Below are positions 1 to 64,000 of a DNA stretch of 64,000 bases, piece by piece. How positions within the stretch are numbered: the stretch's first letter is position 1; every line of letters begins with the position of its first letter. The position numbers were made by a program, and so were the translations under genes. The notes under the pieces were generated by a model. The model made no database searches. It had not been told where the DNA came from and saw only the letters and a program-made list of their open reading frames with translations. The stretch spans positions 704,001 through 768,000 of the forward strand of contig CBDFJG010000004.1 of the NCBI GenBank assembly GCA_965248445.1. The letters are read 5' to 3'. The DNA comes from Planctomycetota bacterium. GTDB lineage: Bacteria > Planctomycetota > JAJSAM01 > JAJVHW01.

Positions 1-1820
1 ACCAGGGCGCCGAGCACCTCGCTGCGTGCCACTTGAGCGCCCGAAATCTGTGCGGGGGCACTCACCTCATCGAGGGGAAGTAGAAGACACCCGCCGGAGC
101 CGGACTCGCGCAGGTATGCCGCCGCGCGCTCCGCACTCGCAAACGAATCGACGACGACGGCGGACGCGTACGGGCCGAGCGCCGCCGCAACCGCGGGCGC
201 GTCCGTGGTGTCGACCTCGATCAGATCGGCGAGCGCTCCGCGGACACCGCGCGGACCGCCGCGTTCCTTCGATGCGGCGACCAAGCGGCGCGCTCCGTCG
301 GCGAGGCCGTCCATTCGCGTGCACAGGTCGTCGAGCAGATCGCGGCGGCTGGACAGCGCGGAGTCCTCGCGCTCGAGGGCGGAGACCTCGTCGCGGCGCT
401 CGGCCAGTTCGGCCTCCGCGTCGGCGCTACGCTGCTCGGCGGTCGCCAGCTCCGCGGCCGCATCCCGGGACGCGGTCTCGGCGCGTGTCGCGACGTCGGC
501 GGCCTTCTCTGCACGGCGCTCGGAGGAGGTCTGCTCGTCCGACAGTCGGTCGCGCGTCTCGGAGAGTCGTCCCGCCTGCACATCCAATCCCTGGACCTGC
601 GCATCGAGCCGCGAGCGATCCCGCTCCAGTTCCGCGCGCCGCGCGAACGCGGCGTACGCGCGGCGTTCGAGGTCCTCTGCGCGCTCGCGTCGTTCGGCGA
701 CGTCGCGGGAGCGCGACGCGATCGAGGTCTCCGCCGCGCGAACCTCGTCCTGGCGGGTCGCGCGATCGCGCTCCGCTTCGCCAAGCGTGCGCAACACGTC
801 TTCGCCGGTGCCGGCGAGTTCTTCGAGTCGCTCGAGCGACGCGTCCACTTCCTCGCCGTACCAGCGAATCTTGCCGTCCAACTCGGCGGCGAGCCGTGCC
901 GCGAACGCGGACTTCTCGTGCGCCGTCTCCATGCGGCCTTCGAGCGACGCGATGCGCTGTTCGAGGCGCGACGCGGTCGTGCGCGCGGTGTCGACGTGTT
1001 CCTCGGCGCTGCGACAGTCCGCGAGGGCCGCTTTGACCAGATCACGCGCTTCGCGCTCGCCGGAATCGAGTTCTTCAACCTGCTTCGTGGCGCGGTCCCG
1101 CTCCGCCGTCAGCTTGCCGTAGCGGTGCACCGCGAGGGAGAGCCGCTTCTTGCGCATCTTGTCGAGCAAATCCCGATAGCGCTCAGCGCGGCCGGCCTGG
1201 ATCTTGAGGGATCGAACCAGGCGCTGCTTCTCCGCCACGAGGTCGGAGATGCGGAGCAGATCGGCCTCGACGCGCTCGAGGCGGCGGAGCGTCTCCTTGC
1301 GCCGCGCCTTGTACTTGGCGATCCCCGCCGCTTCCTCGAAGACCGCCCGGCGATCGGAGTGGCTCTCGCGCAGGACCTGGTCGATCTTGCCCTGCTCCAT
1401 AATCGTGAGGGCACCGGGGCCGCTGCCCGTGTCCATCAGCATCTCGCGCACGTCCCGCAGGCGGCAGCGGTTGCGGTTCAGCAGGTACTCGCTGGTCCCG
1501 TCGCGGTACAGGCGGCGGGTCACCTCGACCTCGCTCCACTCGACGTCCAGCTTGTCGTCCGGATTGTCGAAGATCAGCGTCACCTCGGCGAGTCCGAGGG
1601 CCTTGCGGCCAGCGGCGCCGGCGAAGATGACATCGGCCATCTCCTTGCCGCGGAGGGCGCTGGGACGCTGCTCGCCGAGAACCCACTTGATCGCGTCGAC
1701 GACGTTCGACTTGCCGCAACCGTTCGGGCCGACGATGCACGTCAGGCCGGTCGGGAAGTGGAAGTCGGTCTTCTTCGCGAACGACTTGAAGCCGAGCATC
1801 GACAACTGCTTCAGACGCAT
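1..1820 (-). CDS. smc: Chromosome segregation protein SMC, N-terminal part (continues beyond left edge)
   Basis: Manual translation from ATG 1820: MRLKQLSMLGFKSFAKKT...IVGPNGCGKSNVVDAIKWVLGEQRPSALRGKEMADVIFAG (SMC Walker A region), followed by coiled coil. Absent from the ORF track, consistent with no stop inside the window. Confidence 0.96.
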   Translation of the reverse strand, partial: MRLKQLSMLGFKSFAKKTDFHFPTGLTCIVGPNGCGKSNVVDAIKWVLGEQRPSALRGKEMADVIFAGAAGRKALGLAEVTLIFDNPDDKLDVEWSEVEVTRRLYRDGTSEYLLNRNRCRLRDVREMLMDTGSGPGALTIMEQGKIDQVLRESHSDRRAVFEEAAGIAKYKARRKETLRRLERVEADLLRISDLVAEKQRLVRSLKIQAGRAERYRDLLDKMRKKRLSLAVHRYGKLTAERDRATKQVEELDSGEREARDLVKAALADCRSAEEHVDTARTTASRLEQRIASLEGRMETAHEKSAFAARLAAELDGKIRWYGEEVDASLERLEELAGTGEDVLRTLGEAERDRATRQDEVRAAETSIASRSRDVAERRERAEDLERRAYAAFARRAELERDRSRLDAQVQGLDVQAGRLSETRDRLSDEQTSSERRAEKAADVATRAETASRDAAAELATAEQRSADAEAELAERRDEVSALEREDSALSSRRDLLDDLCTRMDGLADGARRLVAASKERGGPRGVRGALADLIEVDTTDAPAVAAALGPYASAVVVDSFASAERAAAYLRESGSGGCLLLPLDEVSAPAQISGAQVARSEVLGAL

Positions 1821-1834
1821 GAGGTCGTTCTCCC

Positions 1835-1890
1835 CGAACCCACACTGTACGGACTCACACTGGACGAACCCACACTCACACGGACACCCA
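1835..1890. repeat. Degenerate ~15-bp tandem repeat in the nrdG-smc spacer
   Basis: CGAACCCACACTGTA / CGGACTCACACTGGA / CGAACCCACACTCACA / CGGACACCCA. Confidence 0.6.
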
Positions 1891-1920
1891 TTGCCCTGGT
1901 ATTCGGACTCCGTTTCGGCC

Positions 1921-2658
1921 TCATGAGCGCACGCTACGGGACCCGCCCCGCACCCCGAAGTCCTGTCGCGGTCGCCCCTCGATCACGCAGCTCTCCGCGT
2001 GCCGGCCCGCCAGGCGTCCGACCGCCTGCAGGTTCCGCAGGCCGGGCTCGCCGCCCGGCGCTCCCAGGAGGACCACGCGCCGGGCGCCCGAGAGCATGCG
2101 CAACACAGCGCCCATCTGCTCCGTCTCGACCACTCCCGGAAGCCACGGGACGCGGAACTCGTGCTCGCCCGGCGCGTGCAGCAGTAGCTCGACGGACTCG
2201 AAGACCGACGCGAGCCGGACGCGAGCTCCGGCCGCCACCGCGTAGCTCGGGTCGAGGGGCGCGCGGACCGTCATCGCAACGGAGGAGATCTCGCCCGTCT
2301 CGAGCACCTCGCGCAGTCGCTCCGGCTGCGAACCGTTGGTGTGCAAACGGACGCGCAACCCCAGTTCGCGGACGATCCGGACGAGATCGATCAAGCCGTC
2401 GTGAAGCGTCGGCTCCCCGCCCCCGATCACGACGGCATCGAGCCAGCGTCGTCTGCGATACAGCGTCTCGGTGATCGTCTCGACTGGAATGGTGCCGGCC
2501 TCGCTGTGCTCGGCGACGAGGTGAGGAACCGGGCACGCCGGGCACCGGAAGTTGCAGCCCTGCAACTCCAGCACGGCCGTGACGCGGCCCTCCCACGCCG
2601 TCAGCGAGACCGGATCGAACCCGCGCACCGGGGGGAGCGGCGGCGGACGCCTCACCAT
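1921..2658 (-). CDS. nrdG: Radical SAM protein, anaerobic RNR activase (NrdG)-like, divergent
   Basis: C-terminal part of ORF 1921..3471 from ATG 2658, overlapping the upstream TGA; motifs GCNFRCPAC (CxxxCxxC), GGGEPTL, HTNGS, EFR. Confidence 0.8.
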   Translation of the reverse strand: MVRRPPPLPPVRGFDPVSLTAWEGRVTAVLELQGCNFRCPACPVPHLVAEHSEAGTIPVETITETLYRRRRWLDAVVIGGGEPTLHDGLIDLVRIVRELGLRVRLHTNGSQPERLREVLETGEISSVAMTVRAPLDPSYAVAAGARVRLASVFESVELLLHAPGEHEFRVPWLPGVVETEQMGAVLRMLSGARRVVLLGAPGGEPGLRNLQAVGRLAGRHAESCVIEGRPRQDFGVRGGSRSVRS

Positions 2659-4697
2659 GCGCCCACCTCCACACGATCGACCGAGCCGACCCGCAGGAGC
2701 TTCGTCAGCACGGCGACCAACCCGGCGGCGCCACCGGTCTCGTCGGGCGCCAGGCCGAGAGAGAGCGTCGCATCGCCGAGCGATTCGTGCAGCGCCTCCT
2801 CGGCGACGATTCGCGTGAGGAGGTCGGCGCCGCCGTCGTCCCGCGTGCGGACACCCGGGGTGTAGCGCGAACGGCCGGGGAACGCCTCGGTGAGCGAGAC
2901 CGGCGCCGTGCGGGCATCTGCGTCGAAGAAACGCCGGGCCACGAAGACGCTCTCGTCCGCATCGAGCGTCGTCTGCAAGTCGTGAACCAGCCCGGCTTCC
3001 CGCACGCACATCGCGAGGTGCTTGAGCACGCGCCGCGCGTCCCGCGCCGCCTGCTCGGCTCCGTCGTGCAACTCGAATCCGGTGAGGTGCTGGAGCGCCT
3101 CGTTGAGGCCGCTGACGGCCACCGACCAGGTGCAGGCCGAGAGATCGACGAGCGGCTGCCGGCCGCGGGTCCCCCGCAGCAGGGACGTCAGCGGGCCGGC
3201 GGCGCCACCGCCGGCGTGCGCCAGGAGCTCGCGGCGCGCGGTGTGTGCGCGCACGGCCCGATCGACGAGGGCGTCGCACGCGCGCTGGAACCCCTCGAAG
3301 TTCCGCCGCCCGACCCGCGCAGCCGCGCGCGGCAGGTTCAGGGTCACCCGTCCCCCGACGGCGCGGCGGTCGGCGCACTCTCCGCGCGCGGCGCCGCCGC
3401 GCAGGAGCTGGAAGCGAACGCGGGCACCCGCCGCGGCGGCGGCCGCCGCGCGCTCGAGCACGCGTCGCCACGGTCCGTCTGCGAGCATCGCCTCGCAGAC
3501 CTGCACGACCGGGCGAGGCAGCGTCGCCCGCGGCGGAAGACCGTCAGGTCGATGCAGCGCGCGCAGGACGGCGCTCGCGAAGCGCGCCCCCGCGTCGCCG
3601 CCCTCGCGCGGCACGGCGAACACGAGACGCGGCGCTCGTTCCCCGTCCTCCGCCGCCGTCTCGTGGAGGACGTGCCACGCTTCCTCGCTGACCGCCTCGC
3701 GCGAGGCGTCGCTGGTAAGCAGTCCAAAGGCGTCGGCGACCCCGTGGAGATACACGCGGTCCACAACCGCGGCGTTCAGCCAGCGGGCACCGCGGCCGAG
3801 CGCTGCCGCCAACCGGCGGCTGGATCGGCCGACACCCTCCGGCGCACGGGCGGCGACGTGCGGGAGCTGGCCGTGGAGGACGTCCGCCGGCGCGAGCGCC
3901 GCGCGGAAGAGCGCGGAGGGCGCGGTCAGGCCGTGCACGTGGAGTGCCCCGCCCAGGTGGTCCTCGGCGGCGTCGGACGGCAGCACCTGGAACAGCGCAT
4001 GGCTCTGCATCGCCGCCCCGCCGAGGTGCTGTGCGGCGATGCGGGGTGAGACCGGGCGATTCGCCACGCGCCCGCGCAGGGCCGCAGCGACGTCCTGCGA
4101 CGAGAGCACCGTCGCGCCGCGGCGGCGGAGGTCGAGTTCCGGTGCCCGTTCGATCAGCGCGGCTTCGGCGAGCGACCGCACCGTGGCGGACGGGGCGCGC
4201 GACACGCTCGCCCTACGCAGTTTCGTCTCGACGTCGGCGGCGGCCTCGTCGGCGACGCCCCGCGTCGCTCCGGTCTCGGCGACGAGCATCCGCGCCAGGC
4301 GCTCACGTGAGAACGGCGTGCTCACCCCGGCGGCGCCGTCGTCGACCTGGATCACGCCGTGCTCGAACAGCGAGGGTTCGAAGATGCCCGAACGGGCCGC
4401 TCGAATCGCGCGCAAGCGGCGCTGCTCCTCACGATGCAGAATGAACGCTTTGGCGGCGGCGGCGTGGCCTGTGTCGATCAGGACTGTCCCGACCATGTCG
4501 TCGACGTCGTCGGTCGTGGGGATCTCGTCGTGGAACGACTTGCCGAGGAACACCTCGACCATCGACGCTACTTCGCGCACGAGACTTCGCTCGCCGCCAG
4601 CGGCCAGCAGCGCGCGATCCACGACCTCGAGGATCCGGTGCTGGTCGAACGGCACGGTGCTGCCGTCACGCCTGCGGACGAGTGCGACGCGCCTCAC
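2652..4697 (-). CDS. Class III RNR (NrdD)-like protein with N-terminal ATP-cone(s), lacking the C-terminal Zn-finger/glycyl-radical domain
   Basis: ATP-cone start VRRRDGSTVPFD; a second cone-like segment PFSRERLARML; NrdD barrel landmarks DHLGGALHVHGL, VTLNLPRAA, SGLNEAL, ARRFFDAD, RIVAEEALH; no CxxC pairs and no RxxGY. Confidence 0.8.
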   Translation of the reverse strand: MRRVALVRRRDGSTVPFDQHRILEVVDRALLAAGGERSLVREVASMVEVFLGKSFHDEIPTTDDVDDMVGTVLIDTGHAAAAKAFILHREEQRRLRAIRAARSGIFEPSLFEHGVIQVDDGAAGVSTPFSRERLARMLVAETGATRGVADEAAADVETKLRRASVSRAPSATVRSLAEAALIERAPELDLRRRGATVLSSQDVAAALRGRVANRPVSPRIAAQHLGGAAMQSHALFQVLPSDAAEDHLGGALHVHGLTAPSALFRAALAPADVLHGQLPHVAARAPEGVGRSSRRLAAALGRGARWLNAAVVDRVYLHGVADAFGLLTSDASREAVSEEAWHVLHETAAEDGERAPRLVFAVPREGGDAGARFASAVLRALHRPDGLPPRATLPRPVVQVCEAMLADGPWRRVLERAAAAAAAGARVRFQLLRGGAARGECADRRAVGGRVTLNLPRAAARVGRRNFEGFQRACDALVDRAVRAHTARRELLAHAGGGAAGPLTSLLRGTRGRQPLVDLSACTWSVAVSGLNEALQHLTGFELHDGAEQAARDARRVLKHLAMCVREAGLVHDLQTTLDADESVFVARRFFDADARTAPVSLTEAFPGRSRYTPGVRTRDDGGADLLTRIVAEEALHESLGDATLSLGLAPDETGGAAGLVAVLTKLLRVGSVDRVEVGAW

Positions 4698-5302
4698 CTG
4701 CTGCGCCCGCCCTTCTGTTTGGGCTTCGTGGACCTACCGCGGGCCGTCTTCTTCGCGGTCTTCTTCGGCGCCTTCTTCGGGGTCTTCTTCTGGGTCTTCT
4801 TCTGGGACTTCTTCTGGGACTTCTTGCGCTTTGCCGGCGTCTTCCGGCCACTCGGCCGAGCGACCTCTTGCGCGATGGCCTCGAAGTCCTGCGCCGACTC
4901 GAAGTTCTTGTAGACCGACGCGAACCGCACGTACGCGACCTTGTCGATCTTCTTGAGTTCGCGCATCACGAGTTCGCCGATCCGCACGGTCTCGATCTCG
5001 CGGTCGGACGACGTCAGGATCTTCTCTTCGACGCGCGCGGCGATCTCGTCGAGTTCGTCGAGTGCAACGGGGCGCTTCTGGCAGGCCGTGAGGAGCCCCA
5101 TCAGGATCTTGCGGCGCTCGAAGTCCTCGCGCGTGGCGTCCCGCTTGACGACGCGGAGCGGCGTCTCGCGGATGATCTCCCGCGTGGTGAACCGCTTGGC
5201 GCACGCCTCGCACTCGCGGCGCCGACGAATCACGTCACCGTCCGCGCTCTCGCGCGAATCGATGACCCGATCCCGGTTCTCCTTGCAGAACGGACAGCGC
5301 AT
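4694..5302 (-). CDS. nrdR: Transcriptional repressor NrdR with Lys-rich C-terminal extension
   Basis: MRCPFC...VIDSR...IRRRRECEACAKRFTT zinc ribbon, ATP-cone, DKVAYVRFASVYKNF. Confidence 0.97.
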   Translation of the reverse strand: MRCPFCKENRDRVIDSRESADGDVIRRRRECEACAKRFTTREIIRETPLRVVKRDATREDFERRKILMGLLTACQKRPVALDELDEIAARVEEKILTSSDREIETVRIGELVMRELKKIDKVAYVRFASVYKNFESAQDFEAIAQEVARPSGRKTPAKRKKSQKKSQKKTQKKTPKKAPKKTAKKTARGRSTKPKQKGGRSR

Positions 5303-5489
5303 CGCGAGCGCCCCTCCATCGCACCCGTGCCGCCCCGTGGATTCGTCACGGGGACTCGTCACGGGACTCTTCCCAGGCCAGCACCTATCCCGCCGAACTC
5401 TCTCTTCGCGCGCGAGACGACCGCCCTCCGAGACGAACTCGTCCTCGCACCGGCCGGACGCGCTCCGTGGAGCGAGGTAGGCCGGACTT

Positions 5490-5536
5490 CAACTACATCT
5501 TGGGGTGCTGTGAGTTTACGCCGCTACCGGTTGAGT
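5490..5536. promoter_or_regulatory. Tandem NrdR boxes
   Basis: CAACTACATCTTGGGG (5490-5505) fits acaCwAtATaTwGtg; a weaker CCGCTACCGGTTGAGT (5521-5536) starts 31 bp later; both upstream of nrdR. Confidence 0.75.
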
Positions 5537-5686
5537 TCCAACAACCGGTTTGCGCCCACTCGAGGTCACGATCCCGGGCTGAAACCCGGCGTGGAAGACA
5601 CGGGCCGTACGCCGGGCCACCTCCGCGCTCTCCCCGAAGCTCCCTGGCTCCGGGCACCCCGTTCCTTCGTCGATCTGTCGTCGACG

Positions 5687-5752
5687 CCGCCCAGATCTCA
5701 AACCGCCCAGATTCCAAACCGACCAGCTCAGATCGACCAGCTCAGATCGACC
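5687..5752. repeat. Degenerate 14-16 bp tandem repeat
   Basis: CCGCCCAGATCTCAAA / CCGCCCAGATTCCAAA / CCGACCAGCTCAGAT / CGACCAGCTCAGAT / CGACC. Confidence 0.65.
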
Positions 5753-5884
5753 GTCTCATACCGACCGGAGAGGGGCGCGTGCCGGGGCACCTCTCCGGTG
5801 CGCAGAAGAGTATCCGGCGGCGGGGACAGCCTGGCCGCCGCGGCGCGGCCGCGGCAGGGGCGCGGAGCGAAGCGGATTCCGCCG

Positions 5885-7744
5885 CTACTTCGCGGGGACC
5901 AGCGCCGCCAGGCGGTCGGCGTACTCGGCGTCGATCTTGTTGAGCCAGAGGCGGCGGATCAGCTGCACCTCGCAGATCGACCAGAGCGCGGACATCGTCA
6001 TGTAGAGCGTGAGTCCGGACGCGAAGCCGTAGAGGAACACGCCGAACAGCATCGGCATCCAGCGCATCATCTTGGCCTGCGATCGCTGCTGGGGGTCGTC
6101 GGGCAGCGGGGTCATGTGGCTGCTGATGCCCCAGGTGATCATCATCAGAATGGGGAACAGGTTCAGCCAACCGTCGACCACCATCCAGCCCTGGGTGAAC
6201 GGCAACTCGAGGAAGTGGTCGGGGGCAGTCAGGTCAGCGGCCCAGAAGAACGATGCGTGGCGCATCTCGAACGTGGTCTGGAGGATGCCGTAGAGCGCGA
6301 TCCAGATCGGCATCTGCACGAACGCGAGCAGGCAGCCGCCGGGCAGGAGCGAGACCTTCTCCTCCCGCATCAGCTTCATGGTCATCTGTTGCTGCTTCTT
6401 CGAGTCCTTGTACTTCTTCTTGACGGCTTCCATCTTCGGCTTGAGAAGCGCCATCTTCTTGCCGTGCAGACGCATCGAGACCTGCGACTTGCGCGACAGC
6501 GGGAACATGAGGCCGCGCACGAGCACGGTCAGGACGACCACCGCCCAGCCGTAGCCGATGCCGATGCCGGCGATCAGGTTCAGCAGCCAGGCGAGCACCT
6601 TCTCGATCGGCTTGAAGGAGAAGATCCAGAAGTCGCGGTTGGGGACGGCCTCGGCGAGGTCCGCGTAGGCAGAGTCCTCGCTGCCGAACACCGGGCGGCT
6701 GGCGGGCCCGGCAAAGTACCGATACGAGAGCGTCGTCGTGCCGCCGGCCTCCGGGAGCGTCACGCGCTCTACGAGGACCGGTGCCGCGGTGGTCCAGAGC
6801 GACTCGTCATCACCGGCCTCTCCGTTCAGCGAGAGCCCGGCCGGCCGTTCGGCCGACAGGAACCGGACCTCTACGGACGAGCCGGGACCGTCTCGCGGAG
6901 ACAGCACGCCGAGATGGAAGTCAGCGCGCGCGCCGATCATCCGCACGCCGTCGGGCGCCGCGAAGTGATGCTGCGGGTCGTCCTCGAGCTGACTGCGGAT
7001 CTTGTCAGGCAGCGTGTCGGAGATGTCGTCGCCACGCACCGTGACGAGGACGGCATCCTCCGGCCGAGGCACTTCGGTCTCGGCGAGCCACGGACCGATG
7101 ACTTCGACGAGCGCGGCCCGCGACGTCGCCCCCTCACGGCCCCGGAACACGATGTCGACGTCGACGTGGTACGGCGCGGCAGCATCCCGCGAGGGACGCA
7201 GGCGCTTCTCGATGTCGAGTCCGTACTCCGCGAGGGACAGCCGCGCGATCAGCCCGGCATCGGTCTCCTCGATGTCCCAGGTCTTCGCGTGCAGGCCGAG
7301 GCCCTGGTCGATCAGGTCGATCGACAGCAGTCCGGGCATCCCCGGTGGGCGTTCAGTCGTGCGCCCCGGGTCCCCCACGGCGTCCGTGGCGACTCCGTTC
7401 TGGTGATACTCGCAGGCATGCGTCGTCACCGAAGTGAGCGCACCGCCGAGCGACGTCGCCGTGAGGTGGAGCCTCCCGACGCGCAGTTCCGTGAGCGTCT
7501 CCGGTCCTTCGATCCGGGCAGCCGGCACCCCGGCTGCCGGGAGAGCGGGGACGACGGGGACCACGGCCGGCTGCGTGGGCACGCCTGTGGCAGCTCCACC
7601 AGTGCCTTGGGCAACCTGCTGAATGGGGTCGCCTCCCCCACCGTCCGGCGGCGGCGGCGGCGGCGCGTAGCGCTTCGCGAGCATCGAGTACGCCATGAGG
7701 AACAGCACGCTCGCAACCATGGCGAAGACGACGCGTCGGTCCAT
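5885..7744 (-). CDS. yidC: Membrane protein insertase YidC
   Basis: N-terminal TM, periplasmic domain, YGWAVVVLTVLVRGLMFPL, GGCLLAFVQMPIWIALY, FFWAADLTAPD, SGLTLY. Confidence 0.96.
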   Translation of the reverse strand: MDRRVVFAMVASVLFLMAYSMLAKRYAPPPPPPDGGGGDPIQQVAQGTGGAATGVPTQPAVVPVVPALPAAGVPAARIEGPETLTELRVGRLHLTATSLGGALTSVTTHACEYHQNGVATDAVGDPGRTTERPPGMPGLLSIDLIDQGLGLHAKTWDIEETDAGLIARLSLAEYGLDIEKRLRPSRDAAAPYHVDVDIVFRGREGATSRAALVEVIGPWLAETEVPRPEDAVLVTVRGDDISDTLPDKIRSQLEDDPQHHFAAPDGVRMIGARADFHLGVLSPRDGPGSSVEVRFLSAERPAGLSLNGEAGDDESLWTTAAPVLVERVTLPEAGGTTTLSYRYFAGPASRPVFGSEDSAYADLAEAVPNRDFWIFSFKPIEKVLAWLLNLIAGIGIGYGWAVVVLTVLVRGLMFPLSRKSQVSMRLHGKKMALLKPKMEAVKKKYKDSKKQQQMTMKLMREEKVSLLPGGCLLAFVQMPIWIALYGILQTTFEMRHASFFWAADLTAPDHFLELPFTQGWMVVDGWLNLFPILMMITWGISSHMTPLPDDPQQRSQAKMMRWMPMLFGVFLYGFASGLTLYMTMSALWSICEVQLIRRLWLNKIDAEYADRLAALVPAK

Positions 7745-7905
7745 GCTGTCAGTCTCCGTCGGCCCGCGATGACGCGCACGCCGTGGCACCTGTCAGACGG
7801 TCAGTCCAGGCAGGGCACACGGCGGCCCCGATGCGCACAGCGCGAAGCGCGTGCCCATGGGGAACAGGAACCGGGAAGCAGGAGGTCCGGATCGCGGTTC
7901 TCCGG

Positions 7906-8655
7906 CTACCGGCCGACGATGAGGCGGTCGGCGAGGTAGTTCGGCAGGCCGGGCGTGGCGTAGATCTTGTCCATCGTCGTGCGCACGTCGTACTCGACGC
8001 GATGGAAGTTGATGGTCTTGCCGTCGAGGACGGCGTAGCTGGCGCGGGGATCGCCGTCGCGCGGCTGGCCGACGGAGCCCACGTTGATCAACGCCTTGCC
8101 ACCCTGGTGCGTGTAGGTCTCGGCGCTCCGCGCCGGGGACAGGAAACGGAACGTGTCCGTGTAGACACCCGGAATGTGGCTGTGCCCGACGAAGCAGAGC
8201 GACGGGATCATCGAGAAGATCTCGGTCATCTTCTCGCGGTTCCGGATGTCCTGCGGAACCATGTACTCCTTGGTCGGCACGCGCGGCGAACCGTGGACGT
8301 ACAGGACGTCGCCCTCGGTGTGCGACTCCTCGAGGCCGCCGAGGAAGTTCCACATCTCGTAGTTCGCCGAGCGGTCGTAGTCCGGTGAGTTGAGCTGCGC
8401 CTTGGTCCACTCGAGAGCCTGACGGGCCTTCTCGTTGAAGTCCTCGCCGTAGAACATCACGGCCTCTTCGTGGTTGCCCATGAGGCAGAATCGGGCGTTC
8501 TTGACGATCTCGATGCACTCGCGCGGGTTGGGTCCGTAGCCGATCACGTCTCCGAGGCACACGATGTCGCCGACGTGCTGGTCCGCGAGGTGATCGAGGA
8601 CCGCCGTCAGGGCCTCGATGTTCGCGTGCAGGTCCGAGATGATGGCGATGCGCAA
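7906..8655 (-). CDS. Metallophosphoesterase (calcineurin-like, YfcE/MJ0936-type)
   Basis: TTG start after GAGAGG; SDLHAN, CLGDVIGYG, GNHE, HGSP, GHSH, INVGSVGQPRD. Confidence 0.92.
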   Translation of the reverse strand: MRIAIISDLHANIEALTAVLDHLADQHVGDIVCLGDVIGYGPNPRECIEIVKNARFCLMGNHEEAVMFYGEDFNEKARQALEWTKAQLNSPDYDRSANYEMWNFLGGLEESHTEGDVLYVHGSPRVPTKEYMVPQDIRNREKMTEIFSMIPSLCFVGHSHIPGVYTDTFRFLSPARSAETYTHQGGKALINVGSVGQPRDGDPRASYAVLDGKTINFHRVEYDVRTTMDKIYATPGLPNYLADRLIVGR

Positions 8656-8840
8656 GACGTGGGCCTCTCTGGGGACCTCTCCGGTGGGTGCAGCCCGGAC
8701 GGCGGGCTCCGTGGCGCCGCCTCCGGCAGTCCATACTGCCGTGACGTCATAACGGACGCACGCTTCGAGGGCCCGATCATACCGAAGGCCGCGGCGATCG
8801 GGAGCCTCCAAGCCTCCCGGCGGCGGGGGTGGCGGCCGGC

Positions 8841-10196
8841 CTACTCGGCCTCGCCCGTGGTCGCCGCAGCCAACCCCACGCGGAGCTCGACCGGGAACGC
8901 ATAGCGCGGATCCTCCCGCTCCTCGGCGTTGCGGACCAGCGTGGCGAGCCGCCTCACCGCCCGGCGTCGGGTCTGCTCCTTGCCCTCCAGGGTCACAAGG
9001 ATGTCCTTCGACAGATCCAGCATGTGGTCGTCGAGTTGGACCGAGAGCGACTCCAGCCAGCCCCGGCGCTCGGCCGCGGTCCGGGCCGGGTCGCGGGACC
9101 GCGGGTTGACGATCGAGATATCGATCGCGTTGCGCTCGGGGTCGAGTTCGGCCACCACGTTGGACCGCAGCCACGGGCTCTCCCACCTCAGCCAGTAGAA
9201 GGTGGTCTTCCAGTCGCGGACCGGCTCCCAGCGGATCTTCTTCGGCCGCGGATTCCGCACGTGGTCCGCCATCCACTCGAGTCCTGGGCCGGCGCCCTTC
9301 TCGGGGAACGCGTGCCCGCGGCCGTCCACCTCCTCGTACACGAACTCCCAGCCCGCGGAGTCTTCCGCGTGGAGCTTGGCGAGCTGCGCGCACGCGAACA
9401 CGTTCGCAGCGGCCGGCACGTTCGGATCGTCGAGGCTCTGGTAGACGAACAGCGGCAGGTTGTAGAGGTTGGGCAGGTACCCCTCGAGGACGCCGTCCGC
9501 CTCCTTGTCCTTCTTCCCCGGCAGCCAGAAGACGGTCGGCGCGCCGGCGAACGCAGTGCCCGCGGCGAACAGGTCCGCGTGCACCGCGCCGTACGTCCAG
9601 GTGCCGAAGCCCCCCATCGAGTGACCGGTGACATAGACGCGATCGGGATCCACGTCCGAGGCCCGGCGTGCCGCCCGCAACAGTTCGAGCACCCACTTCT
9701 CCGTGTCCACCGGATCTGTCCAGCCGTACTCCGTCTTCTGCAGCACCTCCGGGTAGAGGCCGCGCATCTTGAGCGAGGAGATGCCGCCGCTGAACGAGGA
9801 CCGCGCCTGTCCGCAGTCGCCGGAACCGGCACCGCCGCCGTGGAGCGCGAGCACGAGTCCCTTCTTGCCCTTGCCCGACGTCATGTAGCGGCCCTTCCAG
9901 CCGTCCTTCTTCTTGTCGAACCACTCGCCGCCGCCTTTGTCGATCTTGCGACCGCGCTTCTGCACGCGTTCGACTGCGAGTTCCTGCAGTGCCGGAACCT
10001 CTTTCGCGGTGAGCGGCGCCGCCGCCTCGATGGCCGCCCATGCCTTGGCTCGGTCCTTGTCCTTCTTCGCCTTGCAGTACGCCTTGACCAGCGAAGCGTG
10101 CGACGGGGCGGCGGAAGCGACGGGCGCGGGGTCGCGGAGCAGCATCGCAAGGGCGAGCGTGGGCAGGATGGTGAGAGTGACGGCGCGACGGATCAC
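8841..10196 (-). CDS. Secreted alpha/beta hydrolase (esterase/peptidase)
   Basis: Signal-like N-terminus, LALHGGG, nucleophile GHSMGG, DPNV, RGHAF; start codon uncertain. Confidence 0.8.
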   Translation of the reverse strand: MIRRAVTLTILPTLALAMLLRDPAPVASAAPSHASLVKAYCKAKKDKDRAKAWAAIEAAAPLTAKEVPALQELAVERVQKRGRKIDKGGGEWFDKKKDGWKGRYMTSGKGKKGLVLALHGGGAGSGDCGQARSSFSGGISSLKMRGLYPEVLQKTEYGWTDPVDTEKWVLELLRAARRASDVDPDRVYVTGHSMGGFGTWTYGAVHADLFAAGTAFAGAPTVFWLPGKKDKEADGVLEGYLPNLYNLPLFVYQSLDDPNVPAAANVFACAQLAKLHAEDSAGWEFVYEEVDGRGHAFPEKGAGPGLEWMADHVRNPRPKKIRWEPVRDWKTTFYWLRWESPWLRSNVVAELDPERNAIDISIVNPRSRDPARTAAERRGWLESLSVQLDDHMLDLSKDILVTLEGKEQTRRRAVRRLATLVRNAEEREDPRYAFPVELRVGLAAATTGEAE

Positions 10197-10264
10197 GCGC
10201 CCAAGAGTACATGGCCCCGTCCACACAGCGCAGTCCACGCGACGCACTCGCACGGCATGCGTGA

Positions 10265-10707
10265 CTAGTCGGCAGTCAGGTCGATCTCGGTGCCGTCGGG
10301 CAGGATCAGCAGGACCGGCTCGACGACGCCGGACGACTGCTGCACGCCGACGACCACCGCGTCGGACTTCGAGCCGTCGATGTCGAACGCAATCGGGTCG
10401 TTCGCGAACTCGCTCTTCCGTTCTGCGAACGACACCGTCTGGCCGAACGAGAAGCTGACGTCCTCGATCTCGCCGACGTGCTCCGCGACCGTGGGATCGT
10501 CTCGGAGATCGGCTTCGACCATCTCGCCCATCTGCCCCATGCCCCAGAACATGGCGGCGGCGCCACCGCCGCAGCAGAGAAGCACCAGCAGCAGGATGAC
10601 ACCGACGACGATCCGACGATCAGGACTGTCTTGCCACCGCCCTTCTTGCCTTCCTCGCTCGGCGGGCTCAAGTCGTTCATGTCGTTCATGTCGGTCATGT
10701 CGGTCAT
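10265..10707 (-). pseudogene. Single-TM membrane protein (possibly Coa1-like) split by a 1-nt frameshift near 10613
   Basis: ORFs 10306..10707 and 10265..10585 join into ...GKTVLIVG/IVVGVILLLVLLCCGGG... if one base is added at GTC GG ATC. Confidence 0.65.
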
Positions 10708-10756
10708 CGTGCTACCTCCAGCGCGCCGCGCGCGGCGCTCCGTCTGACGTCGCCTG

Positions 10757-11101
10757 TCACATCGCGAAGCCGTTCACGCCGTCGTAGACACAGATCAGCA
10801 CCATGGGCGTGCCCAGGATGACGGGCACCATCGAGAGCAGCGCCAGGATCTTCGGGTCGTACTTGATGTGCATGAAGAAGCGCGCCACGAGCACGGCCTT
10901 CCACGCCGCGAGCGCGATCAGGATCAGCACCCCGATCATGAAGACCTCGGGCCGTTTGTGGTCCTCTCCCGGCGCGATCCAGAACGCCACCGCGAACTCG
11001 ATCCCCGTCAACACGGCGAGAGTGATGATCACGCGCACGTACACCGGCAGATGGCTCTCGTGCTCCGCGTGTTCGGCAGCGACTGCGTGCTCTGCACTCA
11101 T
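10757..11101 (-). CDS. Cytochrome c oxidase subunit IV family protein
   Basis: His-rich N-terminus, LAVLTGIEF, KAVLVARFFMHIKYD, three TM segments; follows subunit III. Confidence 0.88.
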   Translation of the reverse strand: MSAEHAVAAEHAEHESHLPVYVRVIITLAVLTGIEFAVAFWIAPGEDHKRPEVFMIGVLILIALAAWKAVLVARFFMHIKYDPKILALLSMVPVILGTPMVLICVYDGVNGFAM

Positions 11102-11148
11102 GGGCCGGGCTCCGATGGATGGGGCGAACGCCCAGAAGAGAAAGATGA

Positions 11149-11790
11149 TCAGAACAGGTAGATGATCGTGAAGAGCACGATCCAGACCAGATCGACGAAG
11201 TGCCAGAACAGCCCCACGAGTTCGACCGGGCTGTGGCTCTCTGCCGTGTACTTGCCGCGCATCGCGCCGATGAGGATGCACGAGAGGTAGATCACACCGG
11301 ACAGCACGTGCGTCCCGTGGAACGCCGTGCACGCGTAGAACGTCGCGCCGTACAGATGCGAGTTCACGTGCAAGCCGGCGTGCATCAGGTGCGCGTACTC
11401 GTAGATCTGAATTCCCAGGAACGTCGCGCCGAACAGGATCGTGGCGAGCAGCCAGAGCTTGAGCCCCTTCTGGTTGCCCTTCTTGATGTTGTGCATTGCC
11501 AGCACCATCGTGAAGGAGCTGCAGATCAGAATGAACGTGTTGACTCCGGTGAGGACCGGGTCGAGCGCCGGCAGGCCGGCCTCCGCGCCGCCGAACGCGC
11601 CTGCGACCGGACGCCACATCTCGGAGGTCATGCTGGCCCGCGCGATGATGTACGCGCCGATCAGGCCGACGAACCCCATCGCGTCGGAGCCGAGGAACAC
11701 CCACATGCCGAACTTGCCGGGCGTGAAGCCGAACCGCGAGAGCGAGTACTGCTCCTGCCCCATCGCGTCGATCGGTGCGACATTGCTCAT
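11149..11790 (-). CDS. Heme-copper oxidase subunit III
   Basis: GMWVFLGSD, NTFILICSSFT, FYACTAFHGTHV, GLFWHFVDLVW. Confidence 0.95.
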   Translation of the reverse strand: MSNVAPIDAMGQEQYSLSRFGFTPGKFGMWVFLGSDAMGFVGLIGAYIIARASMTSEMWRPVAGAFGGAEAGLPALDPVLTGVNTFILICSSFTMVLAMHNIKKGNQKGLKLWLLATILFGATFLGIQIYEYAHLMHAGLHVNSHLYGATFYACTAFHGTHVLSGVIYLSCILIGAMRGKYTAESHSPVELVGLFWHFVDLVWIVLFTIIYLF

Positions 11791-11845
11791 CGAGATGCGT
11801 CCTCGCTGATCCCAGTTGGTGCCCCGGGAGGCTTCCGTTCGGCTC

Positions 11846-12010
11846 CTAGAGCCACAACTTCCACACGAACGGCAGGATGAACAGGGTGGCCACGACTGCG
11901 ACGACGATCAGGCCGACGCGTCGCGCCCGCGCGCGCCTTGCCGGGTCCCCAGGATCTCCCTGGCCTCCCAGGTCGGCCGGCTCGTTTCCGCGCCGGTCTG
12001 CGGCCCCCAT
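11846..12010 (-). CDS. Small membrane protein, hypothetical
   Basis: C-terminal hydrophobic helix VGLIVVAVVATLFILPFVWKLWL; start uncertain. Confidence 0.4.
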   Translation of the reverse strand: MGAADRRGNEPADLGGQGDPGDPARRARARRVGLIVVAVVATLFILPFVWKLWL

Positions 12011-12188
12011 CGCGTCCGTCTCTCCCGCCAGCCGGTCCAGTCCATACAGGGTCCAATCCGTCCATCCGCTGACCCGCCGCCGGACCCGCGTGGTCCAACC
12101 CGGCCGGAGGGGCGACATTCAAACGCATCGAAGGGGCGACGTCATCCTTCGCTTCGGCCGCGGTCGGTGAAGCGCTCCCGGCCAGGCC

Positions 12189-12836
12189 TCACGCGCCCCC
12201 GGACATCAGCCCACGGTCCGCGAGCGAGGTGTAGGCGCCGTCCCCGACGATCACGTGGTCGAGCACGCGGATGCCGAGCAGATCGCCGGCATCCACGAGG
12301 CGCCTCGTGACGGCGAGGTCGTCGGCGGAGGGCGCCGGATCGCCGCTCGGGTGGTTGTGGACCAGGACGACGGCCGCGGCGCCGTGCCGCACGGCGGGTC
12401 CGAACACCTCGCGGGGATGGACCGGCGACGAGGTCAGCGTGCCCTGGGAGACCAGCTCCTCCCGCAACACGCGGTGCTTTCCGTCGAGAAGGAGCGTGAG
12501 GAAGCGCTCGACGCGCAGGTCCCGGAGCCGCGGACCGAAGTGGCGCTGGACGTCGCGGCTGCTGCGGAAGGGCATACCGCGGCGGAGCGGCCGGGCGCCT
12601 GCGCGGCGGATCAGCTCGGCGAGAGCGGCGACCCGCGCGGCGCGGGCCGGGCCAAGGCCCGGCAGGGCGCGGAGCTCGGCCGGACAGAGCCGTAGCAGCG
12701 GCCGCAGTCCTCCGGCCACGGCCAGGACCGGAGCAAGAACCGCCACGGACGGACCGCTCAAGACCGCCGCCAGGAGAGCTGCGTCGCTCTCCGACTCCAG
12801 GCGCGGATCCGTCGGGCAGGTGGCGAGCGCGGGCAT
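12189..12836 (-). CDS. radC: RadC family JAB-domain protein
   Basis: HhH GLGPARA, E-R-F, GTLTSSPVHPREVF, HNHPSGDPAPSADD, LDHVIVG. Confidence 0.95.
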   Translation of the reverse strand: MPALATCPTDPRLESESDAALLAAVLSGPSVAVLAPVLAVAGGLRPLLRLCPAELRALPGLGPARAARVAALAELIRRAGARPLRRGMPFRSSRDVQRHFGPRLRDLRVERFLTLLLDGKHRVLREELVSQGTLTSSPVHPREVFGPAVRHGAAAVVLVHNHPSGDPAPSADDLAVTRRLVDAGDLLGIRVLDHVIVGDGAYTSLADRGLMSGGA

Positions 12837-12883
12837 CGTGCGCGAGGAAGGACGCGCGAGCGAGGCACGTGGTTACGCTCAGC

Positions 12884-13277
12884 TCACTTCCCGCCCTTGG
12901 ACTGCTTCTTTCCCTCCGCGATGAGCCGGTCGAAATGCTCCGCGATCGCGTCGTAGTTGAGGATGAAGAGCAGAACGAGCGCGATCCCGACCGCGATCAG
13001 CGCCACGCGCTTGGCGGTCCGTACCAACGACACCCGCGGCACTCGGCACTCTGGCCTGTGCTGCGTCTCCCATCACGCCGCTCAGGAACGAGGGACTTGA
13101 CCGGTGCCGCTTGAAGGGGCCGCGCGCGCCTCGTTTCAACACGTTCGGGGTGCCGCAGTGCGGGCAGATCACCGTGTCGCCCTCGTGTTCGTCGTGCAGC
13201 AGCACTGGCTGCTCGCACTCCACGCAGCGCAGGAAGCGCCCATGATCGTCGGACGAGTGGCCTATCGATTTCCCCAT
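12884..13277 (-). pseudogene. Zn-ribbon plus TM protein frameshifted by a 7-bp tandem duplication
   Basis: CVEC...CPHC ribbon in one frame, TM tail VALIAVGIALVLLFILNYD...GK* in the next; removing one CGGCACT copy (13037-13050) gives one 128-aa ORF. Confidence 0.6.
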
Positions 13278-13312
13278 CGAGAGGAGAGTGTATCGCCCTC
13301 CAAACGCGCCGT

Positions 13313-14605
13313 CTATCGGGAGCGCACGCTCTTCTGAAACGACGCGTAGAGCTGCGCGATCGAGACGTCGTACGCCTGTTGAAACGACGGCTCGAGCCGC
13401 TCGCCCTCGTAGAGCCGCGCGAGCGCCGCGCGAAAGCTCGTGCCCCGCTCGCCGCGGCGCAGCCACTCGACGAACGCCAGAGACGTGTCGTACTGCAGGC
13501 GGGCGACGCCTTCGTCGGCAGTGGAGGCAAACGGTTTGATGAGCTGCGCGTAGTCGAGTCCCTTCACGATGCGCACGCGCCCGGCGGACGCCCGAACGTC
13601 GCGGCCCTCGTGGAGTTGCGCCAGCCCCTCGTGCAGCCAGGACGGCGCCCGCCGGCCCAGCGGAGCGAGCGCCGCGTGCACGTACTCGTGCCGCGCGCGC
13701 TTGAGGAGCTCTTCCTGCTTCGTACCGACGCCCTTGATCGGCAGGCGAATCTGTCCGTCGAACAGGCCGGCGACCCACTGATGGGCGCCGGTGGACGCGC
13801 GAAACGCCTCCTGGGACAGCAAGACGACCTTGAGCGGCCGGGTGATGGCGCTCTGGATGTCGGCGGAGACCACGCGATGCGCCTCCTCCAGCGTGCGGAG
13901 GACGTGCGACGCGAGCACGGTCTGCGTGGCGTCGTGGAGGACGGTGAAGTGCGAAGAGTGTTGCCGGGAGAGCGTCTGCTCGACGGCGAGCGCCTTCTTG
14001 GCGCGGTCGAGACGGCTGTGCAGCTTCGAGCTACGGGAGCCGAGGCGAACCGCGGTCTCCCACTCGGCGATCGCGTCTTCCAGGCGCCCCTCGCGATAGA
14101 GGACCATGCCCCACCGCTCGTAGGCCAGTGGCTCGCGGGTGCCGTTCTCGCGAGCCTCGGCCACCAGGAGCGCGGCGTCGTGGGGATACCCCTGCTCCTC
14201 GCGGCAGGCGGCGAGGTTCAGCAGGACGATCGGGTCCTTCGGAAGCAGCTTGCGTGCCTCCTCCGCTTGGTGCGCCGCGCGATCCGCCTCACCGCGCCCG
14301 AGCAGCCAGACCGACAGGTTCGACCGCGACAGCGCCAGGTTGCGCATGATCGTGTCGTCGGTGGGCGCCTCCTTGAGCGCGTTGCGGAACGCCTCGATGG
14401 CCTCGAGGTGCTTGCCGGCCTCGGCCAGGCGGATGCCCTCATCGTTCCAGCGAACGGCCTGCGGCGAGAGCGTCTCGGCGGCCGCCGCGGGCACGGCGAC
14501 CGAGAGGGACGCAGCGACGGAGAAGACGAGCAGCAACAGGAGACCGAACGGCACGGTCCACCGGACCGGGCCGACGCTGCAGCGGGGCGTCGTTCGTCGT
14601 GTCAC
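13313..14605 (-). CDS. TPR protein with peptidase MA-like metalloprotease domain
   Basis: Signal/TM, TPR-like helices, HEYVH followed by WLHEGLAQ; start uncertain. Confidence 0.85.
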   Translation of the reverse strand: MTRRTTPRCSVGPVRWTVPFGLLLLLVFSVAASLSVAVPAAAAETLSPQAVRWNDEGIRLAEAGKHLEAIEAFRNALKEAPTDDTIMRNLALSRSNLSVWLLGRGEADRAAHQAEEARKLLPKDPIVLLNLAACREEQGYPHDAALLVAEARENGTREPLAYERWGMVLYREGRLEDAIAEWETAVRLGSRSSKLHSRLDRAKKALAVEQTLSRQHSSHFTVLHDATQTVLASHVLRTLEEAHRVVSADIQSAITRPLKVVLLSQEAFRASTGAHQWVAGLFDGQIRLPIKGVGTKQEELLKRARHEYVHAALAPLGRRAPSWLHEGLAQLHEGRDVRASAGRVRIVKGLDYAQLIKPFASTADEGVARLQYDTSLAFVEWLRRGERGTSFRAALARLYEGERLEPSFQQAYDVSIAQLYASFQKSVRSR

Positions 14606-14656
14606 TGTTTGCGGGTCACTGGTTTGCGGGTCACTGGCTTACGGGTCACCGGTTGC
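14601..14656. repeat. Degenerate 14-15 bp tandem repeat
   Basis: GTCACTGTTTGCGG / GTCACTGGTTTGCGG / GTCACTGGCTTACGG / GTCACCGGTTGC. Confidence 0.7.
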
Positions 14657-14789
14657 TGGAACACCGCCCCCGAGTTGATGTCTCGGGGTGTGGCCGGTCC
14701 TCTCAGGACATTATGCCAGGGACACCGGTCGCCTTCGGCCCGGAGCGAGATTCACGGCGCACAAACCAGAACGTGCGTGCGCACCCAAT

Positions 14790-14898
14790 CGCATCATCTG
14801 CGTCAGCAGATGAGCCAAAAAGGAACGAGGCCGCGCCAGGAACCTGGCGCGGCCTCGTGGTGCTTCCAGTCGCGTCGTCTGCGTCAGCAGACGAGCCA
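14790..14898 (-). repeat. Two TGAC-loop hairpin elements flanking a terminator
   Basis: Minus strand TGGCTCGTCTGC-TGAC-GCAGACGACGCG (14871-14898) and TGGCTCATCTGC-TGAC-GCAGATGATGCG (14790-14817). Confidence 0.8.
14815..14858 (-). terminator. Intrinsic terminator
   Basis: 16-bp perfect inverted repeat ACGAGGCCGCGCCAGG-AA-CCTGGCGCGGCCTCGT followed on the minus strand by TCCTTTTT. Confidence 0.8.
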
Positions 14899-14916
14899 GA
14901 GAGCAATCGACCGGCT

Positions 14917-15528
14917 TCAGCCGGTCGACCCGAACGCCTCGGCCAGCTTCGTCGCGGCCCCCGGCGGCGTGCCCGTCTCGGAGTCGCGGATGCCGAGCGT
15001 GACCAGCATGCCGAGGATCAGGAACACGAACGTGACGGTCATCACGAACGCCCAGATCAGGTCGCTGGGGGCCTTCTCCTGCGCGGCGGCGCGGGCGCGG
15101 CGCGGGCGCCCGGCAACGGCGACCGCGGCGAGCGGCTCGTCATCGACCATGTCGGTCATGTCACCCGGCTCGATGCCGAGCGGCTCGGTGCTCATGCCGA
15201 TCTCCTCGTCGACGAGCGTGTCCTGCGACGAGATCTCGGCCGTGGCCATGCCCGCGTCGGCGGCGGTCAGGTCGAGGTCGTCGCCCTCATCGAAGATCAG
15301 GTCGTCGGTCAGCGTCTCGCTGGCGTCGCCGGCCGAGAGGTCGATGACCCCCGCGACCTCGTCGTCGCCATCGAGGTTCTCGACGTCCGCGCGACGGAAC
15401 TTCATCTCGTCGCCTTCGCGGAACGCTCGGATCTCGCCCTCGGAGACGAGGCGCTTCAGCCGCGTCTCGTCGATCTGCAGCTTCTTGAGGACCTCGTCGA
15501 ACGTGAAGAACTCGCCGCTCTTACCCAC
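14917..15528 (-). CDS. Excisionase-like HTH (HTH_17-type) + acidic linker + C-terminal TM protein
   Basis: FFTFDEVLKKLQIDETRLKRLVSEGEIRAFREGDEMKFRRADVE; D/E-rich linker; hydrophobic helix; GGAGGT RBS. Confidence 0.85.
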   Translation of the reverse strand: MGKSGEFFTFDEVLKKLQIDETRLKRLVSEGEIRAFREGDEMKFRRADVENLDGDDEVAGVIDLSAGDASETLTDDLIFDEGDDLDLTAADAGMATAEISSQDTLVDEEIGMSTEPLGIEPGDMTDMVDDEPLAAVAVAGRPRRARAAAQEKAPSDLIWAFVMTVTFVFLILGMLVTLGIRDSETGTPPGAATKLAEAFGSTG

Positions 15529-15594
15529 TGTCTCACCTCCGTGCCGACTGCCCGACGACCTCTAGGTCTAACGACTCGCAGGACCAAGCCGATC

Positions 15595-16092
15595 TTAGCG
15601 CTCGTCGCCCCCGCCGGCATCACCGCCGCCGGCGTCGCCGCCGCTGCCCTCGCCGCCCGTCACACCTCCCGGTGCGTTGACGTCCACACGCTTCACCGGT
15701 CGACCGCCCCGATTGAGGCGCTTCTGCCGGTTCGCGAGCCTCTCGAGGTCCTCCGCCTTGTACTGCGAGTCGTCGTTGTACTCGTCGAGTTTGAGGTCCC
15801 ACTCTATGTTTCGCGCAGCGCGCAACTCAACAGATTTCCCCAGGTTGCTGGCGCCGTAGACGACCAGTCGCCGGGACTCCGTGTCGATGACCCAGAGCAC
15901 GCTCATGCCGCTTCCGACGCTACCCGTCGCGGCGATGAACCGGCCGTTGCTGGACATCGTCGAGTTCGCGTAACTCGAGCCGCCTTGCTGAGCCCACGCG
16001 GGCTCGCCCTGGCCTCCGACGAGGCTCCCCAGCAGGAAGGCCGAGAGGACCGCGAGGGCCCCGATCGCCAGGTTCTTCACGTCCATCCGCAT
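15595..16092 (-). CDS. Exported hypothetical protein
   Basis: GGAGGT RBS, signal peptide ending AWA-QQ, LWVIDTESRRLVVY, LRAARNIEWDL, Gly-rich tail. Confidence 0.75.
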   Translation of the reverse strand: MRMDVKNLAIGALAVLSAFLLGSLVGGQGEPAWAQQGGSSYANSTMSSNGRFIAATGSVGSGMSVLWVIDTESRRLVVYGASNLGKSVELRAARNIEWDLKLDEYNDDSQYKAEDLERLANRQKRLNRGGRPVKRVDVNAPGGVTGGEGSGGDAGGGDAGGGDER

Positions 16093-16218
16093 GCAACACC
16101 TCCAGCCCCGCGCGAGAGCGGGTCGCGGAGGGTACCGCCCACCGGTCACGGGAGGATCGCCGATTCGGCCGACGCTCCGGCCTCCAGGCGCCGGGAGGTC
16201 CGTTCCGGGGGGCCGGCC

Positions 16219-17688
16219 TCAGTCCAGGAACGCCGGCAGCGAGAAGAGGACGTCCAGCCCCCCCTCCTCCCGGGGCCGAAGTTCCACGCCGCCGCCGTGG
16301 TCGTCGAGGATCTTGTGGACGGTGGCAAGCCCCAGCCCCGAACCCTTGCCCTGCTCCTTCGTGGTGTAGAAGAGGTCGAAGGCGCGAGAGAGCTGTTCGG
16401 GCGACATCCCGGGTCCCGTGTCGCGGATCCTCAGCAGGACTCGCCCGTCCTGCTGCCAGGTGCGGACCTCGAGGCGGCGCTCGTCGACGTCCCCCTCCGT
16501 GAGCGCGTCCAGCGCGTTCAACATGACGTTCAGGGTCGCCTGTTGAAGCTCGTAGAAGTCGCCGAAGACGCGGTTCGCCTGCTCGGTGAGCTCGACCACA
16601 ACGTCGACCCCCTCGCGTTCGACTCGGTGGCGCACCAGAGCGAGTGCCGGCGCCACGACGTCGTTCAGTTCCAACGGCTGCGGCGCCACTGCGTGAGGCG
16701 TGAATCGGAGGATCTTCGCGACCGTGGCCTCGATGCGCTGCAGACCGCCCTCGACCAGCAGCAGGTACTCATCGCGGCGCTCGGTGGGCATCTGCTTGGT
16801 GCGCAGGGCGCGGATCGCATTAGTCATGCCGCCGAGCGGGTTGTTGACCTCGTGGGCGATCCCCGCGGCAAGCGTTCCGGTCGCCGCCAGTCGCTGCGCG
16901 ATGACGAGCGAGTCCTGCGTGCGCCGGGCGCGGCGCAGCGCCGAGCCGATGCGATCCTGCAGGTCTCCGTGGAGCACGCCCAGTTCGTCCATCATCGAGT
17001 TGAAGGCCACGACCACCTTCTGGATCTCGTCCTCCCGGCCCGTCGAGGGGACCGACGTCGTGTAGTCGCCCTCCGCGACGCGCTGGGCCCCGCGGGCGAC
17101 GGCCCGCAGCGGGCGCGTGACGATGCGGTCGGCGATGAACCATGTCAGGAGCAGCAGGATGACGCCCGCGGCGACCAGCACGAGAAACGTGACGCGTCCG
17201 GCTGCCACAGCGTCGATCTCGAGGGGTCTGAGCTCGAGGAAAACGACGGTGCGGCGACCCTCCCGGTCCGGCCGGCCGGTCAGGCGCGGGCCGGGGACCG
17301 CCACGGCGCGGCCCTCCCGAATGCCGCTCTCCGTCTCGACGACGACGCTCACGCTACTGAGCGCCCGCTCGGCGACGACGGCGTTGTCGGTGATCTCGCC
17401 CCAGGAGCGGTCAGGGACCGGGGTGCCGTCGGCGTCGATGCGATACACGGCGAGCGAGGTGAGCTGCCGGTGCAACCTGCCCGCGGGGTCGATGAGCAGC
17501 GAGTCGGCGGGCGTCTCGATCGGCAGCGTGCTCGCCAGACCGCCGGCGAACGCGGCCATCGTGTCGTAGTGCTCGCGCATGCGATCGGCGCGATGGGACT
17601 CGGTGATCAGGGTGAACGCGACGAGGACGCCGAGCACGATGCAGAGCGTGACACCGATGGCACCGAACAGACGAGCGCGAAGAGTCAT
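16219..17688 (-). CDS. HAMP-domain sensor histidine kinase
   Basis: Two TMs, HAMP, H-box GIAHEVNNPL, N-box NVMLNALDA, DTGPGM, FYTTK, GSGLGL. Confidence 0.95.
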   Translation of the reverse strand: MTLRARLFGAIGVTLCIVLGVLVAFTLITESHRADRMREHYDTMAAFAGGLASTLPIETPADSLLIDPAGRLHRQLTSLAVYRIDADGTPVPDRSWGEITDNAVVAERALSSVSVVVETESGIREGRAVAVPGPRLTGRPDREGRRTVVFLELRPLEIDAVAAGRVTFLVLVAAGVILLLLTWFIADRIVTRPLRAVARGAQRVAEGDYTTSVPSTGREDEIQKVVVAFNSMMDELGVLHGDLQDRIGSALRRARRTQDSLVIAQRLAATGTLAAGIAHEVNNPLGGMTNAIRALRTKQMPTERRDEYLLLVEGGLQRIEATVAKILRFTPHAVAPQPLELNDVVAPALALVRHRVEREGVDVVVELTEQANRVFGDFYELQQATLNVMLNALDALTEGDVDERRLEVRTWQQDGRVLLRIRDTGPGMSPEQLSRAFDLFYTTKEQGKGSGLGLATVHKILDDHGGGVELRPREEGGLDVLFSLPAFLD

Positions 17689-17912
17689 GTCGTCGCGTGC
17701 AGACTACCGGGGGGACGCGGACGGGCGACGCACATCGCCCTCGCGCGGGCGAGGAGCGGCGCGGCGATCGGTTCGCGAGCGCCGTGACGCGCCGGAGCGC
17801 GAGCCATACCGAGACCGGCACCAATCGGCGCACGGTGTCGCCAACACACGCTCGGCCGGCGGCGCCTTACGCAGCGAGCACCGTTGCGCCGATTGGTACC
17901 GCGCTCGTCGGG

Positions 17913-19049
17913 TTAACCGATCGAGTCGACGATCTTCAGCATCGGCAGGAAGATCGCGAACACGATGCAGGCCACGGCCCCGCCCATGACGACGATGAGC
18001 AACGGCTCGAGGATCGAGATCAGCGCGTTCAGCTTGACGTCCACGGCCTCGTCGTAGTTGTCGGCGATCCGGATGAGCATCTTGTCGAGTTCACCCGTCT
18101 CCTCGCCGACGTCGATCATGTTCACGACCATGTCGTCGAAGATGCCGCTCTTGCCGAGCGGCTCGGCCATGGTCTCGCCCTCCTTGATCGCGTCGTGCAC
18201 CTTCTGCACGGCGGTCTGGAGGTGGATGTTGTTGATCGAGCCCTTGCAGATCTTGAGCGCCTCGAGGATCGGGACGCCGGAGCTGAGCAGGGTTCCGAGC
18301 GTGCGCGTGAATCGCGCAACGATCGTCATCTTGACGACGGGTCCCAGCACCGGGAGGCGCAGGGCCAGGCGGTCGAAGAAGCTCCGCCCACCGGCGGAGC
18401 GGCTGATGGCCTTCAACGCGACGAAGAACAGGATGACGCCGAGAATGAGGACGATGATCCCGGGGAAGCGGAAATCGAACCACTTCGTGTCGAGCATCCA
18501 GTCCGCGAAGTCGAGGAGCACCTGTGTGATCCACGGCAGTTCGAGCGGGCGTCCGTCGGGCGTGGTGATGGTCGAGAAGACCGTCTTGAACTTGGGCACC
18601 ACGAAGACCATGATGAACATGAGCAGCGCGGTCGCGACCAGCGTCACGACGATGGGATAGAACATCGCGCCCTGGACCTTCTGGCGCAGGCGCTGGCTCT
18701 TCTCCTTGAACTCCGCCAGGCGCGCCAGGATGGTGTCGAGGATACCGCCGGCCTCGCCGGCCTTGACCATGTTGGTGTAGAGCCCGTCGAAGACGCCCGG
18801 GTGCTTGCCCATGGCCTCGGAGAGCGAGTTACCCGACTCGACGTCCTCGGTCACGCCGAGCAGCGTGCGCTTGAACGGACCGACCTTGGTCTGCCCTTCA
18901 AGGATCTTGAGCGAGCGGACGATCGGAAGACCGGCGTCTTGCAGCACGGCGAGATTCGAGGTGAACTCGGTGAGCACTCTGTCGCTCACATGGGTTTTCC
19001 CGGGCTTCGCCACCTTCCCGCCGGCACCAGATGCAGCCTTCGGCGGCAT
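17913..19049 (-). CDS. pilC: Type II secretion F / type IV pilus PilC family platform protein
   Basis: AGLPIVRSL, VESGNSLSEAM, AGEAGGILD, AMFYP, SGVPILEAL, VGEETGELDKML; GGAGGT RBS. Confidence 0.93.
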   Translation of the reverse strand: MPPKAASGAGGKVAKPGKTHVSDRVLTEFTSNLAVLQDAGLPIVRSLKILEGQTKVGPFKRTLLGVTEDVESGNSLSEAMGKHPGVFDGLYTNMVKAGEAGGILDTILARLAEFKEKSQRLRQKVQGAMFYPIVVTLVATALLMFIMVFVVPKFKTVFSTITTPDGRPLELPWITQVLLDFADWMLDTKWFDFRFPGIIVLILGVILFFVALKAISRSAGGRSFFDRLALRLPVLGPVVKMTIVARFTRTLGTLLSSGVPILEALKICKGSINNIHLQTAVQKVHDAIKEGETMAEPLGKSGIFDDMVVNMIDVGEETGELDKMLIRIADNYDEAVDVKLNALISILEPLLIVVMGGAVACIVFAIFLPMLKIVDSIG

Positions 19050-19287
19050 CGTCACCTCCCTCGACAGACCACACGGTCCGCGCCGAACCCGGATGCGAAC
19101 CTCGCCCCAACCGGAGGCGCCGGAGCACACCGGGTTCCTTCATCCCACGTAGCCGGAGACTGTACCCATCGCCCCCCCAGATCGGCACGCGGAAACTTGC
19201 GTCCCGGTCGAGGCTGGCGCCGAGGCTCGACCGAGCCCGGCCCCGGAGGGACAACCCGCGCGCCGAGGAAGCCTCGGGAGGGCGCGC

Positions 19288-19343
19288 GGGCGGGGTTGGA
19301 ACCCCGCCCCTACAGGGGGTTCGTCCTAGTTGCGTGAATCGCG
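19288..19343 (-). repeat. GTAG-type REP hairpin plus linked 'GATTCACGCAA' motif
   Basis: Minus strand GTAGGGGCGGGG-TTCCAA-CCCCGCCC; same layout and spacing as at 48900-48958. Confidence 0.75.
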
Positions 19344-20843
19344 GTAACCGTTCACCCCTTCGTCGCGAGCCAGGATCCAGATCGTTCGGCCATCGGTCGA
19401 TCAAGAGGTTGTGGGCGAGCGGCAGGACGAGGATCTGCGGGCGATGGTCGAGGGCCTTCTGGCCTGGATCGAGGAGCTGGAGCGTCGCGAAGCGAAGCAT
19501 CTGCGCCGCATCGACGAGCTCGAGTCGCGTCTGAAGCGTGACTCCCGCAACAGCTCGAGGCCTCCGTCGTCGGACCCGGCGTGGTCCAAGCGCCGTCGCG
19601 GCCGAAGGCCGCGTAGCGGTCGCCAGCAGGGCGGACAGCCGGGCCATGAGGGCACGGCGCGCGAGCTGGTGGATCCGTCCAACGTCGATGAGACCAAGGA
19701 GCACCGTCCCGACCGCTGCGACGCGTGCGGACACGACGATCTCGAGCAGGGCATCGGCGATCCGTACCGGCACCAGGTGACGGTGCTCCCGCGCGTGCTC
19801 GTCACGGTGCGGGAGCACCGGCTGCACAAGGCGCGGTGCCGGCGCTGTCGTGCGGTCACGACGGCGGTCCTGCCCGATGGCGTGCCGACCGGGGCCTTCG
19901 GTCCGCGGCTGACCACACTTGCCGGCGCGCTGCGCGGCGTGTACCGCGTGAGCGTGCGGGAGACGCAGCGGCTGCTCGGTGAGATCTTCGGTGTGAAGAT
20001 GTCGCTGGGCAAGATCAGCGACTGTGAGCGTCGGCTCAGTGACGCTCTGCACTCGTCGTACCTCGAAGCCCTCGGGGCAGTCCGCACGTCGCTGCGAGCC
20101 AACGTGGACGAGACGTCGTGGAAGGAACGGGGCCGGGTGTGCTGGCTGTGGGCGGCGGAGAGCGAGCACGCCACAGCCTTCGGGATCGATCGCCGCCGCA
20201 GTGCCAAGGCGAAAGGGCGGCTGATCGGGCGGCGCTTCGGTGGCACGGTGATCAGCGACCGGATGGGTGCCTACGAGTCACACCCACTTGCCCGCCGCCA
20301 GCTCTGCTGGGCGCACATCGAGCGCGCCTTCCGTGCGCTGGCCGAAGGCCCGCGAGGACATCGCCGCTTCGGCAACAAGGGCGTCATGATCGCGCAGTCG
20401 GTCATGCGCAGCTACCGGCTCTTCGGTGAGCACGGCGACCGTGACCGGCTGCAAGGCGAAGCCGCTGTGCTGCGCGGACGGCTCGAGCGACTGATCGCGA
20501 ACGACGACTCGGCTCTGGCCAACCATCTGCGCCCCCGCGTGGTCGCCCTCTTCACCTATGCGCGGACCCAGGACGTGAGTCCGACGAACAACGCCGCCGA
20601 GCGCGCGGTCCGCAAAGCGGTGCTCTGGCGCAAGGGCTCCTTCGGAAGCCAGTCCGCTCGCGGACTCCGCTTCGCCGAGCGCGTGTTGACCGCCGCGGCC
20701 ACGCTGCGACGCCGTGGCGACCAAGTCTTCGACTTCCTCGCCGACTCGGTCGCCGCGCACCTCACCGGCGCCGACCCGCCCGTCATGGTCCCGCTGCCCG
20801 TCGCACGCTGAGGCTCACACGCTGTCAAGGGGTGAACGGTTAC
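19344..20843 (+). mobile_element. IS66-family insertion sequence, single-ORF type, 1500 bp
   Basis: Perfect 17-bp terminal inverted repeats GTAACCGTTCACCCCTT (19344-19360) and AAGGGGTGAACGGTTAC (20827-20843); no target duplication (GAATCGCG vs TGATCTGC). Confidence 0.93.
19411..20811 (+). CDS. IS66 family transposase
   Basis: NSSRPPSSD, GGQPGHEG, CDACG/CRRC, VDETSW, ISDR, QLCWAH, TNNAAERAVR. Confidence 0.95.
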   Translation: MGERQDEDLRAMVEGLLAWIEELERREAKHLRRIDELESRLKRDSRNSSRPPSSDPAWSKRRRGRRPRSGRQQGGQPGHEGTARELVDPSNVDETKEHRPDRCDACGHDDLEQGIGDPYRHQVTVLPRVLVTVREHRLHKARCRRCRAVTTAVLPDGVPTGAFGPRLTTLAGALRGVYRVSVRETQRLLGEIFGVKMSLGKISDCERRLSDALHSSYLEALGAVRTSLRANVDETSWKERGRVCWLWAAESEHATAFGIDRRRSAKAKGRLIGRRFGGTVISDRMGAYESHPLARRQLCWAHIERAFRALAEGPRGHRRFGNKGVMIAQSVMRSYRLFGEHGDRDRLQGEAAVLRGRLERLIANDDSALANHLRPRVVALFTYARTQDVSPTNNAAERAVRKAVLWRKGSFGSQSARGLRFAERVLTAAATLRRRGDQVFDFLADSVAAHLTGADPPVMVPLPVAR

Positions 20844-21202
20844 TGATCTGCCGGGCGGAGATCGCCGCGCAAGGACAGGAGCAGCGGCGGATCCGGGAGT
20901 TCGTCGAGCGCGGCCGGCCAGCCTTCATCGCCGGGGATCAGGTGGTCGCCACCGCCGGCGGCCAGACGCTCGCACTCCCGCGCCGCCTCCCGCTCGTCCG
21001 GTGCGGCGCGGATCATCGCAGCCCGTGCGGGCCCGATCCCACGGACGCGGCCGAGCCGCGCCACGTCCGCAACGAGCACTGCACGCGGCGACCCGAGCGC
21101 GCCAACCAGGCGCGCCGCCAACCGCGGCGACACACCGTGGGCCGCGCCGAGGCGCCACCGCGCCCGCACCTCAGCCGCCCGCTCCTCCGGATGCACGTGC
21201 AA
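20844..21202 (-). pseudogene. dprA: DprA N-terminal fragment truncated by IS66
   Basis: GVSPRLAARLVGALGS, VRGIGPARA, WPAALDELPDPPLLLSLRGDL; stops at the IS end just before the expected AIVG(T/S)R motif. Confidence 0.85.
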
Positions 21203-21268
21203 TCAGGACGCGCGGCACATGCCCGGCGTTACACGCGGCAGGACCGAGACACACGGGAGGAGCAACGA

Positions 21269-22357
21269 TCAGGCGATGAGCGCGGAGCGCAGTTCGTCAG
21301 TGGCAACCGGCACGAGTTCCGCGCCGCCGTCGCCCAGCGGGAGAACCATGAGGAGCTCCCCGCGACGGCGCTTCTTGTCAAGGCGCACGTGCTGGAGAAC
21401 GTCATCCGCGCTCACACCCTCCGGCGGTGCCGTCGGCAGATGCAGCGACGCGAGGACCTCGACCAATCTCCCCGGGAACTCACGCGCGACCATCTCGCGG
21501 GCCGCCGCGATCCGCGCGGCCACGACGAGCCCGACCGCAACCGCCTCGCCGTGGCGCAGTCCCGCGTACGCGTCCGCACGTTCGAGCGCGTGCGCGGTCG
21601 TGTGACCGAGATTGAGGAAGACCCGCTCTCCGTCGGTCTCGCGCTGATCGTCGCGCACGTGCCTCTCCTTCACGCTCACGGCCATCAGGATGGCATCGAC
21701 CATCGCGGCGGATTCCCCGTCGGCCAACTGTCCGGCCACGGAAGCCAGATCGTCCAGCGCAGCGCGGCCGGCGAGCAACGCGCACTTGACGACCTCGGCG
21801 AGTCCGGCGCGCAGCTCACGGACCTCCAGCGTCGCCAGCGTGGCCACGTCGCTCACGACAAGCCGCGGCTGGTGGAACGCTCCGACCAGGTTCTTCCCCT
21901 CGCGTCGGTCGATCGCGGTCTTTCCGCCGACCGATGAGTCCGCCATCGCGAGGACCGTGGTCGGAACCTGCACGCACGCGACGCCGCGCATCCAGGTGGC
22001 CGCGGCGAAACCCGCGACGTCCCCCACCGCGCCGCCGCCGACGGCGACGACCCCCCCGTCCCGTCCGATACCCGCGTCTGCGAGCGCGTTCCACAGTTGC
22101 TCGGCCCCAGCCACGGTCTTGGCGGCCTCGCCACGCGGAAGGACCTCGAGATGCGTCGCGAAGCCGGCCGCGTGGAGCGACGAGCGCGCAATCTCGACGT
22201 GTGGCGTGCCCGCCACTCCGGCGTCGGTTGCGACGAGCACCGGCACCGGAGCCAGCACCTCGGCAGTCAGATCACCAAGCCGCGCCAGCAGGCCGTGACC
22301 GAGCACGACGTCGTGAGGCGGGCGCACGCCAATTCGGATGCGATGCTCTGCGCTCAA
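21269..22357 (-). CDS. aroB: 3-dehydroquinate synthase
   Basis: GEAAKT, GGGAVGDVAGFAAATWMRG, PTTVLAMADSSVGGKT, KNLVGAFHQP, LNLGHT, HGEAV, DKK. Confidence 0.96.
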   Translation of the reverse strand: MSAEHRIRIGVRPPHDVVLGHGLLARLGDLTAEVLAPVPVLVATDAGVAGTPHVEIARSSLHAAGFATHLEVLPRGEAAKTVAGAEQLWNALADAGIGRDGGVVAVGGGAVGDVAGFAAATWMRGVACVQVPTTVLAMADSSVGGKTAIDRREGKNLVGAFHQPRLVVSDVATLATLEVRELRAGLAEVVKCALLAGRAALDDLASVAGQLADGESAAMVDAILMAVSVKERHVRDDQRETDGERVFLNLGHTTAHALERADAYAGLRHGEAVAVGLVVAARIAAAREMVAREFPGRLVEVLASLHLPTAPPEGVSADDVLQHVRLDKKRRRGELLMVLPLGDGGAELVPVATDELRSALIA

Positions 22358-23778
22358 GGTGCTTGGTCCGCCCACCCCCGCTTCATGCGTCGTTCCTCGG
22401 AGCGACGGCGGACCTCGTCCTCGCGACGCTTGCCCTTGCGCCACGACATGATCAGCAATCCGAGCATGACCACCGAGCCGAGGGCCAGGAGACCGAGCAC
22501 CAGATTCAGCGACGTGCCGGTCTCGTACGGTCCGGCGTCGGTCGCGATGACGGACGTGCCGATGATCACCGGCAGCCAGTACGACTTGCCGTTGGTGCCG
22601 GTCACGTGGCGCCGCTTGAAGAAGAAGCCCTCCACCTCGACCATTCGCGCGTTCCCGAAGTCGAATGCGTCCTGAGGGAACGGTGAGAAGAACTGAACCG
22701 GGTGCACCTGGTCATCGACCAGCATCCCGCGGTAGAGCGCGTCGATGTTGCCGGGGTTCTCCTGGATGTACCGGTCCATGGCGAAGTGGTCGTGCACCGG
22801 CGCGAGCCGAAGTCGCACGAGCTGGAAGCGCCAGCGGTCGGGGTTCTGCCAGAGCGGGGTGCTGCCTTGCGTGCCAGTGAGATCGGCTACCGGCAGGTTC
22901 TCCGTGTCGCGCAGTTCGATGTACCCCTCGGGGCCGAGCTGTCGCACGAAGTTGAGCATTCCGTAGAACGGCTCGGCCTCGAAGCCCTCCGACTCCTCAG
23001 GCTTCCCGTCACGAACCTGCTCGAGCCACTCCAGACGCGGCTGCCGGTGCGTCACGGGGGCGTACGACGGGACGAGTGAACGCGTCAGGCGCACGTGCAG
23101 CATCGGACCGCCGTCTTCGTCCGGCCAGAGCTTGGTGAAGACGCCGTAGGCCTTGACCCACCGCCCCTCGGTCACTTCCTCGCGTGGTTCGTGCAGAGTC
23201 GTCACGATCCAGGGTGCGCCCGCCGCGTCGGTGATCCGGACGCGCCAGCCGATGCGCAAGCCGCTCGGGTGCTCGACGTCCACCTCCTCGTAGGAATCGA
23301 CGCGCCCCCAGATCGCCGCCAGACTCCCGCGGACGGACGCCGGATCCTCGCGCGCGTTGGGGATGTTCTCGATGCGCGGGAACACGCGCGCCGGAAGTCG
23401 CGCCAACCGGTTGCGCAGGGACGCCTCGAGCAAGAACCGCGTCCACTCGAGGTCGGTCGCGGGCGCATCATCGGCGATCACGCCGCGAGCAGCGTCGCGA
23501 GCGAACGCGAACAGCTCTTCCTGCAGTTCGCGCGAGGCCTCCTCGGGCAGCAGGCCGGCCAGGTCTCCTTCGCCGACGTGCTGCAGGTCGACGTCGCCGG
23601 CATCGCCTGTCGGCGCGTCAGCGCCGCCGCCACTGCTCCAGAGGCCGACGGCGACGAACGCGGCGACCACCACGGCGAAGGCGAAGACCATCCCGATCAC
23701 GCCGACCTTCGGCGAGAGCAGGAGTCCGGGCGGACGCGGAGCGCCGCCCCCGTCGGGGAGAGGTGGGATTGGGCTCAA
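22354..23778 (-). CDS. Hypothetical protein with N- and C-terminal TM helices and an internally repeated soluble domain
   Basis: Two hydrophobic helices; similar segments WVKAYGVFTKLW and MVEVEGFFFKRR; GGAGGT RBS; overlaps aroB start. Confidence 0.75.
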   Translation of the reverse strand: MSPIPPLPDGGGAPRPPGLLLSPKVGVIGMVFAFAVVVAAFVAVGLWSSGGGADAPTGDAGDVDLQHVGEGDLAGLLPEEASRELQEELFAFARDAARGVIADDAPATDLEWTRFLLEASLRNRLARLPARVFPRIENIPNAREDPASVRGSLAAIWGRVDSYEEVDVEHPSGLRIGWRVRITDAAGAPWIVTTLHEPREEVTEGRWVKAYGVFTKLWPDEDGGPMLHVRLTRSLVPSYAPVTHRQPRLEWLEQVRDGKPEESEGFEAEPFYGMLNFVRQLGPEGYIELRDTENLPVADLTGTQGSTPLWQNPDRWRFQLVRLRLAPVHDHFAMDRYIQENPGNIDALYRGMLVDDQVHPVQFFSPFPQDAFDFGNARMVEVEGFFFKRRHVTGTNGKSYWLPVIIGTSVIATDAGPYETGTSLNLVLGLLALGSVVMLGLLIMSWRKGKRREDEVRRRSEERRMKRGWADQAP

Positions 23779-23878
23779 GAGTCACCTCCGGCGGGGACCG
23801 GCCAGGCGTGTCTCACCATATCAGTTGGCGGCCGGGTGCGTTGTTCCTGCCTGCCGGGCAGGCGGCGAGACTGCGGCG

Positions 23879-25231
23879 GTGAGCGAATTCGCGACCTTCG
23901 ACGATGCGTTCGCCTGGCTGGCGTCCCACACCAACTACGAGAAGCAGTCCCATGTCACGTACGACGAGCGGACGTACGGTCTCGCACGCGTCGAACGTCT
24001 TCTGTCATCCGTGGGCCACCCCGACCGGCGGATGGACGTCGTGCAAATCGTGGGGAGCAAGGGGAAGGGCAGCACAGCAACGCTGCTCGCCGCGGCACTG
24101 ACCGCCGGGGGACGCAGGACCGGACTGTTCACGTCCCCCCACCTCGCGCATCCGAGGGAGAGGGTCCGGGTGAACGGTGCTCCGGTGGACGACCAACGGA
24201 TGCGCGACCGCCTGGGGTTCCTGCGCGCACACGCCGAACGGGCGATCGCGGCCGGAGAACCGCTCACGTTCTTCGAGCTGCACACGACCGCGGCGTTGCT
24301 GGCAATGGAGGACGACGGCTGCGACGCGGTCGTCCTCGAAGCCGGCATGGGCGGACGGCTGGATGCGACGACGGCAGCGCACGCGATCGGCGTCGTGCTG
24401 ACCACGATCTCACTGGATCACACGAAGCAACTGGGAACGGACCTCGCGTCGATCGCAGCCGAGAAGGCCGCAGCAGCGCGAACCGGACGCCCCTTCATCT
24501 GCGGTGAGGCGCCGGGCACGGATGCACACACTGCGGTCACGGCGGTCTGCGGCACCCGCGATGCACCGGTCATCACGCGCGCGCTGGACTTCGACGCCGA
24601 GTTCATCGCCCACGAGCTGGACGAGACGGCGCTCGCAGGAACCACGGTCTTCCGCTACCTCCGCCGCGGCGAAAACCCGGTCGAACTGACCGCGGGAATG
24701 GCGGGGGCGCACCAGGCTGCCAACGCGTCGCTCGCCGCCACCGCAGCTCTCCGACTCCCCTGGCGCGAGGGTCCGCCGTCGCTCGACGAAGTGCGTTCCG
24801 GGCTGGCCACCGGGTGCATCCGCGCGCGGCTCGAGCCGGTCGCGGCGCGCCCGCTCGTCGTCATCGACGGCGCCCACACGCCACGCAGCCTCGAAGTCCT
24901 CTCCGTGGCGGTGGCGGACTTGGTGGAGCGCCGACCGTGCGTGTTCGTGATCGCGATGAACGGCGACAAGGACGTGGAGGACGGACTCCGCTTCGTCGCG
25001 CGCGTGGCAGATCACGTCGTGGCGTGCACCGTGGGCGAACAGCGGTCAGCCGACCCCGCGCGGATCGCCGACGCGGCGCGCGCTGCGGGCACGGCTGCAC
25101 AGGAGGCCCCCGATCCGGCGGCCGCGCTGGCCCGCGCGAGAGAACTGGCGGGGCCGGACGGCGCGGTGATCGTGACCGGGAGCCTCTACCTCTGCGGCGC
25201 GCTGATCTCGGAGGCGTTCCCGGCTAGTTGA
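23879..25231 (+). CDS. folC: Folylpolyglutamate synthase / dihydrofolate synthase
   Basis: VGSKGKGST, FTSPHL, TFFE, LEAGMGGRLDAT, ISLDHT, IDGAHT, TGSLYL. Confidence 0.95.
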   Translation: MSEFATFDDAFAWLASHTNYEKQSHVTYDERTYGLARVERLLSSVGHPDRRMDVVQIVGSKGKGSTATLLAAALTAGGRRTGLFTSPHLAHPRERVRVNGAPVDDQRMRDRLGFLRAHAERAIAAGEPLTFFELHTTAALLAMEDDGCDAVVLEAGMGGRLDATTAAHAIGVVLTTISLDHTKQLGTDLASIAAEKAAAARTGRPFICGEAPGTDAHTAVTAVCGTRDAPVITRALDFDAEFIAHELDETALAGTTVFRYLRRGENPVELTAGMAGAHQAANASLAATAALRLPWREGPPSLDEVRSGLATGCIRARLEPVAARPLVVIDGAHTPRSLEVLSVAVADLVERRPCVFVIAMNGDKDVEDGLRFVARVADHVVACTVGEQRSADPARIADAARAAGTAAQEAPDPAAALARARELAGPDGAVIVTGSLYLCGALISEAFPAS

Positions 25232-26372
25232 CGAGCGAGAGGATCTTCTCGCCGTACTTCTCCGCTCGCTGCGGTCCGACGCCCTCGGTCGCCGCCAGCT
25301 CCTCGAGCGTGCTCGGACGTTCCCGCGCCACCCAGAACATCGCGTAGTTCGGGAGAATCGCCATCGTCGTCACATCGATCTTCTCGCTCGTCGCGTTCCG
25401 CCAATCCCGCAACCGGCCGAGCCGGCGCTGGCCGTGGAAGTCGAGCCGACGGGCCGGGTCGCCCTGCTTCGGCGGGCGGCGGGGCGGCGTCTCGCGGCGC
25501 CGCCCCCGCGTCACGGCTTTGAGGACGTCGCGCCCCATGCGAGCCATGACGAACGACGACACACCTTTCAGCGACTTCAGCGTCGCCATGTCTTCGGGGA
25601 GCACGCGGGAAATGCGCAACATCGAGTCGGTCGACAGCACCTTGAACGCCGGGCGATCTAGCTTGCGCGCGTGCTTGTCACGCACCGCGTGCAACTCCAC
25701 CAGCACCGACTGCTCCTCGGGCGCTAGGTTGCGGGAGCCCTTGATCCGCGTCCAGCCGTGCGGGTCGAACACGCGCTCGTTCCCCTCTCGGCGCGACAGG
25801 CGCTCGAACTCGATCCGCGCCTCCTGCTCCAGGCCGGCCTCGCGCAGCCGCTCTGCCTGGATGCGGTACAGCTCGACCAGGTACTTGACGTCGAGGTAGC
25901 TGTACTCGATCTGCTGCGGTGACAGCGGACGGCGGCCCCAGTCCGTGCGGGTCTGACCCTTGCTCAGTTGCACGTCGAAGAAACGGTCCACCAGATCGCG
26001 CAGGGAGAGCCTCTCATCGCCGAGCAACTGCGCCGCGATCATCGTGTCGAAGATCCCGTCGAAATCGAACGCGAAGTCCCGCCGCAGGCTCATCACGTCG
26101 AAGTCGGCGCCGTGGAACACGCACGTGATCGCCGGATCCGCCAGCGGCCGGCCGAGGGCGCCCAGATCCAGTGAGAGCGGGTCGACGATGAACGCGTCGC
26201 CAGCGTCCGTGGCGAGCTGCACGAGGCAGACCTTCTCGAAGTACGAGTGCATGCTGTCCGCCTCGGTGTCGACGGCGAGCACGCTGCACTGGGAGATGAC
26301 GCCCGCGACGCTCTCCCACGCGGATTCCCGGTCCACGTACTCGAAGACGTGGTCGGACTCTGGTTCGGACAT
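25224..26372 (-). CDS. rnd: Ribonuclease D with HRDC domains
   Basis: AVDTEADSMHSY, CLVQLA, FHGADFD, FDTMIAA, DWGRRPLS, YSYLDV, two HRDC-like segments. Confidence 0.92.
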   Translation of the reverse strand: MSEPESDHVFEYVDRESAWESVAGVISQCSVLAVDTEADSMHSYFEKVCLVQLATDAGDAFIVDPLSLDLGALGRPLADPAITCVFHGADFDVMSLRRDFAFDFDGIFDTMIAAQLLGDERLSLRDLVDRFFDVQLSKGQTRTDWGRRPLSPQQIEYSYLDVKYLVELYRIQAERLREAGLEQEARIEFERLSRREGNERVFDPHGWTRIKGSRNLAPEEQSVLVELHAVRDKHARKLDRPAFKVLSTDSMLRISRVLPEDMATLKSLKGVSSFVMARMGRDVLKAVTRGRRRETPPRRPPKQGDPARRLDFHGQRRLGRLRDWRNATSEKIDVTTMAILPNYAMFWVARERPSTLEELAATEGVGPQRAEKYGEKILSLVN

Positions 26373-26440
26373 GGCCGGGGAGTCTACCCAGCGGACCGAC
26401 GGTGCCCGATTCGTGCCGCGCCGGGCGCGTCAGTCCCGAT

Positions 26441-29002
26441 TCACCGTCGTTGGAGGACGTCCAGGATGCGGAAGTGCAGCTCCATCGCCTCGACCGCCCA
26501 CTCGCGGTCGGCACCGTCGGTGGCCGCCTGCAGGTATGCCTGCGCGGCCTCCTCGAGGTCTCCGACGTTTCCGCGCTGCACCAGCGCCTTCCCGAGTTCG
26601 AAGCGCGCTTCGGCGAACTCCGGTTCCTCCTGCAACACCGCCCGCAGCTCGGCCACGGCGTCATCGATCCGGTCCGGGTCCGTGGCAAGCAGGTGCACTG
26701 CACGGGCAAAACGCAGCGGTACGTTCAATCCGCCCTGCTGGCGCTCGATGCTCGCGAACATCGACTCCGCCTCGGCCCGGCGCCCGCTGCGGGCCGTGAC
26801 GATCGCGAGCGCGAGGAACGCGTTCGCGACGTCCTCCGGGTCCTCCTTCTGCGCTCGATCCAGACGTGCCTCGGCGTCCGACATCTCCTTCGCGAGCCGC
26901 TCGTCCAGCCACTTCAGGTGCTCCGCCGCGCGGCTCGTTGGCGACGAGACGCCGACGGCCTGCGTGTACGACGTGCGCGCCAGCGCCGGCCGATCCAGCG
27001 TCACCAGCGCGTCGCCGTACGCCAGGTACAGGTCGTACGCGACCTGCCGCAGATCGGTCTCCCGATCCCCGCGCTCGAACAGATTGTCCAGGAGGTCGCG
27101 CGCTCTCCGGTACTGCGAGAGGTCCCCGGTGGCCGCCGCATCGAGGGAGAGCGCGTCGGCGAGCACGAGCATCAGCTCGCGCGACGGAGGTTCGCCACGC
27201 TTCTCGGCAGCGGCGACCTCGCCCTCGAGCGCGATCTCCAGCACCGCCACCGCCTCGGCCGTGAGAGCGAGGCGGACCAGCGCGCGTCCGTGCTCGACCG
27301 CCAACGATGTGTCGTCCGGGGTGAGCGACCGCGCCCTTGCGAGCGCGGCCGCGCCGGGTGTGAGTGCGCCCATCGCGAGCTGACAGCGCGCGAGCCCCGC
27401 CCAACCCCCGGCCCAGCGACCCGGGAGGAGCGCCCCGGCGAGGGCCGCCCGCTCGGCGCGCCACGCCCACGGTGCTGCGTCCACGTCCTCCACGTCGCCG
27501 CGCAACGACGTGGCGAGCGCCGCGTACCGTGCCAGCACGGTCCCGACGGTCACCGAAGCAGCGCGATCCCGGGACAGCGCGGCGCCGGCCTCGGTCAGCG
27601 CGCCTTCGCGCGTCACCAGTTCCTGCGCCAGCGCGTTGGCGTCGTCGTACGCGGCCTCGACCGCCGCCCGCGCACCGTGACGGTCCGCCGACAACAGCTG
27701 CTCTCCGATCTGCCACGCGCGCGGCACCGCGGCTCCGGGATCGACGCGCAGAGCGGTGCTCATGAACGGCGCGCGCACGCGATAGACCGGCGCTTGCCGA
27801 ACGGTTGCGGCCACCGTCGAGGCCACGAGCAGCGCAGCGCAGACCGAAGCGGGACGGCGGACCGCGCCTCCGCGCCGCACCGCGCCCTCGACCGCCAGCG
27901 CGACTCCGCACGCGATCGGCGGCCACGCGACGACCGCATACCACGCTGCGTGCGGGGTGCCGCCGGACCACGCGAGCGCGCAGAGGGGAGCGAGCGCCGC
28001 CACGCCGGCGAGCCCAAGCCGCGCGGCGGCCGACGAGCGTCGCCGCCACAGTCCGACGGCCAGTCCGACCAGCAGAAGCGCCGCGGCGACGCGAGCGACG
28101 GTGGTCGCCGTCCACGGCCCGGCCGCCAGATGGACGTGCGCGGGCAGCAGCGGCGCGACCAGCGTCGCTACCACCCCGGCCAGGGCGTCGAGCAGGTCTG
28201 GGCGGGGGCTGAGCGGCGGATCGCGCGCGCCGGCGAGCGTGGCGATCATCTCCGCCCGCGCGATCAGCGCGACCGCCGCGGGGCCGACCACGACGCAGCA
28301 CCGTGTCACCACCGTTCGGACCCGCGCTCCGGAGGTGGCGACGAGCGCCAACGCGGCGAGTGCCGCGCCGTACCCCAGCTCATGCGTGAGACCGGCCGCG
28401 GCGGCGAGAAGTCCCGCCGCGAACGCGCTGCCGAGTCCACCGGAAGCGGCTTCCGCGCGCGGTGTGCCGACATCCCGCACTGCCGCGTGCAGTGCCAGAA
28501 TCGCCGGCAGCCCGGCCGCGATCACCGACAGTCGTGCCGGCCATCCCACCGCCGCCCCGAGATGCGGCGATGCGGCGACGAGCAACCCGGCCACGAGGGC
28601 GGCCGCGGGCGGGCCGCGGGACCGCAGCACCAGCAGGAACGTGAGCCAGGCCACGAGCGCGAGAAGGAACAGTGACACGCCGCCGGCGAGCCGGTGCGCG
28701 TTCTGCCCCCCTGCGAGCCGCACCACGGAATGCAGCGACGTCCCGAGCGGCCGGTACGTCGTCTCCGCCACGATCTCGCCGGCCGGCTCCCACGCCGCCG
28801 CCGGGTCGGAGACGGCGCGAGAGAGCACTCCACCGACCGACTCGCCGACGCCTGCCGTGAGCGCCGTGTTGCGGATGAGCGCGGGGCCGTCCTCCGGCAG
28901 CACCTGCTTCGCGTGCGGCGCGCGCACGGAGAGATGGCCCGGCAGGTGCAGCAGCACCGCACCGAGAACGACGAGCACGGCGTACAGGCGGGTGCGACTC
29001 AT
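26441..29002 (-). CDS. Multi-TM protein with C-terminal TPRs, TMTC-like architecture, divergent
   Basis: EDGPALIRN...YRPL, many Ala/Leu-rich TMs, TPR-like C-terminus (PEFAEARFELGKAL). Confidence 0.7.
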   Translation of the reverse strand: MSRTRLYAVLVVLGAVLLHLPGHLSVRAPHAKQVLPEDGPALIRNTALTAGVGESVGGVLSRAVSDPAAAWEPAGEIVAETTYRPLGTSLHSVVRLAGGQNAHRLAGGVSLFLLALVAWLTFLLVLRSRGPPAAALVAGLLVAASPHLGAAVGWPARLSVIAAGLPAILALHAAVRDVGTPRAEAASGGLGSAFAAGLLAAAAGLTHELGYGAALAALALVATSGARVRTVVTRCCVVVGPAAVALIARAEMIATLAGARDPPLSPRPDLLDALAGVVATLVAPLLPAHVHLAAGPWTATTVARVAAALLLVGLAVGLWRRRSSAAARLGLAGVAALAPLCALAWSGGTPHAAWYAVVAWPPIACGVALAVEGAVRRGGAVRRPASVCAALLVASTVAATVRQAPVYRVRAPFMSTALRVDPGAAVPRAWQIGEQLLSADRHGARAAVEAAYDDANALAQELVTREGALTEAGAALSRDRAASVTVGTVLARYAALATSLRGDVEDVDAAPWAWRAERAALAGALLPGRWAGGWAGLARCQLAMGALTPGAAALARARSLTPDDTSLAVEHGRALVRLALTAEAVAVLEIALEGEVAAAEKRGEPPSRELMLVLADALSLDAAATGDLSQYRRARDLLDNLFERGDRETDLRQVAYDLYLAYGDALVTLDRPALARTSYTQAVGVSSPTSRAAEHLKWLDERLAKEMSDAEARLDRAQKEDPEDVANAFLALAIVTARSGRRAEAESMFASIERQQGGLNVPLRFARAVHLLATDPDRIDDAVAELRAVLQEEPEFAEARFELGKALVQRGNVGDLEEAAQAYLQAATDGADREWAVEAMELHFRILDVLQRR

Positions 29003-29077
29003 GCGGACCCGGGCGCAGTGAGCCGGGCCGGCGGAGTATAGCCATGCCGCGCGCTCCACCCCGAGTACGCTCGATGC

Positions 29078-30280
29078 ATGCTCCCGCGTTGCGCGCTGCG
29101 CCGACTCGCGTGTCTGCTGCTCGTCGGTGCGCTCTTCGCGCTGCCCGCGCGCGCTCAGGACGGCGTCGCCGCCGGGAGCGAGGGCGATGCGCCGTCTTCT
29201 GCACGCGTGCGCGGCGTCGCAACCTGGCGGCGCTACATCTGGACGATCCAACGCCCGCTGCTCCAGGCGGTGATCGAGGATCTCGAGACGTCACGCAGGG
29301 AGAACGCCGGAACCGACACGACGCGGGACTTCCTGCTGGCATACGCGTACCTCGCCGGTGGGTTCCGCGAAGAGGGCGTCCCCGCGACCGAGCGGGTGCG
29401 TGCGGCAGCGCCGTCGTTCGCCGGGCTCGAACTGCTCGCGGGGATGGTCGCCATCCTCGACCGCGAGCACGCAGAGGCGGAAGCGCACTTCACCAAGTAC
29501 CTCGACGATCTCCGCAAGGCCGAGAGCGATCCGAACTTCGCGACCGACCTGGAGATGCTGGGGCTCCTCCATCGCGGCGCCCACGCCGCGTCGATCGGCA
29601 ACAACGAGCTGGCGCTCGCGGACTACGACGCGGCCATGGCCATGGCGCGCCGCGCCGGGCGCCGCCCCGCCACGCAACTGGTCCAGCGCCTAGCCCGGGT
29701 CCACCAGGGCGAGAATCAGTTGCACCTCGCCGAGCGGTTGATGACCGACCTGATGAAGGAGGATCCCGGCAATCCGAATCACTACTTCAACATGGGTGTG
29801 CTGCGGGCGACTCAGAACGACTCCGACGGTGCCCGGGTCTGGTTTCTGCGGGCGCTGCGCCGCCGCCCGGACTTCGCCGACGCGCACGCCAAGCTCGCCG
29901 CCGTCGCAGCGAAGCAGTTCCGGCTCGTGGAGATGCGCCAGCACCTGGACGCCTTCGCGGCGCTCATCCAGGAGTCGGACGTCGACAGGGAGGCCGAGTT
30001 GCTCGCCGGGTACGCGCTCTACTTCTATCGCATGTCGCGGCAGTTCGACGCCGAGGGCCGTGGCGGGGACCGCGACGAGGCGCTGCGCCGCTTCCAGATC
30101 GTCTGCGAGCGGGCACTCTCGAAGCGTCCCACCTGCTTCCGGGCCCTCGACCTGCTGATCCGGGCCGGCAGCGCGCTGGGCCTCACGAGGGCTCGCATGC
30201 GGGAGTTGAGAGAACGCAAGCGCGCCCTCGAGACGGAGAACAAGGACGCCGAGAGCGCCTTCCGCCGCACCCTCTGCTGA
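29078..30280 (+). CDS. Exported TPR protein
   Basis: Signal peptide ARA-QD; DPGNPNHYFNMG, RPDFADAHAKLA. Confidence 0.85.
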   Translation: MLPRCALRRLACLLLVGALFALPARAQDGVAAGSEGDAPSSARVRGVATWRRYIWTIQRPLLQAVIEDLETSRRENAGTDTTRDFLLAYAYLAGGFREEGVPATERVRAAAPSFAGLELLAGMVAILDREHAEAEAHFTKYLDDLRKAESDPNFATDLEMLGLLHRGAHAASIGNNELALADYDAAMAMARRAGRRPATQLVQRLARVHQGENQLHLAERLMTDLMKEDPGNPNHYFNMGVLRATQNDSDGARVWFLRALRRRPDFADAHAKLAAVAAKQFRLVEMRQHLDAFAALIQESDVDREAELLAGYALYFYRMSRQFDAEGRGGDRDEALRRFQIVCERALSKRPTCFRALDLLIRAGSALGLTRARMRELRERKRALETENKDAESAFRRTLC

Positions 30281-30400
30281 GAGCCCCCCGAGCGCCCCCC
30301 TCCGCGCAGCCTGTGCGAAACCGCTCGTCCCGTCGCGGCGATCTGACGGTCCGGACCCGTTCCGGAGCCTGGCGCGGCCTGCCCGGAAGACCCCCGCAGG

Positions 30401-30415
30401 TGGCACAGGGGTTGC
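30401..30415 (+). promoter_or_regulatory. Sigma54 (-24/-12) promoter
   Basis: TGGCAC-AGGGG-TTGC about 165 bp upstream of the 947-aa gene. Confidence 0.7.
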
Positions 30416-30578
30416 ACCTCGCCCGCCGGATGTCCGTGCGTGGCTCACGTACCGGATCGGGTTCTTGCTTGCCGTGGCCTCCGCCTCAAACGAGACTGGG
30501 GCCGGGCATGGTACGTCCCGATTTCGGTTCGCGTAGCCGCGACGGTGGAACGTCCATCCTGCGAGTGAGGAGCGTGAT

Positions 30579-33422
30579 ATGCGGAACCAGACTTTCAGCA
30601 CCCGCCACCTGAACTGGCGCCGGACGGTCCTTGCCGTCACGGCGGCCACCGTCAGCGCCGGCCTGATCGGGGCCCTGTGGGTACCCGACGAGGCGCAAGC
30701 GCGACGTCGCAAGGGCGGTCAGATGCGCATCGTCGACATCGACGTCGGATCGTTCGCAGGCGTGCCGCTGAACACCGTCATCCAGTTCAAGTTCTCGCAG
30801 AAGCCCTCGCGTTCGTCGGTGCACCACGCCACGTTCCGTATCCGCGAGGAGAACGCCACCCAGACCGGGTTCACCAAGCAGGTTCCCGGCGCGTTCCAGA
30901 TCCAGGGCCGCTCTGTGAACTTCTTCCCGCGCTTGTCCACGCATCTGCGCGACCCGGACAGCGCCACGAACGAGTTCTTCCCCGAGGGCTCCACGCGCGA
31001 CGACGCCGACGAGAACGCCGGCCTGCACCCCGAGGCCAACTACGAGATCACCGTCGTCGGGCACCCGAACACGCTCCCCGTGCGCTCGAACCGCGGTCGC
31101 AAGCTACGACGCTCCGAAACCGTGCAGTTCACGACGGCGCCCGCCACTCCGCGGCAGTTCGCGTACACGCTCGACACGTACCAGGACGCCCCCCCGCCCG
31201 GTTTCGTTCTCTCGAATCCGCCGGACAAGGTGGCGACCCCGCTCGACCAGTACGCCAAGCACGGTGGAACGGTCGAGGTGCAGAACGACCTCGACATCAC
31301 TCTGTTCGGTAACCGCGTACCGCTTAACCCGACCTCGGCGCGGCAGGGCTCGAACATCACGCTGACGCTGACCGAGCGCCAGGGGGATCAGTCGCAGCGC
31401 AAGCCGATCCCCGGCACACCGCACATCGAACAGAACTTCGACACCGCCAAGATCGTGTTCTCGCCGCGTTTCGCGCTGCCCGACCTGGGCGCGTACGCGT
31501 TCCGCGTCACCAAGGACGTGAAGGACATCCAGGGCACGTTCGACTACAGGAACAACCCCGAGCGTCTGCGCCTGCGCGGGATCTGGGAGTTCCTCGACAC
31601 GGCGCGCACGCTGTCGCCGACCACGCCACCTGAGCAGCTCGAGAACCCGCCGATCGACCTCATCTTCGACTGGCCGGTGAACGCAGCTGAGCGCGGCATT
31701 CTGAAGACGAACGCGCTGATCCTCGGCGACACGTACCCCGACGAGATCGACCCGCGCGTGATGGTGCTGTTCAGCACGCGCGACGAGCCCGTCTCCGATG
31801 CAGAGGTCGTCTTCGAGTTCGTGGAGTCGGACGGCAACAACGATGTGGCGCGGTCCACGGGCAGCTACGACGAACTCGTCAGCGGCTCGGCGGCCGCGAT
31901 CATGACGGTCGCCGGCGGCAGCGGCGCTGACGGCGGCTACGAGCCGGTGGCGGACGAGGTGATCAACGTCGACCAGTTCACGAACAACACGATCAACTGG
32001 CGCAACGTGCTCATCCCGCCGGGCGTCGTCGTGACACTCGAGGGTTCGAGGCCGGCGATCCTGCGCGCGCTCAACATCGAGGTCAACGGTGAGATCCGCG
32101 CGGACGGAAGGGTCGGACAGAACGCACCGACCGGGAACGGCCGAAGCACGAACCCGGTACGCAAATTCGGCGGAGCGGGCGGCCCCGGCGGCGGCAAGGG
32201 CGGCGACATGGCCACGACCTTCCCGGGCACCGCCGCCAACGCGCACACGTTCACGGACAACGTTCGCGGCACGGGCTACACGGGCACCGTCGGCAATGAC
32301 TCGCTCGGGAACCTGGCGGTCGACGACGGCGGCCGCGGCGGCCGCGGCGGCACGGCCGGAATCGGCACGATCTACAACGAAGGCGCGGGCGGTGGCGGCG
32401 GCGGCTCGCGGCTCGCGGGCACCAAGGGCGCGAACAACCGGTACACCACGGTCAACTGGAACGGGATCGGCGGCCAGGGCGGCAACGGCTCGTCGAACGA
32501 CGACCTCCTTCCGCTCGTCGGCGGCGCCGGCGGCGGCGCGGGCGCCACCGCATCGTACGCACCGCGGGGATGGAACCAGGGCTCAGGCGCTGGTGGCGGC
32601 GGCGGCGGCGCGGTCCGCGTGGACAGCGCGACTCTGATCACCATCGGCTCGCAGGGCGTCATCCGCTCACGCGGCGGCACGGGCGGCAAGGGCACGACGT
32701 CCTCCACCAACTCCGGCGGTCCCGGCGGCGGCGGCGGCGGCGGCGCGGTCAAGCTCCGCTCGAGCAAGGGCTTCAACATTGCAGACCCGGGCTCGGCGAT
32801 CGACGTGCGCGGCGGCCCCGGCGGAACGAACCAGAACGTGCAGACGTGGGTCGCGCTCTTCGGTGGCACCGGCGGCGAGGGATACGTCCGGCTCGAGGAC
32901 CCGAACGGCGGCATCCTGCTGCCCGGCGCCACACAGGGCGTGTTCGACCCCGTCGGCGGCGGCGTGCCCAGCTTCGTCTACACGCTCTTCGTCGACATCG
33001 GAGTCGGCGGTCCTCGGATCCTCAACTTCACCGAAGACGACTTCACGATATCGGCGATCAACGACGCCATCCTGATCGAGGCGCAGTTCGCGATCGAGGA
33101 CTCGAACGCGTTCGGTCAACCGGACCTCAGCGCGCTGCTGCCCGACGGATCGTCGGTCGACGACAACAAGGTCTCGCAGTGGACGCCTGTCCGCTACGTA
33201 GACAACACCGGTCAGGCGACCCCAGCCATCCCGGGCATTCCGGGCTACGACCCCGGCACACAGGGCAACGACGCCATCTTCGACATCACAACCGTCGTGA
33301 CCGGGAGGGCGTACAAGTTCCTCCGCTTGCGCATCACGTTCCAGCTGGATGACGACCAGTCGAGTTTGGACCCGCTTCCGTTCGTGGATCGCGTGGCGCT
33401 GAACTTCCAATTCAACTTCTGA
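30579..33422 (+). CDS. Large secreted protein with Ig-like (Big_5-like) N-terminal region and Gly-rich repeat domain
   Basis: Signal peptide, GVPLNTVIQFKFSQ...FTT, GGAGGPGG/GGGGGGA repeats, GGEGYVRLED, C-terminal FLRLRITF...FQFNF. Confidence 0.85.
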   Translation: MRNQTFSTRHLNWRRTVLAVTAATVSAGLIGALWVPDEAQARRRKGGQMRIVDIDVGSFAGVPLNTVIQFKFSQKPSRSSVHHATFRIREENATQTGFTKQVPGAFQIQGRSVNFFPRLSTHLRDPDSATNEFFPEGSTRDDADENAGLHPEANYEITVVGHPNTLPVRSNRGRKLRRSETVQFTTAPATPRQFAYTLDTYQDAPPPGFVLSNPPDKVATPLDQYAKHGGTVEVQNDLDITLFGNRVPLNPTSARQGSNITLTLTERQGDQSQRKPIPGTPHIEQNFDTAKIVFSPRFALPDLGAYAFRVTKDVKDIQGTFDYRNNPERLRLRGIWEFLDTARTLSPTTPPEQLENPPIDLIFDWPVNAAERGILKTNALILGDTYPDEIDPRVMVLFSTRDEPVSDAEVVFEFVESDGNNDVARSTGSYDELVSGSAAAIMTVAGGSGADGGYEPVADEVINVDQFTNNTINWRNVLIPPGVVVTLEGSRPAILRALNIEVNGEIRADGRVGQNAPTGNGRSTNPVRKFGGAGGPGGGKGGDMATTFPGTAANAHTFTDNVRGTGYTGTVGNDSLGNLAVDDGGRGGRGGTAGIGTIYNEGAGGGGGGSRLAGTKGANNRYTTVNWNGIGGQGGNGSSNDDLLPLVGGAGGGAGATASYAPRGWNQGSGAGGGGGGAVRVDSATLITIGSQGVIRSRGGTGGKGTTSSTNSGGPGGGGGGGAVKLRSSKGFNIADPGSAIDVRGGPGGTNQNVQTWVALFGGTGGEGYVRLEDPNGGILLPGATQGVFDPVGGGVPSFVYTLFVDIGVGGPRILNFTEDDFTISAINDAILIEAQFAIEDSNAFGQPDLSALLPDGSSVDDNKVSQWTPVRYVDNTGQATPAIPGIPGYDPGTQGNDAIFDITTVVTGRAYKFLRLRITFQLDDDQSSLDPLPFVDRVALNFQFNF

Positions 33423-33427
33423 GCAGT

Positions 33428-33667
33428 GTCTTCTGGCTCAACACCTGACGGTGTTGACGCCGTTGGAGAGACGGGTACTGACACCGATCACATGAGGGCG
33501 GAGCCGCTGGCTCCGCCCTTGTTCTTTGGCTCATCCGCTGACTCGGATGACGCGCAGCGTCTTCTGGCTCAACACCTGACGGTGTTGACGCGGTTGCGGG
33601 CACGGGTTCTCGGATCGACGGTTACTCAGAGAGACTGAACGGGGCGGAGCCACGCGGCTCCGCCCCG
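33428..33667 (+). repeat. Duplicated module containing three TGAC-loop hairpins and two GGGCGGAGCC hairpins
   Basis: Identical 33-mer GTCTTCTGGCTCAACACCTGACGGTGTTGACGC at 33428 and 33559; variant TGGCTCATCCGCTGACTCGGATGACGCG at 33527-33554. Confidence 0.85.
33495..33527 (+). terminator. Intrinsic terminator
   Basis: AGGGCGGAGCC-GCT-GGCTCCGCCCT followed by TGTTCTTT; related hairpin at 33640-33667. Confidence 0.8.
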
Positions 33668-33701
33668 CGTTGATTCGGTGAGCCCGGCGTAGCATGCGCG
33701 G

Positions 33702-35027
33702 GTGAGCGGTGACACCGGGTTGTTCGGGGATGCGCGGCGGCGATTGCGCGAGATCGTCATCGAGGGGCGGATTCCGGCCAAGCCGGCGCCGCTGCGGGTC
33801 GCGCTCTCTTCGTTCCGGGCCCTCGCGCTGGCAGCGCTGCGCTTCGAGAGCGACCGCGGACGCGAGCGAGCCGCTGCGCTCGCATACGGGACGCTCCTCG
33901 CGCTGATCCCCATCGTCCTCCTCGGGGTCTCGGCACTCGAACTGCTCTCTGCGCCGGGCGAAGCGGACGCGTCTCGCCGCGTCCTCGACCTGGTGTTCCC
34001 GTCACAGGCCGAGGCGGTGAAGAGCGGGTTCCTGCAGCTCTTCGAGGAGTCGCGCCGGGCCATCGGCGGCGGCGGCGCCACCACCGCGGTGCGCGTGTTC
34101 TCCGTGCTACTGCTCGTCTACTTCGCGACCAGCCTGATGACGAGCGTCGACCGGATGGTCGCGGCGATCTGGCGCACGGCCCGTTTCCGCCGACTGGCCG
34201 CGCGGATCTCGGCCTACTGGGCTGTGCTGACCCTGGGTCCGGTCGCCATCGCGCTCTCGTTCGCCGGCACGCTCATGGCGAGCGAGCTGCTGGGCGAAGG
34301 CTCGGACGCGGTGCTCGAGAACCTGCTGCGCTTCGGCGTCACCTGGATCTCGGTGTTCCTCTTCTATCGCCTCATGCCTCACACGCGCGTGCGCACCGGC
34401 GCCGCGCTCGCCGGTGCGGCGGTCGCGGGGTCGCTGTGGGAAGGCAGCAAGCTCGCGATGGGCCTGTTTCTGTCGCAGCCGAAGACGCTGTTGACGGCGA
34501 TGACGATCTTCCCCGCGGCAATGCTCTGGATGTACGTCACGTGGCTGATCCTGATCTACGGACTCGAGGTTGCATACATCGTGCAGCAGCGCGCATCACT
34601 CCCGGGCCGCCGGGCGGATCTCGATCCGCCCCACGGCCTGCGATACGACGCGCTGACACTCGCCGTCGCAATCGAGGTCGCGGCCGCATTCGACGCGGGA
34701 CAGGAACCGACCAGGGACGTGCTGGCGGCCGCCCTCGGCGCCTCCGAGGATCACATCCGTGCGGCGCTCCGGCGGTTGACCGCCGCGGACGTCCTGGCGG
34801 TGGGAGAGGCGGGAGGCTACCGCCCCGCCCGGGGGGCGGTCGGTGTGCGCGTGTCGGATCTGGTGGGCGCGGCCCGCGGGCGCGTCGCCGATCTCTCGCG
34901 GGATGCGACGAGCCCGTCTCTCCGGGTCGCCTCCGACTGCCTTGCGGATCACCAGAGCGCCGGCGACCTCTCGACCGAGACGGCCACGCTGGCCGACCTC
35001 GTCGCCCGTCGCCGGGCCGCCGGCTAG
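33702..35027 (+). CDS. YihY/virulence factor BrkB family protein with C-terminal winged-helix-like extension
   Basis: AAALAYGTLLALIP, YWAVLTLGP, FYRLMPHTRV, LWMYVTWLILIYGLE. Confidence 0.9.
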   Translation: MSGDTGLFGDARRRLREIVIEGRIPAKPAPLRVALSSFRALALAALRFESDRGRERAAALAYGTLLALIPIVLLGVSALELLSAPGEADASRRVLDLVFPSQAEAVKSGFLQLFEESRRAIGGGGATTAVRVFSVLLLVYFATSLMTSVDRMVAAIWRTARFRRLAARISAYWAVLTLGPVAIALSFAGTLMASELLGEGSDAVLENLLRFGVTWISVFLFYRLMPHTRVRTGAALAGAAVAGSLWEGSKLAMGLFLSQPKTLLTAMTIFPAAMLWMYVTWLILIYGLEVAYIVQQRASLPGRRADLDPPHGLRYDALTLAVAIEVAAAFDAGQEPTRDVLAAALGASEDHIRAALRRLTAADVLAVGEAGGYRPARGAVGVRVSDLVGAARGRVADLSRDATSPSLRVASDCLADHQSAGDLSTETATLADLVARRRAAG

Positions 35028-35079
35028 ACCGCGCCGACTAGGTAGCCACGCCCGCGACGCCGGTGGGTATCCTCCCGCG

Positions 35080-37014
35080 GTGGCTCGCACCATCCCATCC
35101 CGCGACATCCTCCCAGTCACGCTGGGTACCGCCGGGCACATCGATCACGGCAAGACGACGTTGCTTCGCGCTCTCGCCGGCGATGAGGGTGACACGGACC
35201 GGCTCGCGGAGGAGCGGGCACGCGGTCTGACGATCGACATCGGGTACGCCGAGCTTCGCGTCGCGGACGACCTCGAGGTCGGCGTCGTGGACGTGCCCGG
35301 TCACGAGAAGTTCATCCGCAACATGGTCGCTGGAGCCACGGGCATCGACGTGGTGCTGCTCGTCGTGGCGGCTGACGACGGTGTCATGCCGCAGACGCGC
35401 GAGCACCTGCAGATCATGTCTCTCCTCGGTCTGTCCACAGGTGTGATCGCGATCACGAAGTCCGACACCGTGGACGCGGAGATGGTCGAGCTGGTCGCCT
35501 CCGAGGTCGAGGACCTCGTCCAGGGCACGTTCCTGGAGGGCGCCAAGCTGCTCCCGGTCTCGGCCGTCTCCGGCGCGGGCCTGGACGACCTGCGTGATGA
35601 GATCGCCCGCCTGGTGCGAGAAGCGCCCCGCCGCGACGTGGACGGGTTCTTCAGGATGCCCGTGCTGCGCGTGTTCACGTCCGAGGGCTTCGGCACGGTC
35701 GTCACGGGCATCCCGAGTTCGGGGCGCATCTCAGTCGGCAATCGTGTGCACGTGCAACCCAGTGAACGGGTGGGCCGCGTACGCGGGCTGCAGGTCTACC
35801 ACCGCCCGTCCGAACACGCAGAAGCCGGGCACCGCACGGCGATCAACATCGCTGACCTCGAGCGCAAGAAGGTCCGGCGAGGCGACGTGGTCTGCGAACC
35901 GGACGTGTTCGCCGAGACGCGCATCGTGGATGCGAAGCTGCACGTCCTCGAGACCATGCCGCGCCCGCTGCGACACAACTCCGAGGTGAGGCTGCACGTC
36001 GGCACGCTGGAGTGCGCGGCCCGCGTCCTCCTCGTAGGCCGCAAGATCCTCGCGCCGGGTGAGACCGGGTGGGTGCAGCTCAAACTGGATCGCGAGGCGC
36101 TCGTCGCGCCGGGCGATCGCTTCATCGTCCGCACGCCGTCTCACGTCGCGACGATCGGCGGCGGGCTGCTCCTCGGCGCCGGCTCACTCGCGATGCGCCG
36201 GCGGGGCAAGGGCCGCGCGGAGATGTTCGCCGAGCGCGAGCGCGGGCTGGCCGACCCGCGCGTCGCCGTCGCTTCAGAGGTAAGACGTGCCGGACTCGCG
36301 GGGGTCGAGCGCCGGGATCTGGTTCGCGCACTCATGCGGCGCCCCGACGAGCTGGCGCCCCTGGTCGACGCTCTCGTGGCAGACGGCCTCCTGGTGTCGC
36401 TCGGCCGCGCGCTGCTCGTTCACGGCGACGAGGCGGCGCGCGGCGAGCAGGCGATCATCGAAGCGCTCGACCGATTCCACCGCCAGCAGCCGCTGGCGCT
36501 CGGAGTCCGCAAGGCGACGCTTCCGGGACGCCTCCAGGCATCCGGGGACGTCGTGGACGGCCTCCTCGGACGCCTCGCGGAGGATGGCCGCGTCGAGCAT
36601 CTCTCCGAGGGCCGCGTCCGACTCGGGGGGCGCGGAGCCGAACTGTCCGACGCGCAGCGCGCGCGGCAGGAGCGGATCCTCGAGACGCTGGCCGCGGATC
36701 CCTGGCAGACACCGCGCGCGAAAACGCTTCCCGAGTTGATCGGCGCGCTGCCCGCAGAGACCGACCAGTTGCTGACCATCCTCGAACACGACGGCGCGAT
36801 CGTCCGCCTGAAGGAGGGGATACTGTTCCTCGCGACGTCCATCGACGAGGTACAGGCGCGCGTCCGCGAACACTGCGCCGAATCCGGGACGCTCTCGCCG
36901 GCGGATCTGCGCGCGCTGTTCGGCATGACCCGCAAGTACGGGATCCCGCTGCTCGAGCACCTCGACGCGATCGGATTCACACGCCGCCAGGGCGACGTAC
37001 GCGTCCTGCGCTGA
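35080..37014 (+). CDS. selB: Selenocysteine-specific elongation factor SelB
   Basis: GTAGHIDHGKTT, RGLTIDIG, DVPGHEKFIRNM, TKSD, GFGTVVTG; C-terminal TRKYGIPLLEHLD...TRRQGDVR. Confidence 0.96.
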   Translation: MARTIPSRDILPVTLGTAGHIDHGKTTLLRALAGDEGDTDRLAEERARGLTIDIGYAELRVADDLEVGVVDVPGHEKFIRNMVAGATGIDVVLLVVAADDGVMPQTREHLQIMSLLGLSTGVIAITKSDTVDAEMVELVASEVEDLVQGTFLEGAKLLPVSAVSGAGLDDLRDEIARLVREAPRRDVDGFFRMPVLRVFTSEGFGTVVTGIPSSGRISVGNRVHVQPSERVGRVRGLQVYHRPSEHAEAGHRTAINIADLERKKVRRGDVVCEPDVFAETRIVDAKLHVLETMPRPLRHNSEVRLHVGTLECAARVLLVGRKILAPGETGWVQLKLDREALVAPGDRFIVRTPSHVATIGGGLLLGAGSLAMRRRGKGRAEMFAERERGLADPRVAVASEVRRAGLAGVERRDLVRALMRRPDELAPLVDALVADGLLVSLGRALLVHGDEAARGEQAIIEALDRFHRQQPLALGVRKATLPGRLQASGDVVDGLLGRLAEDGRVEHLSEGRVRLGGRGAELSDAQRARQERILETLAADPWQTPRAKTLPELIGALPAETDQLLTILEHDGAIVRLKEGILFLATSIDEVQARVREHCAESGTLSPADLRALFGMTRKYGIPLLEHLDAIGFTRRQGDVRVLR

Positions 37015-37099
37015 CCCGCGTCCGCCCGGCTTCTGTCCCCGCACCGGCGTAGGGTCATCGACGCGGCCGGCGCCGCGAGTTGTCAGTGTCCTCTTACCT

Positions 37100-38986
37100 A
37101 TGGGCTCGCCTTGCCGCGGCGCCAGAGGGAGTCCCGTCATCGTCAGGAGAGCGCACTCCGCCAGCCCCGGCGCGCCGGCCGAAGTCCGGACCCCGGCATC
37201 CGGAGCCCGGACTTCCCAAACCCCAGCGGAACGACGGTGGATCGTCGCCGCGCCGCGTCCACTGCTCTGCCGCAGTCTGGCTGCAGAGTTGAGCATCGGT
37301 GAGATCGCGGTTCAGTGCCTCGTCAACCGCGGCATCGTGAGCGGAGCGCCGGGCGATCGCGACGATGCGCACACGTACCTCTCGGCCGGACTGGGCGATC
37401 TGCTGCCGCCGGACCGGCTGCCGGACATCGACGCCGCCGTCGCCCGTTTGCGGCAGGCGCTGCGCGACAACGAGACGATCTGCGTCTGGGGCGATTACGA
37501 CGTGGACGGCATCGGGGGCGCGTCGGTGCTCATCCGGTTCCTGCGGCAGATGGGTGCGGAGCGCGTCGTGCCCCTCATTCCCGAGCGGACGGGCTCCGGC
37601 TACGGCTTCCACTGGCCGACCATGGAACGGCTGGCGCGCGACGAAGGCGTCACGCTGTTCGTCTCCGTCGACCATGGCTGCACCGCGGTGGACGAAGTCA
37701 CTCGCGCGCAGGAAGCCGGCCTCGACGTCGTGATCGCAGACCACCACGAGATGGCGCCGCAGCTCCCCCCGGCCGTCGCCGTGGTCAATCCGAAGCGACC
37801 CGATTCCGAGTACGAGTTCCCGTACCTCTGTGGGACGGGCGTCGCCATGAAGGTGGCCTGGGCGTTGGCGCAGGACATGTCTCCCGGCGCACGCGTGACG
37901 GACGAGATGCGCGAGTTCCTGTTGACTGCGCTCGGCACCGCGGTGCTCGGCACGGTTGCAGACGTCGTGCCGCTGCGCGGTGAGAACCGGATTATCGTGC
38001 GCCACGGGCTGCGCGTCCTCGCGGAACGGCCGACGGCCGGTCTGCGCGCACTGCTCGACATCTCCCGCGCGACGGCCCCGCTCGACGCGAGCGACGTCGG
38101 GTTCCGTCTCGGCCCGCGGCTGAACGCCGCAGGACGAATGGGCAATGCACGCGCTGCGCTCGAGCTGCTCCTCACCGACGACCCGGTCGAAGCGCGCAAG
38201 CTGGCAGAGTGGCTGGACGACGCAAACACCCGCCGCCGCGCGATCGAGCGCGGCGTGGCGGAGGAGGCGATGGAGCGCGCGCTGGCGGAGTTCGGACCAG
38301 ATCCGGACGGCGGCATCGTGCTCCTGGGCGACGAGTGGCATCACGGCGTGATCGGGATCGTCGCGGCGCGTCTCGTCGACGCCTTCCACGTTCCCGTCGT
38401 CATGATCAGCGCGGCCGGAGGCGTGGCGCGAGGATCGGCGCGCAGCGTGCCCGGTTTCGTGCTGCACGAGGCGCTGCGAGCATGCGGCGAACACCTCGTG
38501 GCGCACGGCGGCCACGCCGCGGCGGCAGGCCTCACCATCGATCCCGCACGGTTCGACGGGTTCCGCGACGCATTCACGGCCTACGTTCGCGAGAACCTTC
38601 CGATCGACGCCCGTAGGCCGCGGCTCGAGGTGGACGCGGAGGTGCCGCTCTCCGCTCTCCGTCCCGGCCTCGTCGCCGAGCTGGCCCGCCTCGCACCCTT
38701 CGGCGCGGGAAACGCCGAGCCCGTCCTCGCGGTGCGCGGTGTTCGCGTAGCCGGGCGCGCACGCCGCATGGGACAGCGCGGAGAGCATGTCGCCTTCCAC
38801 GTACGCGACGAACAGAGCTCGCTCCGCCTGGTCGCGTTCCGGCAGGCCGCCCGCTTCGAGCCACTCCTCTCGGACGGCGGCCCCATCGACGTCGCGTTCG
38901 TGCCGCAGCGGAACCAGTTCCGTGGCCGCGACGAGGTCGAGGGCGTGGTGCGCGACATTCGCCGCTCCGATCCCGCAGGTGGCTAG
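37100..38986 (+). CDS. recJ: ssDNA exonuclease RecJ
   Basis: GDYDVDG, GYG, VDHG, ADHH, GTVADVVPLRGENR, PRLNAAGR, GSARS, GGHAAAAG, PFGAGN; start uncertain. Confidence 0.96.
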   Translation: MGSPCRGARGSPVIVRRAHSASPGAPAEVRTPASGARTSQTPAERRWIVAAPRPLLCRSLAAELSIGEIAVQCLVNRGIVSGAPGDRDDAHTYLSAGLGDLLPPDRLPDIDAAVARLRQALRDNETICVWGDYDVDGIGGASVLIRFLRQMGAERVVPLIPERTGSGYGFHWPTMERLARDEGVTLFVSVDHGCTAVDEVTRAQEAGLDVVIADHHEMAPQLPPAVAVVNPKRPDSEYEFPYLCGTGVAMKVAWALAQDMSPGARVTDEMREFLLTALGTAVLGTVADVVPLRGENRIIVRHGLRVLAERPTAGLRALLDISRATAPLDASDVGFRLGPRLNAAGRMGNARAALELLLTDDPVEARKLAEWLDDANTRRRAIERGVAEEAMERALAEFGPDPDGGIVLLGDEWHHGVIGIVAARLVDAFHVPVVMISAAGGVARGSARSVPGFVLHEALRACGEHLVAHGGHAAAAGLTIDPARFDGFRDAFTAYVRENLPIDARRPRLEVDAEVPLSALRPGLVAELARLAPFGAGNAEPVLAVRGVRVAGRARRMGQRGEHVAFHVRDEQSSLRLVAFRQAARFEPLLSDGGPIDVAFVPQRNQFRGRDEVEGVVRDIRRSDPAGG

Positions 38987-39048
38987 GATTCGGCAGCTGG
39001 CTAGGATCCCGTCAGCTGGCCCGGATCCGGCAGGTGGCTTCGATCCCG
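38969..39048 (+). repeat. Four degenerate 18-19 bp copies of the recJ 3' end
   Basis: GATCCCGCAGGTGGCTAG / GATTCGGCAGCTGGCTAG / GATCCCGTCAGCTGGCCCG / GATCCGGCAGGTGGCTTC. Confidence 0.75.
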
Positions 39049-39109
39049 GAGGGTGATCGGGCACGCCCGGTCGTATCCTGACGGCCCCTCTCCCGAACGG
39101 AGCGCACCG

Positions 39110-40951
39110 ATGACTCACAGTCAGACCTCTCGCTACGTGCTCGTCGCCGTCCTCGCCGGCGCGAGCGTCTGCACCGCGAGCACGGCGCTCGGCCGCGACA
39201 GTTCGTCGCCGCCACCGAAGGAGAAGCTCACGCCGGCGATCGAAGCGGGGCAGTTCCTGACGCACGCTGCGCACCTCGCGTCCGACGAACTGGCCGGACG
39301 CGAATCGGGAACGCCGGGAGGCCGAGCGGCGGAGGACTACGTCGCCAAGCAGTTCGCGAAGGCCGGGCTCCAGCCGTTCGGCGAAGGCGGGACGTTCTTC
39401 GAGGACGTCGTCCTACCGATGCGTCCCATGAAGCCCGACGACACCACACTCGCCGTTCGTGAGGGCGAGGCGTGGAAGCCGCTCGGCGAACCGACGGACG
39501 TCGTCCCCTTCGCGTTCTCGGAGAACGGCACCGTCGCCGCCCCACTCGTGTTCTGCGGATACGGGCTGGTCGACGGCGACTACGAGTGGAACGACTACGC
39601 GGGCATCAATGTCAAGGGCAAGGTGGTCCTCGTCCTGCGGCACGGCCCCAACGAGAAGGACCCCGAGAGTCCCTGGACCATGGGGCGCCGCACACCGCCC
39701 GCGCAACGCATGAAGCTTGCGTTCACGACGAAGGCACAGAACGCCGTGGAAGCAGGCGCGGCCGCATTGCTGATGGTCAACGATCGCCACCACGGCGCGG
39801 CCCCCCTGCCGGCCCGCGTGCCGGGCGCACGCCAGCCTATCCCGGTCATCGCAGTCTCGCGCGCCGTCGCGGACACGCTGGTCGCGCCGTCGGGCAAGAC
39901 GATCGAGGAGTTGCAGATCGAGGTGGACGAGGCGAACAAACCCGCGTCCCGGGAGATCGGCAGGAACGTCACCGTGACGGCGAAGCTCGGCGAGACGCTC
40001 GGACGCAACGTGCTCGCAATTCGACGCGGCAGCGACCCGAAGCTCGCGAGCGAGTGCGTTGTGCTCGGCGCACATCTGGATCACGTCGGAATGGGCAAGT
40101 TCGGCAGTTCGGCCGGACGCGCCGGGCGCGGCAAGATCCACAACGGCGCGGACGACAACGCCTCGGGAACAGCTGCTCTGCTCGAGCTGGCGGGCTTCAT
40201 CGGCGCGCAGCCGGCGCCGAAGCGCACGATCATCTTCGCAGGCTGGTGCGGCGAGGAGATGGGGCTCGTCGGCAGCCGCTCGTACGTCGCCGATCCGCGC
40301 TGGCCGCTCGAGAAGACCGTTGCCTGCATCAATGTCGACATGCTCGGCCGGTACCGCGCGACCAAGGAGTCCGACCGCGGCCTGATGATCGAAGGCACGG
40401 GGACGGGCAGCACATTCGCAGCACTTGCAGAGGGCGCGGCGGCTGCGGAGAAGATCCGCTTCTCGCACGCGCGCGACGGCTGGCGGCAGAGCGACCACTA
40501 CCCCTTCTACGCCGCGGGCGTGCCGGCGCTGTTCTTCACGACGGGGCTGCACGCCGAGTACCACGGCCCGGACGATGACTGGTGGCTTCTCGTGGACGAC
40601 GGCGCGGCGGCCAGCGCCCGCGCTATCGCGCGCGTCACGCTTGCCGTCGCGAACGACTCGGCGCGGCCGGACTTCGCCAAGCTGCCCCCCCGGCCCGTGC
40701 TGGGCGTGCGCCTCCGGGCAGACAAGGACGAGCCCGGCGCCGTGATCGCGTTCCTCGCGCCGGACATGGCCGCAGCGAATGCGGGGCTCGTGGTGAACGA
40801 CCGCATCGTGGAGTTCGACGGCACGGCCGTCGCATCCGACCGCCAGATGTACTCGCTGATCGGCGCGAAAGCCCCCGGCGACGTCGTGACCCTGCGCTTC
40901 TACCGCGGTAGCAAGATGTTGGAGGCCAAGGCGACGCTCAGCGGTCGCTGA
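39110..40951 (+). CDS. M28 family aminopeptidase with PA and PDZ domains
   Basis: LASDELAGR, DYAGINVKGKVV, GAHLDH, NGADDNASG, GEEMGLVGS, SDHYPF, YH, C-terminal PDZ. Confidence 0.93.
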   Translation: MTHSQTSRYVLVAVLAGASVCTASTALGRDSSSPPPKEKLTPAIEAGQFLTHAAHLASDELAGRESGTPGGRAAEDYVAKQFAKAGLQPFGEGGTFFEDVVLPMRPMKPDDTTLAVREGEAWKPLGEPTDVVPFAFSENGTVAAPLVFCGYGLVDGDYEWNDYAGINVKGKVVLVLRHGPNEKDPESPWTMGRRTPPAQRMKLAFTTKAQNAVEAGAAALLMVNDRHHGAAPLPARVPGARQPIPVIAVSRAVADTLVAPSGKTIEELQIEVDEANKPASREIGRNVTVTAKLGETLGRNVLAIRRGSDPKLASECVVLGAHLDHVGMGKFGSSAGRAGRGKIHNGADDNASGTAALLELAGFIGAQPAPKRTIIFAGWCGEEMGLVGSRSYVADPRWPLEKTVACINVDMLGRYRATKESDRGLMIEGTGTGSTFAALAEGAAAAEKIRFSHARDGWRQSDHYPFYAAGVPALFFTTGLHAEYHGPDDDWWLLVDDGAAASARAIARVTLAVANDSARPDFAKLPPRPVLGVRLRADKDEPGAVIAFLAPDMAAANAGLVVNDRIVEFDGTAVASDRQMYSLIGAKAPGDVVTLRFYRGSKMLEAKATLSGR

Positions 40952-40957
40952 CGCCGT

Positions 40958-41797
40958 TCACGACGCCTCCAGCGCCGCGTGCGCGCCCGTCATTTCCATA
41001 GACAGGAGTCCGGCCGCGCGCGACACGTCGAGCGTCAGATTCCGCGGCCGCTCTTCTCCGGGCGGCAGACTCCCGTCCCCGGCAAGAGCGCGTTCGGCCC
41101 GTTCGCGACCCGGCACGCGGAAGTGCTCGAGCAGCAACGATCCGAACTCGAAGCGCGAGAGCGACTCGGCCCCCGACACGTGCAGCGGTCCCGTGTACGG
41201 CATGTCGATCAGGAACGAGATCGCAGCCGCCAGCAGATCGCGCGTGACCGGGCACCGGAACTCGTCGGTGTAGAGACGGCACGGTTCGCCGCGTGCCAGG
41301 CGCTCGGCGAACGCGAGGACCCCCCGGCTCATCTCGAGCGCGTCCCAGATCAAGGACGTGCGCACCACCACAGCCGCGGCGCCGCTCGCGAAGACCGCGT
41401 CCTCGCCGGCGGCCTTCGATCGACCGTACGAATTCGTCGGCCGTGTGACCGCGTCCTCGTCATATGGCGGGCTGCACCCGTCGAACACCATGTCCGAAGA
41501 GACGTGCACGATGCGCAGACCGCGATCGGCCGCGAGAGCGGCGACGTTCGCGGCGCCCGCCACGTTCACGTCGCGCAACCGTTCCATGCTCTCGGATGGG
41601 CGCGCGGCAGCCAGGTTGACGACTGCCCGCGGCGGGCGAGCGTCGCACCAATCCGTCAGCGCGCGCCGATCGCGTACGTCGAGTCGCGAGCTGCGCGGTG
41701 CGTCGACGGGAGTGCGCTGCGCCAGGAGCTTGACGAGCGCGCGGCCGAGGAATCCGCCGCCGCCGAGCACGAGAGTCGGTCGCTGGTCCGGTTGCAC
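40958..41797 (-). CDS. RmlD-like extended SDR (dTDP-4-dehydrorhamnose reductase family)
   Basis: GGGGFLG, VVNLAA, HVSSDMVFDG, YGRSK. Confidence 0.88.
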   Translation of the reverse strand: MQPDQRPTLVLGGGGFLGRALVKLLAQRTPVDAPRSSRLDVRDRRALTDWCDARPPRAVVNLAAARPSESMERLRDVNVAGAANVAALAADRGLRIVHVSSDMVFDGCSPPYDEDAVTRPTNSYGRSKAAGEDAVFASGAAAVVVRTSLIWDALEMSRGVLAFAERLARGEPCRLYTDEFRCPVTRDLLAAAISFLIDMPYTGPLHVSGAESLSRFEFGSLLLEHFRVPGRERAERALAGDGSLPPGEERPRNLTLDVSRAAGLLSMEMTGAHAALEAS

Positions 41798-41863
41798 CGC
41801 GACACCGTACTAGGCCCGCATCGTTCACGAGACACGCGCGCCTGAGCGTTCCCGACGCGGGCC

Positions 41864-42625
41864 CTATGCCCGCACGGCGACGACGACGGCGACCCACGCC
41901 GCGCCGGCGCTCAGGAGAGCCGCAGCGCAGGCGTTCGCCGTCGCGCCGGTCGTCAGCACGTCATCCACGAGCAAGACCCGGCTTCCCTCGACCGATGTCG
42001 CGCGCCGCGGCAACCGGAACGCACGCCGCGCCGTGCGCGGCCCGCAGTAGGCGACGGTCGCGCAGGCCGCGAGGCGCCGCTCGGTCTCGCCCAGCGACGC
42101 CTGGGGCGCCGGGTCGCCGACGCGCGTCAGCCAGTGCCGCTGCAGCGGGAGGCGAAGTACGCGCGCCAGGTCATCGGCCAGCAGCTCGGCGAGATCGAAC
42201 CCCCGCTCTCTGCGTCGGCGACCCGACGCCGGGACCGGGACGAGGTCGTCCACCCACGCGCACTCCGGGAGACCGCGCGCGGCGCGGCGAGTCAGTGCGG
42301 CGAGCGGGAGCGCCAGCAAGCGGTCGTGCCCGTACTTCGCGCGGCGCACGAGTTCCGCCGCGAGACCGGTGTACGGAGCGCCGGCGGCCGCCGCCGCGAA
42401 GCGGGGCCGCATGCGCCGGCAATCCCCGCAGCGCGATGAGAGAAGTCCCTCCCCGAGCGGTGCAGCGCAACGGCGGCACGGCGCCCCATGGGATGCGGGC
42501 ACGTTGGCGAGACACGCGACGCAGAGACCGTGGGCGCTGATCGCGTCGCGCCGGCAGGCTAGGCAGCGCGGCGGCGCAATCAGATCGAGCAGCGCGCCGA
42601 CCGCGCGGACGGGGAACGAGGGCAC
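41864..42625 (-). CDS. comF: ComF family protein (double Zn ribbon + PRTase)
   Basis: Four CxxC pairs, VPVP...RERGFD, VLLVDDVLTTGAT. Confidence 0.92.
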   Translation of the reverse strand: MPSFPVRAVGALLDLIAPPRCLACRRDAISAHGLCVACLANVPASHGAPCRRCAAPLGEGLLSSRCGDCRRMRPRFAAAAAGAPYTGLAAELVRRAKYGHDRLLALPLAALTRRAARGLPECAWVDDLVPVPASGRRRRERGFDLAELLADDLARVLRLPLQRHWLTRVGDPAPQASLGETERRLAACATVAYCGPRTARRAFRLPRRATSVEGSRVLLVDDVLTTGATANACAAALLSAGAAWVAVVVAVRA

Positions 42626-42708
42626 GGAAGGAGGACGGGGACGCGACCGCCCGCGTCACATGCGGCCGGCCACATCACACGCGATACGTCACCGGAGTCG
42701 CTGGGGCG

Positions 42709-42918
42709 TCATCGCGCGAACCACTTCTTCACGTCGAGCGCGTCGAGAACGCCGTCCCAACCGAACAGGTGAGCCAACGTCGCCGCGAGCAGCAGGGCCG
42801 CCCAGACCCAGAACACGATGAGCAGGGCACGATCACCGCGCGTGGTCCGAGCGTCGGACTGCGGCGCATCCGCGCCGGCATCCGGGGCAACCGTTGCATC
42901 ACTGGTCCGTGCGGGCAT
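42709..42918 (-). CDS. Small membrane protein
   Basis: LLIVFWVWAALLLAATLAHLFGW helix. Confidence 0.6.
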   Translation of the reverse strand: MPARTSDATVAPDAGADAPQSDARTTRGDRALLIVFWVWAALLLAATLAHLFGWDGVLDALDVKKWFAR

Positions 42919-42982
42919 GCGCAGAGACTACACGGGATGCGGGAGGAGGAGCACGGCGCGGGCGGACGGACGAAGAGCCGGC

Positions 42983-45058
42983 TCAGACTTCGTCTTCGGA
43001 GACGAGGCCCTTGTCGATCAGCTGCGTGCGCAGCCGCTGCAGATCGCGCAGTTCCTTGACGAGCTTCATCGGGTCGAGGGGCTCGAGGTCTCCACCCTGT
43101 CCGCGATCCTCGAAGTCCTCGATGCTGAACTCGCCGGACTCGCTGGTGTCGTGGATCTCGAACGGCACTTCGATGCCGTCGAGGCGGCCCTCGTCGCTCA
43201 GGCGCAGCACGATCGGCTCGAGCAACGCGGTCAGATCCTTGACCTTCCCCTTCAGGTAGGTAGCGGCCATGCCGCCGCCGCCCGACTCGATCTCCTCGCA
43301 TTCCTGCGTCTCGTCGGGAACGAGTTCCGCGGGCGAGAGTTGTTCGACCGGCGCTGCTGCGGCCTTCTCGGCGCGGCGCCTCGCCTGATCTGCCTCTTCG
43401 TCACCGACCTCCGAGCCCAGCAACCACGCGCCCTTCGGCTTGTCCCCGGACTTGACGCCCCAGTCATAGGGTTCAGGAGCGAGACCCTCGCGTTCCGGCT
43501 CTTCCTCGAGTCCGTCGTCGTCCACCGGTGCGGGCAACACCGCCGAGAGCGGCTTGGTGCGCGTCCCGGCCGCGCCCTCCGGCGCGCGCAGATGGTGGTC
43601 GTCGTCCACCGGCTGCGGCCGCGCACCGTGGTTGGTGATCGGACTGAGCGGCGGCAGTGGACGGTCGTCGAGAACCGCGCGACGGAGATCTTCGATCGCA
43701 TCAGGTGCCGACGGCCGCTCGTCTGCCCGGCTCTCACGCCGGGCGCGACCGCGCACGGCCGCCTCGCGCATCGAGTCCTCGGACTGGCGAGCGTCCTCGA
43801 CGACCTCGGAGACCGAGGTGTCGAGTGTCTCGCGAACCAGATCCTCGACGGCGCCGAAGAGCTGGTCGAACGAGGTCGAGGGAGAGACGTCGTCGGCGCC
43901 GGACGCGGCCGCGGGAGCCGAAGGAGGGGCGGAAGCTGCCGGAGCCGCTGGCGGCGCGCCGGAGAACGACGGGCGGATCGGCGGGAGCCGGTCCTGCTCT
44001 CCAGCGGCGGACGGCTCCGCGTTACGCAGAGGCGGAGTCCGCACGTCGGTGTCCCGATGGTCGGTGCCGCCGGGGAAGGCGGTCGCGACGGGAGGTGCCT
44101 CCTTCGCCACCACGGGTGGCGCGACGGGGGCGACCACGGGTGCCGCGACTCTGGGAGCAACGGGAGGGGCCGGGATCGCCGCGGGCGCCGGAGCGAACGC
44201 AGCGGCCGAGGCAGGCGGCCCGCGGCGCGAACCCTGAACGACTGGCGCCGGCGGCACGATGTCGGTGTTCGTCGCGCCGTGGTAGGCCTCGGTCTCGGTG
44301 GGCGGATGGCGCGGTGCCGGCTCATGCGCGGGCGCAACGGGTGCGTGCGCGGGCGGAGCCGCGGCCGCGGGCAGCGGCGGCGGGACCTGCGCGGGCGCCT
44401 GCGGAACCGGATCGGGACGTCGCGGAGGCGGCCGGAACGCGGGCGGAGCTCCGCCGGCGCCGTGCGACGACGTAGGTCGCATCGCCGGCGGAGGCGGCGG
44501 CGGAGTGGGAGGCGCAGCGTTCGCCGGGCTGGGGGGCGCCGGGACGTGCGGCGCCACGGCGGGAGCGCCGGAGGTCAGCGTGCGGCCTGCCGGTTCCTCG
44601 TCGCGAACGAGTCCGTGCCGCTTCAGCCGCTCGAGGGCCGAGCGCAGATCGAGACCCTCACCGCCGGACGAATTCGGCGGCGCCATCGTGGGAGCTGCGC
44701 GGGTCGGCGCTTCGAGTTCTCCGTGGTTCGACTCGAACGTCGGATTGGGTGCCGGTGCGGGGCGCGGCGGCATGCGCTCTGCGGCGTCGAACACCTCGAG
44801 GCCCCGTTCGATCGCATCGCGATCTACGCGGGCGAGCGCACCGGATTCGTCCGCCAGTTGCGGCACCATCGCCTCGAGAGCATCCTGCGACTCGTCGAAG
44901 AACTGCCGCACCTCGTCGTCGATGCGATGGTCGCGACGAACCGGGTCCTCTTCCTTGCGCGACTCGCGGAATCGCTGCTCCAGAGCCTCGATCTCACGCC
45001 GGTGGCGCTGGAGATCGAACTCGGGCTCGGGCGGGCTGTCTTTGGATTCGTCGGACAT
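42983..45058 (-). CDS. Pro/Ala-rich, largely disordered hypothetical protein
   Basis: Charged helical N-terminus, long P/A-rich tract, acidic C-terminus ending LIDKGLVSEDEV. Confidence 0.75.
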   Translation of the reverse strand: MSDESKDSPPEPEFDLQRHRREIEALEQRFRESRKEEDPVRRDHRIDDEVRQFFDESQDALEAMVPQLADESGALARVDRDAIERGLEVFDAAERMPPRPAPAPNPTFESNHGELEAPTRAAPTMAPPNSSGGEGLDLRSALERLKRHGLVRDEEPAGRTLTSGAPAVAPHVPAPPSPANAAPPTPPPPPPAMRPTSSHGAGGAPPAFRPPPRRPDPVPQAPAQVPPPLPAAAAPPAHAPVAPAHEPAPRHPPTETEAYHGATNTDIVPPAPVVQGSRRGPPASAAAFAPAPAAIPAPPVAPRVAAPVVAPVAPPVVAKEAPPVATAFPGGTDHRDTDVRTPPLRNAEPSAAGEQDRLPPIRPSFSGAPPAAPAASAPPSAPAAASGADDVSPSTSFDQLFGAVEDLVRETLDTSVSEVVEDARQSEDSMREAAVRGRARRESRADERPSAPDAIEDLRRAVLDDRPLPPLSPITNHGARPQPVDDDHHLRAPEGAAGTRTKPLSAVLPAPVDDDGLEEEPEREGLAPEPYDWGVKSGDKPKGAWLLGSEVGDEEADQARRRAEKAAAAPVEQLSPAELVPDETQECEEIESGGGGMAATYLKGKVKDLTALLEPIVLRLSDEGRLDGIEVPFEIHDTSESGEFSIEDFEDRGQGGDLEPLDPMKLVKELRDLQRLRTQLIDKGLVSEDEV

Positions 45059-45312
45059 GACTCATTGCCTCGCAGGCGCCTGGCGAGGCCCGGTGACTCA
45101 TCGGGAAAGCCGAGAGGCTGACTGAAACCGCGATGCGAGCCTGCCAGGCTCGATCTTCGGCCCCACGTCGGCGCTGAGGGTCCCCGACTCCCTGCGGAGG
45201 GCAAGACGATCGGCTCCGGCCGGGCTCCCGCGCGTCCGGCGGGCGTAGCGCGCTCCCCCACGCTCGCGCATAATCGCGCGGTGCCGGACGACGACGCCCC
45301 GAGAGCGGATGG

Positions 45313-48300
45313 ATGAGCGGTCTCGAACCCCCGCAGCCACCCACCCAGCTGGCCGGATTCACCGTGGGCGACCGCGTGCGCGCCCGCGGTGTCCTGGCAG
45401 TCCACGCAGGCACCAACAAGCTCGGGGTGCCGGTCGAACTGCACATCGTCGAGGAGGGCGCGTTGCCGGCGGAGTACGGCGTCGGTGAGTTCCTCTCTAC
45501 GGTTCGCGACGCGACGCGGGCGCGTCACGAGTCGCTGGCCGGGTACATCGACGGCGGCGCCGAGGCAGGTGTCGTGTTCGCCGTGGCGCGCGCGGCGGAG
45601 GGACGCACGGTGGACGAGTTGCTCGGCCGCGGCGGTGCGCTCGCGAACGAGCGGGCGCTGTCGATCGCGGCGTCTGTCGCCGATGCGCTCGGGGCGCTCG
45701 AAGAAGTCGGACTACGCCACGGTGATCTCACGCCGCGGCGCATCGCGCTGCCCGGTCGCGGCGACGTCCTGCTGAAGCCTCCCCGTCTGCTGCCCGCGGG
45801 TCTCGCCCCGCGCCGCGCGAGGTATCAGTCGCCCGAAGAGGCACGGGGCGATCGCGGTGACGTACGCAGCGACTTGTTCGTGCTCGGTCTGCTGCTGGTC
45901 GAGATGCTGACGGCGAAGTCGCCCGTGAAGGGCTCGGGCGAACAGGCACGCGCGCATCTGGCCGGTGACCATCTCCGCCCGGTCGCCGACCTTCTCGCCG
46001 GCCGGGATCCCCAGCTGATGCGCATCGTGTCGACTCTTCTGGCGAACGACCCGGATCGGCGTTTTCAGACCGCGGCCGACGCGGCGACCGCGCTCGTGGC
46101 CGTCGCGGGCGGAGAGGCGGTCGATGAGGCGCTGATGCCGTCCGATCGGCCGGAGACAGCGCCGTTCATGGTCCTGCCAGCGGCCGCAACGGCACCCGCG
46201 CGTTCGCCGGAGGCGGCGCGCGGAGATCGCACTGCCCGTCGCGATGCGAAGACCGCGCCGCAGCGCAAGGCCGCGACGCGGAAAGGCGGCGGCACGGCGG
46301 CTACGGCTGCGCAGGCAACCGGGGCACCGGGTGGACGCAAGCCCGGTCGTCTGTTCCTCAAGTCGCGGCTCGGCGAATCGCGTCTGGAAATCGACGAGGA
46401 CATCCACGTCGGCTGGCCGAAGAGCGAAGTCGACGTGCGCGCGTCGCCGGAGGCATGGAGCGGAGCGGCCATCCGGATCGAGCGTCGCGACGACGCCGAC
46501 GTGCTCGTCCCGCTGCTACCAGGAGTCACCGTCGGCGGCGAAGAGGTCGCCGAGTGCGAGTTGCACACCGGTGACGTGGTCGAAGGGCCGAACCTGTCCG
46601 GTCGATACGAACGCGGGCGACGGTCCGCTCTTCGCGCAGCCGCACCACCGGAGGACGGGACGCCGGACAGTCCCGGCATGCGCCGGCTCGTCGTCGGCGC
46701 GATCGCGGGCCTCACGCTGGTGGTGGTCGGGTTCATCGCCGTGCGGACCAAGGGCATCCTGCTCGAGAACAGCGGCGTCGACTCGGCGCGTGCGACCGCA
46801 GCCGCGGAACTCGCGCGCGCCAAGAAGGCCGCGGCGAAGAGCATCACGGGCCCCGCCGAGGGGCCGGGCCCGGAGCGAGCCGCACACGCGGCGTTCGAGT
46901 CGGCACGGGGTCTGGCAAGGCGACGGCCGGACGAACCGGAGACGGCCCGCAAGGCACTCGAGCGGGTCGCGACCGACCATGCCGGAACGGCCTGGGGCGC
47001 ACTGGCGCGTCTCGAAGCCATGGAGCTCGGCCGTCGCGAGCGGACGACGCGGAGCACCGACCTCGACAAGATCATCGCGGAGGCGGAGGCCGACGCCGCA
47101 GAGGGCGCACTCGTCGATGCACTGCGCCGTCTGCGCCGCCTGGCCGACGAGCGCCCCGGGACGGTCGACGCGGGGATCCTCCGCCGGGCCGTGGTGCGGC
47201 TCGACGGCGAGATCCAGGCACAGATCGACGGGGCGGCCGCGGCGGCACGGGTCGCGCTGGCCGCGCAGGACTTCCGCGCCGCGCTCGAGGCGGTGGACGG
47301 CGCGCTCGAGATCGCGCCGTTCGACCGCCGCGAAACGCTGACCGACCTGCGCGAACAGATCGATCGTGCGATGAACCCGTCGGCAGGCACCGGCGGCGGA
47401 AGTACCGGCTCCGTCAACCCCCCGGACCGCAATCCACCGGAACGCGGTGGCGACGGGCCGGCGCCTGTTCGGCCGCCCAACGGCGGAGAGAGCGGCGGGA
47501 CCACGGCGGGCGGCGGCGATCCGGTGGACACCGGACCCGATCCAGCCGCGCGAGACAAAGAGGCCGACACACTCTTCAAGAAGTCCCGCCGTCAGATGGA
47601 CAGCGGGAAGCACGCGGAAGCGCTCGGCGGCTTCACCCAGTTCTTGCGGGAGTACGCCGACACGCCCACCGGCACCAAGCGCGACCTAGAGGTCCGCCGG
47701 CGCATCACGTCGCTCGCCGCGGGCGAGGCCGGGATTATCAAGCTGTTCCGCGGCGTGGTGGAGAAGCGCGAACGGGGCCGCTGGCGGATCACGTACGACT
47801 TCGAGGACGAGGAGCAGATGCTCGATTTCCGGGACGTCAAGGCGTTCCAGGCGACTCCGCGCGCCAAGTGGTCACACGTCTCAGGCGGCACGCGCGCGAA
47901 GGGCTCGGGCGCGTTCATGCTGGACGCGAAGTTCAAGGCCGAGTTCTTGTCGATGCGCGTGCGCATCGACCCGGAACGCGCTCACGACATCGGCGTGATG
48001 TTCTTCGAGCACAACGTCACGAACCGTTTCTACCTCTACACACTTCAGAACAGCTGGTTCAAGCTCGGCAAGGGACCGGGGGCGGAGACGTTCCAGGAGA
48101 ACGCGATCATCCTGTTCGGACCGGACATGTGGCGCGACACGCCGCCGGGCGAGATCGGGTTCGTGCGGAAGACGGGCTCCGAGGAACCGAAGTTCACGCC
48201 CGGGGAGGCGGTCGAGTTGAAAGCGGGCAAGTCCGAGGGCGAAGTGTGGCTGCGCTTCCCCGGCGGGCGGACCATCCGAGGGAGCGCGTACGGCGACGTG

Positions 48301-48438
48301 AAGTACGAGTTCAAGGGCCTCTCTCCCGCAGTGTTCGTGCTCAACAGCTCCGGCTTCTTCGACGACATCGTGATCGAGGGCGTCCCGGATCCGGACTGGG
48401 TGGCCGAGCGATGGCGTGCGATCCTCTCCGAACTCTGA
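45313..48438 (+). CDS. Membrane protein with Ser/Thr pseudokinase domain, FHA-like region, TM and extracytoplasmic helical/beta domains
   Basis: HGDLTP, YQSPEEARG, RSDLFVLGLLLVEMLT, DPDRRF; Gly loop, VAIK and DFG missing; TM LVVGAIAGLTLVVVGFIAV. Confidence 0.85.
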   Translation: MSGLEPPQPPTQLAGFTVGDRVRARGVLAVHAGTNKLGVPVELHIVEEGALPAEYGVGEFLSTVRDATRARHESLAGYIDGGAEAGVVFAVARAAEGRTVDELLGRGGALANERALSIAASVADALGALEEVGLRHGDLTPRRIALPGRGDVLLKPPRLLPAGLAPRRARYQSPEEARGDRGDVRSDLFVLGLLLVEMLTAKSPVKGSGEQARAHLAGDHLRPVADLLAGRDPQLMRIVSTLLANDPDRRFQTAADAATALVAVAGGEAVDEALMPSDRPETAPFMVLPAAATAPARSPEAARGDRTARRDAKTAPQRKAATRKGGGTAATAAQATGAPGGRKPGRLFLKSRLGESRLEIDEDIHVGWPKSEVDVRASPEAWSGAAIRIERRDDADVLVPLLPGVTVGGEEVAECELHTGDVVEGPNLSGRYERGRRSALRAAAPPEDGTPDSPGMRRLVVGAIAGLTLVVVGFIAVRTKGILLENSGVDSARATAAAELARAKKAAAKSITGPAEGPGPERAAHAAFESARGLARRRPDEPETARKALERVATDHAGTAWGALARLEAMELGRRERTTRSTDLDKIIAEAEADAAEGALVDALRRLRRLADERPGTVDAGILRRAVVRLDGEIQAQIDGAAAAARVALAAQDFRAALEAVDGALEIAPFDRRETLTDLREQIDRAMNPSAGTGGGSTGSVNPPDRNPPERGGDGPAPVRPPNGGESGGTTAGGGDPVDTGPDPAARDKEADTLFKKSRRQMDSGKHAEALGGFTQFLREYADTPTGTKRDLEVRRRITSLAAGEAGIIKLFRGVVEKRERGRWRITYDFEDEEQMLDFRDVKAFQATPRAKWSHVSGGTRAKGSGAFMLDAKFKAEFLSMRVRIDPERAHDIGVMFFEHNVTNRFYLYTLQNSWFKLGKGPGAETFQENAIILFGPDMWRDTPPGEIGFVRKTGSEEPKFTPGEAVELKAGKSEGEVWLRFPGGRTIRGSAYGDVKYEFKGLSPAVFVLNSSGFFDDIVIEGVPDPDWVAERWRAILSEL

Positions 48439-48725
48439 TGAAGCGAACTCAAACCCTCTCGGCGCTCGTGCTCGCTCTGGTCCTCGCGGCCGGGTGTGGG
48501 TCCACCACGCCGACGCGGCCCGACAAGCCAGACCGTCCGGAACGTGAGCTGCCCGAGGGGATGGCCGACGCGCGGGAGGAGATGGGCGCCCACCGCGAGG
48601 TCACCCGCGATCGCATGGACGAGATGATGTCCGGCGGCGAGGAAGTACCGGACCCCAACAGCCCGTGGTACGGCCCGGTACTCGACGTCGTGGGCCTCGC
48701 GTCCAACCTCTGGACCTGGTTCTAG
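48438..48725 (+). CDS. Small lipoprotein
   Basis: ATG overlaps the upstream TGA; MKRTQTLSALVLALVLAAGC lipobox. Confidence 0.8.
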   Translation: MKRTQTLSALVLALVLAAGCGSTTPTRPDKPDRPERELPEGMADAREEMGAHREVTRDRMDEMMSGGEEVPDPNSPWYGPVLDVVGLASNLWTWF

Positions 48726-48768
48726 CCGGCGGGCTGATTGCGGGGCAATCAGCCCGCCGGCTGTGTTT
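48724..48768 (+). terminator. Terminator-like hairpin
   Basis: 18-bp perfect stem AGCCGGCGGGCTGATTGC-GGG-GCAATCAGCCCGCCGGCT followed by GTGTTT. Confidence 0.75.
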
Positions 48769-48843
48769 CCCTCCTAACACCGCCTCCGGCGGCTACGGAG
48801 GACTCCGCTCCGGCGTCCCGCCTCCGCTCCGCGTTCACTCCTG

Positions 48844-48958
48844 CCGAACCGTCCACCGGACGCTTCGGCTGCCGCTGCGCGGCACCGTCGTTCACCCCTC
48901 CGTGATTCACGCAACAAGTGCGAGTTCGTTGTAGGGGCGGGGCGCTGCCCCGCCCGCG
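48844..48958 (+). repeat. REP/MITE-like cluster
   Basis: Imperfect palindrome CCGAACCGTCCACCGGACGCTTCGG; CCGTGATTCACGCAAC; GTAGGGGCGGGG-CGCTG-CCCCGCCC (48931-48955). Confidence 0.7.
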
Positions 48959-48985
48959 ACCGTCCAATCGTGCGTGGCTCCGTCC

Positions 48986-51900
48986 TCAGCCGCGATGTCC
49001 GCACAGTTCGCACGTCGCGTCGCCGGGTGCATGCCGGTAGTCCTCGTCGCGTGTGGCGTCGAGGAAGCGCTGCACCAGGCCGCGCTCGAGTTCGTCGAGG
49101 GCCGGACGTGTGACGTCGACGTCGTGGGTCGTCCCGTCCGGGAGTGAGAACAGCGTGGCGCGTGCCGGCGGGCGCGCATCGATGCGTGACAACGCCAGTC
49201 CGTACAACTGCATCTGCACGGCGTACGCGCGCGCCGCTCCGTCCACCGCTCCCGCCTTGTAGTCGACGATCACCCAGCCTTCGTCCGTGCGGAACAGCAG
49301 GTCCACCTGGCCGCGCAGGATCGTCGGTCCGGCACGCACCAGGATCGACTGCTCGCGCCGCACGCGGTCACGCGGCAGGCCGCGGACGGCGTCACCCAGG
49401 TCGCTGTCCCTGAACGTCTTGGTCCACTGCACGACGCGAGCAACGTCCGCCCCGCCGGGGGGAGCGCCGCGCGTCTCGGAGCGCAGCGCGTCGCGCACCG
49501 TCTGCTCGATGTCGCCGTCGAACGCGGGGACGAGGCGCTCGAGTGCCAGGTGCACCGCACGGCCGAGCGCACGCCGGCCGAGCGGCGAACCGATCTCGTC
49601 GTCGTCGCCGGGACGGAACGGTCGCTCGCCGTCGGAGATTCCGGGTGATCCCCCATCGAGGTCGAGACTCTCCGGAATGCCAAGCACATGACGCCGACGG
49701 AACGCGATCGGGCAGCGCGAGTACGTCATCACCGCCGACACCGTGCTCTCGAACAGCGCCCCGGACGGGCGTGGCGGCGCCCGGTCTGCGATCGTCATCA
49801 GATCCCGCGCCTCCGCGCGGGCGCGATCGCCCGGATTGCCGCCCGGCGCGCGCCCCGAGACCAGCGCGCGCGACACGTCGCCCATGCGCGACCGGACCGC
49901 ACGACCGGAGGACGAAGGCGGCGCGGCGGCGGCGTGCGCGAGAACGAGGGCCGCGTCCCCCGCGCACGGCGCCACGGCGATGACGCGATCCCACCACGGC
50001 CGCTTTGCGTTGTGCGATGACGAGGACACGGCCGCCGTGAGAACGAGGTGTTCGGACGCACGGGTCACCGCGACATACAACAGGCGCATCGACTCCGCAT
50101 CGTCCCGCGCGGCGTTCGCGGCGCGGATGCGCCGGAACGCGAGCGGGCGCGCCTCCTGCTTCCTCACCGGGCCCCAGGGGAGGTCGGGCAGCAGTCCCAC
50201 TCCGTCCTGGGCGTGGCACTCGAGGCCGCTGGACGGATGGCGGTGCGCTCGCGCCATGTCAGGGACGAAGACGAGGGGGAACTCGAGCCCCTTCGCCTGG
50301 TGCACGGTCATGACGCTCACGGCGCCCGCGCCTGCGATCGGCGCCTCCGTCTCGCGCACCTCGCGCTGGCGAAGCTGGCGGAGGCGGTCCACGAAGATTG
50401 CGAGCGGGACGCCACCCGAGTCATCGGCGGCACGCGCCATGTCCTGGATCTTGCGGAGGTTGGCCAGTCGCTGACGTCCGGACGGGCGGGCCAGCACGAT
50501 CAGGTCGTGATCAGTGGCACGTATCGAACGATCGACCAACTCTGCGAGCGGCACACGACCGCGCACCCGGCGCAGCTCGGCGAAGACGCTCACGAACTCG
50601 ACGAGTCGTCGCGCCGCGCCCGACGTGAGGGACGGCGCGTCTCGATCGCCGCGCGCCACGCGCTCGACCACGTCGCTCAGGGTGCGGCCACCGCGCGCGC
50701 TCGTGAGACGGAACAGCGACTCGTCGTCCAGGCCGCACGACGGCGAGCGGAGCACGGAGGCCATTCGGAGATCATCTGCAGCGCAGTCCACGCAGGAGAG
50801 CAGGTTCGCGAGATCGACCACCTCGCGCGCCTCGTAGAACCCACGGCCCTTCACGACCGTGTACGGGACGTCACGCTCGGTGAGGGCGCGTTCGATCAGC
50901 TTCACGTGCGTCATCGCGCGCAACAGGATCGCGACGTCACCGGGCGCCGCGGGGCGGGTCGATTCGGCCCCATCCGGGCCATCGGCGTTCTCGGGACTCT
51001 CGCTGCGAACGCGCAGCGGGGTCTCCCCCGCCGTGAGCGCTACGATCCTGTCCGCGATCCACCGTGCCTCGTCGATGCGAGCGGCGATCAGCGTATCATT
51101 CGCCAGCAGGGCGGTCTCCACCCGCGGCCCGCCGTCGGCGTGTGCCGGACGGGCCGCGACCAGCGGCCGGAACGGGACGGGGCGCACCCCGAGCTCCGGT
51201 GCGCCGCGCGAGACACCGCCGTCGAACAACGCGTTCACAAACGCCAGCAGGGCCGGCCGCGCGCGGTACGACACGGATAGGTCGACGCGAGCGGTGCCCT
51301 CTCGTTCGGTCCGCTCGAGAAACACCTCCACGTCGGCCCCGCGGAATCCGTAGATCGACTGCTTGGGGTCGCCGACGACGAACAGCGAGCCGTCGCGGCG
51401 GAGAAGCTCCACGAGGCGCGACTGGATCGGGTTCGTGTCCTGGTACTCGTCGACCAGCAGGTCAGTGCGCCTCGCGGCGATCTCGGCCTGCAAATCCGGC
51501 GCGCCGGAGAGCAACTCGAGCGCGCGCAGCTCGAGATCTGCGAAGTCGAGGCGCGCACCGTTGCCCTTGATCTCGTCGTGCAGTTCGCGCAGCCGCGTCA
51601 GCAATCCTGCGAGTTCGCGACGGTGTGGAGCGATCCACGCCTCCGCAGCGGCGCCGTGCATTTCATAGAGCGCGCTCCGCACAGCCGCGAGCGCCGCGTT
51701 CACGTCCGCCGCTCCGGCTCCGGGGAGCTTGATCGATGCGGCGGCGGCACGCGCCGCCACCGCTACGGCCTCTTCGTCCGTCCCCCACGGCAGTCCGCGG
51801 ACCACGCCGAGCGCCGCGTCCGCGCGACGAGTCATCGCGACACTCGCGCCGGCCTTCGCGGTGACGAGGACCGCCGCAGCCGCGGCGACGTCAGCCCGCG

Positions 51901-52465
51901 CTGCCGTGATATCCGGGATGTCGGCGGGTGGCTCGAGGAACTCGTCGAACGGACGGCCGGATGCGCGCGCGGCCTCGTACAGCGCGAGCATCCGCTCGTC
52001 TGCGTCTCCGCCCAGCGTCCTCGCTACCCGCGCGAACGTCTGGGGCTGCTCCCGCGCCAGTTCGGCCGCGAGCGCAGCCAACGCCTCGCGCGTCACGACG
52101 TCCGATTGCACTTCGTCGAGAACCTCGAAACCGGGGTCCACGCCGGCCTCGACGGCGTGCTCGCGTAACAATCGCGCACAATACGCGTGCACCGTCGAGA
52201 TGGCGGCGCGATCGACCTCCTCCGCCGCGTTCGGGACGCCGCCGGCGGCGAGGGCGCGGCCGAGTCGCTCCTTCATCTCTGCCGCGGCCCTCTCGGTGAA
52301 CGTGATCGCCGCAATGCGTTCGAGCGGAACCCCGTCCTCGACGACACGGCGCACGATTCGCTCAGTGAGCACGCGCGTCTTGCCGCTGCCCGCACCGGCG
52401 ACGACCGAGAGGTCGCTCCCACGGTGCATCACCGCCTCCATCTGGCGCGCATCGAGAGCGCTCAC
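48986..52465 (-). CDS. addA: AddA-like UvrD helicase with PD-(D/E)XK nuclease
   Basis: AGAGSGKT, TFTERAA, LVDEYQDTN, VGDPKQSIYGFRGA, TVHQAKGLEF, LYVAVTRA, GQVDL...IVDYK. Confidence 0.92.
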   Translation of the reverse strand: MSALDARQMEAVMHRGSDLSVVAGAGSGKTRVLTERIVRRVVEDGVPLERIAAITFTERAAAEMKERLGRALAAGGVPNAAEEVDRAAISTVHAYCARLLREHAVEAGVDPGFEVLDEVQSDVVTREALAALAAELAREQPQTFARVARTLGGDADERMLALYEAARASGRPFDEFLEPPADIPDITAARADVAAAAAVLVTAKAGASVAMTRRADAALGVVRGLPWGTDEEAVAVAARAAAASIKLPGAGAADVNAALAAVRSALYEMHGAAAEAWIAPHRRELAGLLTRLRELHDEIKGNGARLDFADLELRALELLSGAPDLQAEIAARRTDLLVDEYQDTNPIQSRLVELLRRDGSLFVVGDPKQSIYGFRGADVEVFLERTEREGTARVDLSVSYRARPALLAFVNALFDGGVSRGAPELGVRPVPFRPLVAARPAHADGGPRVETALLANDTLIAARIDEARWIADRIVALTAGETPLRVRSESPENADGPDGAESTRPAAPGDVAILLRAMTHVKLIERALTERDVPYTVVKGRGFYEAREVVDLANLLSCVDCAADDLRMASVLRSPSCGLDDESLFRLTSARGGRTLSDVVERVARGDRDAPSLTSGAARRLVEFVSVFAELRRVRGRVPLAELVDRSIRATDHDLIVLARPSGRQRLANLRKIQDMARAADDSGGVPLAIFVDRLRQLRQREVRETEAPIAGAGAVSVMTVHQAKGLEFPLVFVPDMARAHRHPSSGLECHAQDGVGLLPDLPWGPVRKQEARPLAFRRIRAANAARDDAESMRLLYVAVTRASEHLVLTAAVSSSSHNAKRPWWDRVIAVAPCAGDAALVLAHAAAAPPSSSGRAVRSRMGDVSRALVSGRAPGGNPGDRARAEARDLMTIADRAPPRPSGALFESTVSAVMTYSRCPIAFRRRHVLGIPESLDLDGGSPGISDGERPFRPGDDDEIGSPLGRRALGRAVHLALERLVPAFDGDIEQTVRDALRSETRGAPPGGADVARVVQWTKTFRDSDLGDAVRGLPRDRVRREQSILVRAGPTILRGQVDLLFRTDEGWVIVDYKAGAVDGAARAYAVQMQLYGLALSRIDARPPARATLFSLPDGTTHDVDVTRPALDELERGLVQRFLDATRDEDYRHAPGDATCELCGHRG

Positions 52466-55400
52466 GGCTGCTCCTCGACGCGGCAGAGGTCCGTGTACGG
52501 ACAGCGCGGGCAGCGGTCCGGATCAACCGGTGCTACGAGAATCTCGCCGCCCCGGATCCGCCCGTCCAGTTCACCGACGATGGCCGCGACCTCGCTCAGG
52601 CGCGCCTCTGGGTCGTCGCTCCAGATGACGGACGACTTCGGTGCCTTGTCGGCGTCACCCAACCACAGCCAGCGCCGGCGGCGGTCACGCAGGGTGAGGT
52701 ACGCGGCGCCGACGACTCTCAGGTTCCGCGCGGCACGCATCGCGAGCACGTAGATCGGCAGTTGCAGGTCCAGCCCCGCTGCGATCTTCGCTGGGAGGCC
52801 TGCGTACCGCTCGCTGCGCGACGTCTTGTAGTCGAGCACGACCACGTTGCCGTCCGCGTCGTGGTCAACTCGGTCCACACGGCCGAGTAACGGAACCTCG
52901 GTGCCGTCGGGCACCCGCACCGCGACTGGCTCGGATCGGCCCCCCGCCCCATCCCCGACAGCACCGAACGGCTGTTCGACCTCCTGCCGCACTGTGTTCG
53001 CAAGCGGTGGACGCTGGGCGTCATCCTCCAGCGCATCTGCCACCGCCTTCTGCAGCGTGAGCCGGGCACGCTCGGTGGTCAGCGACGGGAAGGCCTCGCC
53101 CGCGAACCGCTCCCACTCCGCGTCGAACACCTGCTGGACGGCATCGGGGTCGCCCTGCGCATCGCGGCGATCGTCGAACAGGCGTTGCAACGCGCCGTGC
53201 GCGACGTTCCCCTGGGTGAGCGCGTCGACGCCGTCCTCGGGACGGGCTGGAGACTCCCGCAGTCCGAGGCCCTTGCGCGCGAAGTGACGGTACGGGCACT
53301 GAGCGAAGTCCGACAGGGACGTCGACGACCGCGCGGCGCGGCGCGCGAGGTGCGCCCGCGCGGCGGAGTCCTCGGACAGGACAGGTTGAGACACCAGACG
53401 CGCCCGCGCCGCGCGAATGAGGGCGTGCCCCCCGCGCAGCACGGGCAGCGCATTCTCGGCGACCGCGCGTGCGACGACCTCCTGCAGAACACAGACCGCC
53501 ACGTCCTGGCGCCCGGCCCCTGCGCTCCCTGTCGGGTGCCGCTCCGACAGCGCCGCGATCGCTGCGCGGGTCAGGTCGCGCTCGCCTGCGATCTCGGCAT
53601 CGGCCGGTCGCACATCGCCGGGAGCGCGGTCTGCGCCCTCCGGGCGGCGCTGTTCGGCGGGGAAGACCGAGAGCACTCGCTCGAGGAACGGCGATGGCAC
53701 GGCCGCCTCGCCCCGCTCGTCGCATGACGACGTCGTGAGCACGAGCGTGTTTCGAGCCCGGGTTACCGCGCAGTAGAAGAGGAAGCGTTCGCGGTGCAGT
53801 GCACGATCCATGCGCGTCGGAAGACGCACGCCGGTCGAGCGGCGCAGAGTCTCGCGGTCGTCGTCCCTGACGAACACATCCTCCGCGGTCGCGGCCGGGA
53901 ACTCTCCCATGCGAAGCCCGGCCACGATCACGACTGCGGCCTCCCACGTCCGCGATTCCTCCGCGTCCACCAGATTCACGGCGTCGATACGCCGGTCCAC
54001 CGCGCGCGTGCGTGCTCGCTCCGCCGCCGCCCTCGCGGAGCGCACCACCTCGGCCGCACCTCCCGCCGCCGCGGAGACGCGATGGCCCGCCAGTGCATCG
54101 GCCACGATGTCGCGAGTGCGGCACATCGCCGCCGCGTCGGCGGCGGCACGGGCGCCGTCCGACGGCCGGATGGTGCCCTGGTACGACGTCTCCAGCAGTT
54201 CGGGCACCGCGACCAACATCGCGAGGACGGACTCCGCGACGTCCAGATGAGGCGCCGCGTCGACCTCGAGCAGCGGTTCGCGCGCTGCTTCCTCGGGCAC
54301 GACGCGAGCGCGCACAGCCCTCGCACTCGCCAGCCAGGCGGCCGCGCCCGGACTCTCCTCCTCGAGCGCGAGCGCGTGCAGATCGGACAGCGTTCGCAGT
54401 CCGCGTGCCCGCGCAACGTGCACAACGCGATCGGCCTCGCAGTCCGGCACCCCCCGCGCGTCACCCGCCGAGAGGGCCAGACGCGCTGCATCGCCCTCGA
54501 TCGCACCGGAGAGCAGACCGAGGAGCCGAAACGCCGATCGTGCGACGGGTGCGGCGAGGAGCGGCGCACCGCCGACGCAGCGGTGTGGCACTCCGTGGTG
54601 CCGCAGCGCGTCCCGTATCCGTCCCCCGGTCGCCCCGTTCATGTGCCGGACGACCACGAGGATGTCCCGTCGCGCGACACCGTCCGCTGCGAACCGGCGG
54701 CAGAGCCGAGCCACGCGATCCGCCTCGTCCGCCGGGTCCGCTCCCGCCACGATCCGCACGCTTCCGTCCGGAGCAGCTGGTTCCACGGAATGGTCGGACA
54801 CGGCGCGCTCGACACGGCCGAGGTCGCCGCACAGTCGTGCTGTACCCGGCAGCAGTTCCACCGCCAGCCGCGACCCCGCGACGAGTTGTGCGCGTAGCGC
54901 GCGGGACACGGCGAACGGCCCGAGCGCGCCTGCGTCGGAAGGGACTCCGGCCGCCCCCCGATCGTCGCGGGACGCGTCGCCGAGCAGCGTGACGATCGCG
55001 CGGTCGGACCGCTCGATCAGCAACTGGACGATGCGCTCCTGCAACTGAGTCAGGTCCGTGAATCCGTCCACGGCGGTGAGTGCCAGTCGCGACGCTTCGC
55101 TCTTCAGCGCCCCGTCCATCCCAGCCTGGTCTTCGCGCAGCGCGAGGAGTAGCTCGTGCAGCAGATCCTCGTGGTCCCGGAGGCCCGCGTGTCGGAGCTC
55201 ATCCTGATACGCCACGACGACGCGCGCGAGCCCCGCCACCTTGGCGCCTCGGGCAGGCGGCAACGACGCGGCGGCGGCGACGATCCGGTCGGCCGCGGCG
55301 GTGAGACGTCCCGCGCCCGGCTCGACCTCGGAGCTCTTGATCTCCTTCACGAAGCGAAGCGCCGCGGCGCGGAACCCGGGGAACCCGCGTACCGCCTCGA

Positions 55401-55752
55401 ACTCGGGCACGGCCACACGCGCCAGCGCGCGCTGCAGCAGCGCGTCCTGCACCGCGCCGGAGGCGAGTCCCGACAAGCGCACGCCGGTCTCGCGCTCCGC
55501 GAGTTGCTCGAACGTTCCGATGCCGCGATCCAGCAGCGCAGGGAGTCCGTCCTGACCACGGAGCAGTCGGCGCTTCATGTGTTCGGCCTGCGAGTACGTC
55601 GGGACGATCACCGCAAATCGCTCGTAGCGGCCTCCGCGATCGCCCCTCTCGAGCAACTGCCGCACGGCCGCGACCACGCGGTGCGTCTTGCCCGACCCGG
55701 CCCTCCCGATCAGGAGGGTGCGCGGGGAGGCTTCGGAGGCGGGGGCCGACAC
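52462..55752 (-). CDS. addB: AddB-like subunit with PD-(D/E)XK nuclease and 4-Cys cluster motif
   Basis: GRAGSGKT, VDGF, CPYRHF, GRVDRVD...LDYK, QLPIY, CPRCPYTDLC. Confidence 0.88.
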   Translation of the reverse strand: MSAPASEASPRTLLIGRAGSGKTHRVVAAVRQLLERGDRGGRYERFAVIVPTYSQAEHMKRRLLRGQDGLPALLDRGIGTFEQLAERETGVRLSGLASGAVQDALLQRALARVAVPEFEAVRGFPGFRAAALRFVKEIKSSEVEPGAGRLTAAADRIVAAAASLPPARGAKVAGLARVVVAYQDELRHAGLRDHEDLLHELLLALREDQAGMDGALKSEASRLALTAVDGFTDLTQLQERIVQLLIERSDRAIVTLLGDASRDDRGAAGVPSDAGALGPFAVSRALRAQLVAGSRLAVELLPGTARLCGDLGRVERAVSDHSVEPAAPDGSVRIVAGADPADEADRVARLCRRFAADGVARRDILVVVRHMNGATGGRIRDALRHHGVPHRCVGGAPLLAAPVARSAFRLLGLLSGAIEGDAARLALSAGDARGVPDCEADRVVHVARARGLRTLSDLHALALEEESPGAAAWLASARAVRARVVPEEAAREPLLEVDAAPHLDVAESVLAMLVAVPELLETSYQGTIRPSDGARAAADAAAMCRTRDIVADALAGHRVSAAAGGAAEVVRSARAAAERARTRAVDRRIDAVNLVDAEESRTWEAAVVIVAGLRMGEFPAATAEDVFVRDDDRETLRRSTGVRLPTRMDRALHRERFLFYCAVTRARNTLVLTTSSCDERGEAAVPSPFLERVLSVFPAEQRRPEGADRAPGDVRPADAEIAGERDLTRAAIAALSERHPTGSAGAGRQDVAVCVLQEVVARAVAENALPVLRGGHALIRAARARLVSQPVLSEDSAARAHLARRAARSSTSLSDFAQCPYRHFARKGLGLRESPARPEDGVDALTQGNVAHGALQRLFDDRRDAQGDPDAVQQVFDAEWERFAGEAFPSLTTERARLTLQKAVADALEDDAQRPPLANTVRQEVEQPFGAVGDGAGGRSEPVAVRVPDGTEVPLLGRVDRVDHDADGNVVVLDYKTSRSERYAGLPAKIAAGLDLQLPIYVLAMRAARNLRVVGAAYLTLRDRRRRWLWLGDADKAPKSSVIWSDDPEARLSEVAAIVGELDGRIRGGEILVAPVDPDRCPRCPYTDLCRVEEQP

Positions 55753-55855
55753 GCAGCCGAGCCTACGCCCGCAGCGGGACAGCACACCAGCGGCTCGCCA
55801 GAGGAGGCCCCATCGGCTCGCGGAGGCGGCCGCCCGATCCAGTACGATCCCGCGG

Positions 55856-56989
55856 ATGCGCGACCTCGACCGCAGCGTGGCGATCCTGGGCACCGGCTCC
55901 GCCGTGGGCGCCCATCGCGTCACCAACGCCGAGCTCCAGCCCCGGATCAAGGGCTACGACGACTCGTCGGGCGACTTCGCGGTCTGGGTGGACCGCGTCA
56001 CCCACATCCAGGAGCGGCCGTGGACGGACCCCGCGGAGGACGGCGCCAGGGTCCTCTCGCTCGCGGCGGCGAAAAACGCCATCGAGGCCTCGGGCGTCGA
56101 TCCGTCCGAGATCGACCACCTGATCTTCGGTTCGTTCACGTTCCACGACCTCTACCCCGGCGTCCACGCGTGGCTCGTGCAGGAGCTCGGCCTCTCGGGC
56201 GGCTCGTTCTACCTGACCGCCGCGTGCTCGGGCTCGCTGTGGGGGCTGACCATCGGTCGCTCTCTCGTGCAGTCCGGACAGAGCCGCAACGTGCTGGTGA
56301 TCGGGACCGAGTGCATGTCGCGCGTCGTCGACTGGAGCGATCCGGTGACCGCGATCCTGTTCTCGGACGGCGCCGGCGCGGTCGTGATCGGACGCAAGGA
56401 CGACGGCGAAGAGACAGGTTTCGTCGGGCAGAGCGTGCTGAAGACCGAGTACACGACCGGCAACATCCAGATGTGGAACACGAACGTCCCGCTCGACATG
56501 CGACTCGACCACACGCAGGAGCGCACGACGGAGCGGCAGTTCGTGGGCATGCGGGGAGGACCGCGCGTGCTGAAGAACGCGGTCACGCGCATGGCCGGCT
56601 CCGTGTGCGAGGTTCTCGGGTTCGATTACGAGGGCCTGCGCGGCGACGACCCCGGGCTGCGCAAAGTGCTCTCCAACGCGAAGATCGTCCCCCATCAGGC
56701 GAACGGCCGCATCGTCGAGGGGCTGCAACAGAAGCTCGGACTGCCCAACGAGCAGGTCTACAAGACGATCTATTGGCTCGGGAACTGCTCGGCCGCGACC
56801 AATCTCGTCACGCTGGACTACGGGATCCGCGAGGGGAACCTGTGTCGCACGCCGCCCGAGGACGGCAGTGGCAAGATGGGCGCAGTGACGCCCTGCGGCG
56901 AGACGATCCAGAAGGGCGACCTCGTCGTCCTGACTGCAATCGGTGCCGGTTATCTGTACGGCGCGATCGCGTTCCGTCAGGCGTATTGA
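55856..56989 (+). CDS. 3-oxoacyl-ACP synthase III (FabH-like)
   Basis: Catalytic triad TAACSG, PHQAN, LGNCSAA; LFSDGAGA; AIGAG. Confidence 0.9.
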   Translation: MRDLDRSVAILGTGSAVGAHRVTNAELQPRIKGYDDSSGDFAVWVDRVTHIQERPWTDPAEDGARVLSLAAAKNAIEASGVDPSEIDHLIFGSFTFHDLYPGVHAWLVQELGLSGGSFYLTAACSGSLWGLTIGRSLVQSGQSRNVLVIGTECMSRVVDWSDPVTAILFSDGAGAVVIGRKDDGEETGFVGQSVLKTEYTTGNIQMWNTNVPLDMRLDHTQERTTERQFVGMRGGPRVLKNAVTRMAGSVCEVLGFDYEGLRGDDPGLRKVLSNAKIVPHQANGRIVEGLQQKLGLPNEQVYKTIYWLGNCSAATNLVTLDYGIREGNLCRTPPEDGSGKMGAVTPCGETIQKGDLVVLTAIGAGYLYGAIAFRQAY

Positions 56990-56990
56990 G

Positions 56991-57692
56991 ATGCCGGACG
57001 ACTCGGCGCCCGCTGCACGCCGCACTCCGCCGAACGTTCTCCCGCCGGCCGTCGGCGCCGTCTCGGTGATCGCACTCCTCGCGGTCGTCGGGTTCATCGT
57101 GAGCGCCTGCGACTCGGGAGCGCCCGTGGACGGCGTGCCCGCCGCCTACGTCACCACGAACTACGACTTCGAGGAGACGTGGTCCGGGGACCACCCCCGC
57201 CTCCGCGAGGGAGTGCAGATCGTCGAGTGGACCGCGCAGATCGAGGCCAAGCGAAAGCCGGAGAAGTACACGCTCCGGGTCGCCGGCACGGACCTCACCC
57301 CGCTGACTCCCGAGGACGTCATCCCGCACATGCGGCAGGTCACCACGGCGCGCGAGGCGATCGACCACGCCGACCTCCTGCGCACCCTTCGCGTCGCGCC
57401 CGGCTACGGATTCGCGGCTCAGACGGGCGGATCCCCTGGATTCAACCCGGCGACCTTCGACTCCTGGGCCAGCGAGAAGAGCCTGAGTCCCGACGCCATC
57501 GCCGAGCGCGCGGAGAGTGAGGGCGGGTACAAGATCGTGCGTCCCGTGGCCGAGTTCACCGACGACGGACCGCGGATCATCGTGCTGCGCGAATTCGTGG
57601 GTGACGACGGCTCGTACTCGTTCTCGTCGGCCGGCGTACTCGCGGCGCCGGACGAGGTCGCCCGGCTGCGACTCGTCGTGTCCGACCTCTGA
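56991..57692 (+). CDS. Hypothetical membrane-anchored protein or lipoprotein
   Basis: Hydrophobic stretch ending VSAC; begins 1 nt after the fabH-like stop. Confidence 0.7.
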   Translation: MPDDSAPAARRTPPNVLPPAVGAVSVIALLAVVGFIVSACDSGAPVDGVPAAYVTTNYDFEETWSGDHPRLREGVQIVEWTAQIEAKRKPEKYTLRVAGTDLTPLTPEDVIPHMRQVTTAREAIDHADLLRTLRVAPGYGFAAQTGGSPGFNPATFDSWASEKSLSPDAIAERAESEGGYKIVRPVAEFTDDGPRIIVLREFVGDDGSYSFSSAGVLAAPDEVARLRLVVSDL

Positions 57693-57717
57693 GAGCAGGA
57701 CCGGCTAGCCTTTCGGG

Positions 57718-59967
57718 ATGACGCGGACCTGGCGAACGCTCTTCGCGACGACCACGGGGTTGCTCCTGCTGGGAACGGCCGTCGCTCAGGAGCAAGAACC
57801 ACAGGGGGCTCAGGAGCAAGAACCACAGGGGGCGCAGGAGCAAGAACCGCAGTGGGAGCGCGATCTGCGCGCTGTCGTCCCCCACGGCCGCTGGCACGTG
57901 ACCGCCAGCGTGGTCGTGGGCGCAACACGGGTCATCGACGAACTGACCGGTGACGGCATACCCGGAGCACGCTTCCTTCGCTACACGGAGATGAGCACGC
58001 CGGAGGCCGAGCTGATCGGCGCCACCACCACCGACCATCTCGGATACGCGTGGCTGCCGCTTCGCGACTGGCGCGTCGACTGCCACTGGCTCGTGCTCGC
58101 CGACGGCTATGCGCCGGAGGAGGGCTACGGAATAGCGCCGGACGAGGAGATCGAACTTCGACCGGGCCGGACGTCCACGTTCCAGATCCTGGACGGACTC
58201 GGCAGTCCGGTGGCGGACGCCCGCGTCGAGGCGTTCCAGGGTTGCGGCCACGCACCGACTGCGCGTGCCGGTCGCACCGACGCGAACGGCTTCGTCACGC
58301 TGCACGACGTGGACGACTCCGAAGTCGTTTGGGTCGAGGACGGCCCCATCTCCCCGGACTACCTGCACCCGGACAACGAACTCGCACTGGGCGCGAGGCG
58401 GCGCTTCGTGCTCCCGACCGGCGTCACCGCCACGGGTAAGGTCACCGATCCGCTGGGCCGTCCCCTCCGTGGAGTCGAGGTGCGAAAGCTCGGCTCGAAG
58501 CGCGGGCCCGCGGTGCTGACCGGCAACGACGGCAGCTATCGCCTGTTCGGCGTCGATCCGTCGGAACCGTTGTCGTTCTTCCACGCGCAGGCTGAGAAAG
58601 CGCTCATCGTCGATGCGGACGAGTGGGATGCCGACTTCCCGCTGACGCTCGCGCTCACTCCGTGGGGCCGCGCCGAGGCGGACCTGCGAGCCGGGCCGCA
58701 GACGGTCGACGTCAATGTCGTCGACGGCGCGGGGGGACCCGCCGAGCTGATGACGCTGATGCTGGTCCGCCGCGCAGACGGACGCGTGTTCACGGAGTAC
58801 ACCGAGTCGGCGGAGTATCGCGGCGACGACGACCCTCCCCCGGGTAGGGCGCAGTTCCGCGTGCCGCCCGGCACATGGGATCTCGTGCAGCCCGACCGAT
58901 TCTCGTCGCACACATTCGAAGCCCAGACCTGTGTGACGAGCGAGCCGCTCCGCGTGACCGTGCAGGCGCGAGCGCAGCCGCGCCTGTCACTCGAGGGCCC
59001 CATTCCCGACAAGGCAGACCTCACGCTGGCGGTGCCGGGCTACGAAGTCGAGATCGAGCGCGACGAGGACACTCCCTGGCGGACCATCACGTGGCTGCCG
59101 GCCGGCGTCAGGGCCACCGTTCGCGTCGAGCACATGGACGAGACGTTCTTCTTCACGGTCGGGCCGGAGAAGCCCGATCCGTTCAACCCCGGCGGGTTCC
59201 TCCGCACCGCCGTCGTCGACATCCCACCACCGCACACCATCCAGCTCGACGGCAGCAGCGACGCCGGCCTCTTTCACCGGGGCGTAGCGTGTTCACTGCA
59301 CGGCCTGCGCAGTCCGTACACGACGTACGCCACCGGTGACCTGGTCTTCCAGGTGACGCAGGCCGGGGCCGTCGTCGAGTACGGCATCACGCTTCCGGGG
59401 GGCGAAGCCACACACATCGACCTCACCGACGCGATCGGGCAGATCGATCTGCCCATGAACATCGCGGTGACCATCACCGAGGACTTCCCCGAGTTCGTGC
59501 TGGTCGAGGCCCGCGGCGCCGGTCTGCCGAACGGGTCGTTCGACGGGTCCCTCATCGAGCCCGGCACGCTGTTGATCCCGGCGAGCGGAGAGGTCGTCGT
59601 GCGGCTCCGCCGCGCTGGATACGCGACGATCAAGAAGGTCGTCGACTCGCCCGCGAACGTTGTCCCCGACTGGGGCGGCGCGACGCTGGTGCTCGACGTC
59701 CAGACCGAGCTGGACGGCGCTGCGGAGGCGCGCGTGCTCGTGGACGGCGACACGGTTGTGGGCGAGGACGGCGGCGACCTGACGGCGACGGGCGAGATCC
59801 GTGTCCGCGGCCTCACGCCGGGCGCGCACACGGTCGCGCTGATCCCGACCGACCACACTCTCGTGGGCCGTGAGCTGCGGCTGGTCCTCGGCGACGGGGA
59901 GACCCACCGCCGGGTCGTGCTCCGCGACGCCGACGACTACGACGACTACGACGACTACGACGACTGA
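57718..59967 (+). CDS. Secreted protein with carboxypeptidase-regulatory-like beta-sandwich repeats
   Basis: Signal peptide; DGLGSPVADARV...TDANG, GKVTDPLGRPLRGVEV...NDGSY; (AQEQEPQG)x3 at 57784-57852; (DDY)n tail. Confidence 0.8.
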   Translation: MTRTWRTLFATTTGLLLLGTAVAQEQEPQGAQEQEPQGAQEQEPQWERDLRAVVPHGRWHVTASVVVGATRVIDELTGDGIPGARFLRYTEMSTPEAELIGATTTDHLGYAWLPLRDWRVDCHWLVLADGYAPEEGYGIAPDEEIELRPGRTSTFQILDGLGSPVADARVEAFQGCGHAPTARAGRTDANGFVTLHDVDDSEVVWVEDGPISPDYLHPDNELALGARRRFVLPTGVTATGKVTDPLGRPLRGVEVRKLGSKRGPAVLTGNDGSYRLFGVDPSEPLSFFHAQAEKALIVDADEWDADFPLTLALTPWGRAEADLRAGPQTVDVNVVDGAGGPAELMTLMLVRRADGRVFTEYTESAEYRGDDDPPPGRAQFRVPPGTWDLVQPDRFSSHTFEAQTCVTSEPLRVTVQARAQPRLSLEGPIPDKADLTLAVPGYEVEIERDEDTPWRTITWLPAGVRATVRVEHMDETFFFTVGPEKPDPFNPGGFLRTAVVDIPPPHTIQLDGSSDAGLFHRGVACSLHGLRSPYTTYATGDLVFQVTQAGAVVEYGITLPGGEATHIDLTDAIGQIDLPMNIAVTITEDFPEFVLVEARGAGLPNGSFDGSLIEPGTLLIPASGEVVVRLRRAGYATIKKVVDSPANVVPDWGGATLVLDVQTELDGAAEARVLVDGDTVVGEDGGDLTATGEIRVRGLTPGAHTVALIPTDHTLVGRELRLVLGDGETHRRVVLRDADDYDDYDDYDD

Positions 59968-60036
59968 CGGCGAGTGCGACGGTGCGTGCGACGGCGCTGC
60001 GCCGCTTGCACCGCCCCGCCCCAGCCTCGCCAGTGT

Positions 60037-60051
60037 TGGCACACCCGTTGC
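60037..60051 (+). promoter_or_regulatory. Sigma54 (-24/-12) promoter
   Basis: TGGCAC-ACCCG-TTGC about 55 bp upstream of the hsp20 start. Confidence 0.7.
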
Positions 60052-60104
60052 GATCCCCTCCCCCGTACGCCGGCTGGCGGCGCGACGAAACGGAGGAACT
60101 CAGG

Positions 60105-60590
60105 ATGTGGCTCTCACGCCGACACGACATGCCCTTCGCGGCTTTCACTCGCATGCACGACGAGATGAACCGCGTCTTCAACGAAACGACTCAGCTTCAA
60201 AGGAACGATGACATGACCACCTGCACGACCGACTGCACCCCCACCGCCGCCGCGAAGACCCGCCGGACCGTCACCCCGCGCGCCGACGTCTGGGAGACCG
60301 ACGACGCCGCCCACGTGGTCGCGCAGGTTCCCGGCGCGACGAAGGAGGGTCTCGAGGTCACCGCCCTCGAGAACCGCCTGATCGTCAAGGCGCAGGTGGA
60401 CGCCCCCGCGTACGAGGGCGAGCTGATCCGGGCCGAGTGGCGCCCCGCGGACTACCACCGCGAATTCGCGCTCTCCCGCACGGCGGACAAGGAGGGCATC
60501 ACGGCGAAGCTCGCCAACGGCCTCCTGCACATCCGCATTCCGAAGACCGCCACGAGCAAGCCCCGCAGCATCGACGTCAACGTCGAGTAG
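60105..60590 (+). CDS. Hsp20/alpha-crystallin small heat shock protein
   Basis: PRADVWET, VPG, YHREFAL, AKLANGLLHIRIPK; GGAGGA RBS; alternative start at 60213. Confidence 0.92.
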   Translation: MWLSRRHDMPFAAFTRMHDEMNRVFNETTQLQRNDDMTTCTTDCTPTAAAKTRRTVTPRADVWETDDAAHVVAQVPGATKEGLEVTALENRLIVKAQVDAPAYEGELIRAEWRPADYHREFALSRTADKEGITAKLANGLLHIRIPKTATSKPRSIDVNVE

Positions 60591-60862
60591 GCGGACCCGC
60601 AACACCCATCCGCGGGGGACCGTCCCCAACAAGGGTCCTCTGACCTCCCTTCCAAGGACTGGCCCGGCCGCACAGGCCGGGCTGGTTCGATTCTGCTGGT
60701 TCGATTCGGGGCGCCTGCTCGCGAGTGCCAGGCCCGATGAGAGCCGCGATTCTGGCGCACCCCCCAGCGTGGATCCCGGTTGTCTTGAGTGCCAAGTACA
60801 GTCCGGTGGGCGGTGCCGCGCGTGCGGCGCCAGGGCGGAACGTGGACCGAGGGCTCCCGCGA

Positions 60863-63136
60863 ATGCACGCACTTCTGGCGGCCGGCGACGCACACGGAAT
60901 GACGATCACGCTCGGGGTGGCGATTGCCGCTGGCGTGACGCTCATCGTGATCGCGCACCGCCTGCACATCTCGGCGATCACGCTGCTGCTCCTGGGAGGC
61001 GTGGCCCTGGGGCCCGAGGGGCTGAACTTCGTGCGGCCGGAGTCCCTGGGCGAGGGCCCGCTCTCGACGATCGTCTCGCTCGCCGTCGCGATCATCCTGT
61101 TCGAGGGCGGATTGACGCTCGACCGGGAGGGCTTCGCCAGAGCCCCCGGGGTGATCAAGCGACTCCTCACCGTGGGTGTCCTGATCACGTGGATGGCGAC
61201 AGCCAGCGCGATCTACTTCATCTTCAACGTGCTCGCCGGCAAGTCCCTGAGCATCCGGTTCATCGTTCTCTGCGCAAGCCTCGTGATCGTGACCGGACCG
61301 ACCGTCATCGCACCGCTCCTCAAGCGCATCCGGGTCAGGACCAACCTGCACAACATCCTCCACTGGGAGGGTGTGCTCATCGACCCGATCGGCGTGTTCA
61401 TCGCGCTCCTCTGCTACGAGTACATCGCGACGGGTGGCGGCGCCGACGCCTTCCAGGACTTCGGCTTGCGCGTCGTCGCGGGGCTCGGGATCGGACTCGC
61501 ATCCGGCTGGCTCCTCGTGCGGATACTCCGTTCCCCGCTCGTATCCCCCGAGACCACGAACTCGTTCACGCTCGCGTTCGCCATCGGTGTGTTCGCCCTC
61601 TCGGAGACGATCGCGTCGGAGACCGGACTGTTGTCCGTGACCGTGGCCGGGTTCATGCTCGGTCTCTCGGGGCTGCAACGCCTGAAGGCACTGCGCGAGT
61701 TCAAGGCCGAGATCACCGAACTGATGATCGGGATGCTGTTCATCCTGCTCGCGTCGCGGCTGAAGCTCGACTCGTTCACAAGCTACGGATGGTGGCTACC
61801 GGGTCTGGTGCTCGTGGTCGTGCTCCTCGTGCGTCCACTGAACGTGGTCGTGTCCTCGTGGGGCCAGGGTCTGCGCAATCGCGAGAAGGCGTTCCTTGCG
61901 TGGGTTGCGCCCCGCGGGATCGTCGCCGCGTCGATGGCGTCGCTCGTGCGGCTGAAGCTCGAGTTCGAGTTCGGCACGGATGACCCGACGGTCGACGGCC
62001 TGTTCCTCGAGACGTTCACGTACTCGGTCATCTTCTCGACCGTGCTGTTGCAGGCGCCGACCGCCGGACTGGTCGCGCGCGCACTCGGACTGCGGCGGCC
62101 CACGCCGACCGGCTGGATGATCGTCGGCGCGTCGACGTTCGCGCGTCGGCTCGCGCGCTTCCTCCACAACAGCTGCAGGCTGCAGGTGTTGCTCGTCGAC
62201 TCCAACGCACGCGGCGTGACGATGGCGCGGTCGCGCGGTCTGGACGCAATCGTGGCCGACGCCCGCGACGTGTCGGAGCTCGAGACCCGCGGCGAGCTGA
62301 TCGACGTCGGGAACGTGCTGGCGCTGACGGACAACGAGGACCTGAACCTGCTTCTCTGTGACCGCTGGTCGGAGGTGGTCGGCCGCGACCGCGTGTTCCG
62401 CTGGGCCTCGCGCGCCAGCATGGATCGTCAATCCGCGCGTGGCGCAGGGACCGTGGTGTGGCCCGATCTGCCCAAGCCCTCCCTCGTGTCGCTGGAGCTC
62501 GAGCGCAACGACGCGCGCCAGCACATCCTCGACGCGCCGGACCTGGATCCGGACAGTCTGCGGACTCCCCTGCTCGGCCTGCTGGACGAGGCGGCCGTGC
62601 CGCTCGACCGTGCAACGATGGGTGACGCCGCGCAATACGGGGTCACGTTTCACCTGCGCCGGCGACGCAACAGCTATCTGCACAAGAGCCTCCTCGGGGA
62701 CCTCGTGCTGCGAGCCGAGGGGGCCGACGTCACGGAAGCCCTCGAGCGCGCGGTGGACGCACTCGTCGAACGCGCGCCCCAGCTCGACCGGGAGAGCCTG
62801 CTGGCGGAGCTCGCGGCGCGAGAGAACGTGCTCGCGAGCGTGCTGGGCAAGGGGGTCGCTGTCCCGCACGCCCGCCGCGAGGGGCTCGAACAGAGGATGA
62901 CCGCGCTGGTGCAGGTCCCCGAAGGCCTGGACATCGAGACGCCCGACGGGCTCCCGGTGCGCCTGCTCTGTCTGCTCATCTCGCCCGCAGACGACCCCGA
63001 GGGCCACCTTGCCGCCCTGGCCGAGCTCGCCGAGATCGTGGACGCCGACGTCGCCCGCGAACACCTGCTCGGCGCTCCCACGCCGGAGGAGCTTGTGATC
63101 CGCGTCCGAGCGGTGATGAACGCCCGTCAATCCTGA
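60863..63136 (+). CDS. CPA1 cation:proton antiporter fused to TrkA-N-like and PTS EIIA domains
   Basis: ILFEGGL, TGPTVI, WEGVLIDPIG, APRGIVAA; IVGA...LVDSN...ALTDNEDLN; LGKGVAVPHAR. Confidence 0.92.
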   Translation: MHALLAAGDAHGMTITLGVAIAAGVTLIVIAHRLHISAITLLLLGGVALGPEGLNFVRPESLGEGPLSTIVSLAVAIILFEGGLTLDREGFARAPGVIKRLLTVGVLITWMATASAIYFIFNVLAGKSLSIRFIVLCASLVIVTGPTVIAPLLKRIRVRTNLHNILHWEGVLIDPIGVFIALLCYEYIATGGGADAFQDFGLRVVAGLGIGLASGWLLVRILRSPLVSPETTNSFTLAFAIGVFALSETIASETGLLSVTVAGFMLGLSGLQRLKALREFKAEITELMIGMLFILLASRLKLDSFTSYGWWLPGLVLVVVLLVRPLNVVVSSWGQGLRNREKAFLAWVAPRGIVAASMASLVRLKLEFEFGTDDPTVDGLFLETFTYSVIFSTVLLQAPTAGLVARALGLRRPTPTGWMIVGASTFARRLARFLHNSCRLQVLLVDSNARGVTMARSRGLDAIVADARDVSELETRGELIDVGNVLALTDNEDLNLLLCDRWSEVVGRDRVFRWASRASMDRQSARGAGTVVWPDLPKPSLVSLELERNDARQHILDAPDLDPDSLRTPLLGLLDEAAVPLDRATMGDAAQYGVTFHLRRRRNSYLHKSLLGDLVLRAEGADVTEALERAVDALVERAPQLDRESLLAELAARENVLASVLGKGVAVPHARREGLEQRMTALVQVPEGLDIETPDGLPVRLLCLLISPADDPEGHLAALAELAEIVDADVAREHLLGAPTPEELVIRVRAVMNARQS

Positions 63137-63168
63137 CGGACGGGCAGGACGCGGTAGTCTGGGCTCCC

Positions 63169-63963
63169 ATGAGAAACACGATTGCACTCGTCGGGGGCGC
63201 GATCCTGATGCTCGGCCTCGCGACCGTCGCGGGCTGGGTGGGCGGTTCGATGTCCGCGGGGGACCCCGCGGCCGCGCCCGGCGGCACCGCGGGTGGCGGC
63301 GCCGCGCGGCTCGAGTTCGATGAACTCGACCGCCGACTGAACGCGCTCGAGAAACGGCTCGCCAACACGGACGAGAACGCGGCGGCCGCCCTCCAGGCCG
63401 TCACCGATCTACGCCCGGACGTCGAAGCACTGTCGGGGCAGCCGCGCCCCGCGGTCGCCCAGGACAGCGTGATCATCAACCCGCGCGACGTAGACGACGC
63501 GGCAGAGGCCAAGAAGACCGATCAGGAGCGCGCGGACGAGTTCCGCGACAAGGCGCGAGAGCTGTACGAGAACGCGGCGCCGATGATCCTGCGCGGCCAC
63601 CTGGCACAACTCGCCGACACGAGCGAGGGAGCGGACGACCGGCGACGAAGCCAGGTCCACGCGCAGGCGCAGCAGTTCGCAGTGGCCTACGGCGTCGACT
63701 CGAAGCACCGCGACACGGTTACCGACATCCTGAGCGAGTGGATGACGCAGAGCGTCCGCGACGTCGGCCCTTACCTGCGCGGCGGACTGGAGCGCGCGGA
63801 CTACCCCCGCGTCGAGGAAGCGATCGTGCCGGTCTGGGACGCCCGCGATGCGAAACTGAAGGAGATCCTCTCCGACCGCGCGTGGAAAGAGTACGAGGCG
63901 GACCAGAAGTTCTACCGCGGCAAGATGTCGCTCGCGTTCTCGAGGCTCGCCGAAGGCCGCTAG
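63169..63963 (+). CDS. Exported helical hypothetical protein
   Basis: N-terminal signal/TM, coiled coil, ARDAKLKEILS. Confidence 0.75.
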   Translation: MRNTIALVGGAILMLGLATVAGWVGGSMSAGDPAAAPGGTAGGGAARLEFDELDRRLNALEKRLANTDENAAAALQAVTDLRPDVEALSGQPRPAVAQDSVIINPRDVDDAAEAKKTDQERADEFRDKARELYENAAPMILRGHLAQLADTSEGADDRRRSQVHAQAQQFAVAYGVDSKHRDTVTDILSEWMTQSVRDVGPYLRGGLERADYPRVEEAIVPVWDARDAKLKEILSDRAWKEYEADQKFYRGKMSLAFSRLAEGR

Positions 63964-64000
63964 GACGATCAGCGTCGCCTGAACAAGAACAGGAGCCCGA

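Follow-up and report, generated by a model that had tools for sequence, protein, structure and literature searches.

The DNA analysed here (the window) is a stretch of 64,000 nt from a Planctomycetota bacterium whose genome is 92% complete (GCA_965248445.1, CBDFJG010000004.1, 704,001 to 768,000). On its minus strand lie nrdR (4694..5302), encoding a repressor with a Zn ribbon, an ATP-cone and a C-terminal tail rich in Lys; a gene for a 681-aa class III ribonucleotide reductase (RNR) homologue in which the radical machinery is missing (2652..4697); a gene for a degenerate radical SAM homologue of the NrdG2 type (1921..2658); and, 100 bp 3' of the latter, the 5' part of smc (1..1820), which continues beyond the window edge. 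The two homologues were designated NrdD* and NrdG*. The first-pass annotation, which had reported an nrdR-coupled NrdD-like ORF without a glycyl-radical domain next to an NrdG-like ORF, was thus confirmed. Class III homologues without radical machinery are referred to as dead NrdDs, the absence of the SACCR motif being part of this definition; they were found at 69 loci across 26 planctomycete families.

In a structural model, NrdD* was predicted to have the ten-stranded α/β barrel of the class III type. Its C-terminus coincides with the last barrel strand, and the RxxGY glycyl radical loop is missing. Cysteines are restricted to positions 401, 441, 474, 522 and 564 and include no CxxC...CxxC zinc site; none of 27 database homologues of NrdD* had a CxxC within the last 150 aa. 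The HxHD triphosphate motif (for reference, see PMC4493059) reads HVHG, and the βA cysteine is replaced with R265 (3903..3941, minus strand). Cysteine was found in the βA column at none of 68 dead loci and in 2 of 27 close database homologues. The finger loop, which carries MGCR or xCCR in the enzymes described in PMC9669993, is shortened to a remnant reading GECAD (residues 433-449; 3351..3401, minus strand) that has neither motif; its C441 is unconserved, with cysteine present here in 1/27 homologues. Degenerate equivalents of ESPAES (DADESVF) and YYTNS (RYTPG) were located at 2853..2963 (minus strand). The NxN flap and ESPAES are lost in dead NrdDs, and the window copy has extra deletions. 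NrdD* scored 39.7 bits against TIGR02487, below the curated cut-off of 326.35, and contained no alternative radical glycine or set of catalytic cysteines. As judged from its sequence, NrdD* is an inherited class III RNR that has lost the radical glycine, the zinc site and the catalytic cysteines, and it would not be predicted to reduce ribonucleotides as an active class III NrdD does.

The N-terminal region was found to be better preserved. ATP-cone 1 (residues 7-93; 4419..4679, minus strand) matched PF03477 with an E value of 2.7e-19, and its R9, R10, F85 and R89 align with K7, R8, Y83 and R87 of the P. copri enzyme when mapped by motif spacing. ATP-cone 2 (approximately residues 118-185; 4143..4346, minus strand) is more diverged, with a weak NCBIfam match at 118-185; it was modelled as a hairpin plus helices and aligns with the second cone of intact NrdD. 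In the 54 dead proteins outside the window's order, 74% of the positions invariant in intact NrdD are retained in cone 1 and 72% in cone 2, compared with 10-32% in the flap, barrel and finger loop. Within the window's order, 80% of the invariant cone 1 positions are kept, and NrdD* itself keeps 54% in cone 1 and 40% in cone 2. In other RNRs, the second cone is considered non-regulatory (PMC9669993). Outside the window's order, cone 2 is as well kept as cone 1, perhaps for structural reasons and not for sensing. The cones of NrdD* probably bind nucleotide, and a role as a (d)NTP sensor would be plausible.

The linker between the cones, which is predicted to be disordered (pLDDT <50 at residues 102-113), contains EPSLF (4365..4379, minus strand), a candidate non-canonical β-clamp-binding motif. 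Of 68 dead proteins, 31 carried LF at one or other of three loop sites, as against none of 43 others; since the kin are not independent, this count represents perhaps 3-6 gains. The remaining 37 dead proteins lacked LF at all three sites. QxxLF occurred at these sites in 15/68 dead proteins and 0/43 others, and anywhere in the protein in 16 of 66 dead NrdDs, whereas shuffling gave 3.4. All 14 dead proteins from the window's order have the linker LF, and seven of them have Gln. In MuC, contact with the clamp is made through QPDLF (PMC12867686), and motif position 1, which is Glu in the EPSLF of the window, matters for clamp binding (bioRxiv 10.64898/2026.05.27.728225). DnaE, DinB and MutS of the window genome carry motifs with Gln. 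Tethering of NrdD* to the clamp is proposed tentatively.

Two 16-bp NrdR-box-like sites, 15-16 bp apart, precede nrdR, which is the sequence arrangement of the NrdR regulon; binding is predicted. Site 1 (CAACTACATCTTGGGG, 5490..5505, no strand assigned) has C4, A6, A8, T9, T11 and G13, the six conserved positions given in PMC13584703. Site 2 (5521..5536, no strand assigned), 31 bp from site 1, is imperfect, its central AT being replaced. None of 30 shuffles gave an equally good pair, and comparable pairs at p<=0.05 were found in four of five family relatives; pairs scoring equal to that of the window also occur in a genome repeat. The shuffle test was passed at 29 of 66 dead loci and at 23 of 28 intact loci. 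The window genome encodes a class II NrdJ elsewhere, which is preceded by a perfect NrdR-box pair, the best in the genome.

These boxes, which stand ahead of both operons, would suit a role in which NrdD* acts directly on NrdR as a co-regulator or a sink, its cones joining or titrating NrdR oligomers and so tuning the repression of nrdJ and of its own operon. The cones are the best-kept part of NrdD*, and nrdR lies directly upstream, within 450 bp and often overlapping, in 67 of the 69 dead loci. However, the link to nrdR is ancestral, being present in 28/29 intact loci, and therefore needs no new function; moreover, the folded 470-residue barrel and the LF gains are left unexplained. Such a role is considered unlikely, though not negligible.

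Retention of the dead genes was also studied. One of the 69 copies is frameshifted and two are cut by contig ends; smc lies downstream at 58 of the 69 loci. In 13 dead pairs, dN/dS was 0.16-0.53 for NrdD and 0.09-0.46 for smc in the identical pairs; for the pairs including the window, the values were 0.37-0.46 and 0.34-0.46, respectively. Pairs of intact or Gly-less NrdDs had 0.03-0.26, below the dead pairs. Since 173 of 401 phylum genomes gave no match at E<=1e-30, the gene is dispensable in many lineages. This absence, the low conservation of the barrel, the long branches, the length spread of 474-803 aa and the tight coupling to smc in many loci might point to slowly decaying relics, left in frame only because translation and NrdR control reach smc by way of them, under weak selection against misfolding. 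Against this, dN/dS is on par with that of smc, NrdG* is conserved above smc within the family (73-84% versus 59-65% identity), frameshifts are rare, lineage-specific invariant residues have newly arisen in the dead system, and a short deletion would couple smc equally well. Decay is thus regarded as improbable, and NrdD* is very likely both dead and kept for a function. The retained non-catalytic role suggested by the first-pass annotation gains support from purifying selection, cone-concentrated conservation and the spread over 26 families; NrdD* is not a neutrally evolving copy among relatives with full-length NrdD, and its close relatives have no full-length NrdD here.

NrdG* exceeds the family cut-off of NrdG2 (TIGR02495). 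On the minus strand, CxxxCxxC (2533-2556) is kept, as is GGEP, while DTNG is changed to HTNG (2332-2343) and MDxKAP to MTVRAP (2257-2274). A41, P43, H106, T130 and R132 occupy the sites of the aromatic residue before the third cysteine, the following His, D104, D129 and K131. In PFL-AE, the activating K+ is bound by Asp104 and Asp129 (PMC10267522). Equivalents of D129 and K131 were found in none of 85 NrdG* sequences and in all 36 NrdGs encoded beside an intact or Gly-less NrdD. NrdG* has lost the cation- and adenine-contacting residues. Its dN/dS is 0.11-0.31, and no glycyl-radical target for it was found in the 92%-complete genome or in the window's order. The chances that NrdG* is a cluster-bearing partner appear even. 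It might instead form a new enzyme with NrdD*, in which radical SAM chemistry acts directly on a ligand bound in the barrel without a glycyl/thiyl relay: there is little or no variation in the cysteine triad (82/82 covering sequences), GGEP and TNG, the close family retains H255, N532 and E533 in the barrel, and NrdD* and NrdG* co-occur in 15 of 17 genomes of the window's order. This is quite improbable given the residues replaced in NrdG*, the loss of the substrate-binding motifs of the barrel and the absence of nrdG from 54 of the 69 dead loci.

Among other Planctomycetota, NrdDs at the same locus have lost only the Gly loop; 11 of 13 have a stand-alone Gly-loop gene and intact catalytic cysteines. 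Outside the tail, the NrdDs of these split relatives retain 94-99% of the invariant residues, and in five single-contig genomes with a Gly-less NrdD and a small Gly-loop gene, no other RNR was found. The GrcA-like logic put forward earlier fits these relatives, in which delivery of a glycyl radical in trans could be tested cleanly, but it is not supported for the window gene. Although same-locus relatives fit it, the idea that the window gene encodes the larger part of a split class III RNR is largely refuted and very improbable. No stand-alone glycyl domain gene was found in the 92%-complete window genome or 14 order relatives, and across 401 genomes no family of the dead clade yielded a stand-alone Gly-loop gene. 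Unlike the split relatives, NrdD* lacks the thiyl-radical and βA cysteines and the Zn site, and key residues of the activase are lost as well.

The sequences themselves show that residues were lost, that the genes were retained, that conservation centres on the cones and that NrdJ has a perfect box pair. The preferred reading is that NrdD* is a non-catalytic ATP/dATP sensor, possibly clamp-tethered, in a purifying-selected NrdD*/NrdG* operon; its probability is put at about 0.42. dNTPs would be made by NrdJ, and the tandem boxes would let NrdR repress nrdR-nrdD*-nrdG*-smc, so that the proteins rise at low dATP. Binding of ATP or dATP to the outer ATP-cone would alter the conformation or the oligomerization of NrdD*, its barrel serving as a scaffold, and the gained xxxLF could bring NrdD* to the β-clamp, so that nucleotide status would be coupled to replication or to segregation by SMC. 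In the window's order, NrdG* might hold a [4Fe-4S] cluster and NrdD*, adding oxygen or SAM input. It is an unlikely extension that a radical-enzyme system became a signalling module across much of the phylum, in which the reductase reads ATP/dATP on the clamp, the activase reads oxygen or SAM, and NrdR feedback and SMC co-expression couple dNTP status to replication and segregation; the route would have led through split forms at the same locus, with the glycyl radical supplied by a separate small protein.

Ribonucleotide reductases are usually treated as enzymes. That a dead class III copy is conserved in 26 planctomycete families means that a second function, original to the ancestral NrdD or acquired by it, persisted after catalysis was lost. 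Were this function nucleotide sensing at the clamp, bacteria would have a connection from dNTP pools to replication or segregation that can be put to the test. The pseudo-activase retained alongside would represent a radical SAM protein that has become a sensor.

The closest known system is class III NrdD of the double-cysteine SACCR type; solved NrdD relatives include those of P. copri (8P2S, 8P23), S. thermophilus (9D3X), T. maritima (4COJ, 4U3E) and phage T4 (1H7B). Compared with class III NrdD, NrdD* has no glycyl domain, Zn site, βA cysteine, conserved finger-loop cysteine, NxN flap, HxHD Asp or PAES, and it has added the linker LF motif. NrdG* shares CxxxCxxC, GGEP, TNG and EFR with NrdG2 (TIGR02495) and the PFL activating enzyme (3CB8, 8FO0) but differs from them at the replaced sites described above. 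As in NrdR and other ATP-cone regulators, the cone would be the conserved working part of NrdD*, which, in contrast to NrdR, has no DNA-binding Zn ribbon and carries two cones on a dead barrel. The logic of GrcA/YfiD, a spare part of pyruvate formate-lyase, matches the 107-150 aa Gly-loop proteins of the relatives, anammox bacteria among them; no such protein was found in the window's order, where a barrel without cysteines would be beyond rescue. UL45 and M45 of beta-herpesviruses, inactive RNR large subunits, likewise show an RNR fold outliving its catalytic residues. However, they are class I-derived and viral and have host-signalling roles, whereas NrdD* is a class III, chromosomal, bacterial protein accompanied by a degenerate activase.

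The three overlapping ORFs described in the first-pass annotation were confirmed as real. On the minus strand, nrdR (4694-5302) and an NrdG-like gene (NrdG*, a degenerate activase; 1921-2658) each overlap a 681-aa NrdD-like gene (NrdD*; 2652-4697), and smc follows on the same strand 100 bp downstream of the NrdG-like gene. The stretch showed zero differences from four contigs of one sample, possibly its own source. NrdD* gave a Pfam ATP-cone match at residues 7-93, a weak NRDD match and 39.7 bits with TIGR02487, for which the cut-off is 326. The best structural matches of its predicted model (pLDDT 84, 27-sequence alignment) were class III RNRs, and the reported truncation was borne out by this model, which stops at the end of their barrel, before the glycyl radical domain. 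The C-terminal tail of NrdR (4694-4860, roughly 55 residues; KKTPKKAPKKTAKK) is Lys-rich; tails in relatives from the window's taxonomic order are shorter, basic or acidic. Short imperfect direct repeats (GAACCCACACT, twice) were observed at 1830-1890, between nrdG* and the smc start.

The nearest intact relatives of NrdD*, which occupy this locus in other members of the Planctomycetota, carry HxHDLGYPTRVYC, the finger-loop double Cys SACCR, ESPAES, YYTNS, CxxC-CxxC and the radical loop RIVGY. NrdD* reads HVHGLTAPSALFR at the HxHD/betaA stretch, has a 16-residue remnant in place of the SACCR region, DADESVF at the ESPAES position and RYTPG at the YYTNS position, and the tail with CxxC-CxxC and RIVGY is absent. 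The HxHD motif and betaA Cys were defined for class III RNR, and mutation of either loop cysteine inactivates the enzyme (PMC4493059, partial text); MGCR and xCCR finger-loop classes are described in PMC9669993 (partial text). Among 27 close homologues of NrdD*, the betaA column holds Cys in two, Cys occurs in one at the position of C441, which aligns in register with SACCR, and the C-terminal tail occurs in none. On the defining features tested, NrdD* is not a member of active NrdD, nor NrdG* of active NrdG. Two copies from family f67 (L151 in G118 and L152 in G194) have lost the catalytic cysteines, keep the Zn site and carry a Gly-to-Asp loop, RIADY; apparently, they are an intermediate stage of loss.

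NrdD* matches were found in 228 of 401 phylum genomes (E<=1e-30). A set of 112 loci, hand-chosen among the matches listed to span families and scores so that class proportions are not frequencies, comprised 29 intact copies, 13 missing the Gly loop alone (Gly-less), one cut off and 69 dead, that is, with SACCR absent. Three non-NrdD or duplicate frames were excluded, and the frameshifted locus L051 was left out of trees and conservation counts. Among the loci read, dead copies came from 26 families; nrdR lay upstream in 67/69, smc in the flank of 58/69, and nrdG was kept at 15/69, 14 of these 15 being in the window's order. Both NrdD* and NrdG* were present in 15 of 17 order genomes, the other two being 87% and 76% complete, and a class I/II barrel was encoded by all 14 order relatives that carry the locus. 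In genomes G047 (L066, L076) and G023 (L057, L075), the copy at the nrdR locus is dead and a second, SACCR-bearing NrdD is encoded elsewhere.

The window's genome (92% complete, four contigs) encodes a class II NrdJ in which the catalytic motifs are present, and a perfect tandem NrdR-box pair lies upstream of nrdJ. PF13597 matched this genome at the NrdD* locus only, and PF01228 gave zero matches in the 92% complete sequence. About 530 bp separate the nrdJ boxes from the start (C2:573362-573924), with no Rfam match within the portion spanned by L002. Spacing and key bases of NrdR boxes are described in PMC13584703 (partial text). A candidate pair for the window's operon was located at 5490-5505 and 5521-5536, 31 bp apart. 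Because a genome repeat scores equally under the search pattern used, support for this pair comes from its position and recurrence in relatives. A dispersed repeat present in about 38 copies, one of them at C4:337106, includes CCACAACATCTTGATC and also scores like an NrdR-box pair. An IS element (C4:435986-436979 and other copies), which from its motifs we take to be IS1595-like, has perfect NrdR-box cores close to both ends, one of them immediately upstream of the transposase; there are about 5 copies of it and about 7 of a related element, and its transposition could be NrdR-controlled. The window also encodes cytochrome c oxidase subunit III, which fits an oxygen-using organism, and the host may be an oxygen user without further need for class III chemistry. 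The recurrence of nrdR beside dead copies is compatible with NrdD* being a direct NrdR co-regulator, as had been proposed, a role that is considered unlikely.

By the Nei-Gojobori method, dN/dS was 0.16-0.53 in 13 pairs of dead NrdD, 0.09-0.46 in smc and 0.03-0.26 in intact or Gly-less NrdD pairs where computable, all upper estimates because high GC3 lowers dS. Dead NrdDs retain 72-74% of invariant residues in the cones versus 10-32% in the flap, barrel and finger loop; the cones of the window's NrdD* are more eroded (54% and 40%). In the P. copri ATP-cone, basic and aromatic residues hold nucleotides (PMC11226230, partial text), and R9, R10, F85 and R89 of NrdD* are their counterparts, mapped by spacing. 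The earlier claim of a non-catalytic yet retained protein was thus upheld by the dN/dS of dead pairs and the catalytic losses, which demonstrate it at the level of sequence. Slow decay of a relic would suit the low conservation of the barrel; set beside dN/dS values like those of smc, it seems quite improbable.

When NrdG* was aligned to PFL-AE via an intact NrdG, CxxxCxxC, GGEP and TNG were found to be retained, and the aromatic residue and His around the third Cys, as well as the equivalents of D104, D129 and K131, to be replaced. In PFL-AE, the activating K+ is bound by Asp104 and Asp129 (PMC10267522, partial text). Among 85 close homologues of NrdG*, the Cys triad was present in 82/82 covering that region, and the D129 and K131 equivalents in none; both are kept in 36/36 NrdGs beside an intact or Gly-less NrdD, and the three copies from family f3 are intermediate. 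NrdG* is more conserved than smc, and no PFL-like enzyme was found among the 17 order genomes searched. The retained triad would suit new radical SAM chemistry by NrdG* and NrdD*, the replaced residues would not, and we give this reading little credence.

The proposal of a split enzyme receiving its radical in trans failed for the window's NrdD* and was found to fit the Gly-less relatives. Outside the tail, the 13 Gly-less NrdDs retain 94-99% of invariant residues, and they also retain the Zn site; the tree indicates that RIVGY was lost in them at least 4-6 separate times. In 11 of the 13 genomes, a 107-150 aa protein ends with the exact NrdD radical loop. Such stand-alone proteins, in which the NrdD glycyl loop follows an N-terminal domain, are encoded at L202:1486-1818 (G126) and at L195, L197, L198, L201, L203-L205, L209, L210, L213 and L214. 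Among the 401 genomes, the small gene occurred in families f35, f94, f82, f99, f41, f16 and f86, with one weak match in f47; none of the dead-clade families contained it. Homologues were found in Ca. Scalindua and Ca. Brocadia (names per sources). Five single-contig f41 genomes of one genus each have one Gly-less NrdD and the small gene; PF02867, PF00268 and TIGR02505 gave zero matches, and no other RNR was found there. In f35, intact NrdD and the small gene mostly occur together, as a spare part would. One f35 copy (L120, G319), with the small gene present, reads RIGDY instead of the RIVGY of the other f35 copies read, apparently a recent loss. From co-occurrence only, we infer that Gly-less NrdD may obtain its glycyl radical from the small protein in trans. 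The trees gave no sign that the dead clade passed through a Gly-less stage, and a split enzyme in the window itself is highly implausible.

A gained xxxLF motif was found in the disordered inter-cone linker of 14/14 order members, as EPSLF in the window and elsewhere as QGTLF, QRELF, QRSLF, QGRLF, QPTLF or EPTLF. A barrel-loop QxxLF is present in 7/8 of family f7, and the copy from G030 has QPSLF at its C-terminus. LF occurred at one of three loop sites in 31/68 dead NrdDs versus 0/43 other proteins, a comparison with sites picked post hoc and non-independent kin. The clamp-binding consensus is QL[SD]LF, with positions 1, 4 and 5 weighing most, and QPDLF is functional as a clamp motif in MuC, according to partial texts of the sources. 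Against clamp tethering, position 1 of the window's motif is Glu, DnaE, DinB and MutS of the same genome carry Gln motifs, and more than half of the dead proteins are without the motif. A presumably RuvB-like protein of this genome (C3:587218-588486), so assigned from its C-terminal motif, has a clamp-like QGSLF at its very end.

In the main texts searched, no class III RNR was described as dead or as supplied with its radical in trans; the available parts of PMC3653736, PMC12288474 and PMC9326890 hold nothing on either, and those of the family-wide RNR phylogenies PMC9669993 and PMC9531940 do not mention Planctomycetes. In the most likely reading, with a probability of roughly 0.4, NrdD* is a non-catalytic ATP/dATP-sensing adaptor. 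NrdR feedback would govern its production, it would read ATP/dATP without catalysis, and clamp tethering would be the best candidate output, with NrdG* as a putative cluster-bearing partner in the window's order; we infer every binding step of this mechanism. Herpesviruses offer known examples of RNR subunits that are inactive.
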